From Saccostrea echinata (taxonomy: Eukaryota): a DNA stretch of 64,000 bases. The position numbers and the translations under genes are program-made. The stretch spans positions 51,460,001-51,524,000 of the forward strand of contig NW_026889758.1 in assembly GCF_033153115.1 (NCBI RefSeq), given 5' to 3'. The notes below the pieces were generated by a model, which made no database searches, had not been told where the DNA came from, and was given only the letters and a program-made list of their open reading frames with translations. Of the stretch, positions 1-64,000 are shown one piece after another (the first letter of the stretch is position 1; each line of letters begins with the position of its first letter).

Positions 1-212
1 TTTTTTTTTTTAAATCTGAAGAACCTCAATAAAACGATTAATTCGCACACTATAAATAAATCATATGGATTTTTTTTTCAAGTTACGAATTCATGGTTAC
101 AGTTGGCTTAAATCCGGATCAAATTTAACATAATGCAGGTATATAAAAGAGAATTTTCTTCCCCATAACTGCAAGACCATGTTAGCTTAATTGAAGCGTT
201 CACATGTTGTGT

Positions 213-1012
213 TTGTTTGTTTGTATGTATGTTGTTTAACGTCCCTCTCGAGAATTTTTCACTCATATGGAGACGCCACCACTTGCCGGTGGAGAGCTGC
301 AAAGGACTATATTGTGTAGTGGCCAGTATCTGCCCCCAAAATAAAACTTTGATGGAGAAGTCTTTAATTATGTTCTAAACCAGGTGGATATTTGCAGACT
401 TCAAAGCATTAAGTATTTTTATCAACTATGACATCATTAGTTAGATATGACGTCAATAAAATGACGTAAATTCCAAATTGCAATGATTTTGAGAGAAAAT
501 AGCGTATTTTACGTCGGTATTTTGATTGGAAATTACCGAGCGCAGGTCTGCTCAGACTAGATCTTTTGATATAATGTGTAGAATGATAATATCAATGAAA
601 TATGTGAATATGGTACCTGAGCAGGCTTGCGCTCTATAAATACTATAGTCAAAATTGAACATACTCTGTGCATTTTGGCCTCTATTTTAAAAATAACGGA
701 AATCCAAATAGTTCGTGACGTCACAGAAACAAGAAAAGCCAACTAATTTTTCCAATTTCATAATATATTGTCTTAATTTGGATTATTTTATACAATATAT
801 GCACTTTTTCTCATTTCACTTACGGCCATTAAGCAGTGAGGGATCTTTTTCGTGCCAGCACCTACTGCGACACGGGACCTCGGTTTATTCGGTCTCATCC
901 GAAGGACCGGTCTCCACGTCCCACAGTGGGATTCGAACCCGCGACGTAAGAATCAACTCCTTACTCCGCGACTCTAGAGCAGACGCTCTAACCACTGCGC
1001 CACGCGGGCGAC
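213..1012 (-). mobile_element. tRNA-derived SINE, family A, interrupted by a ~510-bp insert at ~304-816
   Basis: Matches the intact copies at 11416 and 20039. Flanked by the 13-bp direct repeat TCACATGTTGTGT (200-212 / 1013-1025). Confidence 0.85.
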
Positions 1013-1491
1013 TCACATGTTGTGTGGATTCAGAGACATTTAAAACATAATATGGGGTCACACTTCTCCCTGGGAATATAATAATCTTTTTAAAAATCTG
1101 AGCAAGAACAGCGAGGCCAAAGTTACTCGGGTAAGCGTTATGGTCTATAGGCATTATGTTAAATAATTTACACTGTTTACATACATTAGTGCCAGTACAA
1201 TTTAAATGATTCGGATTTTTATAGCAAGATTTAGATAGACAAGATTGAAATACTGCTGTTCCCTAATATTTATAGACATACATTTTAACAGGTTACATAT
1301 TTAATTTACGTCCGTTGAATGGGACGTTTAATGATGTCCTTTGTCAAGGATTACTACCACCTTAGCATGAAAAAGATCGTTCCCTGGTTTTCGATGAAGG
1401 TAGGGCTCACTGAAAATCTTTTGATTTAAAGATGAAGCAGGGGAAATCAAAAGAATTAAAATAGAATACAGTAGAAAGATCTGAAGAAAAA

Positions 1492-2567
1492 AGAGGCCCA
1501 AGGACCTTAACGGTCACCTGAGTACAATACAACAATTTAGAGGATCCATAAACTGATAAATGAAGCTTTGTTGCCCAAAAGCAAGAAAAATAGTATGATT
1601 AGCATCAACAAAATAATTGGTCTAGTATCTATCTGTCCCCCATTTATCACTATTACCATGCAGACTATTCCCAAAATGTCTTTTTTTTAACCCCATATTA
1701 TTACTTCTCACATTGGCCTCTCTTGGCCTTTGAAGAACATTTAAAAGATAAGTTATTTTTGTCTCATTTTTATTCATCTATTATTTCCAAGTCATTAAAT
1801 CTATGAAAGTACTTTGTATTATACAATAAATATTCTTGCATAATTCTCTTATTCTATTGACCTTTCAAATAATTATTTTCATTGATTAATTATCAAAGGT
1901 GAATGACAAAAGGGAATAACTTTGCTCAGCAGAATACAAGTTAATAGAGCCCTGGCCAGGACCAGAACACTTGACTAAATGGTCCAAGTGTTCAAAATTC
2001 TGGTAAAAATACCCTTGTTTATTAAAACTTTGACTCTGTTTGCCTCGAACATTCCCAGAAGCAGAGAAGATTTACAAAGAAATGCATTTTCACTATATTA
2101 TTAAATAAATGAAGCCACATCTTTAAACCAGAACATCTAACTCATTAGCCATGAACTCACAATTCTGGAAGAAGCACCCTTTCTCAGCATAACTTTTACT
2201 TTATAACCAGTAGTAGAAAAAATATTTTGAAAGAAATTATGCATTTTCACTATATAATCAATAGAGCCCCCCCCCCCCCCGAACCCCTTGAATTTCACAA
2301 TTTTGGAAAAGGCATTCTTCCTTATCCTAACCATGCACTTCCTTTGTTTGAAAAATACCCAGGAGCAGAGAAGAAGAGAAGAAGATTTTGAAAGAATTTA
2401 TGCATTTTCCCTATATAATCAATAGAGCCTCACCCTAACACCAGAACCCCTGACCAAGGAGCCACGAAATTCATAATTTCTGTGGAGGCATGCGCAGCCA
2501 TGCTCATCAAAACTATGTTCTTAGTTTATTTAATATCCAGGAGATTTTCAAAGAATTAATGCATTTT

Positions 2568-2645
<78 letters not shown>

Positions 2646-3310
2646 ATAGAGCCCCACCCCAACACCAGAACCCCTGACCAAGGGGCCATGAAATTCAAAA
2701 ATTTGGTAAGGGCAACCATGCTCATTATAACTATGCACTAAGTTAGTTTATTCAATACCCAGGAGCAGAGAAGAAGATTTTCAAAGAATTAATGCATTTC
2801 TACTATATATAATCAATAGAGCCCCGCCCTAACTCCTGACCCCCTGATCCAGGGGCCATGAAATTCACAAATTTGGAAGAGGCAACCATGCTCATCATAA
2901 CCATGTACTTACTTAGTTTATTTAATACCCAGCAGCAGGAAGATTTTCAATGAATTAAAGTATTTTCACTATATAATCAATAGAGCCCCACCCTAACACT
3001 AGAACCCCTGACCGTGGGGCCATGAAATTCACAAATTTGGAAGAGGCAACCATACTCAATATAACTATGCATTTAGTTAGTTTATTTAATACCCAGGAGT
3101 AGAGAAGAAGATTTTCAAAGAATTAATGCATTTTCACTATATAATCAATAGAGGCCCGCCTAACACCAGAACTCCTGACCCAGGGGCCATGAAATTCACA
3201 AATTTGGAAGAGGCAACCATACTCAATATAACTATGCATTTAGTTAGTTTATTTAATACCCAGGAGCAGAGAAGCTTTTCAATGAATTAATGCATTTTCA
3301 CTATATAATC
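1492..3310 (+). mobile_element. Non-autonomous Helentron-like (HINE/pearl-type) element with ~165-bp tandem array, 3' truncated
   Basis: Begins AAGAGGCCCAAGGACCTTAACGGTCACCTGAG. Repeated units GAGAAGAAGATTTTCAAAGAATTAATGCATTT...CCCCTGACC..GGGGCCATGAAATTCAC run across ~2050-3310. Confidence 0.65.
2571..2642. repeat. (TA)n microsatellite
   Basis: Visible TA run inside a satellite unit. Confidence 0.95.
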
Positions 3311-3314
3311 AAGA

Positions 3315-3403
3315 CTGACTTAGATCAGTCGCGACCAAGATTCGAACTCACGACCTCCCGATCACGGAGCGAGCGCACTACCGACTGAGCTATCGTGAAC
3401 GGT
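3315..3403 (-). mobile_element. SINE family B 5' tRNA-like head fragment
   Basis: Reverse complement of GACCGTTCACGATAGCTCAGTCGGTAGTGCG...GTTCGAATC, as in the copies at 8039 and 21495. Confidence 0.8.
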
Positions 3404-3750
3404 CAAAAAGGGGAGAAGGTCCTATTTTTGTTGAATATGGTGACTACTTGTGATCATTTAGGATTGAAATGCATTGATAGGTCACTAAATACAGTTTTGA
3501 CTGTATCATTAGAATGAACTTTAGAGAAAACTTGTATTAACATAAAGTAATGACTTGGGAATCGAACTAGTCCCACCTACTTTGTCTACTGCACCGGTGT
3601 AGGTTAGATTTCTCAATTTTGAATCGAACTTTCTTGGACTGTACCTTGTCTTAAGATGCCGTTCCTACTGCTGCTTCTTGTGTAGTTGATACTGCTTTTC
3701 TGTCTTTTCGATAAGATATATTAAATTTACTATTAGGGTAAAGTTCTTAC

Positions 3751-5401
3751 CTGTATGTTGTTACAACACTTATATTGTTGCCTTTCACAATGGAATATGT
3801 GTGAGTCACATCTTGCCATTCCTTGTTCTTTGGCAAAGGTGTTTTTGAAAACCACTTTATCTCGTACCAAACACCAACATACTGAAATTTTTACGATTGA
3901 TATTCTTGAAATGCGCATTCTGAAAGAATATTTCCATGGGTAAAACCGTAATTTGGTAACTGGACATGCAAAAGCTCGTAATTTTAGCTATTGTGCTGCC
4001 GCAAGGTTTTCCGTACAAGCATTCTAGTTTAAAAAGTCTTATTTATGCATTAGAAAGATAGTCCCTATATTTTCTGTTTCATATGTGTAATGTCACAGTG
4101 CAGAATTGCATTCTAAAGTATTGACTATAACATGTTATCAGTGTAGACCACTCCACCCTGGTCATCTTTTCTAGTTCGTGTCTTGTGAATCAACAATCAA
4201 AAACCTACTTTAAATACGTATTGAAAAAAAAAAGAATCCTTTGAGAATTTAGACGATCTAACGATGATTATATATATTTCTAGGCTTTTATGTTTGTACG
4301 TCGTGGCACAGAGGTAATGCCAACGACACCCTCTCTTACCCATGAATTTGGAATTTAAAGATGAATAATTTTGGAGTTTACTTGAATTTTCCCTATATAA
4401 ATGATGCGTACACAAATGATTCATTGAATAGATCATTAATTATTATTACTTTGAAACAAGACAGGAATCGTGATTTTAACGACAATGTGTCCGTGGGTCT
4501 TGACACTCCATGGGTATCAAAGCTTCTGGAACCTGAAATAAAGTCCACAATATGAAGAGGACTAATGTTCAAATTCAAGGTTGTCTTCACGATGCTTAAA
4601 AGTAACATTAATTTGTAAACGCAAAATATATCAACTTAGCCATCCTGAACACTGACTCTGGGACATGAAATTTCACATGTGGTAAGAAACTCCAGGCATA
4701 CTGGCCACAGACATACAATATAACTACTCAGGGAATAAATCAGGCATGATGGAAAGGGTGGAGATAAAGAACTGTGATCAACCTAACAAATCTTTAAAAT
4801 GATACAAGAGCAAAAACAAAGACCCCCTTAAAAACGCAAGAGGTGGGATCAAGTTCCTGAGAGGAGTAATATCCCCTCTCGACTGGCAACACACGTTTGA
4901 GCCCATCTTGAAAGAAGATTTAAATACAATGTATATGTAAACTGGACTCTACGTTATTTATCAGTCAAAATTGTACCAACATATGCATGCAGTATTTATA
5001 TCATATGAATAAATAAGCCTAACCATTGGACTTGGACCAGGGTGACAGACTTTTTACCAATTCGTTAGCTGCTACTAATTATATGCAAACAGTTTTCCTG
5101 CTAGATATCCATACGATATATTTCCAGAACGGAACTGGAACAGACAAATCCAACATTAGCTTTTTAGTCCTTTCTTAACCAAGCAAAAAATTTACAGAAA
5201 TTATGAAGTATTTATCAGCTCACCGAAATCTTGATAATCGATTTATAGCATTCAGAAAAAACGAGAAATGCTTACCTTGGATGGGTCAAAGTTTGACTGT
5301 ACTGCAAAGTTTGAAACATCGCAATTGATACCGAAAGTGGAATATGCACCGTAACTAAAGATGCAAAAGACAAACGTCCATTTTCGAATGTAGCCGCCCA
5401 T
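3751..5401 (-). CDS. Secreted lipocalin (retinol-binding protein/ApoD-like), coding exons 1 (5276-5401) and 2 (3751-3881); remaining exons not found in the window
   Basis: Exon 1 reads MGGYIRKWTFVFCIFSYGAYSTFGINCDVSNFAVQSNFDPSK followed by the donor GTAAGC. Exon 2 follows the acceptor TTTCAG, reads YVGVWYEIKWFSKTPLPKNKEWQDVTHTYSIVKGNNISVVTTYR, and ends at the donor GTAAGA. The in-phase join gives a signal peptide plus C-x-V-x2-F-x-V-x2-NFD-x3-Y-x-G-x-WY (lipocalin SCR1). Confidence 0.85.
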
Positions 5402-5644
5402 TTTTAGATGTTAATGAACAATTGTACGATGTTGAGATTACTTGTGTAATATTGACAGTGCAAAGATTACAGATGGTCACAAGCAGCTACTCTGATAACG
5501 CTTCCCTTTACTTGCTTTCGATAAGATTACATCTTTAAGATATCACTTAAGCAGATAAATAGTGTGCAGTTTTTAAAACAGAATGTGGGTGGTGGCTATG
5601 CTAATTAACACGGAGAGTTCTGTGTTAGAATGCATTCTTATTTC

Positions 5645-5910
5645 ACCCGTTGTCGCAGTGGTTAGAGTGTTTCCTTTAGAGTCGCGGAGTAAGGAGTCCA
5701 TCCTTACTTTGCGGGTTTGAATACACTCCGAGAAGGTGAAGACTGGTCGTATAAACCGAAGTCCTATGTCGCAGTAGGTACTGGCACAAAAAAGCCCTTA
5801 CTGCTCGAAGGCCGCAAGTGCCGAATATTAGTCTAAATTTGCAACCCTTCACTGGCAAGTAGAGACCTGTCAATACAAGTGAAAAATTCTTTAAAGGACA
5901 AACAAACATA
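5645..5910 (+). mobile_element. Degenerate SINE family A copy
   Basis: GCAGTGGTTAGAG...GTCGCGGAGTAAGGAG...GTGAAAAATTC...ACAAACAAAC. Confidence 0.7.
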
Positions 5911-6815
5911 TTATCACCCGTTATGCAAATATCCCACATTTCCATCTGTCATTAATGCCCTGGTATATGCAACAAACTAGACTGTTTCATTAAACAATTA
6001 ACCACATCACCCATCCAATTTAGTGCATTTGAGAAATGTCGAATTTCTGGAGCCAAAAATTATCTCGGGCAGCTTTTGTCTTATATGGTCTATCTGAGCT
6101 CGTGTGCACCGACTTCCACTTGAAATTTCGTTCGCACGAGAGCTGACTCAAAACCAAACTAGGTGAGATAGAAAACAAGTCCACTGCTAAAATATTTTGT
6201 CCACTTTTAATTTTTTTTAAAGGTTGATGAGAAAATTTTTTTTTTTTTTTAAATGTTTATAGTACCGGAAATTGACGACCATTTCTATACAAAACATCTA
6301 AGCGACATCATAAATGTAAGGATAACCTTGGAGTTCTGTGAGTTACCTCCTCTGCAGTTATTTGGAAATTTGTCAATGTGACCTTGAACTTGCCAAAATG
6401 ACCTTGGTTGAAAACTAGACGCCATTTTCACAGTATTTATGATTTTTCATACTCACTAGTGTTGTAATACATTCTTCAAGATTTCTGGTTAAACACTTAA
6501 CAATTATGACCAACTTATGACCAAATAGTACTCCTAACAAGTGAAATGATATATAACACTCCATGTTCTATACAACAAAAATATTTAAGATATATCACTG
6601 AAAAAGTGGGGTACTTTATGTTATGCTGTTGCAGCTAAATATTGTCATAATTTTCCAGCTTTTGTTCCAGGAAATTCATAGAAGAAGCTTCTGATAATGG
6701 ATGCAAAGCCAATGTGAATCCATCCCTCTTTTATATGCAATGTAATGTATTGTAAATCAACAAAATAGGGTTGAAAATATGTAAAAATGCAGGCTTGTTA
6801 AGTTTTTAAATAAAA

Positions 6816-6996
6816 TTTCACCACTTGAACTCACAAATAAAAAGAAGACATCTTACTCCATTATTTTTATCCTAATTTTGTTTTGAAAATATAGTTGAAT
6901 AATAACATTTCACCACTTGAACTCACAAATAAAAAGAATACATGTTACTCCATTATTTTTATCCTAATTTTGTTTTGAAAATATAGTTGAATAATA
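6816..6996. repeat. Two-copy ~92-bp tandem duplication
   Basis: TTTCACCACTTGAACTCACAAATAAAAAGAA...GTTGAATAATAA occurs twice. Confidence 0.9.
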
Positions 6997-8038
6997 AAGA
7001 AAACATTATAGAAAAGCTTGAGTGGATAATTTGAAACTTGACAAAATGACGTATTTTCTTATACGTGGCATAAAAATGTCCCCAAGTTCTGTAGTGTCCG
7101 CAACATGTGCTTATTTTGGAATGCATAAGAATTATATTCTTTTATTTTACAGGTAAGAGACAATGCAGCTACTAATCTATCTACCAAAAAAAGACTCTAA
7201 CTCATTGCTGCTTGGTCTTCTGGCAGATATATATTGTTTTGTTGAGTCCGCAACATCGTAGAGTCCGCAACAGCTTTTTAAAGGAAAATGAATGATTTAA
7301 GTTGATCATTATTGTACTATTACTTACTTTTTTAAATATCGATATTATAATAACGCTTAATAAAAACTCCGAAAACGATAAGGACACATAGTATGCAATG
7401 ACAAAGTTATCAAGAACATCAACAAATCAATAGCACAAGAAACATCATTCCAGACGTACACCTCATCGGTAATGTCTTTTTCTTCATCAGCTTTATGATC
7501 ATCAAAAGTCTCCTCATTGAAAGCCTCAACTCTGTCTTTCTTAGATGATTTACAACGAAGGGCACCTTTTGTTTACTGAAAGCGTAGTAGCCGTTCAAGA
7601 TCAGCGACCTTTATCCAGACAAGTGTTACTTCTGATCATCTTGTTCTCATGACGTAAGCGAAGTTGAAGAGCGGTCAACATCACACCAAGTACCTCAAAC
7701 CCTAAAACAGTCAACAAATATGGTTCTAAATGTGGAATAAATTGCAAATTCACTGGTAAATTGACAGTGATTCCTGAAAGACAAACAACCAATGCTAACA
7801 AAGTTGTAAATGAAAACCCCATTTTTCTCCTGCGTCTGCGGGAATCAAATATCCAATAGACGTTAAAAATCTAGTGAAAGCAATGGGAATTATAAGGGTT
7901 ACTTATGTCGGATTTCTCTGAATCTCTAATTAAAATTTATTTCTGTCGCGTCATCAAGAGTTGATCCAAAAGAAATATGAGTAATTCATCGATGCACCAA
8001 TAAGTTACCAATTTTTAAATCCCTTTACTTCTCAAAAG

Positions 8039-10049
8039 ACCGTTCACGGTAGCTCAGTCGGTAGAGCGCTCGCTCCGTGATCGGGAGGTTGTGAGCTCGA
8101 ACCTCGGCCGCGACTAACCTAACTCGATAAAAAATGGGTAGCAACCGTTCCTTCGCCATGCGCTCGGCACTTTGAAGTGAAAGCGAGTCCTTCGGATGAG
8201 ACTTTAAAAACCGAGGCCCCGTGTCACGGCAGGCGTTGGCATGATAAAGATCCTTCACTGCTCAATGGCCCTGAGTGCTGAGTAAAGGTAAACCAGAAGT
8301 CTCTGATGAGACTGTAGCTCTACTGGTCTGTTTGTATAACAAAAGAAAAGTAGCACTTGGATTTGAAACATTGCAACATGCAACAATAAATAGAATTATG
8401 TATCTTAATGTAGTCTACTTTTGTGACAAGTTATATTGAAATCAAATGAAAACTAGGAGTAGTAGCGTTTTGAAAGTATTTCACTAAAATTTCTATTTTT
8501 AGTAACCATGACAACACCATTCACCCAAATAAAAAAAAACAGAAATACATATTATGTATCGTAGTGTATTCTAACTGTGTGCCAAATTAGATTGAAATCA
8601 GACCAAAATTGTAGGAGGAGTAACGTTTTAAAGGAATTTCAAAGAAATTTCTATTTTAAGTAACCATGGCAACACTGTTCATTGAATTCAAAAACCAATG
8701 CAATAAATTATGTATCTTAGTATAGTCTTCTTGTATGCCTAATTATATTAGAAGCAGACTAAAACTGTAGCAGGAGTAGTGTTTTAAAGGAATTTCACAG
8801 AAATTTTTATTTTTAGTAACCATGGCAACACCGTCAATTGAATAAAAAAACCGATGCAATAAATTATGTTTCTTAGTGTAGTCTACTTGTGTGCCAAGTT
8901 ATATTGAAATCGGACCAAAACTGTAGGAGGAGTAGCGTTTTAAAGGAATTTCACAGAAATTTCTATTTTTAGTAACCATGGCAACACCGTCCATCGAAAT
9001 CAAAAACCGATGCACTAAATTATGTTTCTTAGTGTAGTCTACTTGTGTGCCGAGTTATATTGAAATCGGACCAAAACTGTAGGAGGAGTAGCGTTTTAAA
9101 GGAATTTCACAGAAATTTCTATTTTTAGTAACCATGGCAACACCGTCCATCGAAATCAAAAACCGATGCACTAAATTATGTATCTTAGTGTAGTCTTCTT
9201 GTGTGCCAAGTTATATTGAAATCGGACCAAAACTGTAGGAGGAGTAGCGTTTTAAAGGAATTTCACAGAAATTTCTATTTTTAGTAACCATGGCAACACC
9301 GTCCATCGAAATCAAAAACCGATGCACTAAATTATGTAACTTAGTGTAGTCTACTTGTGTGCCGAGTTATATTGAAATCGGACCAAAACTGTAGGAGGAG
9401 TAGCGTTTTAAAGGAATTTCACAGAAATTTCTATTTTTAGTAACCATGGCAACACCGTCCATCGAAATCAAAAACCGATGCACTAAATTATGTATCTTAG
9501 TGTAGTCTACTTGTGTGCCAAGTTATATTGAAATCGGACCAAAACTGTAGGAGGAGTAGCGTTTTAAAGGAATTTCACAGAAATTTCTATTTTTAGTAAC
9601 CATGGCAACACCGTCCATCGAAATCAAAAACCGATGCACTAAATTATGTATCTTAGTGTAGTCTACTTGTGTGCCGAGTTATATTGAAATCGGACCAAAA
9701 CTGTAGGAGGAGTAGCGTTTTAAAGGAATATCACAGAAATTTCTATTTTCAGTAACCATGGCAACACCGTCCATCGAAATCAAAAACCGATGCACTAAAT
9801 TATGTATCTTAGTGTAGTCTACTGGTGTGCCAAGTTATATTGAAATCGGACCAAAACTGTAGGAGGAGTAGCATTTTAAAGGAATTTCACAGAAATTTCT
9901 ATTTTTAGTAACTATGGCAACACCGTCCATCGAAATCAAAAACCGATGCACTAAATTATGTATCTTAGTGTAGTCTACTTGTGTGCCAAGTTATATTGAA
10001 ATCGGACCAAAACTGTAGGAGGAGTAGCGTTTTGAAAAATTGTTTACAG

Positions 10050-10087
<38 letters not shown>

Positions 10088-10237
10088 GGACGGACGACGG
10101 ACACCTTACTATCGCATAAGCTCTTCTGGTCTCTGACCAGTAGAGCTAAAAATTTGAAGCCCTTCACCGGTTTATGGTGACGTCTCTATATGAGTGAAAA
10201 ATTCTCGAATGGGACTTAAAACAACATACAATCAATC
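8039..10237 (+). mobile_element. SINE family B (Meta/Deu-like), split by the HINE at 8290-10150
   Basis: The 5' part (8039-8289) and 3' part (10150-10237) rejoin to match the intact copy at 21495. Flanks are TTACTTCTCAAAA / TTATTTCTCAAAA (TSD with 1 mismatch). Confidence 0.85.
8290..10150 (+). mobile_element. Complete HINE/pearl-like element with ~10 copies of a 156-bp repeat and a (GACA)n tract
   Basis: Subterminal AGCTCTACTGG near the 5' end; 156-bp period (e.g. 8941 and 9097); (GACA)n at ~10048-10100; 3' hairpin AGCTCTTCTGGTC-TCT-GACCAGTAGAGCT; inserted in an A run with no TSD. Confidence 0.85.
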
Positions 10238-11415
10238 ATTTATTTCTCAAAAAATCTCACAATTTAAGTATCAATTCACTTTGAGTCCTATCAGCTATTT
10301 CTTCATTACGTCAAAACCAAGTGACGCACGTCATGATTATTTATGAGATTACGTCAAAAACTGATCATGTGACCACATTCCTAAATAACGCAAGATGGAG
10401 TGTTATCTACTAAACAAGTACATTAATTTACGAAAACTTTCATTCTCTTAAAAACTGTTTAAAAACCATTTTTAAAATCCAATTTTTTTTGTACAAGGAA
10501 CACGATTTTTGGCTCACATTTGCAATTTGTGACTTTATCGATTATGTCGATCGTTCACGCGATCGTATCATATTGTACACCGCCTTCGGCGGCACCTATT
10601 TAGCGCCATATTTATAGGGACCTATGTACTAGAAGTGTTCCGAAAAGTGTTAAGATCTCAAAAAACCTAAACAATACAAATCTGTGAACAAATCATGAAA
10701 AGTGGATCCCCGGAAATTCCAGAGGTGAGATCAATAAAAGAGAGTACGAGGGACGTTGGGGGAAGATCTGTAAATCTATAAGACGTCCCGTTACAGTATC
10801 AATCACTCTTGACCCTTATGCCGTAATTGCATCGTCTGTATGACAAGCATTCTTTCTCAAGTATTCATTTATGCTTTTGTCCACAACTGGACAAAGAGAG
10901 CATATATCCTGACAGGTTTATTTTTGGTGATGCTGGTCATAACTGCCGAACACAAAGAGTACTTCTGTTGTTTTAAGATGAAGAGTGTCTACGTGTTGAA
11001 TACATGATAGTTAATTTATAATTCATCACAATCTAAAGACTATACCATTTTAAATTTTCAATATAATTATATAAAGGATCAAAATCATTGTTATACATAA
11101 TCTGATCTAATACAGCGATATGTACATGTTTCGTCGATGCGATCTAATATGTTAAAATACTTCATAAATCAAGTAAATGTAATGGTACAATAATATTTAA
11201 AACATGTCATGTCCAACAATGTCAAAAGAAAAAAATACAATATTCAAGACTTAAAGAACAAAAATTAAATGTTATCTTGAGTGGAGAAATTAACGCTGTA
11301 GAGAAAATTTGGGTTTTATTGTTGGAAAATGACTTTATGCCAGATGCCTTTTCCAAATTTAGAAGGGAAAAGTACATTCAAAGTTATGTTCTACATCTGC
11401 GTCAGACATCTTTTA

Positions 11416-11714
11416 TTGTTTGTTTGTATGTTGTTTAACGTCCCTCTCGAGAATTTTTCACTCATATGGAGACGCCACCAATTGCCGGTGGAGAGCTGCA
11501 AATTTTTTCCTATACTCGGCACTTACGGCCATTGAGCAGTGAGGGATCTTTTTCGTGCCAGCACCTACTGCGAAACGGGACCTCGGTTTATACGGTCTCA
11601 TCCGAAGGACCGGTCTCCACGTCCCACAGTAGGATTCGAACCCGCGACGTAAGGATCAACTCCTTACTCCGCAACTCTAGAGCGAACGCTCTAACCACTG
11701 CACCACGCGGGCGA
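11416..11714 (-). mobile_element. Full-length SINE family A
   Basis: tRNA-like head with A/B boxes, a CCTTCGGATGAGAC core and a (CAAA)n tail; TSD CAGACATCTTTTA. Confidence 0.9.
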
Positions 11715-12419
11715 CAGACATCTTTTAAGTGAGGAAAATGTCCAATACTTACTGCACTGTATGTGGAAAAGAAGCGAGACCAAATGAAGGTTATTCTTGG
11801 CAAAGCCTGTGCGCGTGGTTTTGAAACATACATGTAATTTAATTCTTCGTGAGAAAGCCATGAACTTGTATTTCTCATCTTGTGGGCAAAAAATCGGTTA
11901 TATTCGGATTAGTTCTCATACAGCAAGAGACAGTAAAAAAGCAATATCTTCCGCAATCCATGCAGAACAATTAGCAAATTTCGGGATCTATTGTTGCGAA
12001 GTGAAGACATAAGGCTAGATTTGGAGGAAACTGATTCTCTCAATCTAGATTATTAATACCTAACACTGCAGTTTGATAAACCGTGTCAATTTACACTTTG
12101 CGCAATGAAACTTGCTCCATGGGAACACGTGTAGGAATAAACAGAACTACGCACTGGTCTTTCAAATAACATTTCAAAACATAATTTAGCATCTATAATT
12201 TTTTGTGTTTCTAAAATTGTTAAGAGTTGAAGAAAAGTGTTGATGACAAAATTTGTTCCATAATACAAGGACTTGACCATATCATACGAGGTGAAGTGAT
12301 TCAGTCTCACTACCGTATTTGCTCGGTAACTTCTGAAATCAGTAGATTCACTTACCACCATCATTTTTCTCAATGAATATAAATATATTGATCGATATTG
12401 AAAAAAAGTATTGCATGGG

Positions 12420-13855
12420 ACCAAGGAATATGTATTGATCTTGACCCAAGGTCATTCCAGGAAGTTCAATGTCACTGGATGAAAAAAATAATCATATTCT
12501 TTTATTGGCTATAACTTTGTTTAATTGGAAGTTGATATTTGACATAGATACTGTTTATAACCATAATCTGAGAGTGGTTCATGACCTTGAAAAGGTAATG
12601 TTAAGTTCAAGGTCACTAACAAAAAAAAGTATAAAACTGATTGAGAGACATGAATGCTCATGCCGCACACAAAGATTGTCTATGACCTGAAAGTGTGTCG
12701 TGAACTTGACCCAACTAAGTTCAAGGTTACTTAGTAAAAAAAAATTTAAATTCTGTCCTGACCATATCTTGCAACGGATAACATTACATTAGAGGCTTAT
12801 ACATATCAGAAATATTGCATATGACCTGAGATATGTCTTAATCTTAATGGTAATTCAATACCTTAATCTTGACCCAGCTCATGCTCATGCCGCACACAAA
12901 TATTGTCTATGACCTGAAAGTGTGTCATGAACTTGACCCAACCAAGTTCAAGGTTACTAACAAAAAAAAAGTATAAAACTGATTGAGAAACATGGATGCT
13001 CATGCCGCACACAAAGATTGTCTATGACCTGGAAGTGTGTCATGAACTTGACCCAACTAAGTTCAAGGTAACTAAGTAAAATAAATTTAAATCCTGTCCT
13101 GGCCATATCTTGCAACGGATAACATTACATTACAGGCTTATACATATCAGAAATATTGCATATGACCTGAGATATGTCTTAATCTTGACCCAAGGTAATT
13201 CAATACCTTAATCTTGACCCAAGCTCATTCAACAAAGTTCAAAATCACTGGCAGAAAAAGTGTATTATTCATGTCTCTTAAGTAGAGTCTTGTTGGAAGT
13301 TGATACTTGACACGAAGATTGTTCGGGACTTCAATAAGAGTGTCATAATCTTACCCAAGGTCATTTGGGCAAGTTTAATGTGACTGGTGGAAAAAAAGTA
13401 TCAAATATCTAATTGAAAAACATTGGACATTGCTTAAGTCCTAATATGTGTCATGACCTTGATCCAAGATTATTCTGTCATGTATCAAGGTCACCTGGCA
13501 GAAAAAGTGTAAAATTTTTGTCCAGCTCATTATTCTCTAATAGATAAGATTTAGAAATTGAACCTATTCGCCATCTGAAGTTATGTCATAACCTTGACCC
13601 AAAAGTTATATTGGCACTTCAAGGTCTAGAAGAAAAATATAAAATTCATGTCAGATATATTATTTTCTGAGGGAGAAATACTGGAGGTCAATAAGCCACT
13701 CAAACATAGCTTGAGACCAAAGGATGTTTTTTTTTTTCAAACCAAGGTCACTTTGGGAAGTTCAATGTCACATTTGAAATTATTAATATGGGTACCTCTA
13801 AAAAGATGCAGCGGGGCTACAACTTTGTGAGCCCGCTCACAGTACCTCTAGTTTA
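12420..13855 (-). mobile_element. Degenerate HINE-like element with a GACCTTGACCCAAGGTCA-type tandem array
   Basis: Recurrent CTTGACCCAAGGTCA/AAGTTCAAGGTCAC units; internal ~300-bp duplication; terminal TGTGAGC..GCTCACAGTACCTCTAGTT. Confidence 0.6.
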
Positions 13856-26878: not shown

Positions 26879-29800
26879 TTAATTGTGGGTTAAATTTAAC
26901 TTCTGAAATCTTTTCAAAGCAGTCGCCATCCATGACAATCTGTCACCAAAGTATGCTTTCATTTTATTGTGGTGTACAATCTTGATGTTTGATCGTTCAT
27001 CTGTCTGTACTTGGTATAATAAATCATTGATCTTTTGTAGCACCAAACAAGGACCAAAGTATCTCGGCTGCAGTTTGTAACTCTCCAGGCCAGTATTTGG
27101 GCTTTCTAATAAGATAGAAACTAGGTCACCAACTTTATATTGATTCAGGTTAGATCGTCTGTCATATCTATCCTTCTGCACTCTTAAAGAGTTTTTTAAG
27201 TTTTTCCTAACAATCTGGTTTGATTGATACATACTCTCTCTGAGTTTATATAAATAATCTGCACATGTAGAAAAATTTTCTGTCTCTCTAGAAGAACTAT
27301 ATATGATCTCGAGAGGAAGCTTGACTTCTCTTCCCAACATGACCATGTTTGGAGTAAATTTTGTCGATTCTTGAGGTGTACTTCTGTATGCAAGTGCAAG
27401 ACATCCTAAATTCAAATCCCAATCTGTTTGCTTGCCCTTGATATAAGATTTAATCATACTAATCAGTGTTCTGTTGAAACGTTCAACCAAACCATTGGCT
27501 TGAGGGTTCCTAGGAGTTGTTCTAGTCTTTTTAATTTCTAGCATACTGCATAATTCTTGAAATAGATTGCTTTCAAAGTTACGGCCTTGATCACTGTGGA
27601 TAGATTCTGGGCATCCGAATCGAGCAATGACTTCATTTAGAATTTTATCTGCACAAGTCTGGGCTGTCTGGTCATGAACTGGAAGTATTTCCACCCATTT
27701 GCTGAAGTAATCTGTTACGACTAATATATATTTGTTTCCTCGTGGGGTTCTGGGTAAGGGACCAAGTATATCTATGCATAATCTGTCCATGGGTGCACCA
27801 ACACTCATGTCCCCTAAAGGTCCTTTTGATGATTTAGTAGAAACTTTGTTCATCTGACATTCATGACATTTCTGTATCCATGCATTGATATCTGTTTGCA
27901 TGTCATACCAATGAAAGAATCTTCTTATCTTTGCAGTGGTCTTCTTTTGGCCCAGATGTCCAGAGATCACAGAATTGTGCATCTGATGTAGAACCTGGTC
28001 TCGTAAGGTATGAGGTAGTAGTAACTGTAAGTATTGTAAATCTCCATTGTTAGAGACAAATTTCTTGTACAGAATACCATCTTTCAACTCGATGGAGTCC
28101 CAAATATTACAGTAGTATCTGCAGGGAGGACTGGCATTTTTAGTAGAATTATCATCTGGTTTTTGACCTTTTTCTTTAGAGTTATATATCAAATTCAAGT
28201 CTGGGTCATCTTTCTGTAATTTTGCCATATTTACTGAAAGACATATATCTTGCCAAGATGTAACTTCTGTCTTTGTTTGATTACGAGTAATTACTCGAAT
28301 AGTATTTGTAGTTTTGTTTCTTGTATCTGGCCATCTCTAACGCTCTGGGGTTTCTTCATTTCTTTTTATACACTTTTTACAGGGACCACATCTCAGTGTC
28401 GATTCGGCCTCTTCCACACACTGGCAGTTATGTGGGTCAGGACATCTTGAAAGTGCATCAGCATTGCCATGTTTATGGCCAGGTCGGTATTCAATTGAAA
28501 AATTGTATGAAGAAAGTATTACCCTTGGGTTCTTTAATTTTAAACAACCATACCAAAGCTTGGTGATCAGTTCGGATTTTGAATCTTCTTCCCAAGAGAT
28601 ACTGTCTAAAGTATTCTACAAAATATCGTACTGCAAGCAGTTCTTTATCTGTGACACAATAATTGGTTTCAGCTTTGTTTAAACTCTACTGGCATAGGCT
28701 ATAACTTTTTCTTGTCCGTCTTGTATCTGACTCAATACAGCCCCAATACTGAAGTTACTTGCATTTGCATCAAGTATGAACTCTCCGTCCATTGTAGGGA
28801 AACTCATAATTTCTGGTCCAGTTAGGAGATTTTTAATACATTGGAAGGCCTCTTGACATTCGTCAGTCCACAGAAAGGTACTCCCTTTTTTTGTTAAGTT
28901 AACCAGGGGTCTAACAATACTTGCAAAATCTTTAATAAATTTTCTATAATAGGATGCCATGCCAATTACTTGTCGAACTTCAGTTGGCGTCTTAGGAACT
29001 GGCCAATTCAGGATTTTCTCAATATTATCCGGGTTGGGTTTCACTCCATCTTTATTGATCACATGACCCAGAAAGGAAACTTCCTTTCGAAACAACTGGC
29101 ATTTATTAGGTTTTAATTTTAAACCTGCTTCTTTAATCCTACTTAAAACTTCTGTGACTCTTGTCAGATGTTCTTCAAAATTTGAACCAAATACAATGAT
29201 GTCATCTAGGTATATCAGACACGTTTGCCATTGCAAACCAATTAAAATTATCTGCAGGGTTCGTTGAAAAGTTTGTGCACTCCCCTTCATTCCCATAGGC
29301 ATAGTTAGAAATTCCCACAATCCATATTTTGTTATAAAAGCAGTTATTGGTATATCTGATTCTTTGACAGGAACTTGGTGGTAACCTGAAGTTAAGTCAA
29401 ATGTTGAAAATATTGTTGCTCCAGAGACAGCATCTAGACAGTCTTGAATTCTAGGCAGAGGAAAGGCATCATTTTCTGTCACCTCGTTCACCTTTCTATA
29501 GTCTTTACATGGCCGAATTTTTCCATTTTTCTTCTAAACAAGGTTCAGAGGTGAAGCCCAGGGAGAATTTGATTTTCGAATGATTCCCTCTTTTTCCATA
29601 TCTGTAATTGTTTTAAGTTCAGCTTCAGCATAAGCAATAGGAACTCTTCTGGGTGGAAGTTCAATTGGTCTAGCATTGCCAGTATCAATCGCATGCTCAT
29701 TAATATGAGTCAAACCCAAGTCTAAGTCGTTCTTAGAAAAAGTGTCTTGAAAGTCAAATAGCAATTTGAACAGATCTCTCTGTGACTTTTCATCAAGTTC

Positions 29801-30700
29801 ATTAGACTTCAAGGAGTCTTCGTATAATTGTCTTAAATGTTCAGGTAATTTTTCATTTAATTGTCCTTTTTCTGTTTCAGTGGTATGCCTGACAGTGTGT
29901 CCTATTGTAATATTATCTGCGCTTCCGCCAGGATCTTCCAGCACAGTTTCATATAGAAACTCTTCAGCATTTCCAAGTACGACATATTGCCATATCTGTT
30001 TTTGTGTACAAGTTGGATTCAAAAGTCTGACAGGTACTGTAGTACTTTTCTCTATGTCAATCAAAGAACATGCCATTAACAATTCATACTTTTCTGAAAA
30101 TTTCTCATTTGGTTCCACTATAAACTCTGTAGGCTCTGTACCATCGTCATTCCTCTCGACAAAAGCTTGAATAATCTTCTCACTGTAAGGGGGAACAACA
30201 TAATTATCAGCAGCTGTAACTCTTCGGCATTTGTTGTCTGATTTAACTTGAATGCATGGTATAGTAGTTCCATGTAATCGTACAATTCCTCGACTAAGTA
30301 GAATATCCGCGGGTACTCCCATATTTATCTTGTAAAACATCCACCCCCAAAAGACAATCATCATTTATATTTGCAATGATAATATTCTGTTGTACGAACA
30401 AATCATCCAGGTTCAGAGTAAATTCTGCTTCACCAAGTAAGGTCAAGCTTGTACCACATGCATTCACAATGCCTGGTGTATCCTTAAGCTCAGGTTTCTT
30501 CTTTATTCGTTTAAATACTCTTTCTGACAAGATGGTTCTGGAAGCACCAGTATCAATAGTAAAAGTAACGGGGACATCATTGATTTTTCCTTTGATATAA
30601 ATTCCAGGGCATTTTTCAAAATTTCTTTTGACATCATCAGTAACAAGGCTAATATCTTTTATTTTATTTTCAGATAGGTCTTCGTTCAAAGTCTCCTGGA
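26879..30700 (-). pseudogene. pol: Gypsy pol (protease, RT, RNase H, integrase), frameshifted
   Basis: Protease IDTGAS; RT FDLTSGYHQ and YLDDIIV; RNase H ILDANAS...IGAVLSQ; integrase H-H-C-C, IDILGP, SDQGRNF, VERFNRTL and a GPY/F-like motif. Frames break at ~30330, ~29530, ~28680 and ~28490. Confidence 0.95.
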
Positions 30701-30718
30701 TCGTCTCTCGACCTGCAG

Positions 30719-32512
30719 TTACGATCCCCTGAAGTTTAAATTTCCGGGATATTGTGGTGCTGTACTTCTGAAGTTTTGCTGGGTGACAACTGGACAGTCA
30801 CGAGCAAAATGACCCTGATTGTTACACTGATAACAAGCAGTGTTGGAGGATGTTTTAAATCTGGGAAGAAAGGCTGAGGATTTATTCATCTCGGACAACA
30901 TCTTTTCAAGATTCTGGATTTGTCTTTGCATTCTTAGTATATCATCTTTGAGATCCACATTAGTAGTTCCTGATGTTTTAGATTTATGCATTGTTGTAAA
31001 CGAAGCATCATTTTGTGAAACTGTCTTGGATTCCTTTTCTTTATTTTCAAATCTCTTATTACTTCCTGTTTTTGTATCATTTTCAGTCACTGCCCGAATT
31101 GGACGTTTATCGGCCTTTGAAGAGCTCCTTTTATGAAGATCGCTGAAATTGATCACTTGGAATACAGCATCATCAATGTTGTCTGGCTCTTTTATGTATT
31201 CGACCTGGAACTGGACTTTCTCATCATTGAGACCATCAAAGAATTTTCGAAGTAGATCCTCTCTGCGTATAGTCTCGTCCCTGTTAGGGTATGCCTTGGC
31301 ATATAGTTTCTTTAAGTCTGCTGCATAGACTTCTACAGGTTCATTTGGTTTCTGTCTACGGTTACTGAACTTAGCTTCTAACGACTTCTTAGTTTCTATA
31401 ACTTGGTATCGATTATCTAATTCTCTGATTAGTTTCTTGTAATTAGATTTTGTTCTTTTTGTAAGTTGTTCAAAGACAAATTCTCCTGCTCCACCTTGCA
31501 TTCTAGGTAATAGCTCATCAAGTCTTTCATTGTTTGTCCAATTTCCCCTGTCTGCAATTTCTTCAAATCTGCCCTTCCATACAACCCATTTTTCTTTATC
31601 TTGACCAGTAAAGGGAGGTAACTTATGAGAAAATTTTCAGGGATGTCTCTTTTGAGTTACAATAGATGTAGGTATTCTCTCATCATTAGAATCTGATGTA
31701 CTGCTACTGGTGGAGTCATCTGAGGAGGATGAATTTTCATCGATCAATCTTGCCCGTTTAAGCTGTCTCTCTGACTGGGTTTTTCTAGAAGCACGTCTAT
31801 GTCTGGACAATGTTTTAGACTGAGCTGTATCTGTACGACTCCTTCCAGGGCTTTGGTGCTGTACTGATACACCTGATTGGACTGTATTCAAAAATTTCTG
31901 CATGTCTTTTAAAATTGTGGCCAAATCATCTCTGTTGTCAGACAACTGATACATAGGGGGCTGGTATACTGGATTGTTCATTTGTTTACTTCTGACATCT
32001 TCGTGATTTTGTCTCATTGCATTTGAATGATCTGATCTAGTAACTGGAGGACAGGAATATGGACGCCCATTCTTGGGAGGGATCGATTCATGCAAATCAT
32101 CTATAGACGAATCATCTGTCAAATCATGGATTGGTAGCGGAAATTGATTAGGGTTATCTCCCCTATCGAGGATGAACATTTGTTCATTGCACCTTTCTGG
32201 TGTTGTATGTTTTTGTTCATTTGTAATAAATGATTGTGACACATTTTCTGTGTTTAAAGGATTCATATGTAATGAATTGTGCATCAAATTTGATGTTGAA
32301 GTTGTGCATGACATATGCATAGTGTCCTGTACAGTAAATTTACTGTTTATAACACTTTTATTTCCAAAAGGATTTTCAATTCCAGTTTTTAAACTGTTGT
32401 CAGAATTTATTTTGTCTACACACTGCCTATCATTTTTCTGTCTCACACTCACATCATCTGACATCTCATCAGCTTCTACAACAACCAGACCCTTTCTTTT
32501 ATTCTTTCCCAT
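30719..32512 (-). pseudogene. gag: Gypsy gag with one in-frame TGA at 31637-31639
   Basis: The two ORFs share a frame (HP*KFSHKLPPFTG...); zinc knuckle CYQCNNQGHFARDC. Confidence 0.9.
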
Positions 32513-32637
32513 ATTATCTATCTGAACACTGCCTAATCAAAAATAAAAATAAACTCACACATCAACTTTTATTTTTACAAACAACTAGCAAAAATATAAA
32601 AAGGTTCGTATCTCTGGATACCTATAAAATTGAAGGT

Positions 32638-32655
32638 ATCCCGCCGTGGATGCCA
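32638..32655 (-). promoter_or_regulatory. Primer-binding site
   Basis: TGGCATCCACGGCGGGAT a few nt after the 5' LTR. It starts with TGG, the complement of tRNA CCA; the tRNA identity is not assigned. Confidence 0.75.
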
Positions 32656-32659
32656 AAAA

Positions 32660-34661
32660 TGTAACGCTAGCGGTTCTGCTAGAAATTGTTTTCATAGAAT
32701 TAATAATTCTCTCAACTCCTTTTATAAATGTACCATTCGCAAAGAAGACATAAGATTATTAACATTAAACAATTAAATTTATTAAGTGCATTATCAACAA
32801 ACAATTTATTTAAACGACGACATTCACACCACATTCATACCCAACTAATAATAATAAATAAGTTTAATAAAAATAAATAATTAAATCATACCATAAAACA
32901 GACTGAAAAACCACCCCAAAAATCTAACGTGTCTATTCCTATGCGTATAAAATATGTGACAACAAGTCTTAGTTATTTATAACTTTGACTTGTAAAACTT
33001 AACACCAAGCTTTACTGTATTTAACAGGTTAGCTTGTTAAACTCCTAAAATACTTTATTAAATAGGGACACAAGCCGTGGTTATTTATAACTTTGACTTG
33101 TTAAACCTAACAACAAGCATTACTGTATTTAACAGGTTAGCTTGTAAACACTAAGGGCAAAGAAAGATAACTCTAATAATCATAAGTAAGTTTATCGAGA
33201 AGCAACGTTTAAAAATTCCCAAGTACTCTAATAAAATAATTTCTATTAAAAATAATTGAAGAGAAATTTACGTATCTAGAATAATTAAATTACTGTATGA
33301 AAATAAAATAAATAATTGACTTTCGTTGAACTAATCAACTTTACTCATCATAAAAGAGAAAGATAGCAAACGTATAACTTTAGTTACATAGTTTGCATTA
33401 AAATGAAAATGAAATAAAATAGAGTAAAAATGAAAAATAAAATAATCCTGGATAAATTAATTACTAAAGAAGACTACTCAGTCATAGACTGTTGAGTCTT
33501 TAAAACAACCGATAGCGGACAATAGTATCTTACTATTTTGTGTCCTACACGGTAAAACCCTATCCTAAATAAATAAATTAAAAATAAATTCCTAAATAAA
33601 AATAAATAAATAAAATAAAATAAAATAAAAGATAGACAAAATAAAAGTTAAAATAAAATCCTAAAAAAATCTGAGAGTTCCGTAAAACGGACCTACCAAA
33701 TCAAAATAAGCAGAAGAGTGACTAAAAAATCTCAGCGTCTAACTTTTATATGACTCTATGACAGAAAATAACGGAAAATGCTGGAAAATAACGGATATTA
33801 ATAGAATTATTAATTATGAAATTTCATTGGATTATCAATTAATGATCAATTATATCGAACAATCTGATTGGTCAATTGTAAAACATCACGATCTTTCACG
33901 TGAACAAGTGTCACCAAATATTCTATACAAGTATGAAATAATGAATTTTTACATATTTATCAATTAAATAAAAATCTATTTCACAATAAATAATTAAAAC
34001 AAAACAAATTAAACTTAAAACAATATTCAGTTTATCTAAAAATACAGTCATTCATAAGATACCGCCATTCAAACTCGATATATTTATCGGTTATATTACA
34101 AATGCAAGGATAAATTTATCAATTACTTTAACAAGTTTCTAAACCGGAAGTACATCGTAATGAAGAGCGAAACTGTCAAACAATGTGACAACAGAAGTTT
34201 AGACTATTTCACAGGTATTATACCAACTAAATAACACTAACCAAACAACAATTACTTACTATTTGACACAGTTATAGTCTTCGAATTATCTCAGTCATGT
34301 TTATGTTATCAAAATATATCAATCTACCCTTGTTTCACAAGTATATACATTTACAATTAAGTGACTTAGGTACAACTCTGCGAATAGCACATTCTATAAA
34401 ACAAAATAAAACTGTGAATAAACAAACTGCATCAACCCGCTCCAAATCACCACAATGCATGATAACATATTACAGTCATTGACCCTATTTGATAGAAAAA
34501 TCAACCCGCTCCAAGCTCACACATATATAGTAAAATATTACAGTCATTGACTCAGAATGATTAAACACTGTTGTGGATAAAATAAAAAGTTACACCATGT
34601 AACCTAACATTACTATTATTGCATCATTTAAAAAAAGGGGGGGGGGGTCACATGCACTACA
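32660..34661 (-). repeat. 5' LTR (2002 bp)
   Basis: Direct repeat of 22257-24322 with a 71-bp deletion, a 9-bp insertion and scattered substitutions. Confidence 0.97.
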
Positions 34662-34729
34662 GAAAGGTAATAAGTTTTAAGGGAATAATCTATTTGTATT
34701 TTACAAATATCCCTTAATTTGAAGGAGGG

Positions 34730-34980
34730 AGTCTATGCATCAGATTTGAACCATGTGGGCCTATTTACGCCCTGATATGATTTTAATCTATTGTGGTGGA
34801 TAATTTCCCCCTTATGATTGCATTTCTCTATTTTGTAAAGAACGTCATTTATTCTGTGTAAAATAATGAATGGTCCCCTCCATTTAAGAGATTTTTGGGG
34901 AGTCCCATATTTTGATTTGGGAAAAAAACGTACAGCATCTCCTGGGTCGTATTGGTTTTGGTGAATGTTGCACTGTAAAC
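34730..34980 (-). pseudogene. Old Gypsy integrase C-terminus
   Basis: Reads NIHQNQYDPGDAV...EGPFIILHRINDVLYKI...HHNRLKSYQG and continues the integrase at 54548-55050. Confidence 0.75.
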
Positions 34981-35107
34981 ACGTTTGTTTGTTATATTAT
35001 ATTCCTCTGGAGAATTTTTCACTCATATGGAGACGCCACCTTTTGCCGGTGGAGAGCTGCAAATTTATACCTATACTCGGCACTCAGGGTAATTGAGCAG
35101 TGAGGAA

Positions 35108-35327
35108 AGTAGTAAGGGGTATAGTCTGGGGTCTATATGGGGTCACTGACGTCATGGGTCCGTCTGGGGTCACCCATCCCATGAAAGCCGTCTGAGGTCG
35201 ATGACGTCACGACCCATCCCATAAAACCGTCTGGGGTCACCCATCTGATAAAACCGTTTGGGGTCACCCATCCCACAAAGCCGTTTGGGGTCACCCTTCC
35301 CATCAAACAGCCGTCTGGGGTCACCCC
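35108..35327 (+). repeat. Left TIR with internal ~27-bp subrepeats
   Basis: AGTAGTAAGGGGTATAGTCTGGGGTC...; repeated CCGTCTGGGGTCACCCATCCC. Confidence 0.95.
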
Positions 35328-35739
35328 TCCGTTTTTCCCACGATCAAATTCTTGGTTTTTCCACTAGGGGATTGTCTCAGACACACCCTATAAATTCCTC
35401 ATGTTTATTATATAAACTCCAAGTTTCATTTAGATTTTTATTCTGCAAAGAGGAAACACTTTAATTTATACAAAGACAGTACTTGTATTAGTAAGTATAC
35501 TTTGCTTAATTCTTGTTACCCAACATGCAGTTTCTTTTCTTTCTTGTTACCCAAATAATTTCCCCTTTTCAAGAATTACACTTTCATTTTTTTTTTAAAT
35601 ATTTTATTAGCATGATTTTTAATATTTTATTAATTCTTATAAATATAAGAACAAAGGAATATTAATGAGAACCTTCAATAGACCTACATTTAACAAACAA
35701 AGGCTTCATAATAGTTAACTCAAATAAAACCTAACTTTT

Positions 35740-36040
35740 TAAACATTTGAAATTATTTTAAACATTTCAAATAATCCTGCATATAATTAACAATCATTGA
35801 AGTTTGTATTGAGTCCACTCTAACTGAATCACTTACTTTCTTAAACATTTGAAATTATTTTAAACATTACAAATAATCCTGCATATAATTAACAATCATT
35901 GAAGTTTGTAATAATTAAGTTCAGTCTAACTGAAACAACTACTTTTTTAAACATTTGCAATTATTTTAAACATTTCAAATAATCCTGCATATAATTAACA
36001 ATCATTGAAGTTTGTAACAAGTCCACTCTCACTGAATCAA
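35740..36040. repeat. Three tandem ~103-bp repeats overlapping a gene 3' end
   Basis: AAACATTT..AATTATTTTAAACATT.CAAATAATCCTGCATATAATTAACAATCATTGAAGTTTGTA occurs three times. Confidence 0.9.
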
Positions 36041-36459
36041 TGAGTTCAGAAAGGGCGCTTAACTCCTCCTTAAGAGGATACTGCCTCGACGTTTGCGAAG
36101 ATGCGGGGGTCCCTGTCCCTGATGGGACTGCTGGTAGCACTGGTGTATTTCTAGCTGTCGGTGTTAGGGTATGGTCAGGAGTCGGAAGGTTAAGTATCGA
36201 GTTAAATTCTGTTGGTGTAGATGACAGGTTAAGGGACGATGCGGGGCTGGATGGAACACATATAGACGAAGACGGGCTATATCCCAACGCAAACTCTGAT
36301 TTGATTGGTGGTGTAGGACATGGGTTATATCCATACGCAAAGTCGGGTGCCTGGGGGTCGAGCTCAGCTTTAATTGGTGGTGGTGAGGGACAAGGTGGGC
36401 TATAGCCTATCGCAAACGTTCTTCTCTCTAGCGCTTCATATTTAGCAGGATTATCCTTC
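35961..36459 (-). CDS. Terminal exon of a Polinton Pro/Ser-rich protein of unknown function
   Basis: Open frame from the acceptor TTATTACAG: KDNPAKYEALERRTFAIGYSPPCPSPPPIKAE...FAYGYNPCPTPPIKSEFALGYSP...DYLKCLK*. The upstream exon was not located. Confidence 0.55.
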
Positions 36460-37334
36460 CTGTAATAATGAACATATTTAAAATGAAAAAATTTGTGAAT
36501 AGATGTAAAATTAGAAATATCTGGTCACATTAATCATTTTTGTCTGTTATATTTAAAAAACACTTCGTACAGAAAAATAAATATGTGTTGAAATATTGTA
36601 TTATAATGACCACACAATATTCGTGCATCTATCGTTATGCGCAATAAAGATACCCTTATGTTGACCACATTTCATACTAATGAATATTATTGATAATTTA
36701 AGTCGTATATTCAACCTGAACGGGGTACACATCATAACCGTATTTGGAAAGGTCTAAAAGTCGCATGTACAGATCGATAAAATTTGACCTAAACGCAAAA
36801 AGTGTGTCAAAGTTTATTCAGATCACAAGAGTCGTATCTAATACGTTGTAATATTTTAAAAAAAAAAAACAGCCCGTATTAAAAAAAGTAACTACATGTT
36901 CAAAAATGTCATATCACACAATGTGGGTTTTTGTGAACAAAAGTCATGAATTATAAAACTGTCGATCGTGCGTTGAAGTCTGTATATATCCAATTCATTT
37001 AATCTATATTTTATTAATATAAATCTAAATTTGCGCCTTTCACGTTATTTTAACCCAAACCATCCTTCAATATCTGTCATCGTGTGTGTGTGTATAAGGG
37101 TTTCCACGAGAGAGAGAGAGAGAGAGAGAGAGTATTACGATGACTCTCAGAGTGCATCATGCACTTACAAATGTATTTCATTTCAACAGAATTAATAATC
37201 TTAGTTTATATAGCATATATATGAATTAATTTTGAAAAAAGGGTAGATCAGAAGATCACGTGACCAAAATTTTCGCGCGGATATGTTATCACGCGCTCAT
37301 GCTGAAAAAAAAGATGGAGGAGAGGTCTGTGAGG

Positions 37335-39565
37335 ATGATGTGTGTTATAGGCCTATCTATTGCTTTATGCCCCGTAATTTTGGGTGCCGTATTAAGGAGT
37401 CCCACCAGAATCGTTAAGACATGTTACTTGCCTTGTATTAATATCACGGTGCAAGCGTCAGAAGTTCGAGACGTTTTTGTGACGTCATGTAGACTGAACT
37501 CTGTATTCGTAATTGGAAATATGTCTTCGGTACATATTCACCCACTGGACCAAAGTCACAAAGAATGTGGTAAGTCTTATATATTTCAATTTCAATTAAG
37601 TTATCGTACACAGATCCCATTATCCCCCCCCCTTTCATTGTTGGACAAGTGAAGTAGTACTGAACTTCAGTTCAGTACTGAAGTAATTAAATTTGCATCA
37701 AATCTGGGTTTTTTTCATATTGGTATTGAGGTGATCACTAGTGAATTAATTTTTTATCGACCATTAAAAAGTACACATAACTGCAAAAAAAAAAAGACGC
37801 TTTATCTCCGAAGGTTTACGGAAAGTGCTGCGCGTTTAAATAAAGATCGGGTTCGACATAATATGAATTCGAAAATCAGAGGCATTCCGAATGTTTCATG
37901 AATTCTATTTTTTTAAATTTCAGAGCCAAAACAAATCACAGAAACGGGGAAGAACGGTGAGCATTTGAATATACTAATTAAGAAAGATTGTGTGTGTGTA
38001 AACATATATAAAGTCTTATAAATATTGCTGTAAAAGGATCTATAGGTAAGGGTGACATTATCAGACCTCGGGTGGCATTAAGTCCATACAGTCTTGAACA
38101 TGTTGAAAATTTGAAGTAGAAAGGTTTTATGATACCCTTTTTCCCCTCAGAACCAGTTGAGAAAACGACCAGGCAAGTGGTTTCAAGAACGACAAGAACA
38201 ACGATAGCTATCACTGAGACCCGAACACCTCATCCCACTAAAGAAGAAGGTAATGGAGGTAAGATGTATACCATAAGTATATAACACATGATGTTTGTGT
38301 ATAGTCAATGCGTGGCAAGTATACTTTCGTGAACATGGTCAAGGTATAAAAGAACAAAATAATGTTCATAATGTCTTTTTGTTTTATTTTTCAGAGCCAG
38401 TGGAGAAAACAACACAGCCTAGGATTACAAGAAGGACAAGAACAATGATAGCTAGCCCCATGATCCGAACACCTCATCCCACTAAAGAAGAAGGTAATGG
38501 AGGTAAGATGTATACCATAAGTATATAACACATGATGTTTGTGTATAGTCAATGCGTGGCAAGTATACTTTCGTGAACATGGTCGAGGTATAAAAAAAAA
38601 AGGAAAGAAAATGTTCATAATGACTTTTTGTTTTATTTTTCAGAGCCAGTGGAGAAAACAACACAGCCTAGGATTACAAGAACGACAAGAACAATGATAG
38701 CGAGCACTGAGACCCAAACACAAGAGAGAAATTACAAAGATCTTGCTGAGGGTATATCTGGTTCATCCATCTATATTATTGTCATTTGTTCACTTAATTT
38801 GTTATTTCTCTTTTTATTTAAAACAAAGAAAATAAAAAATATGTATTTAGATAAATGTAAGAAAAAAAGAAAACATGTGAAAAGAAAAAAAAAGTTGAGT
38901 ACATGGTTGTTTAGAAAAAATCAGATAGTTAAGGAAAACAAATTACCATCAAAATATGAGCTTCAGGAAATTATAAGATCTTGTACAAAGTCAGATGATG
39001 AATTTGAAGATGATGACTTTTATGATGAAGTAAACTTTGATTCAAGATTGTACGTTAATAAAAAATAGATTTTGTAAAGTGATTTTTTTTTTTAAAAACA
39101 CATGTAAAGTATATAATGTTTCATAAATTATGTGAAGAAATCTTGTTTTTGAGAGCTACATTTTTTTTTGTAGATTATCTGATATGGGCTATCATTATTA
39201 CGATTTGCTGTAAAGTGTCTTTGGTCATCATAATTCGACTTTCAATTAAAATTCGACGTACAAGAATGCATGACATACCGATGCGATTGACAGAGATTGA
39301 CTCCCCTGCTCCTACCACACCACCACCAGCTGCTCCTTCCGCACCACCACCTTCTGCACCAGAGAACCCTCCAGAGAACCAACCCTCTGCACCAAACCAA
39401 ACCCCTCAATTAGGTCATACAGACACACCTAGGGGTGCAGAAGGAATTGAAATGTCATATTTTACACCCCAAACTGCCAAACCCTTGATTCAATCCAAAA
39501 CATCATCCCCCATTGCACTCCGAACCAGGTCGCACACACGTAAAAAGTTGAATTTTCATGTGTAA
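37335..39565 (+). CDS. Six-exon type I membrane protein with mucin-like stalk (exons 37335-37569, 37924-37956, 38151-38249/58, 38395-38493/502, 38644-38751, 39174-39565); alternative read-through end at 39068
   Basis: Signal-peptide-like MMCVIGLSIALCPVILG; all five introns are GT-AG with pyrimidine tracts and all are phase 1; Thr/Pro-rich repeated exons; TM YLIWAIIITICCKVSLVIII; Pro-rich tail. Confidence 0.8.
38151..38720 (+). repeat. Tandem ~245-bp exon+intron duplication (about 2.3 units)
   Basis: EPVEKTT... exons start at 38151, 38395 and 38644 with near-identical introns. Confidence 0.92.
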
Positions 39566-51498: not shown

Positions 51499-52482
51499 TT
51501 ATTCAGAATCACTTTCGATTGTCTGTGAGTCTTGTAAGTCACCGACATTACATTCCATGGACACATCTTCTGTCGGATTATATCCAAAAGGAGTACACTC
51601 TGGACAACTTAACATTCCAAGCTGATTTTGATGGGACTCGCTGAACACACACAGTTCTGTATCATTTAATTCGGGAACATATTCTCGTACTTCTTCAACG
51701 GCTTGTAGTAATTTAGTCAACTTGTATTTGTTCAAAGACACACCTTTTCTGGTTGGTACCGGTTCTAGGGCATCGTCTGGCTTCCAAAAGTGCCTAATGT
51801 CTACTGAGGTATACCCAGGGTTAACAGAGACGAAGACACCCCCTCCAATATGCCATTTCATCTCTACATCAGCTTCATTGTTTTGCAGATAGTTGGCGAT
51901 ATCTGGTAGAAGAGACTCAAATTTCAGCCATCGGCACAACGGGAATGTCACCCCCTTCTTTGTTGCAAAATAACGACCGTTAGATTCTGTAAAGTGACGG
52001 ATGTGAATATTGATATCCCCCTTGAATGGCACGGCTGTAAGGAAAAGATCGTTGAAGTCATCCAGACTGATTCTACACCGCTCTTCTTGTGAGTTTTGTT
52101 GTTCTGAAGGGTTACTTTTCGGCTCAGACTTAATAATTCGTTTTTCTGACATGTTCACAACCAGCGACCTGGCCATTGCTAACTTCTTTTCGTACTCGGA
52201 CATGTTATTATCACCGACTGAGAGAAGCTTGGATAAGTCTGTTTGGTTAGCTTTCATAAGTGCCATTCGAAGACCTGTAAAACCTTTTGGTCCTCTGCGT
52301 AGAATGATACTTATTAGCTTTCTGTTACGATCATAACTGGTCTTTTCGGCTTCAATCTGCTGTCTCATCTCGTCGGTTATAATGTTGGAGGCAAAGAGAT
52401 GCCCAGCAACGGAAGAGGTCATCATTTTTTTCACCAGAGTCGTGTAGTTTGCTTTGATTATATCCTGATGTTTCTGTTCCAT
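51499..52482 (-). CDS. CARD + tandem PC4-like ssDNA-binding domains + C-terminal Cys motif
   Basis: Residues 1-88 fit a death-fold CARD pattern (LF...IIT.EM.Q.IEAE.T..DRNRKL+.II.RRGP..F..L..AL). Two PC4 signatures: FKG.INIHIRHF...ATKKGVTF...W and VDIRHFW...PTRKGVSL. C-terminal C...HQNQ.G...CPEC. Confidence 0.85.
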   Translation of the reverse strand: MEQKHQDIIKANYTTLVKKMMTSSVAGHLFASNIITDEMRQQIEAEKTSYDRNRKLISIILRRGPKGFTGLRMALMKANQTDLSKLLSVGDNNMSEYEKKLAMARSLVVNMSEKRIIKSEPKSNPSEQQNSQEERCRISLDDFNDLFLTAVPFKGDINIHIRHFTESNGRYFATKKGVTFPLCRWLKFESLLPDIANYLQNNEADVEMKWHIGGGVFVSVNPGYTSVDIRHFWKPDDALEPVPTRKGVSLNKYKLTKLLQAVEEVREYVPELNDTELCVFSESHQNQLGMLSCPECTPFGYNPTEDVSMECNVGDLQDSQTIESDSE

Positions 52483-52623
52483 CTTTGCTGAAGAGAGGGT
52501 GATGCTTCTTTTACGATCAATTCAGATATGTTGGAAATTTTTACAATAAACCCGTTTTTATAACAAAATTGTCACGTGCTTGATTGACCTTAGACTTTTC
52601 ATAAAAAGGAGTGTTTTTTCTTT

Positions 52624-53187
52624 TTAAAAAAAGTGACTGCAGACAATTTTGACTGCAGACGGAATTGATCTCAGACGTAATTGACTGTAGACATTTTTCT
52701 TGGAGATAATAGTAAATCCTGACTGTATACTGAATTGACGGTAGACATTTTGATAGTATTTAGTTTTTCTTTCACTTTTTTTTTTTTTAATGTAGTGAAG
52801 AGTTTCTGATATTATATTCATAATATCTTCCACAGTATCCGCCATTTCTCTCAACACATAAAGCGGATTTCCATGACGTACTTTTTCTTTTCTATGAATA
52901 AGCCAGTGAAGACTGTAATCCATTTTTTCTGACAGTTCCCTAAACTGGTCCACTAGATCTTTAAGTTTTCTCCAGTCTGAAGCGCCCACTTTAATATCAT
53001 CTCTTTTCATAATTTTGACTTGTGTTTTAAGAGCAAGTGCGCTTCTAACGCATTTCATCAGACGTGTAATGTGCATCAGCAGCTCTTCTTCTTTTCGATT
53101 GGTTAAAACGTTAAAAATGTTTTTACACATTCTGTTCCATTGCAATTTTGTTCTTCTTAATTGTCTTTCCATTGTCAGACCTTCCAT
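52624..53187 (-). CDS. Basic helical protein of unknown function
   Basis: Intact ORF; likely ATG at 53187 with a TATA-like TATATAAA ~45 nt upstream. Confidence 0.65.
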   Translation of the reverse strand: MEGLTMERQLRRTKLQWNRMCKNIFNVLTNRKEEELLMHITRLMKCVRSALALKTQVKIMKRDDIKVGASDWRKLKDLVDQFRELSEKMDYSLHWLIHRKEKVRHGNPLYVLREMADTVEDIMNIISETLHYIKKKKSERKTKYYQNVYRQFSIQSGFTIISKKNVYSQLRLRSIPSAVKIVCSHFF

Positions 53188-53267
53188 TTTCAGCAAAAGG
53201 TATGATGTCTTACGCAAAAAACACCTCAGTTTATATACACGACAGTCCTCGTCACTCCCTTTTTTTT

Positions 53268-53474
53268 TTAATTACACTTGACCTCAGACATTTTGATGTT
53301 ATTTAGTTTTTGAAGTAGGATAGGTGACAACAATATCTCGACATGATCAATTCTTCTTTTAAAATGAGCCCTGTCAACAGCATATTGCATCCATATTCCT
53401 TTCCGTTCTTCATAAGGAATTGCAATTATATGTACACGATCATTAAATTGAATATTCCTTTGCACTGGTTTCAT
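53268..53474 (-). CDS. PPP1R15/GADD34-ICP34.5-DP71L family PP1 regulatory subunit (68 aa)
   Basis: RVxF-type RNIQF, then V.II, then RKGIWMQYAVDRAHFKRRI...E..LSPIL, matching the RxGxW...A.DR.RF.RRI...E..L.P.L family signature. Confidence 0.9.
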   Translation of the reverse strand: MKPVQRNIQFNDRVHIIAIPYEERKGIWMQYAVDRAHFKRRIDHVEILLSPILLQKLNNIKMSEVKCN

Positions 53475-53579
53475 TTTGTTTCACTAAAGGAGTGTCTGTT
53501 CACAGAAAGAGATCGATCTAAAATACTAATGTTCACTCTTCCTTCAATTTATTTATACAAACTAATCATGAATATGAGT

Positions 53580-54065
53580 CTATGCACTAATTTGTTGTTC
53601 ACTGGGCGTCCAATCACCCCAATACTCTTCGTGTCGCCAAGTTCCATCAGGCCACAAGAAAGTCATTGTACCGTTGCAGTAACTTTCAATTTGAGATTCG
53701 TAATGAGCGTCTTTCATGATGCTGTACGGTACACGGTCGGCCATGATAGTTTTCAGGACTTCTGAGAACTCCATTGGTTCCTCCAAAGACACATCTTCAA
53801 GATCACATGCGCGCAAGCAAAAGGTTGCCATCTTCAATGGATCGAGTTTTGATTCCTTGGCCAGTTTCACCAAACAATGTTTCTCGTGTACAAATTTCGT
53901 TCTCAAAGAATATTGCTTTTTACAAAAGTCACAGGACCGGCAATCTCCATTATCTGCAATATACTTATCAATCCGTTTTTTGACAATGGCTCCCCACTTC
54001 AAAAAGTTTCTAAAGTATATCTCATCATTGCATAGAATATCCTCACTGCTCCAATAATCATCCAT
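53580..54065 (-). CDS. Cys/His-containing protein of unknown function (161 aa)
   Basis: Intact ORF with C-x2-C-x2-C...H-x2-H-C; TATATAA ~45 nt upstream, next to the right TIR. Confidence 0.7.
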   Translation of the reverse strand: MDDYWSSEDILCNDEIYFRNFLKWGAIVKKRIDKYIADNGDCRSCDFCKKQYSLRTKFVHEKHCLVKLAKESKLDPLKMATFCLRACDLEDVSLEEPMEFSEVLKTIMADRVPYSIMKDAHYESQIESYCNGTMTFLWPDGTWRHEEYWGDWTPSEQQISA

Positions 54066-54156
54066 TTTGCTGTTTTATAAAGAATTATTATATATTTTTG
54101 TCTCTTCTCCTTATATAGATCGTCAGACGGCTTTGGGAGTGGTTGGTGATTATTTA

Positions 54157-54374
54157 TGTGACCCTAGACAGTTTTTGAGGGGATGGGTGACCCAAAACGG
54201 TTTGATGGGATGGGGGTGACCCCAAACGCTTTAATGGAATGTGTGACCTCAGACGGTTTTATGGGATGGGCCATGACGTCATTGACCCCAGACGGCTTGA
54301 TGGGATGGGTGACCCCAGACGGACCAATGACGTCATTGACCCCAAATAGACCCCAGACTATACCCCTTACTACT
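54157..54374 (-). repeat. Right TIR
   Basis: Imperfect reverse complement of 35108-35327. Confidence 0.95.
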
Positions 54375-54547
54375 GAGGAATCTTTTTCGTGCCAGCATCC
54401 ACAGCGACACGGGACCTCGGTTTAAACGGTCTCATCCGAAGGACCAGTCTCCACGTCCCACAGTGGGATTCGAACCAGCGACGTAAGATCAACTCTTACT
54501 CTGCGACTCTAGAGCAGACGCTCTACCACTGCGCCACGCGGGCGACT

Positions 54548-55540
54548 TGTAATCCCGTAACATAGCATCAAAAGATATGCTTAGTTTATTTCGGGCAAAT
54601 TCATGTTTTTGATGTAATTTTTCTGACAGATTTTGGGCGTATTTAGAACTTGATTTTGATTTATATTTTACAGGATCAACACTGTCAAGCATTAAATCTA
54701 CTGTGCGTGTGACCGATCGCCCAAACACCATACCCCCGTGGCCTCATGAGAATATGACTGGTTTACTAACATGAGTAAGGGTGTCGAGTCATCCCAATCT
54801 TTTTGATTTTTTCTAACAAATGCTGAGAGCATAATTTCAATTGTGTTCTATTTGCCTTTTCTATCATCCCATCAGGCTTAGGTCTATAGGGAGTAATACG
54901 AGTTTTATCTATACCCAGTATTTTACACATTTCTTTGAAAATATCAGATCTAAATGTTTGTCCTTGATCAAAAATGGAGACTACATGAATTATAAATTTC
55001 TGGACAATTGAAACTGATTTCTTATTTCTAATAGGGATAGCTGCCGTCACGGTAGCTCAGTCGGTAGAGCGCTCGTATGTTCGAATCACTGCCGCGACTG
55101 ACCTAAGTCGATAAGAAATAGGTAGCAACTGTTCCTTCGCCAAGTGCTCGGCACTTTGAAGGGAAAGTTGCGAGACCTTATAATTTTCCTTTTTACTTGG
55201 CATTGGTTTTCATTGGGATGTTCATTTTGCAAATGTTTGTCTTCTGCCTTACTGCAATGTTTACAATCTAGATCTCCCCTTAGACAAGGTCTACGGAACA
55301 AAGCGTCCGCATTATTATGAGAACAATCTGTTTTATATTCAATTTTAAAGTTTTTTGATGACAAAAATTTAAACCAATATGCTACCTGGCCCTCTGGATT
55401 TTTGAAATTCAGCAATCAAGTGAAAGACCCATGATCTGTTTACTTTGAAGGTTTCCTATATAAATAGTGGTGGTAGTGCTTTATTGAATTTACAATAGCT
55501 AATAACTCTCTTCTAGTAAAAAATATCGACGCTGAATGTA
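54548..55540 (-). pseudogene. Old Gypsy pol remnant (RNase H end and integrase core) with a SINE B fragment at ~55045-55180
   Basis: NFKNPEGQVAYW...HNNADAL.RRPC; DQGQTF.S..FKEMCKILGIDKTRITPYRP..DGMIE. Confidence 0.85.
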
Positions 55541-55559
55541 TTACTGTAATAAGGTTGAA

Positions 55560-56143
55560 ATGCTTCACGCTATAAGGCTGCACCGCAACAGACGTTGAAG
55601 GTTCATCTTTGGACATTGCATCTTTTGCTTGGGACTCTCGCTGTCACTCCTGCTGCTGGATTTGTTAGAGGACAGGGACCCGGAGCGACCTCTGACTTCG
55701 GGAGTGGAGCTTCTACGCTTCGCAGGGGAGTGAGGGATGCTACCCCCGGGATAGAAACTAAGCTCTCGCTCAGTAGAGGGAGCTCAAGGGAAGGGTCTAG
55801 GAGAACTATGGGAAAGTCTGTAACGGCCCCACACATACACAGTCAGGGCTATCATCTTACATTTATATGCTTCCAGTGCCTCCTCTGCAGCCCAACCTGC
55901 AAGACCATGACTACGGCGTATGATCTCCATGCGCCTAGAGCTAGAGTATTTTCCCGTGCAAGTACATTGTATTATGATTATCCTGTCCAGTGCCTAAGAA
56001 ATGTCAAGTGCCAACCAGAGCACATGAATGCGAATCCAGAGTTGCTCCAGGATGTCTCTCCGCACTAAAACCTTTCGTTCAAAGATTTGTGAGGATCTAC
56101 AAACACCACATTTGAAAACAATCTGATCCTCTACTCTCGACAT
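55560..56143 (-). pseudogene. Third degenerate zinc-finger/SR-rich ORF, similar to the one at 22234
   Basis: After TTTATTCATTTTCAG it reads MSRVEDQIVFKCGVCRSSQIFERKVLVRRDILEQ/SGFAFMCSG..., and later RRSSTPEVRGRSGSLSSNKSSSRSDSESP. Confidence 0.55.
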
Positions 56144-58000
56144 TCTGAAAATGAATAAACGAATGGAAAATATACATGAACAATTCTACAAAGTATCTGT
56201 AATGTTGGTGAGGCAAACATGCACGGCATCAATCTCCCTTGCAGAGTTGTCGTTCGTTTCTCTCTCAGACACCTCTGTGATGGGCTCACGTCAAGATTTT
56301 TGACATTAACGTAAAAAACATGACATTCCAAGGATTATATCAAATTAAACTAATAGTTCTAGATATACTTAGTAAATATCTACATTAAAATAGAAACACT
56401 AGTACAGGCATTTTATTATAATAAATTTAAACAAACGCACTATTTCTCGTGCTTATCACTGTGATATACGCGAGCCAACGACAGAGGTGAATGTATGAGC
56501 CGATAGTAGAGAGTGGCACGGCATAAGTGTACAACTAATAAAGTTTTAAAGTTTTCTATTAGAAAGTTTATTATTTATGAATTTAGGTGTAACGGTAGTT
56601 TGAATCGTCACCGATTCTATTTAACAGGTCGAGACCACTAGATTTTCTGACGTCAGCGTAAATTTGAATGTTAAATTAGCTATCTGTTTACTTTACCGAC
56701 TGGTGAACGAGTCGCAATGCATTATGGGCTATTACAAGTTTCAATACGAACTCGGTAAAGAGCAACTTGCATTGTCTCTTGGAAACTCATTTTCAATTCT
56801 TCTTTTATGTTTGTGGAAGAAATATTGAAAATGATGTATAATCTTTTCATTCCTATGCTCACATTTACAAAGTGTGCTTAATGAAGCCTTATATCAACTT
56901 GTAATACATCGGCGTCAACTATTGTGAAAGAGACGTAGGTGCTATTGTGACGATAAACCATTGAGAGTGTTTTTTTTTCACGTGATTTAAAACATTTTTG
57001 TGACGTCATTCTTTTGTTTCTACAGTCCCATATTTCAAAAAGTGTACTACTAGCTAAAGTCCAATATTATTTTCAGGAGTACAGTATTGTATCTTATATT
57101 GTATTCCAAAATAATACTGGACTGTGTGAAACGAAGGATGACGTCACCATGTTTTTACACAACGAATGAATAAGGCAACAAATAGACGAAAATTATGCAC
57201 TTTATATAGAAATCGACATCTGGTAATCCAATTCAAGCTATATAGAAATCAACATCTAATCCAATTTCAGCTATATATAATCAAATGCAAGCTGTATGGA
57301 AATTAACATATCGTAAACCAGTTCATGCAACGAAACTTCCCAAGTAGGAATTTCCCAGAAATCACACTCAGGTCACTGAAACTACCGGTATTGAAGCACA
57401 TCATACGGATGAGTTAACACTTAATATTAAATTTCTGATTTTTCCGAAAACACATCCAAATGAATCAACGTAAAGTTGTCCATTAAAGAATGTTGCATTC
57501 AGGGGAAGAAAAAAAAAAACGAAATGCGGACAAGTTTACACTCGATCTGTAAATATATCCCATACAACTCCGATTTTTCCCGGAAAATTTAATTTCAATG
57601 TATATTTCCAAATGAATTTACGTGGTGCTTTCGATAACGGCGCTTCCTGAATATTTGCCTACTGGTCAATTACAATTTTCATCCGTTAAAAAAAATCCTT
57701 CACAATACTCTCAGAATCGTTTAATGTCACAAAGTTGCTCAGCTCTTTATAACGCATCCGTAGAGTGCCACAATGATAAATATGATTGGGGTTCAGTAAG
57801 GGTTTTTAATAAAACTATTCATCCCTTTGAAAGAAATTTCTTAAACCACTAAGCGCCCCATCCATCTACTTTGGTCATCGTCACCAGTATCGTGTTATGA
57901 CAATAGCCAATACAAAAGTGCATTGAAAAAATGTTTTAAGTAAGATACAAAACTCAGATGGTCTATTATGTCAGATACGGGACTGAGACTCGGTGCTTAA

Positions 58001-58463
58001 TAATATATGTTTATCAATGAAGGGCAAGTTAGACGTGAATGGTCTCTTAAAGGCTGTTACTGAAAGCATGAGATGTATAAAGACAAGACCCCTATAAAAT
58101 CCGCCATTTGCAATGTACTTTCGGTTTCAAATCTTAACATTTGGACAAAATAAACAGGGAAAACAACTTTCCAGAGGTCATCGATGTCCAACTTGACCTT
58201 CATTGATAAACATATATTATTTCTGCAATGATGGTTTTCACTAAAAGTACAGAATTAAGCAGGTGCATTTTTTTTTAAAATGTGCAAATTTTTTGCATTT
58301 TTTTTCTTTAAAAATATTTTTTAAGTACTTTTTTCAAGTGATACTTTCTATCTGTTAATCAATGATATATTTATAAACTGTAAAAGTTTTAACTTTATAA
58401 ACCACATAGTTTTGGAGCTATTGTAAAAATAAATTTTTAGACATTTTGACCTTTGACAAAACC
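58001..58463. mobile_element. Truncated copy of the 14300-15017 MITE
   Basis: Same spacer and right arm, ending GACAAAACC|TTAA. Confidence 0.85.
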
Positions 58464-58682
58464 TTAATTCTTCATTCCTGCTGTAATTGAATAATGTAAT
58501 TGTTCAAACAATGGTATTAAGTGCCATTCAACCTCTTTTGGGTTGTCTTTTCCCCATTTTCTATACATGACTGTATTACGCAAACAAAGATTATCACAAA
58601 CATGACTATAATATTTCACTGCTAAATTACAGGTGACACTTCTGACCATTCTGTCTTTTCTACCGCTATTTTCCTCTGCAGT

Positions 58683-58960
58683 AGTAGTTGTATTAATTTC
58701 GTAAGTTCTAAAGCTTGTAAATGATAGTTTGGAGATACATATACAGAACAAAGGGTAATTGTTTTTTCAAGAGAAAGGCGTACAGCTACTGCCTGAAGAT
58801 TTGTTTTAAAAACTATTTGGCTGTGAATGTATTTATTGTTAATTGCTGGTGAAGTATCGCCAGATGCTCTCTCAGTTTGAGCATAATAGTTATACATACT
58901 ATAGTTTTTAATTGACCTTAAAACCTCGGCAATTCCATTGTATTAACGTAGGATGATTCA

Positions 58961-59006
<46 letters not shown>

Positions 59007-59054
59007 CATTTTGTCTGTAGTCCGTCTGTAAACTTTTCACATTTTCGACTTCTG

Positions 59055-59095
<41 letters not shown>

Positions 59096-59098
59096 AGT

Positions 59099-59133
<35 letters not shown>

Positions 59134-60037
59134 TAAGGGCCACACCTTCTTCCAAGGGGAGATAATTAAGAATTCGTGAAAAATTAATGGCATCATTAAA
59201 AAAATCTTCTCAAGAACCACTGTGCTTGAAAACATGAAACTTATGTGGAAGCATCCTCAGGTAGTGTAGATTCAAGTTTGTTCAAATCATGACCCCCGGG
59301 GGTTGGGTGGGGCCACAATGGGCGATCAAAGTTTTACATAGGAATATATAGGAAAAATCTTCAAAAATCTTCTTCTCAAGAACAACAAAGCCATAATTGG
59401 TCATATTTATATGGTAGCATCCTCAGGTAGTGTAGATTCATGTTTGTTCAACTCATGACCCCCGGGGTCCTGTGGGGCCACAATGGGCGATCAAAGTTTT
59501 ACATAGGAATATATAGGAAAAATCTTTAAAAATCTTCTTCTCAAGAACAACAAAGCCATAATTGGTCATATTTACATGGAAACATCCTCAGATAGTATAG
59601 ATTCAAATTTGTTCAAATCATGACCCCCAGGGGTAGGATGGGGCCACAATGGGCGATCAAAGTTTGACATAGGAATATATAGGAAAAATCTTTAAAAATC
59701 TTCTTCTCAAGAACAACAAAGCCATAATTGGTCATATTATATGGTAGCATCCTCAGATAGTTTAGATTCATGTTTGTTCAACTCATGACCCTGTGGGTCG
59801 GGTGGGGCCACAATGGGCGATCAAAGTTTTACATAGGAATATATAGGGAAAATCGTTAAAAATCTTCTCAAGAACAGCAAAGCCCTGATTGGTCATATTT
59901 AAATGGAAGCATCCTCAGATAATGTAGATTCAAATTTGTTCTATTCATGATACCCCCCCCCCCCACCACCACTTTTATATTTAAACTTTTCAACCTTTCA
60001 AGACTGAAGTGATTTCTGCTTTTTCGTAGCCATAGTG

Positions 60038-60073
<36 letters not shown>

Positions 60074-60391
60074 TTTATTATGAGAAATAGGTGATATCCT
60101 CCCTTTATTTTTATTGGGTGATATACTTCGGACTTGTGAGGAAGAATGACAAGTGTAAAGTCCATCTCCTCGAAGACTTCAAACTTATTGTGGAGGGTGA
60201 CGGCATCTCGTGCCCCTTTGGGTAGCCGATCACTCGACTGTGTCTGGTTGTTTTTTGAGGGAGATTTATTACGTCTCCCAGTCGATGTTGATTTTCCTGT
60301 AGCTGGTAGCTCTGATGGAGCCGTAGCTACAGTTTTTGATGCAGCCGCAACTGCAGGGCCTGCAGAAGCAGGTTTTGGAGTAGGTTCCTGC
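58683..60391 (-). mobile_element. Inverted 5' segment of the LINE (ORF1 end 60073-60391; ORF2 endonuclease start 58683-58961)
   Basis: MNHPTLIQWNCRG...LQAVAVRLSLEKTITLCSVYVSP (APE endonuclease N-half); ORF1 tail with NKFEVF. Confidence 0.8.
58963..60072 (-). mobile_element. Complete HINE-like element with ~5 copies of a ~166-bp repeat (Cg170-like)
   Basis: TTTTAGCTCACCTGAGCCGAAGGCTCAAGTGAGC ... GCTCAGGTGAGCGATGTGGCCCATGGGCCTCTTGTT; CATCCTCAG at 163-166-bp spacing. Confidence 0.88.
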
Positions 60392-63300
60392 TCCATTTAT
60401 GATTGTGGGTGACTTTAAAGCCCACAATCCACTATGGGGTAGCGACAAAATAACTGATAAAGGGAAAAAAAATGAAGATGCAATATCACATCATAATCTG
60501 TGTATACTTAATGACGGCTCTAGCACTTATTTGCATCCGGGTAATGGTTCGTATTCCTCAATAGATATTACTTTAATAGATCCTTCTTTACTCTTAGATT
60601 TTAATTGGTCAGTACACGACGATTTATGCGGGAGTGATGATTTCCCAATTATCATTAAAATAAATAATCCTTCACAAAATAGTTCTATTCAAAATTGGAA
60701 ACTAAACAAGGCTGATTGGACGCAATTTGAAAAATATGCTTACAAAATATTTCGGCTGAAAAGTTTCAGAACCATCCTGATTCTATACAAAAATTTACTG
60801 AACCATTATTGCATACAGCAAATAAATGCATACCTAAAACCTCGGCAAATTCCACTAGAATCAAAAAACCATGGTATACAGAAGAATGTAATGATGCTAT
60901 TAAAGCTCGAAAAAAAGCAGAAAGACTATTTAATAGATTACCAACATCAACAAATTTAAGCAATTTCCGCATATTGAGAGCAAAAGCTCGCAGAACTATA
61001 AACTTTAGTAAACGAAAATCTTGGAAAAAGTTCGTTTCCAACCTTAATTCACACACTCCTATCAATAAAGTTTGGAACGCAATAAAAAAAAATTAAAGGG
61101 AAAGGTCCTGAAAAATATCAGCATCTTAATGTTGGAATTAAAATTATTACGGATAAAAAGGAAATATCTGATGAAATAGCAAATACAATTTCTAAAATTC
61201 CTCCACAAACAATATAAGTTCTAAATTTAGTAAATATAAAAATTCACAAGAAAAGGTAATGTTTGATTTTACATCTGAAAACTCATATGCATCCATTTAC
61301 TTTAGATGAATTACAAAAGTCTTTAGATAAATCTCATGATACAGCGGTAGGACTGGACCAGATCCATTATCAACTTATTAAACACCTTCCTTTAAACAGT
61401 AAAGAATGTCTTCTGCAAATTTTTAATAAGATCTGGAAGCGAGGCCATTTTCCACCTTCCTGGACCCAAGCTACAGTTATTCCTATCCCTAAACCGGGAA
61501 AGCACCACGTAGATCCTAACAATTACCGTCCAATTGCTTTAACAAGCTGCTTATGTAAAACCCTGGAAAGGATGATAAATGAACGCTTAATATGGTTTCT
61601 TGAAACTTATAACATTTTAACTAATATATAATGTGGTTTTAGAAAAAAAACGAATACTACTGACCAGTAAGTAAGACTGGAAACTTATATTCGAGATGCC
61701 TTTATTAAAAAAGAGCATGTTGTATCTGTATTTTTTGATTTAGAAAAAGCATATGATACTACATGGAGACATGACATTTTGAAAGATCTTTATAAAATGG
61801 GCCTTAAAGGACACTTACCCAATTTTATCAAGAATTTTTTGAATGATAGACATTTTAAAGTACGCTTGGGGTCTACATATTCGGAAAGTTTTGATCAGGA
61901 AATGGGTGTACCACAAGGTAGTATTTTATCAGTCACTTTATTCAGTATAAAAATTAACAGCTTAGCAGAAGTACTTAAAAATGATATGCATGGAAGTTTA
62001 TACGTCGATGATTTTGTTCTTTGTTATAAGTCCAAAAATACGAATTATATTGAGCGAAAATTACAGTTTTGTCTAAACAGAATTCAAAATTGGGCTGATG
62101 AAAATGGATTTAAGTTTTCGAAAAGTAACACCGCTTGCGTGCATTTTTGCACCAAACGGAAAACCCATGATGAACCACATTTGCGGCTACAATGGAAATC
62201 CTATAAAAGTAGTTAAAGAGATTAAGTTTTTAGGCATTATCTTTGATAGTAAACTCTCTTTTGTATCACATATTAAAATGCACAAAGGCTTTAGATGTTC
62301 TCAAAGTTATTTCAAGTACAAGATGGGGGGCAGATAAAAATACTCTTTTAAAACTTTATCGCTCTTTAGTCAGATCTAAGTTAGACTATGGATGTACTGT
62401 GTATGGCTCTGCAAGAACTTCATACTTAAAAGCTCTTGATGCAATCCATCATCTAGGCCTTCGACTGTGTTTAGGAGCTTTTCGAACTTCTCCTATAGAT
62501 ACTTTATATGTCGAAGCAAACGAGCCACCTCTCGACTTAAGAAGAATTAAACTTACCTTACAATATATTCTGAAACTAAAAGCAAATATTGATAATCCTG
62601 CGTATGATTGTGTTTTTCGTCCGCAACACGAAGGCTTGTACCTTAAAAGTAAAAAATGTATAAAACCCATTGGTCTAAGATCGAGAAAACATATCAGGGA
62701 TTCTGACCTACCTTTGGACATAATTCAACCCACAAATTTCTCTAAAATACCACCATGGAAATTAATTAAACCAAAAGTAGATACATCCTTAACATAATTT
62801 AAGAAATCAGAAACAAATTCTCTTATTTTTAAACAGAAATTAGCTGAAATGAAACATTTTAAGAATTCTACAGTTGAGATTTATACAGATGGTTCAAAGG
62901 ACAAAAATGGAGTAGCAGCGGCTGCAGTGATTAAGAATAATGTTTTTTTTTCTCGGCTTCCAAACGAAGCGACAATTTTTACAGCAGAGGCAAAGGCCAT
63001 ACAACTTGCATTTGAATATATTAAATCTTCTAATGACAAAACATTTACAATATTTTCGGACTCGCTCTCTTGCTTAAAATCTATACAAAATATGAATATT
63101 GATCATCCATACATTTTGGATATATTAATTCAATATCATTTTACTCAACAAGGTAAAACAGTTGACTTTTGTTGCATTCCAAGTCATATTGGCATACCTG
63201 GAAACCTAAGGCTGATAGTGCTGCAAAAAGGGCACTTCACCATGATATAACTTTATTCAAAATACCTTACACTGATTTGAAATATCTTGTTAAACTTTAC
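60392..63300 (+). pseudogene. I-group (I/Nimb-like) LINE ORF2: endonuclease C-half, RT, RNase H; degraded and 3' truncated
   Basis: GDF.AH, SIDIT, NYRPIALTS, GVPQGSILS, YVDD, IYTDGSK, FSDS, IPSHIGI; several stops and frameshifts. Confidence 0.93.
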
Positions 63301-64000
63301 AGGGATAGACATCAACTTACAGATTCACTTGCCCTTTGGGCAAGTGAACTCAAACTTTGACTTGTCCGAATACAAAACTTGGTTGCCCAAAATTTAGAAA
63401 GAAGGGAAACCGGTAACTTAATTTATTATTGTAAATAAAGTGAGATTTTTTTTATATTTGGCAAGTTAAGTGCCAGAAAAATATCTTGATGTGCAGGTGA
63501 TGCTACATTTTAAATACTTGTAAACTCACACTGCCATGCAGCAATATCTCCTTTTAAATAAAATTCATATTTTTGAAAATTATTTTCTTAATGATCTTTT
63601 TGTGAATTTAGATTTTTTCCCCCTGAAAAACTGAAGCCACGCTAAAGAAAAACATTGGCCATGTTTTGAAACATAAAACTGGTTTTCTTTATGTTCTGTG
63701 AGTAAATAAATGAGCTATTTTTAAATATCATATTTCATAATAAGAATATTAAGAAGTCAGTTTTGTCAACTACCCAGAAAGAAAAATGGAATAACGAACC
63801 TGATTTTTGAATAAACGGCGCTACCGAGGAATTTCCGACTACAAAAAGAATGTCATATATTCCTGGTAGAAATCAAATGTTCAAATTATTGTTTTGTTTA
63901 TAAACTAATGTAAGATTTAAAAAATCTATCAAATATTCACTTGCCCGATCGGACAAGTACATCAGCAGTTTCACTTGCCCGTACTGAGAATTTACTTGCC

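Follow-up and report, generated by a model that had tools for sequence, protein, structure and literature searches.

A weak last donor as a likely switch between two membrane anchors in an oyster Polinton glycoprotein gene

In polyomaviruses the C-termini of small t and large T are set by the use or non-use of one splice donor, and the same holds for secreted versus membrane IgM. Alternative splicing and polyadenylation also operate in adenovirus E3, and adenoviruses are related to Polintons. The adenovirus E3/49K protein, with its Ig-like CR1 domains and 19-residue tail, is described as a glycosylated type I protein sorted by YxxPhi and LL motifs, with a disordered linker in its ectodomain (PMC13437282). 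In another group of viral membrane proteins the tail carries tyrosine motifs: in vaccinia A36 and in p14 of reptilian orthoreovirus an Nck site precedes a Grb2 site at a spacing of ~20 residues, a spacing also given for LAT and nephrin, and the Nck ligands include pY-DEV in Tir and pY-DSV in A36 (PMC9333988). The Grb2 site of p14 is YVNI (PMC7244324). Membrane-active genes described in Polintons and adintoviruses include PLA2X, GasderminX and Cupiennin (PMC8502044), and the nematode Polinton fusogen MFUS-1 is an 866-aa gB-like protein (10.1101/2022.07.12.499685). Passages from these two sources and from PMC11071296 and 10.1101/2025.02.07.637071 cover other membrane-active genes and intron-bearing cargo, and contain no mucin-stalk protein or coding intron. 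Our literature searches returned no paper on the gene described here or on a Polinton coding intron; adintovirus supplements may annotate relatives.

The gene lies in a 64,000-nucleotide stretch of Saccostrea echinata DNA (the window), in which a six-exon gene inside a Polinton, predicted to encode a type I membrane protein, has its 3' end at positions 38644..39565. Every exon junction is in phase 1. The features, in window coordinates, are:

35108..54374, no strand assigned: Polinton/Maverick element of 19,267 bp, with AGTAGT termini, terminal inverted repeats and the 6-bp TSD GAGGAA
37314..37569, + strand: exon 1, signal-peptide-like N-terminus and Cys/beta ectodomain of ~55 aa, donor GTAAGT; annotated oyster proteins start and splice here
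37924..37956, + strand: exon 2, 33 nt, phase 1-1; the matching peptide is present in annotated oyster models
38151..38258, + strand: exon 3, 108 nt, Thr-rich stalk repeat, second donor 9 nt upstream
38395..38502, + strand: exon 4, 108 nt, Thr-rich stalk repeat, second donor 9 nt upstream
38644..38751, + strand: exon 5, 108 nt, last Thr-rich stalk repeat, common to both predicted isoforms
38752..39173, + strand: last intron, 23% GC over 422 nt; its donor GTATAT departs from the consensus, and its phase and location are conserved family-wide
38751..39068, + strand: tail A read-through frame, running through a TM, a basic stretch, the RKNQIVK..LPSKYEL block and an acidic cluster to YDEV (39021) and YVN (39051)
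39057..39062, + strand: AATAAA overlapping the last codons of tail A, with a T-run behind it; not family-wide
39174..39565, + strand: terminal exon (tail B), TM and Pro/Ser/Thr-rich tail; junction used in annotated oyster models
41148..45833, + strand: pPolB region, in pieces in the window copy, directly downstream of the six-exon gene

Like polyomavirus T and IgM, the oyster gene has one N-terminal part and two C-termini; unlike them, both of its predicted outcomes are membrane-anchored, each with its own TM. C-termini set by donor choice are already known, and two alternative membrane anchors in one conserved Polinton intron would be a new form of that arrangement. With E3/49K the predicted oyster protein shares the glycosylated type I form, the tail with sorting motifs and the disordered linker in the ectodomain (PMC13437282), although its ectodomain has no Pfam, PDB or fold match and its two alternative tails are long. 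The window protein also resembles A36 and p14, as a single-pass viral membrane protein with an Nck-type tyrosine upstream of a YxN, and p14, like tail A, combines YVN(I) with a polybasic motif (PMC7244324). No homology to either was noticed, and it departs from both in the spacing of the two motifs (10 residues rather than ~20), in the restriction of the pair to one sub-clade, and in having a tail that would be one of two splice outcomes. Unlike p14, with its tiny ectodomain, the oyster gene has a signal peptide and a long stalk, and the short ectodomain without signal peptide of FAST proteins is not what it encodes: before the TM come a signal-peptide-like start, the ~55-aa domain and a stalk of >110 aa, with no conserved Met near the TM. 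Finally, the intron-bearing cargo described near the left TIR of nematode Mavericks is comparable in that the oyster gene is likewise a Polinton accessory gene.

We propose, with a probability of roughly 0.55, that the weak last donor is a switch between two TM/tail ends of one Polinton surface glycoprotein and that the switch changes its trafficking. This reading ranks first and the Nck/Grb2 actin model second; its computed basis is the gene layout, the open frame, the conservation of the intron and of both frames, and purifying selection. Splicing of the last intron would give a TM and a Pro-rich tail, and retention a different TM with a basic and then acidic tail, likely redirecting the trafficking of the protein; both mRNAs would be made at some stage of the life of the element. 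Host sorting machinery would read tail A through its acidic cluster and YxxPhi, as in furin and adenovirus E3/49K, while phosphorylation of the tyrosine, with binding to Nck, may be an added feature of the sub-clade whose tails carry Y-[DE]-[DES]-[VI]. By analogy with adenovirus E3 membrane proteins, the small beta domain on its Thr-rich stalk would interact with a partner from the host or from a virus. Acidic clusters and YxxPhi motifs are described as binding AP-1 mu1 (PMC5584140). An acidic cluster is found near the tail end in 9/10 lineages and a YxxPhi stands at that cluster in 5, but four lineages have no YxxPhi near the tail end, which is a point against the sorting reading.

The anatomy of the two ends had been put forward in a sequence-only reading of this DNA, and it is borne out. 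The donor (GTATAT after a G, at 38752) and the acceptor (TAG before ATT, ending at 39173) are both in phase 1. If the donor is skipped, reading continues through 105 open codons until the stop at 39068, a length matched in 1 of 20,000 dinucleotide shuffles of the intron; the other four introns of the gene are open for only 27, 21, 8 and 8 codons. The second TM (SSIYIIVICSLNLLFLFLF; mean hydropathy 2.36 over 19 aa), the basic stretch and the acidic tail with YDEV and YVN are all present, with AATAAA at 39057 next to the stop. Splicing instead leads into the exon 39174-39565, with a different TM (hydropathy 2.76) and a Pro-rich tail that ends in PIALRTRSHTRKKLNFHV. By summed lengths, the predicted isoforms are of 334 aa with the last intron removed and 309 aa with the intron kept.

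Two observations concern other parts of the gene. At the end of tail B (window 39490-39565) lies a conserved P/C-V/I-x(3-4)-TR-S/L..basic-L-x-F block, found also in the last exons of L054, L056, L059, L060, L064, L071 and L074, from lineages that are <45% identical; this block, odd for a membrane protein tail, is reminiscent of the chromatin-tethering peptide of HCMV IE1 and the cyclin RxL or PP1 RVxF docking motifs. Tandem donors 9 nt apart are present at 38250-38258 and 38494-38502, and C. gigas models show the corresponding three-residue difference.

Genome searches and fetched stretches of the 923-Mb genome gave 19 copies with a resolved last intron. They form 10 lineages, between which the first 28 residues of the last exon are ≤46% identical. 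Eighteen exon-1 loci were fetched and the last intron was resolved in nine of them; all 22 exon-1 matches lie on 5 of the 425 contigs (C5, C6, C9, C33 and C36). Left out of the counts were L054 (too decayed to score), L053, L058 and L065-L070 (no terminal exon in the part scanned), the disrupted pieces L077/L078 and the weak matches L027-L030, which are noise. The frame is open from the donor to the acidic tail in 8 of the 19 copies (the window, L080, L073, L074, L056, L057, L059 and L064). Stops in other copies had been named in the sequence-only reading as counting against the second end, and they do occur: the frame is broken in another 8 copies, in which remnants of the tail are shifted to a different frame or preceded by a stop (L079, L071, L072, L075, L076, L055, L063 and L112), and tail A is lacking in 3 (L060-L062). 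The expected conservation of the open frame held at the level of lineages, an acidic tail being seen in 9/10. Breaks are also present in the terminal exon, with stops after 47, 41 and 19 codons in L055, L057 and L063, and pPolB in these copies is broken too; the breaks therefore reflect general decay. L060-L062 are three near-identical copies with long intact pPolB matches and a read-through of only 17 codons, and because they have no tail, tail A is dispensable in this young lineage.

Judged from codon comparisons, the tail A frame is under purifying selection (dN/dS 0.29–0.37 in the two deeper window pairs). Substitutions at the three codon positions number 12/12/29 between the window copy and L071 (dN/dS 0.37) and 23/21/40 between the window copy and L073 (0.29), and tail A of L057 and L059 gives 0.21. 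Weaker values were obtained for window/L079 (0.65), L064/L056 (0.59), L057/L055 (0.50) and L073/L075 (0.79), and two further pairs have no synonymous change, so that dN/dS is not computable. With the intronic frame conserved and under purifying selection, the idea of one ectodomain with two mutually exclusive TM/tail ends is supported. The last intron has been kept as a second coding end over deep divergence, and gene predictors miss it. That selection acts on two alternative anchors is an argument for virus-like action of these elements on host membranes; the family of membrane proteins is uncharacterised, and it bears on how animal Polintons leave and enter cells.

The gene may also have moved between elements. 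In an unrooted pPolB tree of 14 rows, L090, an element with a YDDI tail, groups with the L057/L059 elements (100/100), whose tails have no such tyrosine, which suggests that the gene was exchanged between element lineages. At L073:5219-5554, in the YDDI lineage, exon 1 is far more divergent (profile domain E 0.1) and the RKNQIVK..LPSKYEL block is kept; module exchange is possible there.

The position and phase of the last intron and its non-consensus donor are kept over the 19 copies and 10 lineages. The acceptor is kept in 10/10 lineages, as is the beginning of the last exon in phase 1, G/D-F/L/Y-L/F-x-W, with L for W in one lineage. At the donor the Gly codon is GGT in 10/10 lineages, versus 39 of 119 Gly codons across six further ORFs of the same element, the lineages being related and the trials not independent. 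Among the last donors, 15/19 are GTA without +5G, 4/19 are GTCAG and none (0/19) is GTRAG, while the exon-1 donors resolved (12 of 16 loci) are all GTAAGT or GTTAGT, with +5G and +6T. Loss of the tail does not simply accompany a +5G donor, as L060-L062 (GTCAGT) have no tail but L112 (GTCAGC) keeps remnants with YDSI. The junction is spliced in five full-length annotated models (the C. gigas XP_0199250xx set, A0A8W8II46, A0A8W8JKI1, an S. cucullata protein and P0033), all of them predictions; P0033 matches locus L055 and is therefore not independent of the S. echinata genome. Many C. gigas isoforms differ by the 9-nt donor shift, which suggests that these models have RNA support. A regulated retention switch would be expected to combine a persistently weak donor with an open frame beside it, as here.

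The alternative that fares best, although we consider it unlikely, keeps the two ends and changes the role of tail A. By analogy with A36 and p14, tail A would be a phosphotyrosine platform in which YDEV binds Nck and YVN binds Grb2, and actin would push particles or membrane into neighbouring cells. The sequence-only reading had stressed the A36-like order of the two motifs and looked to their conservation. This order stands for the window lineage and for the outside protein clusters P0001, P0003 and P0005 (55–83% identity), in which YDEV..YxN is kept, and it is found in 0.09–0.3% of tail shuffles, with patterns that were chosen after the tail had been seen. The first tyrosine is indeed conserved, in these three outside clusters and, as Y-[DE]-[DES]-[VI] after the acidic run, in 5/10 lineages (YDEV, YEDV, YDDI, YDEV and YDSI), a pattern that fits the Tir and A36 ligands (PMC9333988), and YVN is the start of the YVNI of p14 (PMC7244324), a protein that stems from a family of non-enveloped viruses and carries a polybasic motif as well. 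What did not stand is the pair as a family trait. What 9/10 lineages have in common is a TM, a basic stretch and an acidic cluster near the tail end; a YxN after the Nck-type tyrosine is found in 1/10, the window lineage, L071/L072 breaking at this place and being unscorable. The Nck-type tyrosine is absent from 4 of the 9 tailed lineages (L055, L056, L057/L059 and L063/L064), and the L063/L064 tail has no tyrosine at all. The 10-residue spacing also falls short of the ~20 residues of A36, p14, LAT and nephrin (PMC9333988). Moreover, the pattern [DE][VI]x[FY] spans 7 lineages with and without the tyrosine, drawn from the same tails and so not independent; the Phe or Tyr two residues after the V/I, common to tails with and without the tyrosine, is a feature that SH2 binding would not need.

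On the host side, SH2 exons of Src-family (a kinase that would suit the Nck/Grb2 model), PI3K p85, SHP2-like and RasGAP type were recognised among the 7 of 49 genome matches checked. Nck and Grb2 were not among these seven; both are expected in the host, as in animal genomes generally. Judged on the residues conserved, the resemblance to A36 and p14 is real for the window sub-clade, but the Nck/YxN pair is not what the family conserves. As an analogue, p14, from a non-enveloped virus, would be nearer than A36. Nck binding is plausible as an add-on of the sub-clade, and on its own in the tyrosine clade it could coexist with the trafficking switch. The scenario in which, at the infectious stage of oyster Polintons, the weak splice site switches the surface protein to a phosphorylated, Nck-recruiting tail (with Grb2 in the sub-clade) and so drives actin-based cell-to-cell spread, convergent with A36 and p14, is a shade more doubtful again. 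Natural tail variants with and without the tyrosines are ready controls for separating sorting from Nck/Grb2 signalling.

A second alternative concerns how the mRNA for tail A would be made. The sequence-only reading had invoked alternative 3' processing, and on this point the pattern across the family leans the other way. Cleavage and polyadenylation inside the intron, giving a composite terminal exon, would be suggested by the AATAAA at 39057 and the T-run 20–30 nt behind it; the hexamer is also present in L079/L080, and in L073/L074 an AATAAA lies ~80 nt past the stop. In the window, however, the hexamer doubles as the last N-K-K codons in an intron of 23% GC. The open tails of L056, L057, L059 and L064 have neither AATAAA nor ATTAAA in the 34–58 nt that separate the stop from the acceptor, and in L075/L076 only 9 nt lie between the two. 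Because of these four open-tail copies, intron retention fits better family-wide, and we regard intronic polyadenylation as improbable, although cleavage may add to retention in the window sub-clade. When a last intron is retained, no additional poly(A) site has to be supplied, and the mRNA has no exon junction past the stop that could trigger NMD.

Conservation is the ground on which we predict the retained isoform. Four of 24 RNA runs were examined, with 0 joints in 4/4 and reads too few or too DNA-like to inform on isoforms: X1 reads cover the introns evenly, like DNA, X7 gave 5 contigs, and X9 and X11 gave 19 and 5 reads, mostly partial. A weak search among 159 candidates returned no full-ectodomain protein with tail A. 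That the spliced form is the only one made today, the intronic frame being either left over from an earlier terminal exon or a short gene in its own right with a separate start, is the least probable alternative: all five annotated full-length models have the spliced tail, no retained transcript was seen in the four runs of little information, and 8/19 copies are broken and 3/19 without tail, but the frame is conserved under purifying selection over lineages <46% identical, the breaks strike the terminal exon and pPolB as well, and the lack of a conserved Met before the TM and the acceptor of the preceding exon speak against a short gene.

In the trafficking switch, the part common to both forms is the ectodomain. 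Its ~55-aa exon-1 domain has four Cys and two N-glycosylation sequons, and was modelled as five beta-strands (pLDDT 69.8, pTM 0.48). No Pfam or PDB sequence match was found for it, and the model gave no fold match (best VIA Z 3.1); CAP_C/TBCC beta-helices were considered and rejected, the Atlas leads scoring only 0.78–0.83. A 15-sequence alignment of the ectodomain retrieved 41 representatives at E ≤0.001, a few of which are unrelated noise. Among the homologues of the gene, the named ones belong to Crassostrea/Magallana gigas, C. virginica, Saccostrea echinata and S. cucullata; by database names the family is present in at least 4 oyster species, filed as host 'mucin-2-like' or 'zonadhesin'. 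Four C. gigas entries with the names 'mucin-2-like' or 'Zonadhesin' (P0050, P0076, P0077 and P0088) are close relatives of the Polinton gene. Those scored are 79–84% identical over exon 1, and these C. gigas entries are probably genes of elements that were annotated as belonging to the host. Tail A has matches in eight outside proteins; in P0001–P0005, which cover the end region entirely or almost so, YDEVNF and a YxN are kept. The matches of tail A in the Atlas were unnamed clusters only, and scans of viral contigs with the exon-1 alignment and of metagenomes with tail A gave no confirmed relative.

The 19.3-kb element is taken as a complete Polinton on its TIRs, TSD, pPolB and integrase. Pfam matches over cut-off identify pPolB (PF03175) and an rve integrase (PF00665) with a chromodomain (PF00385). 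ORFs of a size and order fitting major and minor capsid, packaging ATPase and adenain-like protease genes lie at 46.6–50.1 kb, with a visible Walker A; they had no Pfam matches, and their names are putative. The layout with the gene followed by pPolB is common to most relatives, and Polinton core genes are found downstream in 8/10 lineages, with none in the fetched stretches of L055 and L075/L076. In the window pPolB (41554-45833) the frame breaks near 43,530 and an intron is probable at about 44,100-44,240, and the ATPase-like ORF of this element also drifts out of frame. On the minus strand, 51499-52482 is a Polinton ORF in which a CARD is fused to a PC4 domain, both over the Pfam cut-off, and 35964-36524, in the left arm, is an open frame of 187 codons, rich in Pro and with repeated IKxE; L079 has a relative in the corresponding position. 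A Ty3/Gypsy-type LTR retrotransposon with LTRs 98.7–98.8% identical (22253-34661) flanks the Polinton closely on the left, and the fragmented ORFs at 58600-63250 (minus strand) look by eye like a decayed LINE, with endonuclease, RT and RNase H pieces.

Follow-up and report, generated by a model that had tools for sequence, protein, structure and literature searches.

A spliced gene for a predicted membrane glycoprotein with two tails inside a Polinton of the oyster Saccostrea echinata

In this study, we examined a 64,000-nucleotide stretch of the Saccostrea echinata genome (contig NW_026889758.1, positions 51,460,001 to 51,524,000; hereafter the window), in which a Polinton/Maverick element of 19,267 bp occupies positions 35108-54374. 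The element is bounded by terminal inverted repeats (TIRs) identical at 191 of 219 columns, the left (35108-35324, + strand) starting with (AGT)2 and the right (54158-54374, - strand) ending with (ACT)2, and is flanked by identical 6-bp target-site duplications (35102-35107 and 54375-54380). The target is a host repeat with uninterrupted paralogues near 11540 and 20158 in the window. These ends, whose motif is that given in sections of PMC8097293, together with genes for a protein-primed DNA polymerase B (pPolB) and an integrase, both matched above curated Pfam cut-offs, identify the carrier as a Polinton. The polymerase gene spans 41148-45833 on the + strand (PF03175, E = 1e-12 and 4e-27). 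The other frames lie on the - strand: a packaging ATPase-like open reading frame (ORF) (46594-47286; Pox_A32 at E = 0.003, short of the curated cut-off), an adenovirus-type protease-like ORF (47384-47845; Peptidase_C5, E = 0.014, likewise below cut-off), a retroviral-type integrase with a chromodomain (50140-51294; rve, E = 3e-13; Chromo, E = 2e-10), a protein combining CARD and PC4 domains (51499-52482; E = 6e-13 and 3e-13, respectively), and a 68-aa ORF with a weak likeness to GADD34-type PP1-binding proteins (53268-53474; PF10488, E = 0.024, below cut-off). A frame of 438 aa at 47842-49158, which from its size, its position and general knowledge of such elements we take to be the putative major capsid protein, in Polintons a double jelly-roll protein, had no informative match in Pfam, PDB sequences or PHROGs. 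Near the left end, a divergent Pro-rich frame (35961-36524, - strand; 187 codons from stop to stop, no Pfam match) is likely to be the terminal exon of another accessory gene. Genome scans of bacteria and archaea with exon 1 of the gene described below and with the TIR end gave no matches, nor did tblastn against phages.

Because of frameshifts in pPolB (near 41450 and 43530) and in the ATPase-like ORF (near 46815), the present copy would be either defective, and so non-autonomous, or wrongly assembled. The pPolB frame seems broken at a third place, but for another reason. At 44089-44229 (+ strand) lies a putative intron of 141 nt, in phase 1, with GT-AG borders, a polypyrimidine tract and an in-frame stop, beyond which the coding frame resumes; judged by these features, the break is a spliceosomal intron, not damage. 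Intronless core genes are typical of Polintons, although not strictly defining, and this polymerase departs from the rule. Intact vertebrate Mavericks are described as intronless in the relevant passages of PMC8097293, and the same is stated for the core genes of nematode Mavericks in part of 10.1101/2022.07.12.499685, unlike the pPolB found here. Introns of other kinds have been reported in related settings, namely group I introns in cryptophyte PLVs (PMC12220804, in part) and introners carried by dinoflagellate elements (PMC11957031, in part).

Two kilobases inside the left TIR, on the + strand, lies the gene with which we are mainly concerned. The original prediction had proposed six exons within a Polinton, with canonical GT-AG introns all in phase 1, and both the placement and the exon chain hold: the element encloses the gene on both sides, and the six exons join into a frame of 327 aa, counted from the predicted start at 37335, with zero internal stops. 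Exon 1 (37314-37569) encodes the signal peptide and a four-Cys domain of about 55 aa; exon 2 (37924-37956) adds 33 nt of stalk; exon 3 (38151-38258) and exon 4 (38395-38502) each encode a Thr-rich stalk repeat; exon 5 (38644-38751) is the last stalk exon; and exon 6 (39174-39565) encodes a transmembrane (TM) segment and a Pro-rich tail, here called tail A. The true start is more likely an ATG at 37314 than that at 37335, since the named homologues begin at the matching ATG; its context is also the better of the two. When splice sites were scored with a consensus matrix and ranked over the + strand of the element, donors 1-4 took ranks 4, 5, 1, and 1 among 1159 GT sites and acceptors 1-4 ranks 42, 10, 2, and 4 among 997 AG sites. 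The fifth intron is weak at both ends (donor rank 149, acceptor rank 153). Splice sites in another copy, as the original prediction had asked for, are provided by Crassostrea gigas, where RefSeq isoforms X2, X9, and X10 of a "mucin-2-like" gene, with an exon 1 77% identical to ours, are joined at matching places, including that between exons 5 and 6. These isoforms differ by three residues, as expected from two exon-3 donors 9 nt apart, the second of which lies here at 38250. RefSeq isoform sets of this kind are usually based on RNA-seq.

Tandem duplication of a unit of about 244 nt comprising exon and intron (89% identical) gave rise to exons 3-5, exon 4 with its intron being a copy of exon 3, and the common phase of the introns is therefore weaker evidence for the gene model, being partly built in. 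Read-on past exon 3 or exon 4 would yield predicted secreted forms of 133 and 169 aa; RefSeq models of the homologous LOC117686821 likewise end by read-on, lacking a TM segment. No further copy of the gene was found elsewhere in the window. A nested transposable element as the carrier was considered and rejected, as the repeats listed for 35330-41150 show no hallmark of one and the window holds no second copy, and an E2F-like site at 37271 was dismissed as well (one found against 2.7 expected).

The product is predicted to be a type I membrane glycoprotein. Its N-terminus is hydrophobic (Kyte-Doolittle 19-mer mean 2.56), the ectodomain carries Cys at positions 30, 34, 52, and 78 and sequons at NIT36 and NMS62, and residues 79-198 form a stalk of 120 aa with 26% Ser and Thr, 28 of them Thr; the isoform ending in tail A has a TM segment of mean hydropathy 2.76 and a cytoplasmic tail of 106 aa. 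In these respects the signal peptide, the four-Cys domain with its two sequons, the Thr-rich stalk and the Pro-rich tail are as originally described. The TM segment does contain a Lys, as predicted; this residue is absent from the Saccostrea and C. virginica homologues, and we rejected it as a pairing site for adaptors.

A search of 1.84 billion proteins with exon 1 (E <= 0.001) returned 21 representatives, most of them 37-56% identical. Besides the named loci described below, the family has at least 18 further clusters at 50% identity. Three Cys, one Arg, several Val, and one Gly are near invariant across the family, and a sequon lies within the ectodomain in 11 of 20 members examined. In 12 of the 21 representatives the domain ends in C-G-K/M, as read-through of the conserved phase-1 donor would produce; six are spliced models that run on into a stalk, and three stop short. 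P0011 was left out as an apparent C-to-T-converted copy of P0002, yet it is still inside the 22-member alignment on which the invariance count, the PDB profile search, and the Pfam scan are based. Among longer proteins, a profile search gave six matches in 8,000 scored candidates, every one assigned to an oyster species (C. gigas, Saccostrea echinata, S. cucullata, and C. virginica). The named homologues (XP_019925045/52/53 "mucin-2-like", LOC117686821, LOC133198455, LOC134252464, and LOC144624599) are true relatives sharing the same domain, and all except LOC117686821, which has no TM segment, share the succession of domain, stalk, TM segment, and tail; the stalk reaches 62-66% Ser and Thr in the Saccostrea proteins. 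Neither the profile search nor the exon 1 search, where most representatives are nameless, produced a named homologue from outside oysters. RefSeq files all five loci as host genes under automatic names. Three of the five are cut short: besides LOC117686821, one is frameshifted in tail A, where 27 of 28 residues fit once the frame is shifted (shuffle maximum 16 of 200); the last is probably frameshifted as well, with 6 of 10 residues matching another frame of the present copy. The mucin label finds no counterpart in Pfam, gel-forming mucin domains being absent from the RefSeq model P0007 and the other 21 members. The 22 aligned members match no Pfam family through their ectodomain, and none of them (0/22) matches the families of adenovirus E3 or RL11 proteins at E <= 0.1; CD225, Sema, and other weak Pfam matches (E > 0.008, one or two members each) were rejected. 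The five homologue identifiers are not mentioned in the literature searched. By sequence, the ectodomain defines a small orphan family whose named members come from oysters.

Structure prediction is compatible with a small β-solenoid. Two AlphaFold2 models of the ectodomain reached pLDDT 66 and 75, the better showing four short strands regularly spaced about ten residues apart. Against 48,161 chains, VIA-align found nothing at Z >= 2 with the first model and two matches, both at Z 2.2, with the second; Foldseek against PDB and BFVD gave none at E <= 0.001, and a PDB sequence search with the ectodomain profile none at all. Such a lack of matches to these models argues neither for a new fold nor for a different one. 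The leads in the direction of a solenoid are weak: a feature search pointed to CAP_C/TBCC β-helix clusters (score 0.90, which shuffled proteins attain in 4-10 of 100 cases) and failed to recur with a second family member, and the Atlas models closest to the domain of a homologue were mostly phage proteins (TM 0.61-0.71, over about 50 residues of a low-confidence model).

Tail A is conserved in part. Exon 6 is 90% identical over 50 aa to the C. gigas RefSeq model P0009, and the full tail is kept in two of the five named loci, the S. cucullata and C. virginica proteins. In these two and in the present copy, whose tail is otherwise disordered, P[VI]AxxTR with an adjoining stretch of basic and hydrophobic residues lies 17-18 residues short of the C-terminus, a motif that recurs in 8 and 31 of 200,000 shuffles, these counts applying to a motif picked after being seen. 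Over its whole length, tail A gave no significant alignment with distant homologues (E 0.22 and 34-37).

A second membrane and tail module, tail B, lies at 38752-39068, inside what the spliced model treats as intron 5. It was missed in the original prediction and is the best clue to mechanism. Exon 5 stays open past the fifth donor for 105 codons in DNA of 24% GC. In 20,000 dinucleotide shuffles, in-frame read-on never attained this length (mean 10, maximum 93); into the other four introns it closes after 8-27 codons. The extension encodes, in order, a second TM segment (mean hydropathy 2.36), a polybasic stretch and an acidic terminus. The cytoplasmic tail measures 82 aa, and its acidic part carries YDEV and then YVN, the two tyrosines 10 residues apart. 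At its end an AATAAA (39057-39062), followed by a T-rich tract, is a candidate poly(A) signal for the read-on isoform; AATAAA is common anyway in such AT-rich DNA.

Eight homologues of tail B were retained from 18 candidates and reduced to seven when P0030 was dropped as an apparent C-to-T-converted copy of P0029 (19 of 22 substitutions), although P0030 still stands in the tail B alignment used for the motif comparison and for the weak Pfam matches. Four of the seven have the full-length tail, one 83% and three 55-58% identical, two of these three differing by one residue, and in all four YDEV, YxN, and the position of the stop are kept while indels preserve the frame; the other three end after the basic stretch, before the tyrosines. 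In P0031 tail B matches at 24 of 32 and 18 of 24 residues against 3 of 20 in the adjoining stalk. The 83% relative, P0029, has the last stalk exon in common with P0007-9, the RefSeq models that splice to exon 6, and one subfamily would thus possess both ends. The tail B homologues are ORFs on short contigs; tail B appears in no RefSeq model of the named homologues, nor did a model of any complete protein ending in it turn up. The order YDE[VP] then YxN arises in 19 of 100,000 shuffled tails, again for a motif chosen once seen. An ITAM is defined as YxxL/I-x6-8-YxxL/I; here and in the four full-length homologues the +3 residues are V and K/R, and the definition does not fit. Both motifs do match known ligands of SH2 domains, pYDEV standing among those listed for Nck1 and pYVNV being one of Grb2 (PMC3514216 and PMC10755736, both in part), and we regard them as candidate docking sites for Nck and then Grb2.

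The exon chain, the two tails and their conservation, and the location within the element are plain in the DNA itself. As the best reading of the whole, one to which we give an even chance, we suggest an element-borne, alternatively processed surface signalling protein. The gene would then belong to the accessory set of an oyster Polinton lineage, and the host nucleus would transcribe and splice it, as it would the polymerase gene of the element. Its product would comprise a signal peptide, a disulphide-bearing β domain, an O-glycosylated stalk with a variable number of repeats, and one of two membrane and tail modules, the choice between tail A and tail B presumably being made by competition between the weak fifth donor and an intronic poly(A) site. 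The switch between membrane and secreted IgM is the model for a contest of this kind, and oysters possess both Nck and Grb2. Src-family kinases would phosphorylate tail B, which would then dock SH2 adaptors, YDEV most likely binding Nck and YxN Grb2; in a cell carrying the element, clustering of the ectodomain may thereby set off actin or Ras/immune signalling. Through its conserved terminal basic motif, tail A may engage another partner. The protein would therewith be a non-structural manipulator of the host on the infected cell and not part of the icosahedral particle, and the company of the CARD protein and of the weakly GADD34-like ORF in the same element supports the reading as a whole. 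That the gene is native to Polintons is judged from one copy, and its standing as a native accessory gene or a captured host gene from indirect signs.

Capture is possible, if on balance doubtful: the gene may be an oyster immune or adhesion receptor, carried as cargo, whose two tails reflect signalling in the host and not a viral trick. Surface proteins of animals typically have symmetrical phase-1 exons, and those found here would suit such an origin, as would the further clusters, which fit a fast-evolving immune family, and the filing of all five named loci as host genes. Nematode Mavericks, in part of 10.1101/2022.07.12.499685, carry intron-containing, host-derived cargo in the region adjacent to a TIR (wasp proteases, with the krma kinases as a second family; Widen et al.), and the present gene resembles it in having spliceosomal introns and in its place in an accessory region of a few kilobases beside the left TIR, here upstream of pPolB. 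The nematode cargo consists of enzymes, however, unlike a membrane glycoprotein with two tails and of no known family. An argument for capture implicit in the original prediction sets a spliced passenger against a compact core; it is weakened because pPolB has a GT-AG intron of its own and because no named homologue was found outside oysters. The want of a Pfam family speaks against capture too, and the truncation of three of the five named loci suits decaying copies of an element. The original prediction had otherwise proposed a cell-surface immunomodulator like those of adenovirus E3. Proteins of the E3 CR1 and cytomegalovirus RL11 groups consist of a signal peptide, a small Cys domain, a Ser/Thr-rich stalk, a TM segment, and a motif-bearing tail, and as a spliced or variable accessory type I glycoprotein with such a stalk the present protein is laid out like them, so that the surface glycoprotein and the analogy of architecture stand. 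Kinship by Pfam profile does not: the E3 and RL11 profiles found nothing among the 22 members. The predicted domain has four short strands without a fold match; on the Ig-like fold of those groups, the model (pLDDT 75, best Z 2.2) speaks neither way. We consider it distinctly unlikely that the ectodomain is a decoy binding a haemocyte receptor or lectin, or that the stalk is a glycan shield over the surface, with tyrosines serving sorting or an ITAM-like signal instead of actin. The heavily Ser/Thr-rich Saccostrea stalks would agree with shielding, the LOC117686821 models and the short forms predicted by read-on of exon 3 or 4 with secreted decoys, and the spacing of the tyrosines, 10 residues, is ITAM-like; yet the second tyrosine lies in YxN, not YxxL/I, in all four full-length homologues, and sequons in the domain are kept by little more than half of the members.

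Highly improbable, by analogy with MFUS-1, is a virion envelope or attachment protein, which would imply enveloped or vesicle-cloaked particles. MFUS-1 is a fusogen of nematode Mavericks, 866 aa long and with a gB-like class III fold (10.1101/2022.07.12.499685, in part), and like the present protein it is borne by a Polinton and has a signal peptide and one TM segment; the phage likeness of the nearest Atlas models and the weak β-helix lead could be read in the same direction. A domain of about 55 aa on a Thr-rich stalk nevertheless leaves no room for a large gB-like ectodomain or a class III fold, and two tails of signalling type and secreted forms would be unexpected of a structural protein. 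The preferred reading, a surface signalling protein of the element, also admits a more specific role: oyster Polintons may be viruses that pass from cell to cell, with tail B recruiting Nck and Grb2 to raise actin protrusions or to promote fusion, which we hold to be unlikely. The orthoreovirus protein p14 has a juxtamembrane polybasic stretch, as tail B does, and belongs to a non-enveloped virus. In vaccinia A36 and yatapox YL126, as in p14, a Nck site precedes a Grb2 site, and through N-WASP/Arp2/3 this arrangement drives the assembly of actin that serves spread or fusion; a spacing of about 20 residues between the tyrosines is found in A36 and p14 as in LAT and nephrin (PMC9333988, in part). 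The present protein is likewise a membrane protein with a Nck-type and then a Grb2-type phosphotyrosine motif in its cytoplasmic tail, a likeness of motifs that carries no claim of homology; its tyrosines are 10 residues apart instead of about 20, and unlike A36, p14, and YL126 it has a signal peptide of the cleaved type and a glycosylated ectodomain.

Among the top-ranked results of a literature search covering main articles, neither this gene nor any spliced gene for a membrane protein in a Polinton of molluscs was the subject of a paper. A survey of adintoviruses reports membrane-active and "Oncoid" accessory genes, and its main text lacks "glycoprotein", "transmembrane", and "splic" (PMC8502044); "intron" and "transmembrane" are absent from a coral survey (PMC11131425). 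As far as this literature goes, the orphan oyster ectodomain, the two conserved alternative tails with a pair of phosphotyrosine adaptor motifs, and the interruption of a core Polinton gene by a spliceosomal intron are new; intron-containing genes beside a TIR and a protein with signal peptide and TM segment are already known from nematode Mavericks.

Overall, our findings bear on how Polinton genes are recognized and on how these elements may act at the surface of animal cells. The intron in pPolB, if confirmed, would mean that introns alone cannot mark a Polinton gene as host-derived, and that surveys based on ORFs arrive at too few intact elements in molluscs and too few of their accessory genes. 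The family further suggests that some "mucin-like" oyster genes in RefSeq are genes of elements. Should the gene prove to be a captured host receptor, it would extend the record of Maverick cargo beyond the nematodes. No particles of vertebrate Mavericks have been observed, according to the pertinent passages of PMC8097293, and for the question of how animal Polintons get out of one cell and into another, the conserved phosphotyrosine adaptor tail offers a concrete and cheap test of a surface role. If the role in actin-based spread were true, it would represent a further independent origin of the strategy of A36, p14, and YL126, here with alternative RNA processing to choose between this tail and a second one, and would help to explain why free Maverick virions in animals are so hard to see.

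The Polinton (35108-54374) splits one copy of a dispersed host repeat, the two parts of which lie at 34983-35105 and 54374-54547, and uninterrupted copies of this repeat near 11420-11715 and 20040-20334 represent empty sites for the element. On its left, the Polinton is adjoined by a Gypsy-type LTR retrotransposon (22253-34647) with direct repeats of ~2.4 kb, 98-100% identical, and ORFs for gag, RT and integrase; the host flanks also carry arrays of tandem repeats whose period is 156-170 nt (2286-3310, 8395-10098, 17136-17764, and 59051-59955).

Directly upstream of the spliced glycoprotein gene, a TCACGTG E-box and an E2F-like site occupy 37256-37278. Across the whole window the E-box motif is enriched (14 strand matches vs. 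3.9 expected); the window-wide count of the E2F-like site shows no enrichment. Divergent from this gene runs a Pro/Ser-rich open frame (35961-36524, minus strand) that overlaps three ~104-nt tandem repeats (35726-36046) at its 3' end; candidate acceptors for it lie near 36460 and 36788. The close of tail A, the Pro-rich tail encoded by exon 6 (39500-39565, plus strand), is similar to motifs for cyclin docking (RxL), PP1 docking or nuclear localisation, each of them a putative match, and a similar basic-hydrophobic terminus is present in the proteins P0014, P0026, and P0028. Two other database entries, P0011 and P0030, look like translations of C-to-T (bisulphite-type) converted reads from close relatives, and inflate the hit counts.

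The polymerase gene, pPolB, is interrupted by a canonical GT-AG intron in phase 1 (44089-44229, plus strand). The surrounding stretch looks like a VSR-type insert, a tentative assignment accompanied by a weak Pfam match. One published account describes such an insert for mollusc pPolB2 (10.1101/2023.08.22.554363).

Elsewhere in the Polinton, a CARD domain is fused to two PC4-like stretches (51499-52482, minus strand). On the same strand, a 68-aa ORF (53268-53474) weakly matches PP1c_bdg (Pfam, E 0.024), and we take it to be similar to viral GADD34 mimics, such as DP71L/ICP34.5. Its product could counter translational shut-off.

Follow-up and report, generated by a model that had tools for sequence, protein, structure and literature searches.

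A CARD joined to tandem PC4 domains in a Polinton of the oyster Saccostrea echinata

A Polinton element in the genome of the oyster Saccostrea echinata carries an intronless, intact gene for a 327-residue protein that consists of an N-terminal CARD, a tandem PC4 module, a Cys-His-Cys-Cys site and an acidic tail. The gene lies on the minus strand at 51499..52482 of the window, by which we mean the whole 64,000-nucleotide stretch of DNA that we analysed. Comparison of genomic copies establishes that the CARD is under purifying selection and is constrained as much as the DNA-binding module. By analogy with known viral proteins, we propose that the product may be a replication-associated ssDNA-binding protein with a CARD decoy against caspase-2-type death signalling. 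We rank this reading first and give it slightly less than an even chance.

The CARD-PC4 protein and its element

Translation of 51499..52482(-) proceeds without an internal stop. The CARD occupies residues 1–88 (52219..52482, on the minus strand like all parts of this gene), where Pfam reports PF00619 over residues 7–88 (E 5.7e-13; 49.1 bits against a cut-off of 23.9). An AlphaFold2 model built from a 43-row alignment (mean pLDDT 77) places six main helices in residues 1–86 (block pLDDT 79–96) and an extra helix at 96–106 downstream of this bundle, in a conserved helical segment past the CARD (residues 92–110; 52153..52209). When compared with the Apaf-1 CARD (1cy5), the modelled N-terminus gave an rmsd of 0.8 Å and a target TM of 0.91 in Foldseek, and a Z of 16.8 in a second structure comparison. 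With a six-helix death fold close to Apaf-1 and a Pfam score above the cut-off, this region belongs to the death-fold superfamily as a CARD. The sequence-only reading had proposed as much and had named fold modelling of the N-terminus as a check, with the lack of a six-helix death fold as a finding that would refute it. The domain is basic (15 K/R versus 8 D/E), and a Pfam scan of the 327-residue protein returned no caspase or other effector domain. The linker that follows (residues 111–134; 52081..52152) was modelled with low confidence and is probably flexible.

The two PC4 repeats that had been read from the sequence were also recovered, both by Pfam (PF02229 in two stretches, E 2.7e-13, 49.6 bits, cut-off 25) and in the model, which contains two beta-beta-beta-alpha repeats across residues 135–270. 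Repeat 1 (residues 135–203; 51874..52080) keeps an aromatic loop, the IR motif and TKKG, and repeat 2 (residues 206–272; 51667..51867) keeps D-I-R-x-x-W with R230 and W233 as well as T-R/K-K-G. Among 43 relatives, R230 and W233 are each conserved in 42 and G247 in all 43; we take these positions to be residues of the DNA-contact motif by their role in human PC4. The module thus combines a PC4 fold with a conserved contact motif. The two repeats of one chain are unequal (23% identity). Using VIA-align, residues 132–274 of the model could be aligned with Drosophila Pur-alpha (3k44) over 126 residues (Z 11.0, rmsd 3.1). Since both repeats together superpose on Pur-alpha repeats I–II, the module is likely an intramolecular version of the PC4 dimer. 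Based on the PC4/Pur fold and the conserved Arg, Trp and Lys residues, it is predicted to bind ssDNA.

The region downstream (residues 273–302; 51577..51666) contains C278, H284, C293 and C296, a predicted zinc site. C278, H284, C293 and the CxxC set are kept in 19 of 21 CARD-bearing relatives and in 18–20 of 22 CARD-less ones (CxxC in 18 of 22). Searches of solved structures listed no match for this Cys-His-Cys-Cys tail, which does not show that its fold is new. The sequence-only reading had noted a Cys/His tail with the motif LSCPE and had pointed out that this motif also fits LxCxE. The motif is indeed present. An LxCxE that binds Rb needs a free cysteine, and here C293 is the first cysteine of the conserved CxxC and a putative metal ligand, so the LxCxE match is probably incidental. 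LxCxE is kept in 16 of 21 CARD-bearing relatives, as opposed to only 2 of the 22 CARD-less relatives in which CxxC persists in 18, and we rejected Rb binding on this ground. One of the 21 CARD-bearing rows, P0076, starts past the CARD and is counted there by presumption. The remaining residues (303–327; 51502..51576) form an acidic tail of low model confidence with 8 D/E, no K/R and a terminal S-D-S-E. This acidic stretch lies downstream of LxCxE but evolves almost neutrally (omega 0.65). Such a tail would fit the loose "Oncoid" definition given in section 3.2 of Starrett et al. (PMC8502044). A separate locus in this genome (L111, G000:C7:6444650-6446500) combines zf-PARP and PC4 domains and is probably a host gene, like the scallop zf-PARP-PC4 genes mentioned in passages of PMC9223095.

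The Polinton setting that had been assumed for this gene is borne out by the window. The element spans 35108..54374 (19,267 bp, in line with the 15–20 kb of Polintons), ends in AGTAGT and is flanked on both sides by the 6-bp target-site duplication GAGGAA. Its left terminal inverted repeat (35108..35324, plus strand, about 217 bp) matches the right arm (54155..54374, minus strand) at 152 of 168 aligned bases. A protein-primed family B polymerase is encoded at 41416..45833(+) (DNA_pol_B_2, E 4.4e-27). In the window copy its frame is broken once relative to the N-terminal ORF of a relative, and a second split that is common to both copies is probably an intron. A retroviral-type integrase with a chromodomain lies directly downstream of the CARD-PC4 gene (50140..51294(-); rve E 3.4e-13, Chromo E 2.3e-10). 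Three further genes on the minus strand scored below the Pfam cut-offs: an A32/FtsK-type packaging ATPase that is frameshifted in the window copy (46594..47286, E 0.003), an adenain-like cysteine protease, also assigned by its position in the element (47384..47845, E 0.014), and a double jelly-roll major capsid protein (47842..49158, DJR-like E 0.068). We assign them to a virion module because their order and sequences are conserved in relatives.

Only 152 of 168 bases agree between the two terminal repeats of the element. Its right 4.7 kb, by contrast, are 99% identical to another copy, to which its core further left is 92–95% identical (L002/L123-L125), and its target duplication is free of mismatches. 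These features suggest a recombinant mosaic whose ends were unequal when it integrated. The left part of the element (37236–39565, plus strand) contains fragments that have no Pfam match and look like a spliced mucin-like membrane protein; they comprise Thr-rich repeat units along with a pair of small hydrophobic ORFs. Outside the element, at 58600–63250, broken ORFs that resemble endonuclease, reverse transcriptase and RNase H when judged by eye lie beside satellite-like repeats of about 165 bp; these pieces look like a non-LTR retrotransposon.

Upstream of the gene, a TATAAA box 80 nt before the start codon and a CACGTG box that lies another 16 nt away from the gene (52557..52578(-)) likely constitute its own promoter, as judged from the sequence. 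In raw counts made without a shuffle control, 27 of 30 copies have a TATA box 40–130 nt upstream, and 11 of 30 have an AATAAA no more than 60 nt from the stop. As to RNA reads, three runs of one study contained 6–11% of the sampled words. X1 and X2 contigs at 80% likeness spanned all 30 bins including the spacers, a pattern to which DNA carry-over may contribute. In the poly(A) runs X4 (90 reads) and X5 (93 reads), the reads were mostly divergent and fell chiefly on the polymerase, with a depth below 1 on the CARD-PC4 gene.

Genomic copies, selection and origin of the fusion

A CARD-PC4 search of the oyster's own genome gave at least 125 matches among 122 scored candidates. Polinton context was found for all 44 near-full frames: a scored capsid gene lies within 30 kb of 37 frames, an adjacent integrase or integrase piece accompanies six more, and the last one (L126) runs into a Polinton terminal repeat. 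In the other direction, the fusion is found near 47 of 51 capsid genes of the same Polinton family. These counts bear on the idea of a domesticated gene that serves the host as a sensor of DNA or LPS and merely sits in Polintons. Published passages do present such a gene as a host immune gene that responds to LPS and Vibrio. However, this origin is made very improbable by Polinton context in 44 of 44 near-full copies and by the decay of copies after insertion, as seen in a nearest copy that is 7 nt away from ours and shows no synonymous difference in the five regions listed. L126 was rejected as a domesticated copy since it extends into the terminal repeat. L031, the sole apparent solo candidate, was rejected as well because it sits at the end of another Polinton family.

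The family around L031 (with L100-L101; G000:C57:6082000-6102300) is distant from that of the window. Its CARD-PC4x2 gene is 32% identical, has no zinc tail and sits at the end opposite to the integrase. The polymerase-like ORF of this family starts with C2H2 zinc fingers and showed no match to the window's polymerase. In another subfamily (L026:3014-3505(-), also L126/L127), a 163-residue ORF upstream of the CARD-PC4 gene has one weak PC4 match (E 1.3e-4, under the cut-off), preceded by a hydrophobic stretch that probably spans a membrane. Of 60 CARD-PC4 copies, whether full or partial, 53 lie on four contigs (G000 C5, C33, C36 and C6), which suggests Polinton-dense regions. An 8.8-kb inverted duplication with 99.5% identity (L118-L120; G000:C63:549000-567000) bears a broken PC4x2 gene in each arm and is either a real palindrome or an assembly artefact.

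To quantify selection, we collected 34 loci with 31 unbroken or nearly unbroken frames, of which 29 were unique, and excluded copies with internal stops. By pairwise dN/dS (saturated pairs dropped), the CARD scored 0.11, the two PC4 repeats 0.17 and 0.12, the zinc region 0.09, the linker 0.55 and the integrase 0.10. A codon model fitted by maximum likelihood to 28 natural copies, one with a stop removed, returned omega values of 0.17 for the CARD, 0.19 and 0.16 for the PC4 repeats, 0.085 for the zinc region, 0.59 for the linker, 0.65 for the tail and 0.12 for the integrase; the extra helix past the CARD also scored 0.17. In the codon model of these 28 copies, there is no sign that the CARD changes faster than the PC4 module.

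Selection on the CARD that equals that on replication-type modules would also suit a CARD that serves for self-association only, in cooperative ssDNA binding or in replication compartments, with no role in host signalling. CARDs polymerise, and several CARD filament structures are among the structural matches. Surface charges such as E38, E46, K47, R54 and K77 are invariant in 29 of 29 copies. In addition, the modelled tandem PC4 would already be complete as a pseudo-dimer, with no dimer interface of its own left to use. On the other hand, the PC4x2 gene of most Polinton families in the oyster genome has no CARD, so that the module works without one, and the CARD is closest in likeness to host apoptotic CARDs. 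On balance, we consider a pure self-association role rather unlikely.

Annotated proteins with the full fusion exist in Saccostrea, Crassostrea/Magallana and Ostrea, with the closest named ones in Saccostrea oysters. A profile search of 1.84 billion representatives added fusion proteins of divergent sequence from the mussel Mytilus, the pearl oyster Pinctada and the abalone Haliotis. Among eight metagenome contigs, the gene order of a whole Polinton is visible on two long ones (L052 and L053), and the integrase lies next to the gene on three shorter ones. No relative was found among IMG/VR contigs or GenBank phages. Matches in the ESM Atlas all stayed below 0.9 and can be taken as leads only. 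The fusion is thus widespread and its CARD is selected, the opposite of a fusion unique to this copy with no purifying selection, which the sequence-only reading had named as fatal to its proposal.

That reading had also asked whether homologues in other Polintons lack the CARD. CARD-less tandem-PC4 genes of about 165–270 residues are common in the oyster genome, and 16 of 17 fetched CARD-less PC4x2 loci have Polinton core genes nearby, so that other Polinton families do contain the CARD-less form. Together with the likeness to the adintovirus protein MOSUB (see below), this argues that the DNA-binding module predates the CARD. On a CARD tree of 77 rows and only 88 columns, 26 of 27 PC4-fused CARDs form one branch (89/82) with two further rows. 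P0184 falls outside this main branch in a loose position and has a long branch on the PC4 tree. The PC4 tree (43 rows) unites 20 of 21 CARD-labelled modules with three CARD-less ones (93/89). Since neither branch is starred, one main ancient capture of a CARD onto an older CARD-less PC4 gene, followed by losses, is allowed by the sequences but not proven.

Inside the fusion clade, P0078-P0080 are PC4x2 relatives without a CARD. In P0079 and P0080, a short Cys/His-rich N-terminus without a Pfam match takes its place. In P0139, a gene model from Pinctada imbricata, a Polinton-type CARD is joined to a sequence homologous to another Polinton ORF (E 4e-14 against L100), which may represent either a second fusion partner or a join made by gene prediction. 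Taken together, P0139 and the CARD-less P0078-P0080 suggest that tight coupling of the CARD to DNA binding may not be required.

Possible roles of the CARD

Several lines of comparison point to CARDs of the caspase-2 type as the nearest host relatives. The best-scoring host CARD in the profile search belongs to a scallop caspase-2-like protein (86.6 bits), 13 CARD-caspases are among the 82 of 150 matches scanned with Pfam, and the best database matches with a single CARD are caspase prodomains. Among 40 stretches fetched from the oyster's own genome, a CARD-only gene (L060) reached 60.6 bits and no other non-Polinton CARD exceeded 32.8, in a ranking that does not put host caspase CARDs, which are split by an intron, on an equal footing with the others. 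L060 (1498-1773; G000:C29:2742897) is a host ORF of 91 codons that is 76–97% conserved in seven database proteins, and its homologues are annotated as caspase-2-like or CRADD-like. Its layout resembles that of vertebrate CARD-only regulators. The possibility that L060 is exon 1 of a caspase-2 gene found no support, as a stop follows right after codon 91 and no caspase domain match lies nearby. By score, the CARD donor was of the caspase-2 type; the CARD tree places no particular donor. The caspase-2/CRADD-like pattern that had been seen in the sequence therefore holds. The suggested link to RLR-MAVS immunity fared less well: in profile searches of the PDB, Apaf-1 (E 4e-8) and RAIDD (E 7e-8) lead, MDA5 (0.007) and BCL10 (0.01) trail, and MAVS is absent among the 60 listed of 72 matches. 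Since the closest relatives are not RIG-I, MDA5 or MAVS, we downgraded mimicry of this pathway.

What the fusion could accomplish for the element may be pictured as follows. Protein-primed replication displaces single strands, and these are the likely targets that the tandem PC4 module would bind in the nucleus, where we expect the protein to be located. The captured caspase-2-type CARD would act there as a decoy and, by analogy with iridovirus CARD proteins, blunt caspase-2-type death signalling of the host in a cell with an active element. Fusion to the PC4 module would put this decoy at replication intermediates, a possible starting point of DNA-damage-type PIDD-RAIDD-caspase-2 signalling. 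The protein shares with viral CARD decoys a host-derived CARD, the absence of a catalytic domain and a virus-like element as carrier.

We rank the decoy first for three reasons. The abstract of PMC4457926 describes the grouper iridovirus CARD (GIV-CARD) as an early, anti-apoptotic protein that moves into the nucleus; adintoviruses carry Bcl2 and IAP homologues (section 3.2 of PMC8502044); and oysters are described, in parts of PMC7836458 and PMC5550854, as having expanded caspase-2 homologues and as lacking a CARD-bearing Apaf-1. The same two sources report PIDD and RAIDD homologues from other bivalves. Against the decoy, we note that the CARD does not change faster than PC4, where a host-pathogen interface might be expected to diversify, and that the CARD is sometimes lost (P0078-P0080) and perhaps re-fused (P0139).

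The same parts could also be wired to kill. In a replication-coupled death switch, clustering on abundant ssDNA would nucleate caspase-2 activation and late cell death, with release of particles or abortion of a co-infecting virus. The closest host CARDs are caspase-2-like prodomains, and a layout of sensor plus CARD parallels RIG-I-like and NLR receptors. Some adintoviruses, according to passages of PMC8502044, carry gasdermin homologues. However, GIV-CARD, the characterised viral CARD, is described as anti-apoptotic, and the genome tolerates at least 44 near-full copies, most of them with open frames and a TATA box. We therefore find the death switch quite improbable.

A second way of engaging host adaptors would be activation. 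Equine herpesvirus-2 E10 activates NF-kB, and a CARD of this kind could engage host CARD adaptors and switch on NF-kB in favour of cell survival or element transcription, with PC4 as a coactivator or ssDNA binder. E10 is the third BFVD match of our protein (E 7.6e-3). In contrast, BCL10 ranks low among PDB CARDs (E 0.01), and none of 30 copies has a kappa-B-like site within 200 nt upstream of the gene. CARD overexpression can also switch on reporters non-specifically.

The published title on an oyster protein points towards such an activator. The title of Wang et al. (2018, PMID 29751033) names CgCARDCP-1 of Crassostrea gigas with a CARD, LPS recognition and NF-kB activation. In a later paper (PMC9223095), passages cite CgCARDCP-1 as an oyster PC4, refer to PC4 as a transcriptional coactivator and treat the PC4 expansions of bivalves as host gene expansion. 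If CgCARDCP-1 belongs to the same family, its title speaks against the decoy and for an activator. We found the fusion family in C. gigas/angulata and O. edulis at 67–79% identity to P0001; no record named CARDCP was among the database matches listed. Since all near-full CARD+PC4 frames in the Saccostrea genome have Polinton context, CgCARDCP-1 is probably a Polinton gene of the CARD-PC4 type, an assignment by domain content and not by sequence, and this also limits its weight in favour of an activator. All considered, we judge the activator to be unlikely, though it is the likeliest of the alternatives to the decoy.

In its boldest form, the proposal describes a mollusc Polinton ssDNA-sensing CARD adaptor, an innate-immune-style switch in which a CARD platform on replicating DNA would set cell fate, which has long been spread in bivalves and gastropods and which has already been assayed unknowingly as a host gene. 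We think that this whole picture is unlikely to hold. Animal Polintons are abundant in bivalve genomes, but what their accessory genes do has hardly been tested. That purifying selection maintains a host apoptosis domain in diverged Polinton lineages speaks for an active, virus-like engagement of the host's death or immune pathways by these elements, and CARD-PC4 provides a concrete protein with which such engagement can be tested. According to passages of PMC7836458, a "caspase-2" induced by Bonamia in Ostrea edulis is 77% identical to CgCARDCP-1. CgCARDCP-1, this flat-oyster protein and much of the reported bivalve PC4 expansion may be Polinton genes. If so, induction of such genes would report activation of the element and not host defence.

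Comparison with known systems

Our search of the openly accessible literature returned no paper that ties a CARD-PC4 gene to Polintons, and a keyword search of virus papers found neither a CARD domain nor PC4 mentioned. As a heritable Polinton gene across molluscs, the fusion thus appears to be undescribed in the searchable literature. The architecture had been called unusual for a mobile element. This judgement stands for the fusion as such and less so for its parts, which are known separately as MOSUB-type PC4 genes, viral CARD modulators and a host-labelled oyster protein. By title and citation, CgCARDCP-1 is alike in being an oyster protein with a CARD and PC4; unlike our gene, it is described as a host immune gene, with no Polinton link in the citing passages.

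With regard to host CARDs, the bivalve caspase-2-like prodomains and L060 are the highest-scoring relatives (profile match 99%), but the lead sequences are only about 23% identical, and the caspase-2 CARDs are split by an intron whereas the Polinton CARD is intronless. GIV-CARD, frog virus 3 vCARD and equine herpesvirus-2 E10, all of them structural matches in BFVD, are likewise virus-borne, host-derived CARDs without a catalytic domain. GIV-CARD is a 91-residue CARD-only protein of a large vertebrate DNA virus, whereas the Polinton CARD resides on an integrating 19-kb element; none of the iridovirus CARDs or E10 is described as fused to a DNA-binding module.

The PC4 half resembles PC4/Sub1 and the PC4-like protein of phage T5 in its PC4 fold with IR-x-x-W and K-K-G motifs, and its tandem repeats superpose on repeats I–II of Pur-alpha. 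PC4 itself is a single-domain homodimer, in contrast to the Polinton protein with two unequal repeats in one chain and a Cys-His-Cys-Cys site. The best viral structural match is MOSUB of adintoviruses (BFVD E 4.7e-5; Branchiostoma lancelet A0A5H3CIS2 and the Bos-associated insect adintovirus A0A5H3CT48). The MOSUB gene is mapped near a terminal repeat in Fig S2 of the supplement to Starrett et al. (PMC8502044), where the label occurs once and, as far as the searchable main text goes, nowhere else. At about 200 residues and with a PC4/Sub1-like fold, MOSUB has the size of the CARD-less form of our protein, and CARD-less tandem-PC4 genes of similar length occur in the oyster's other Polintons.
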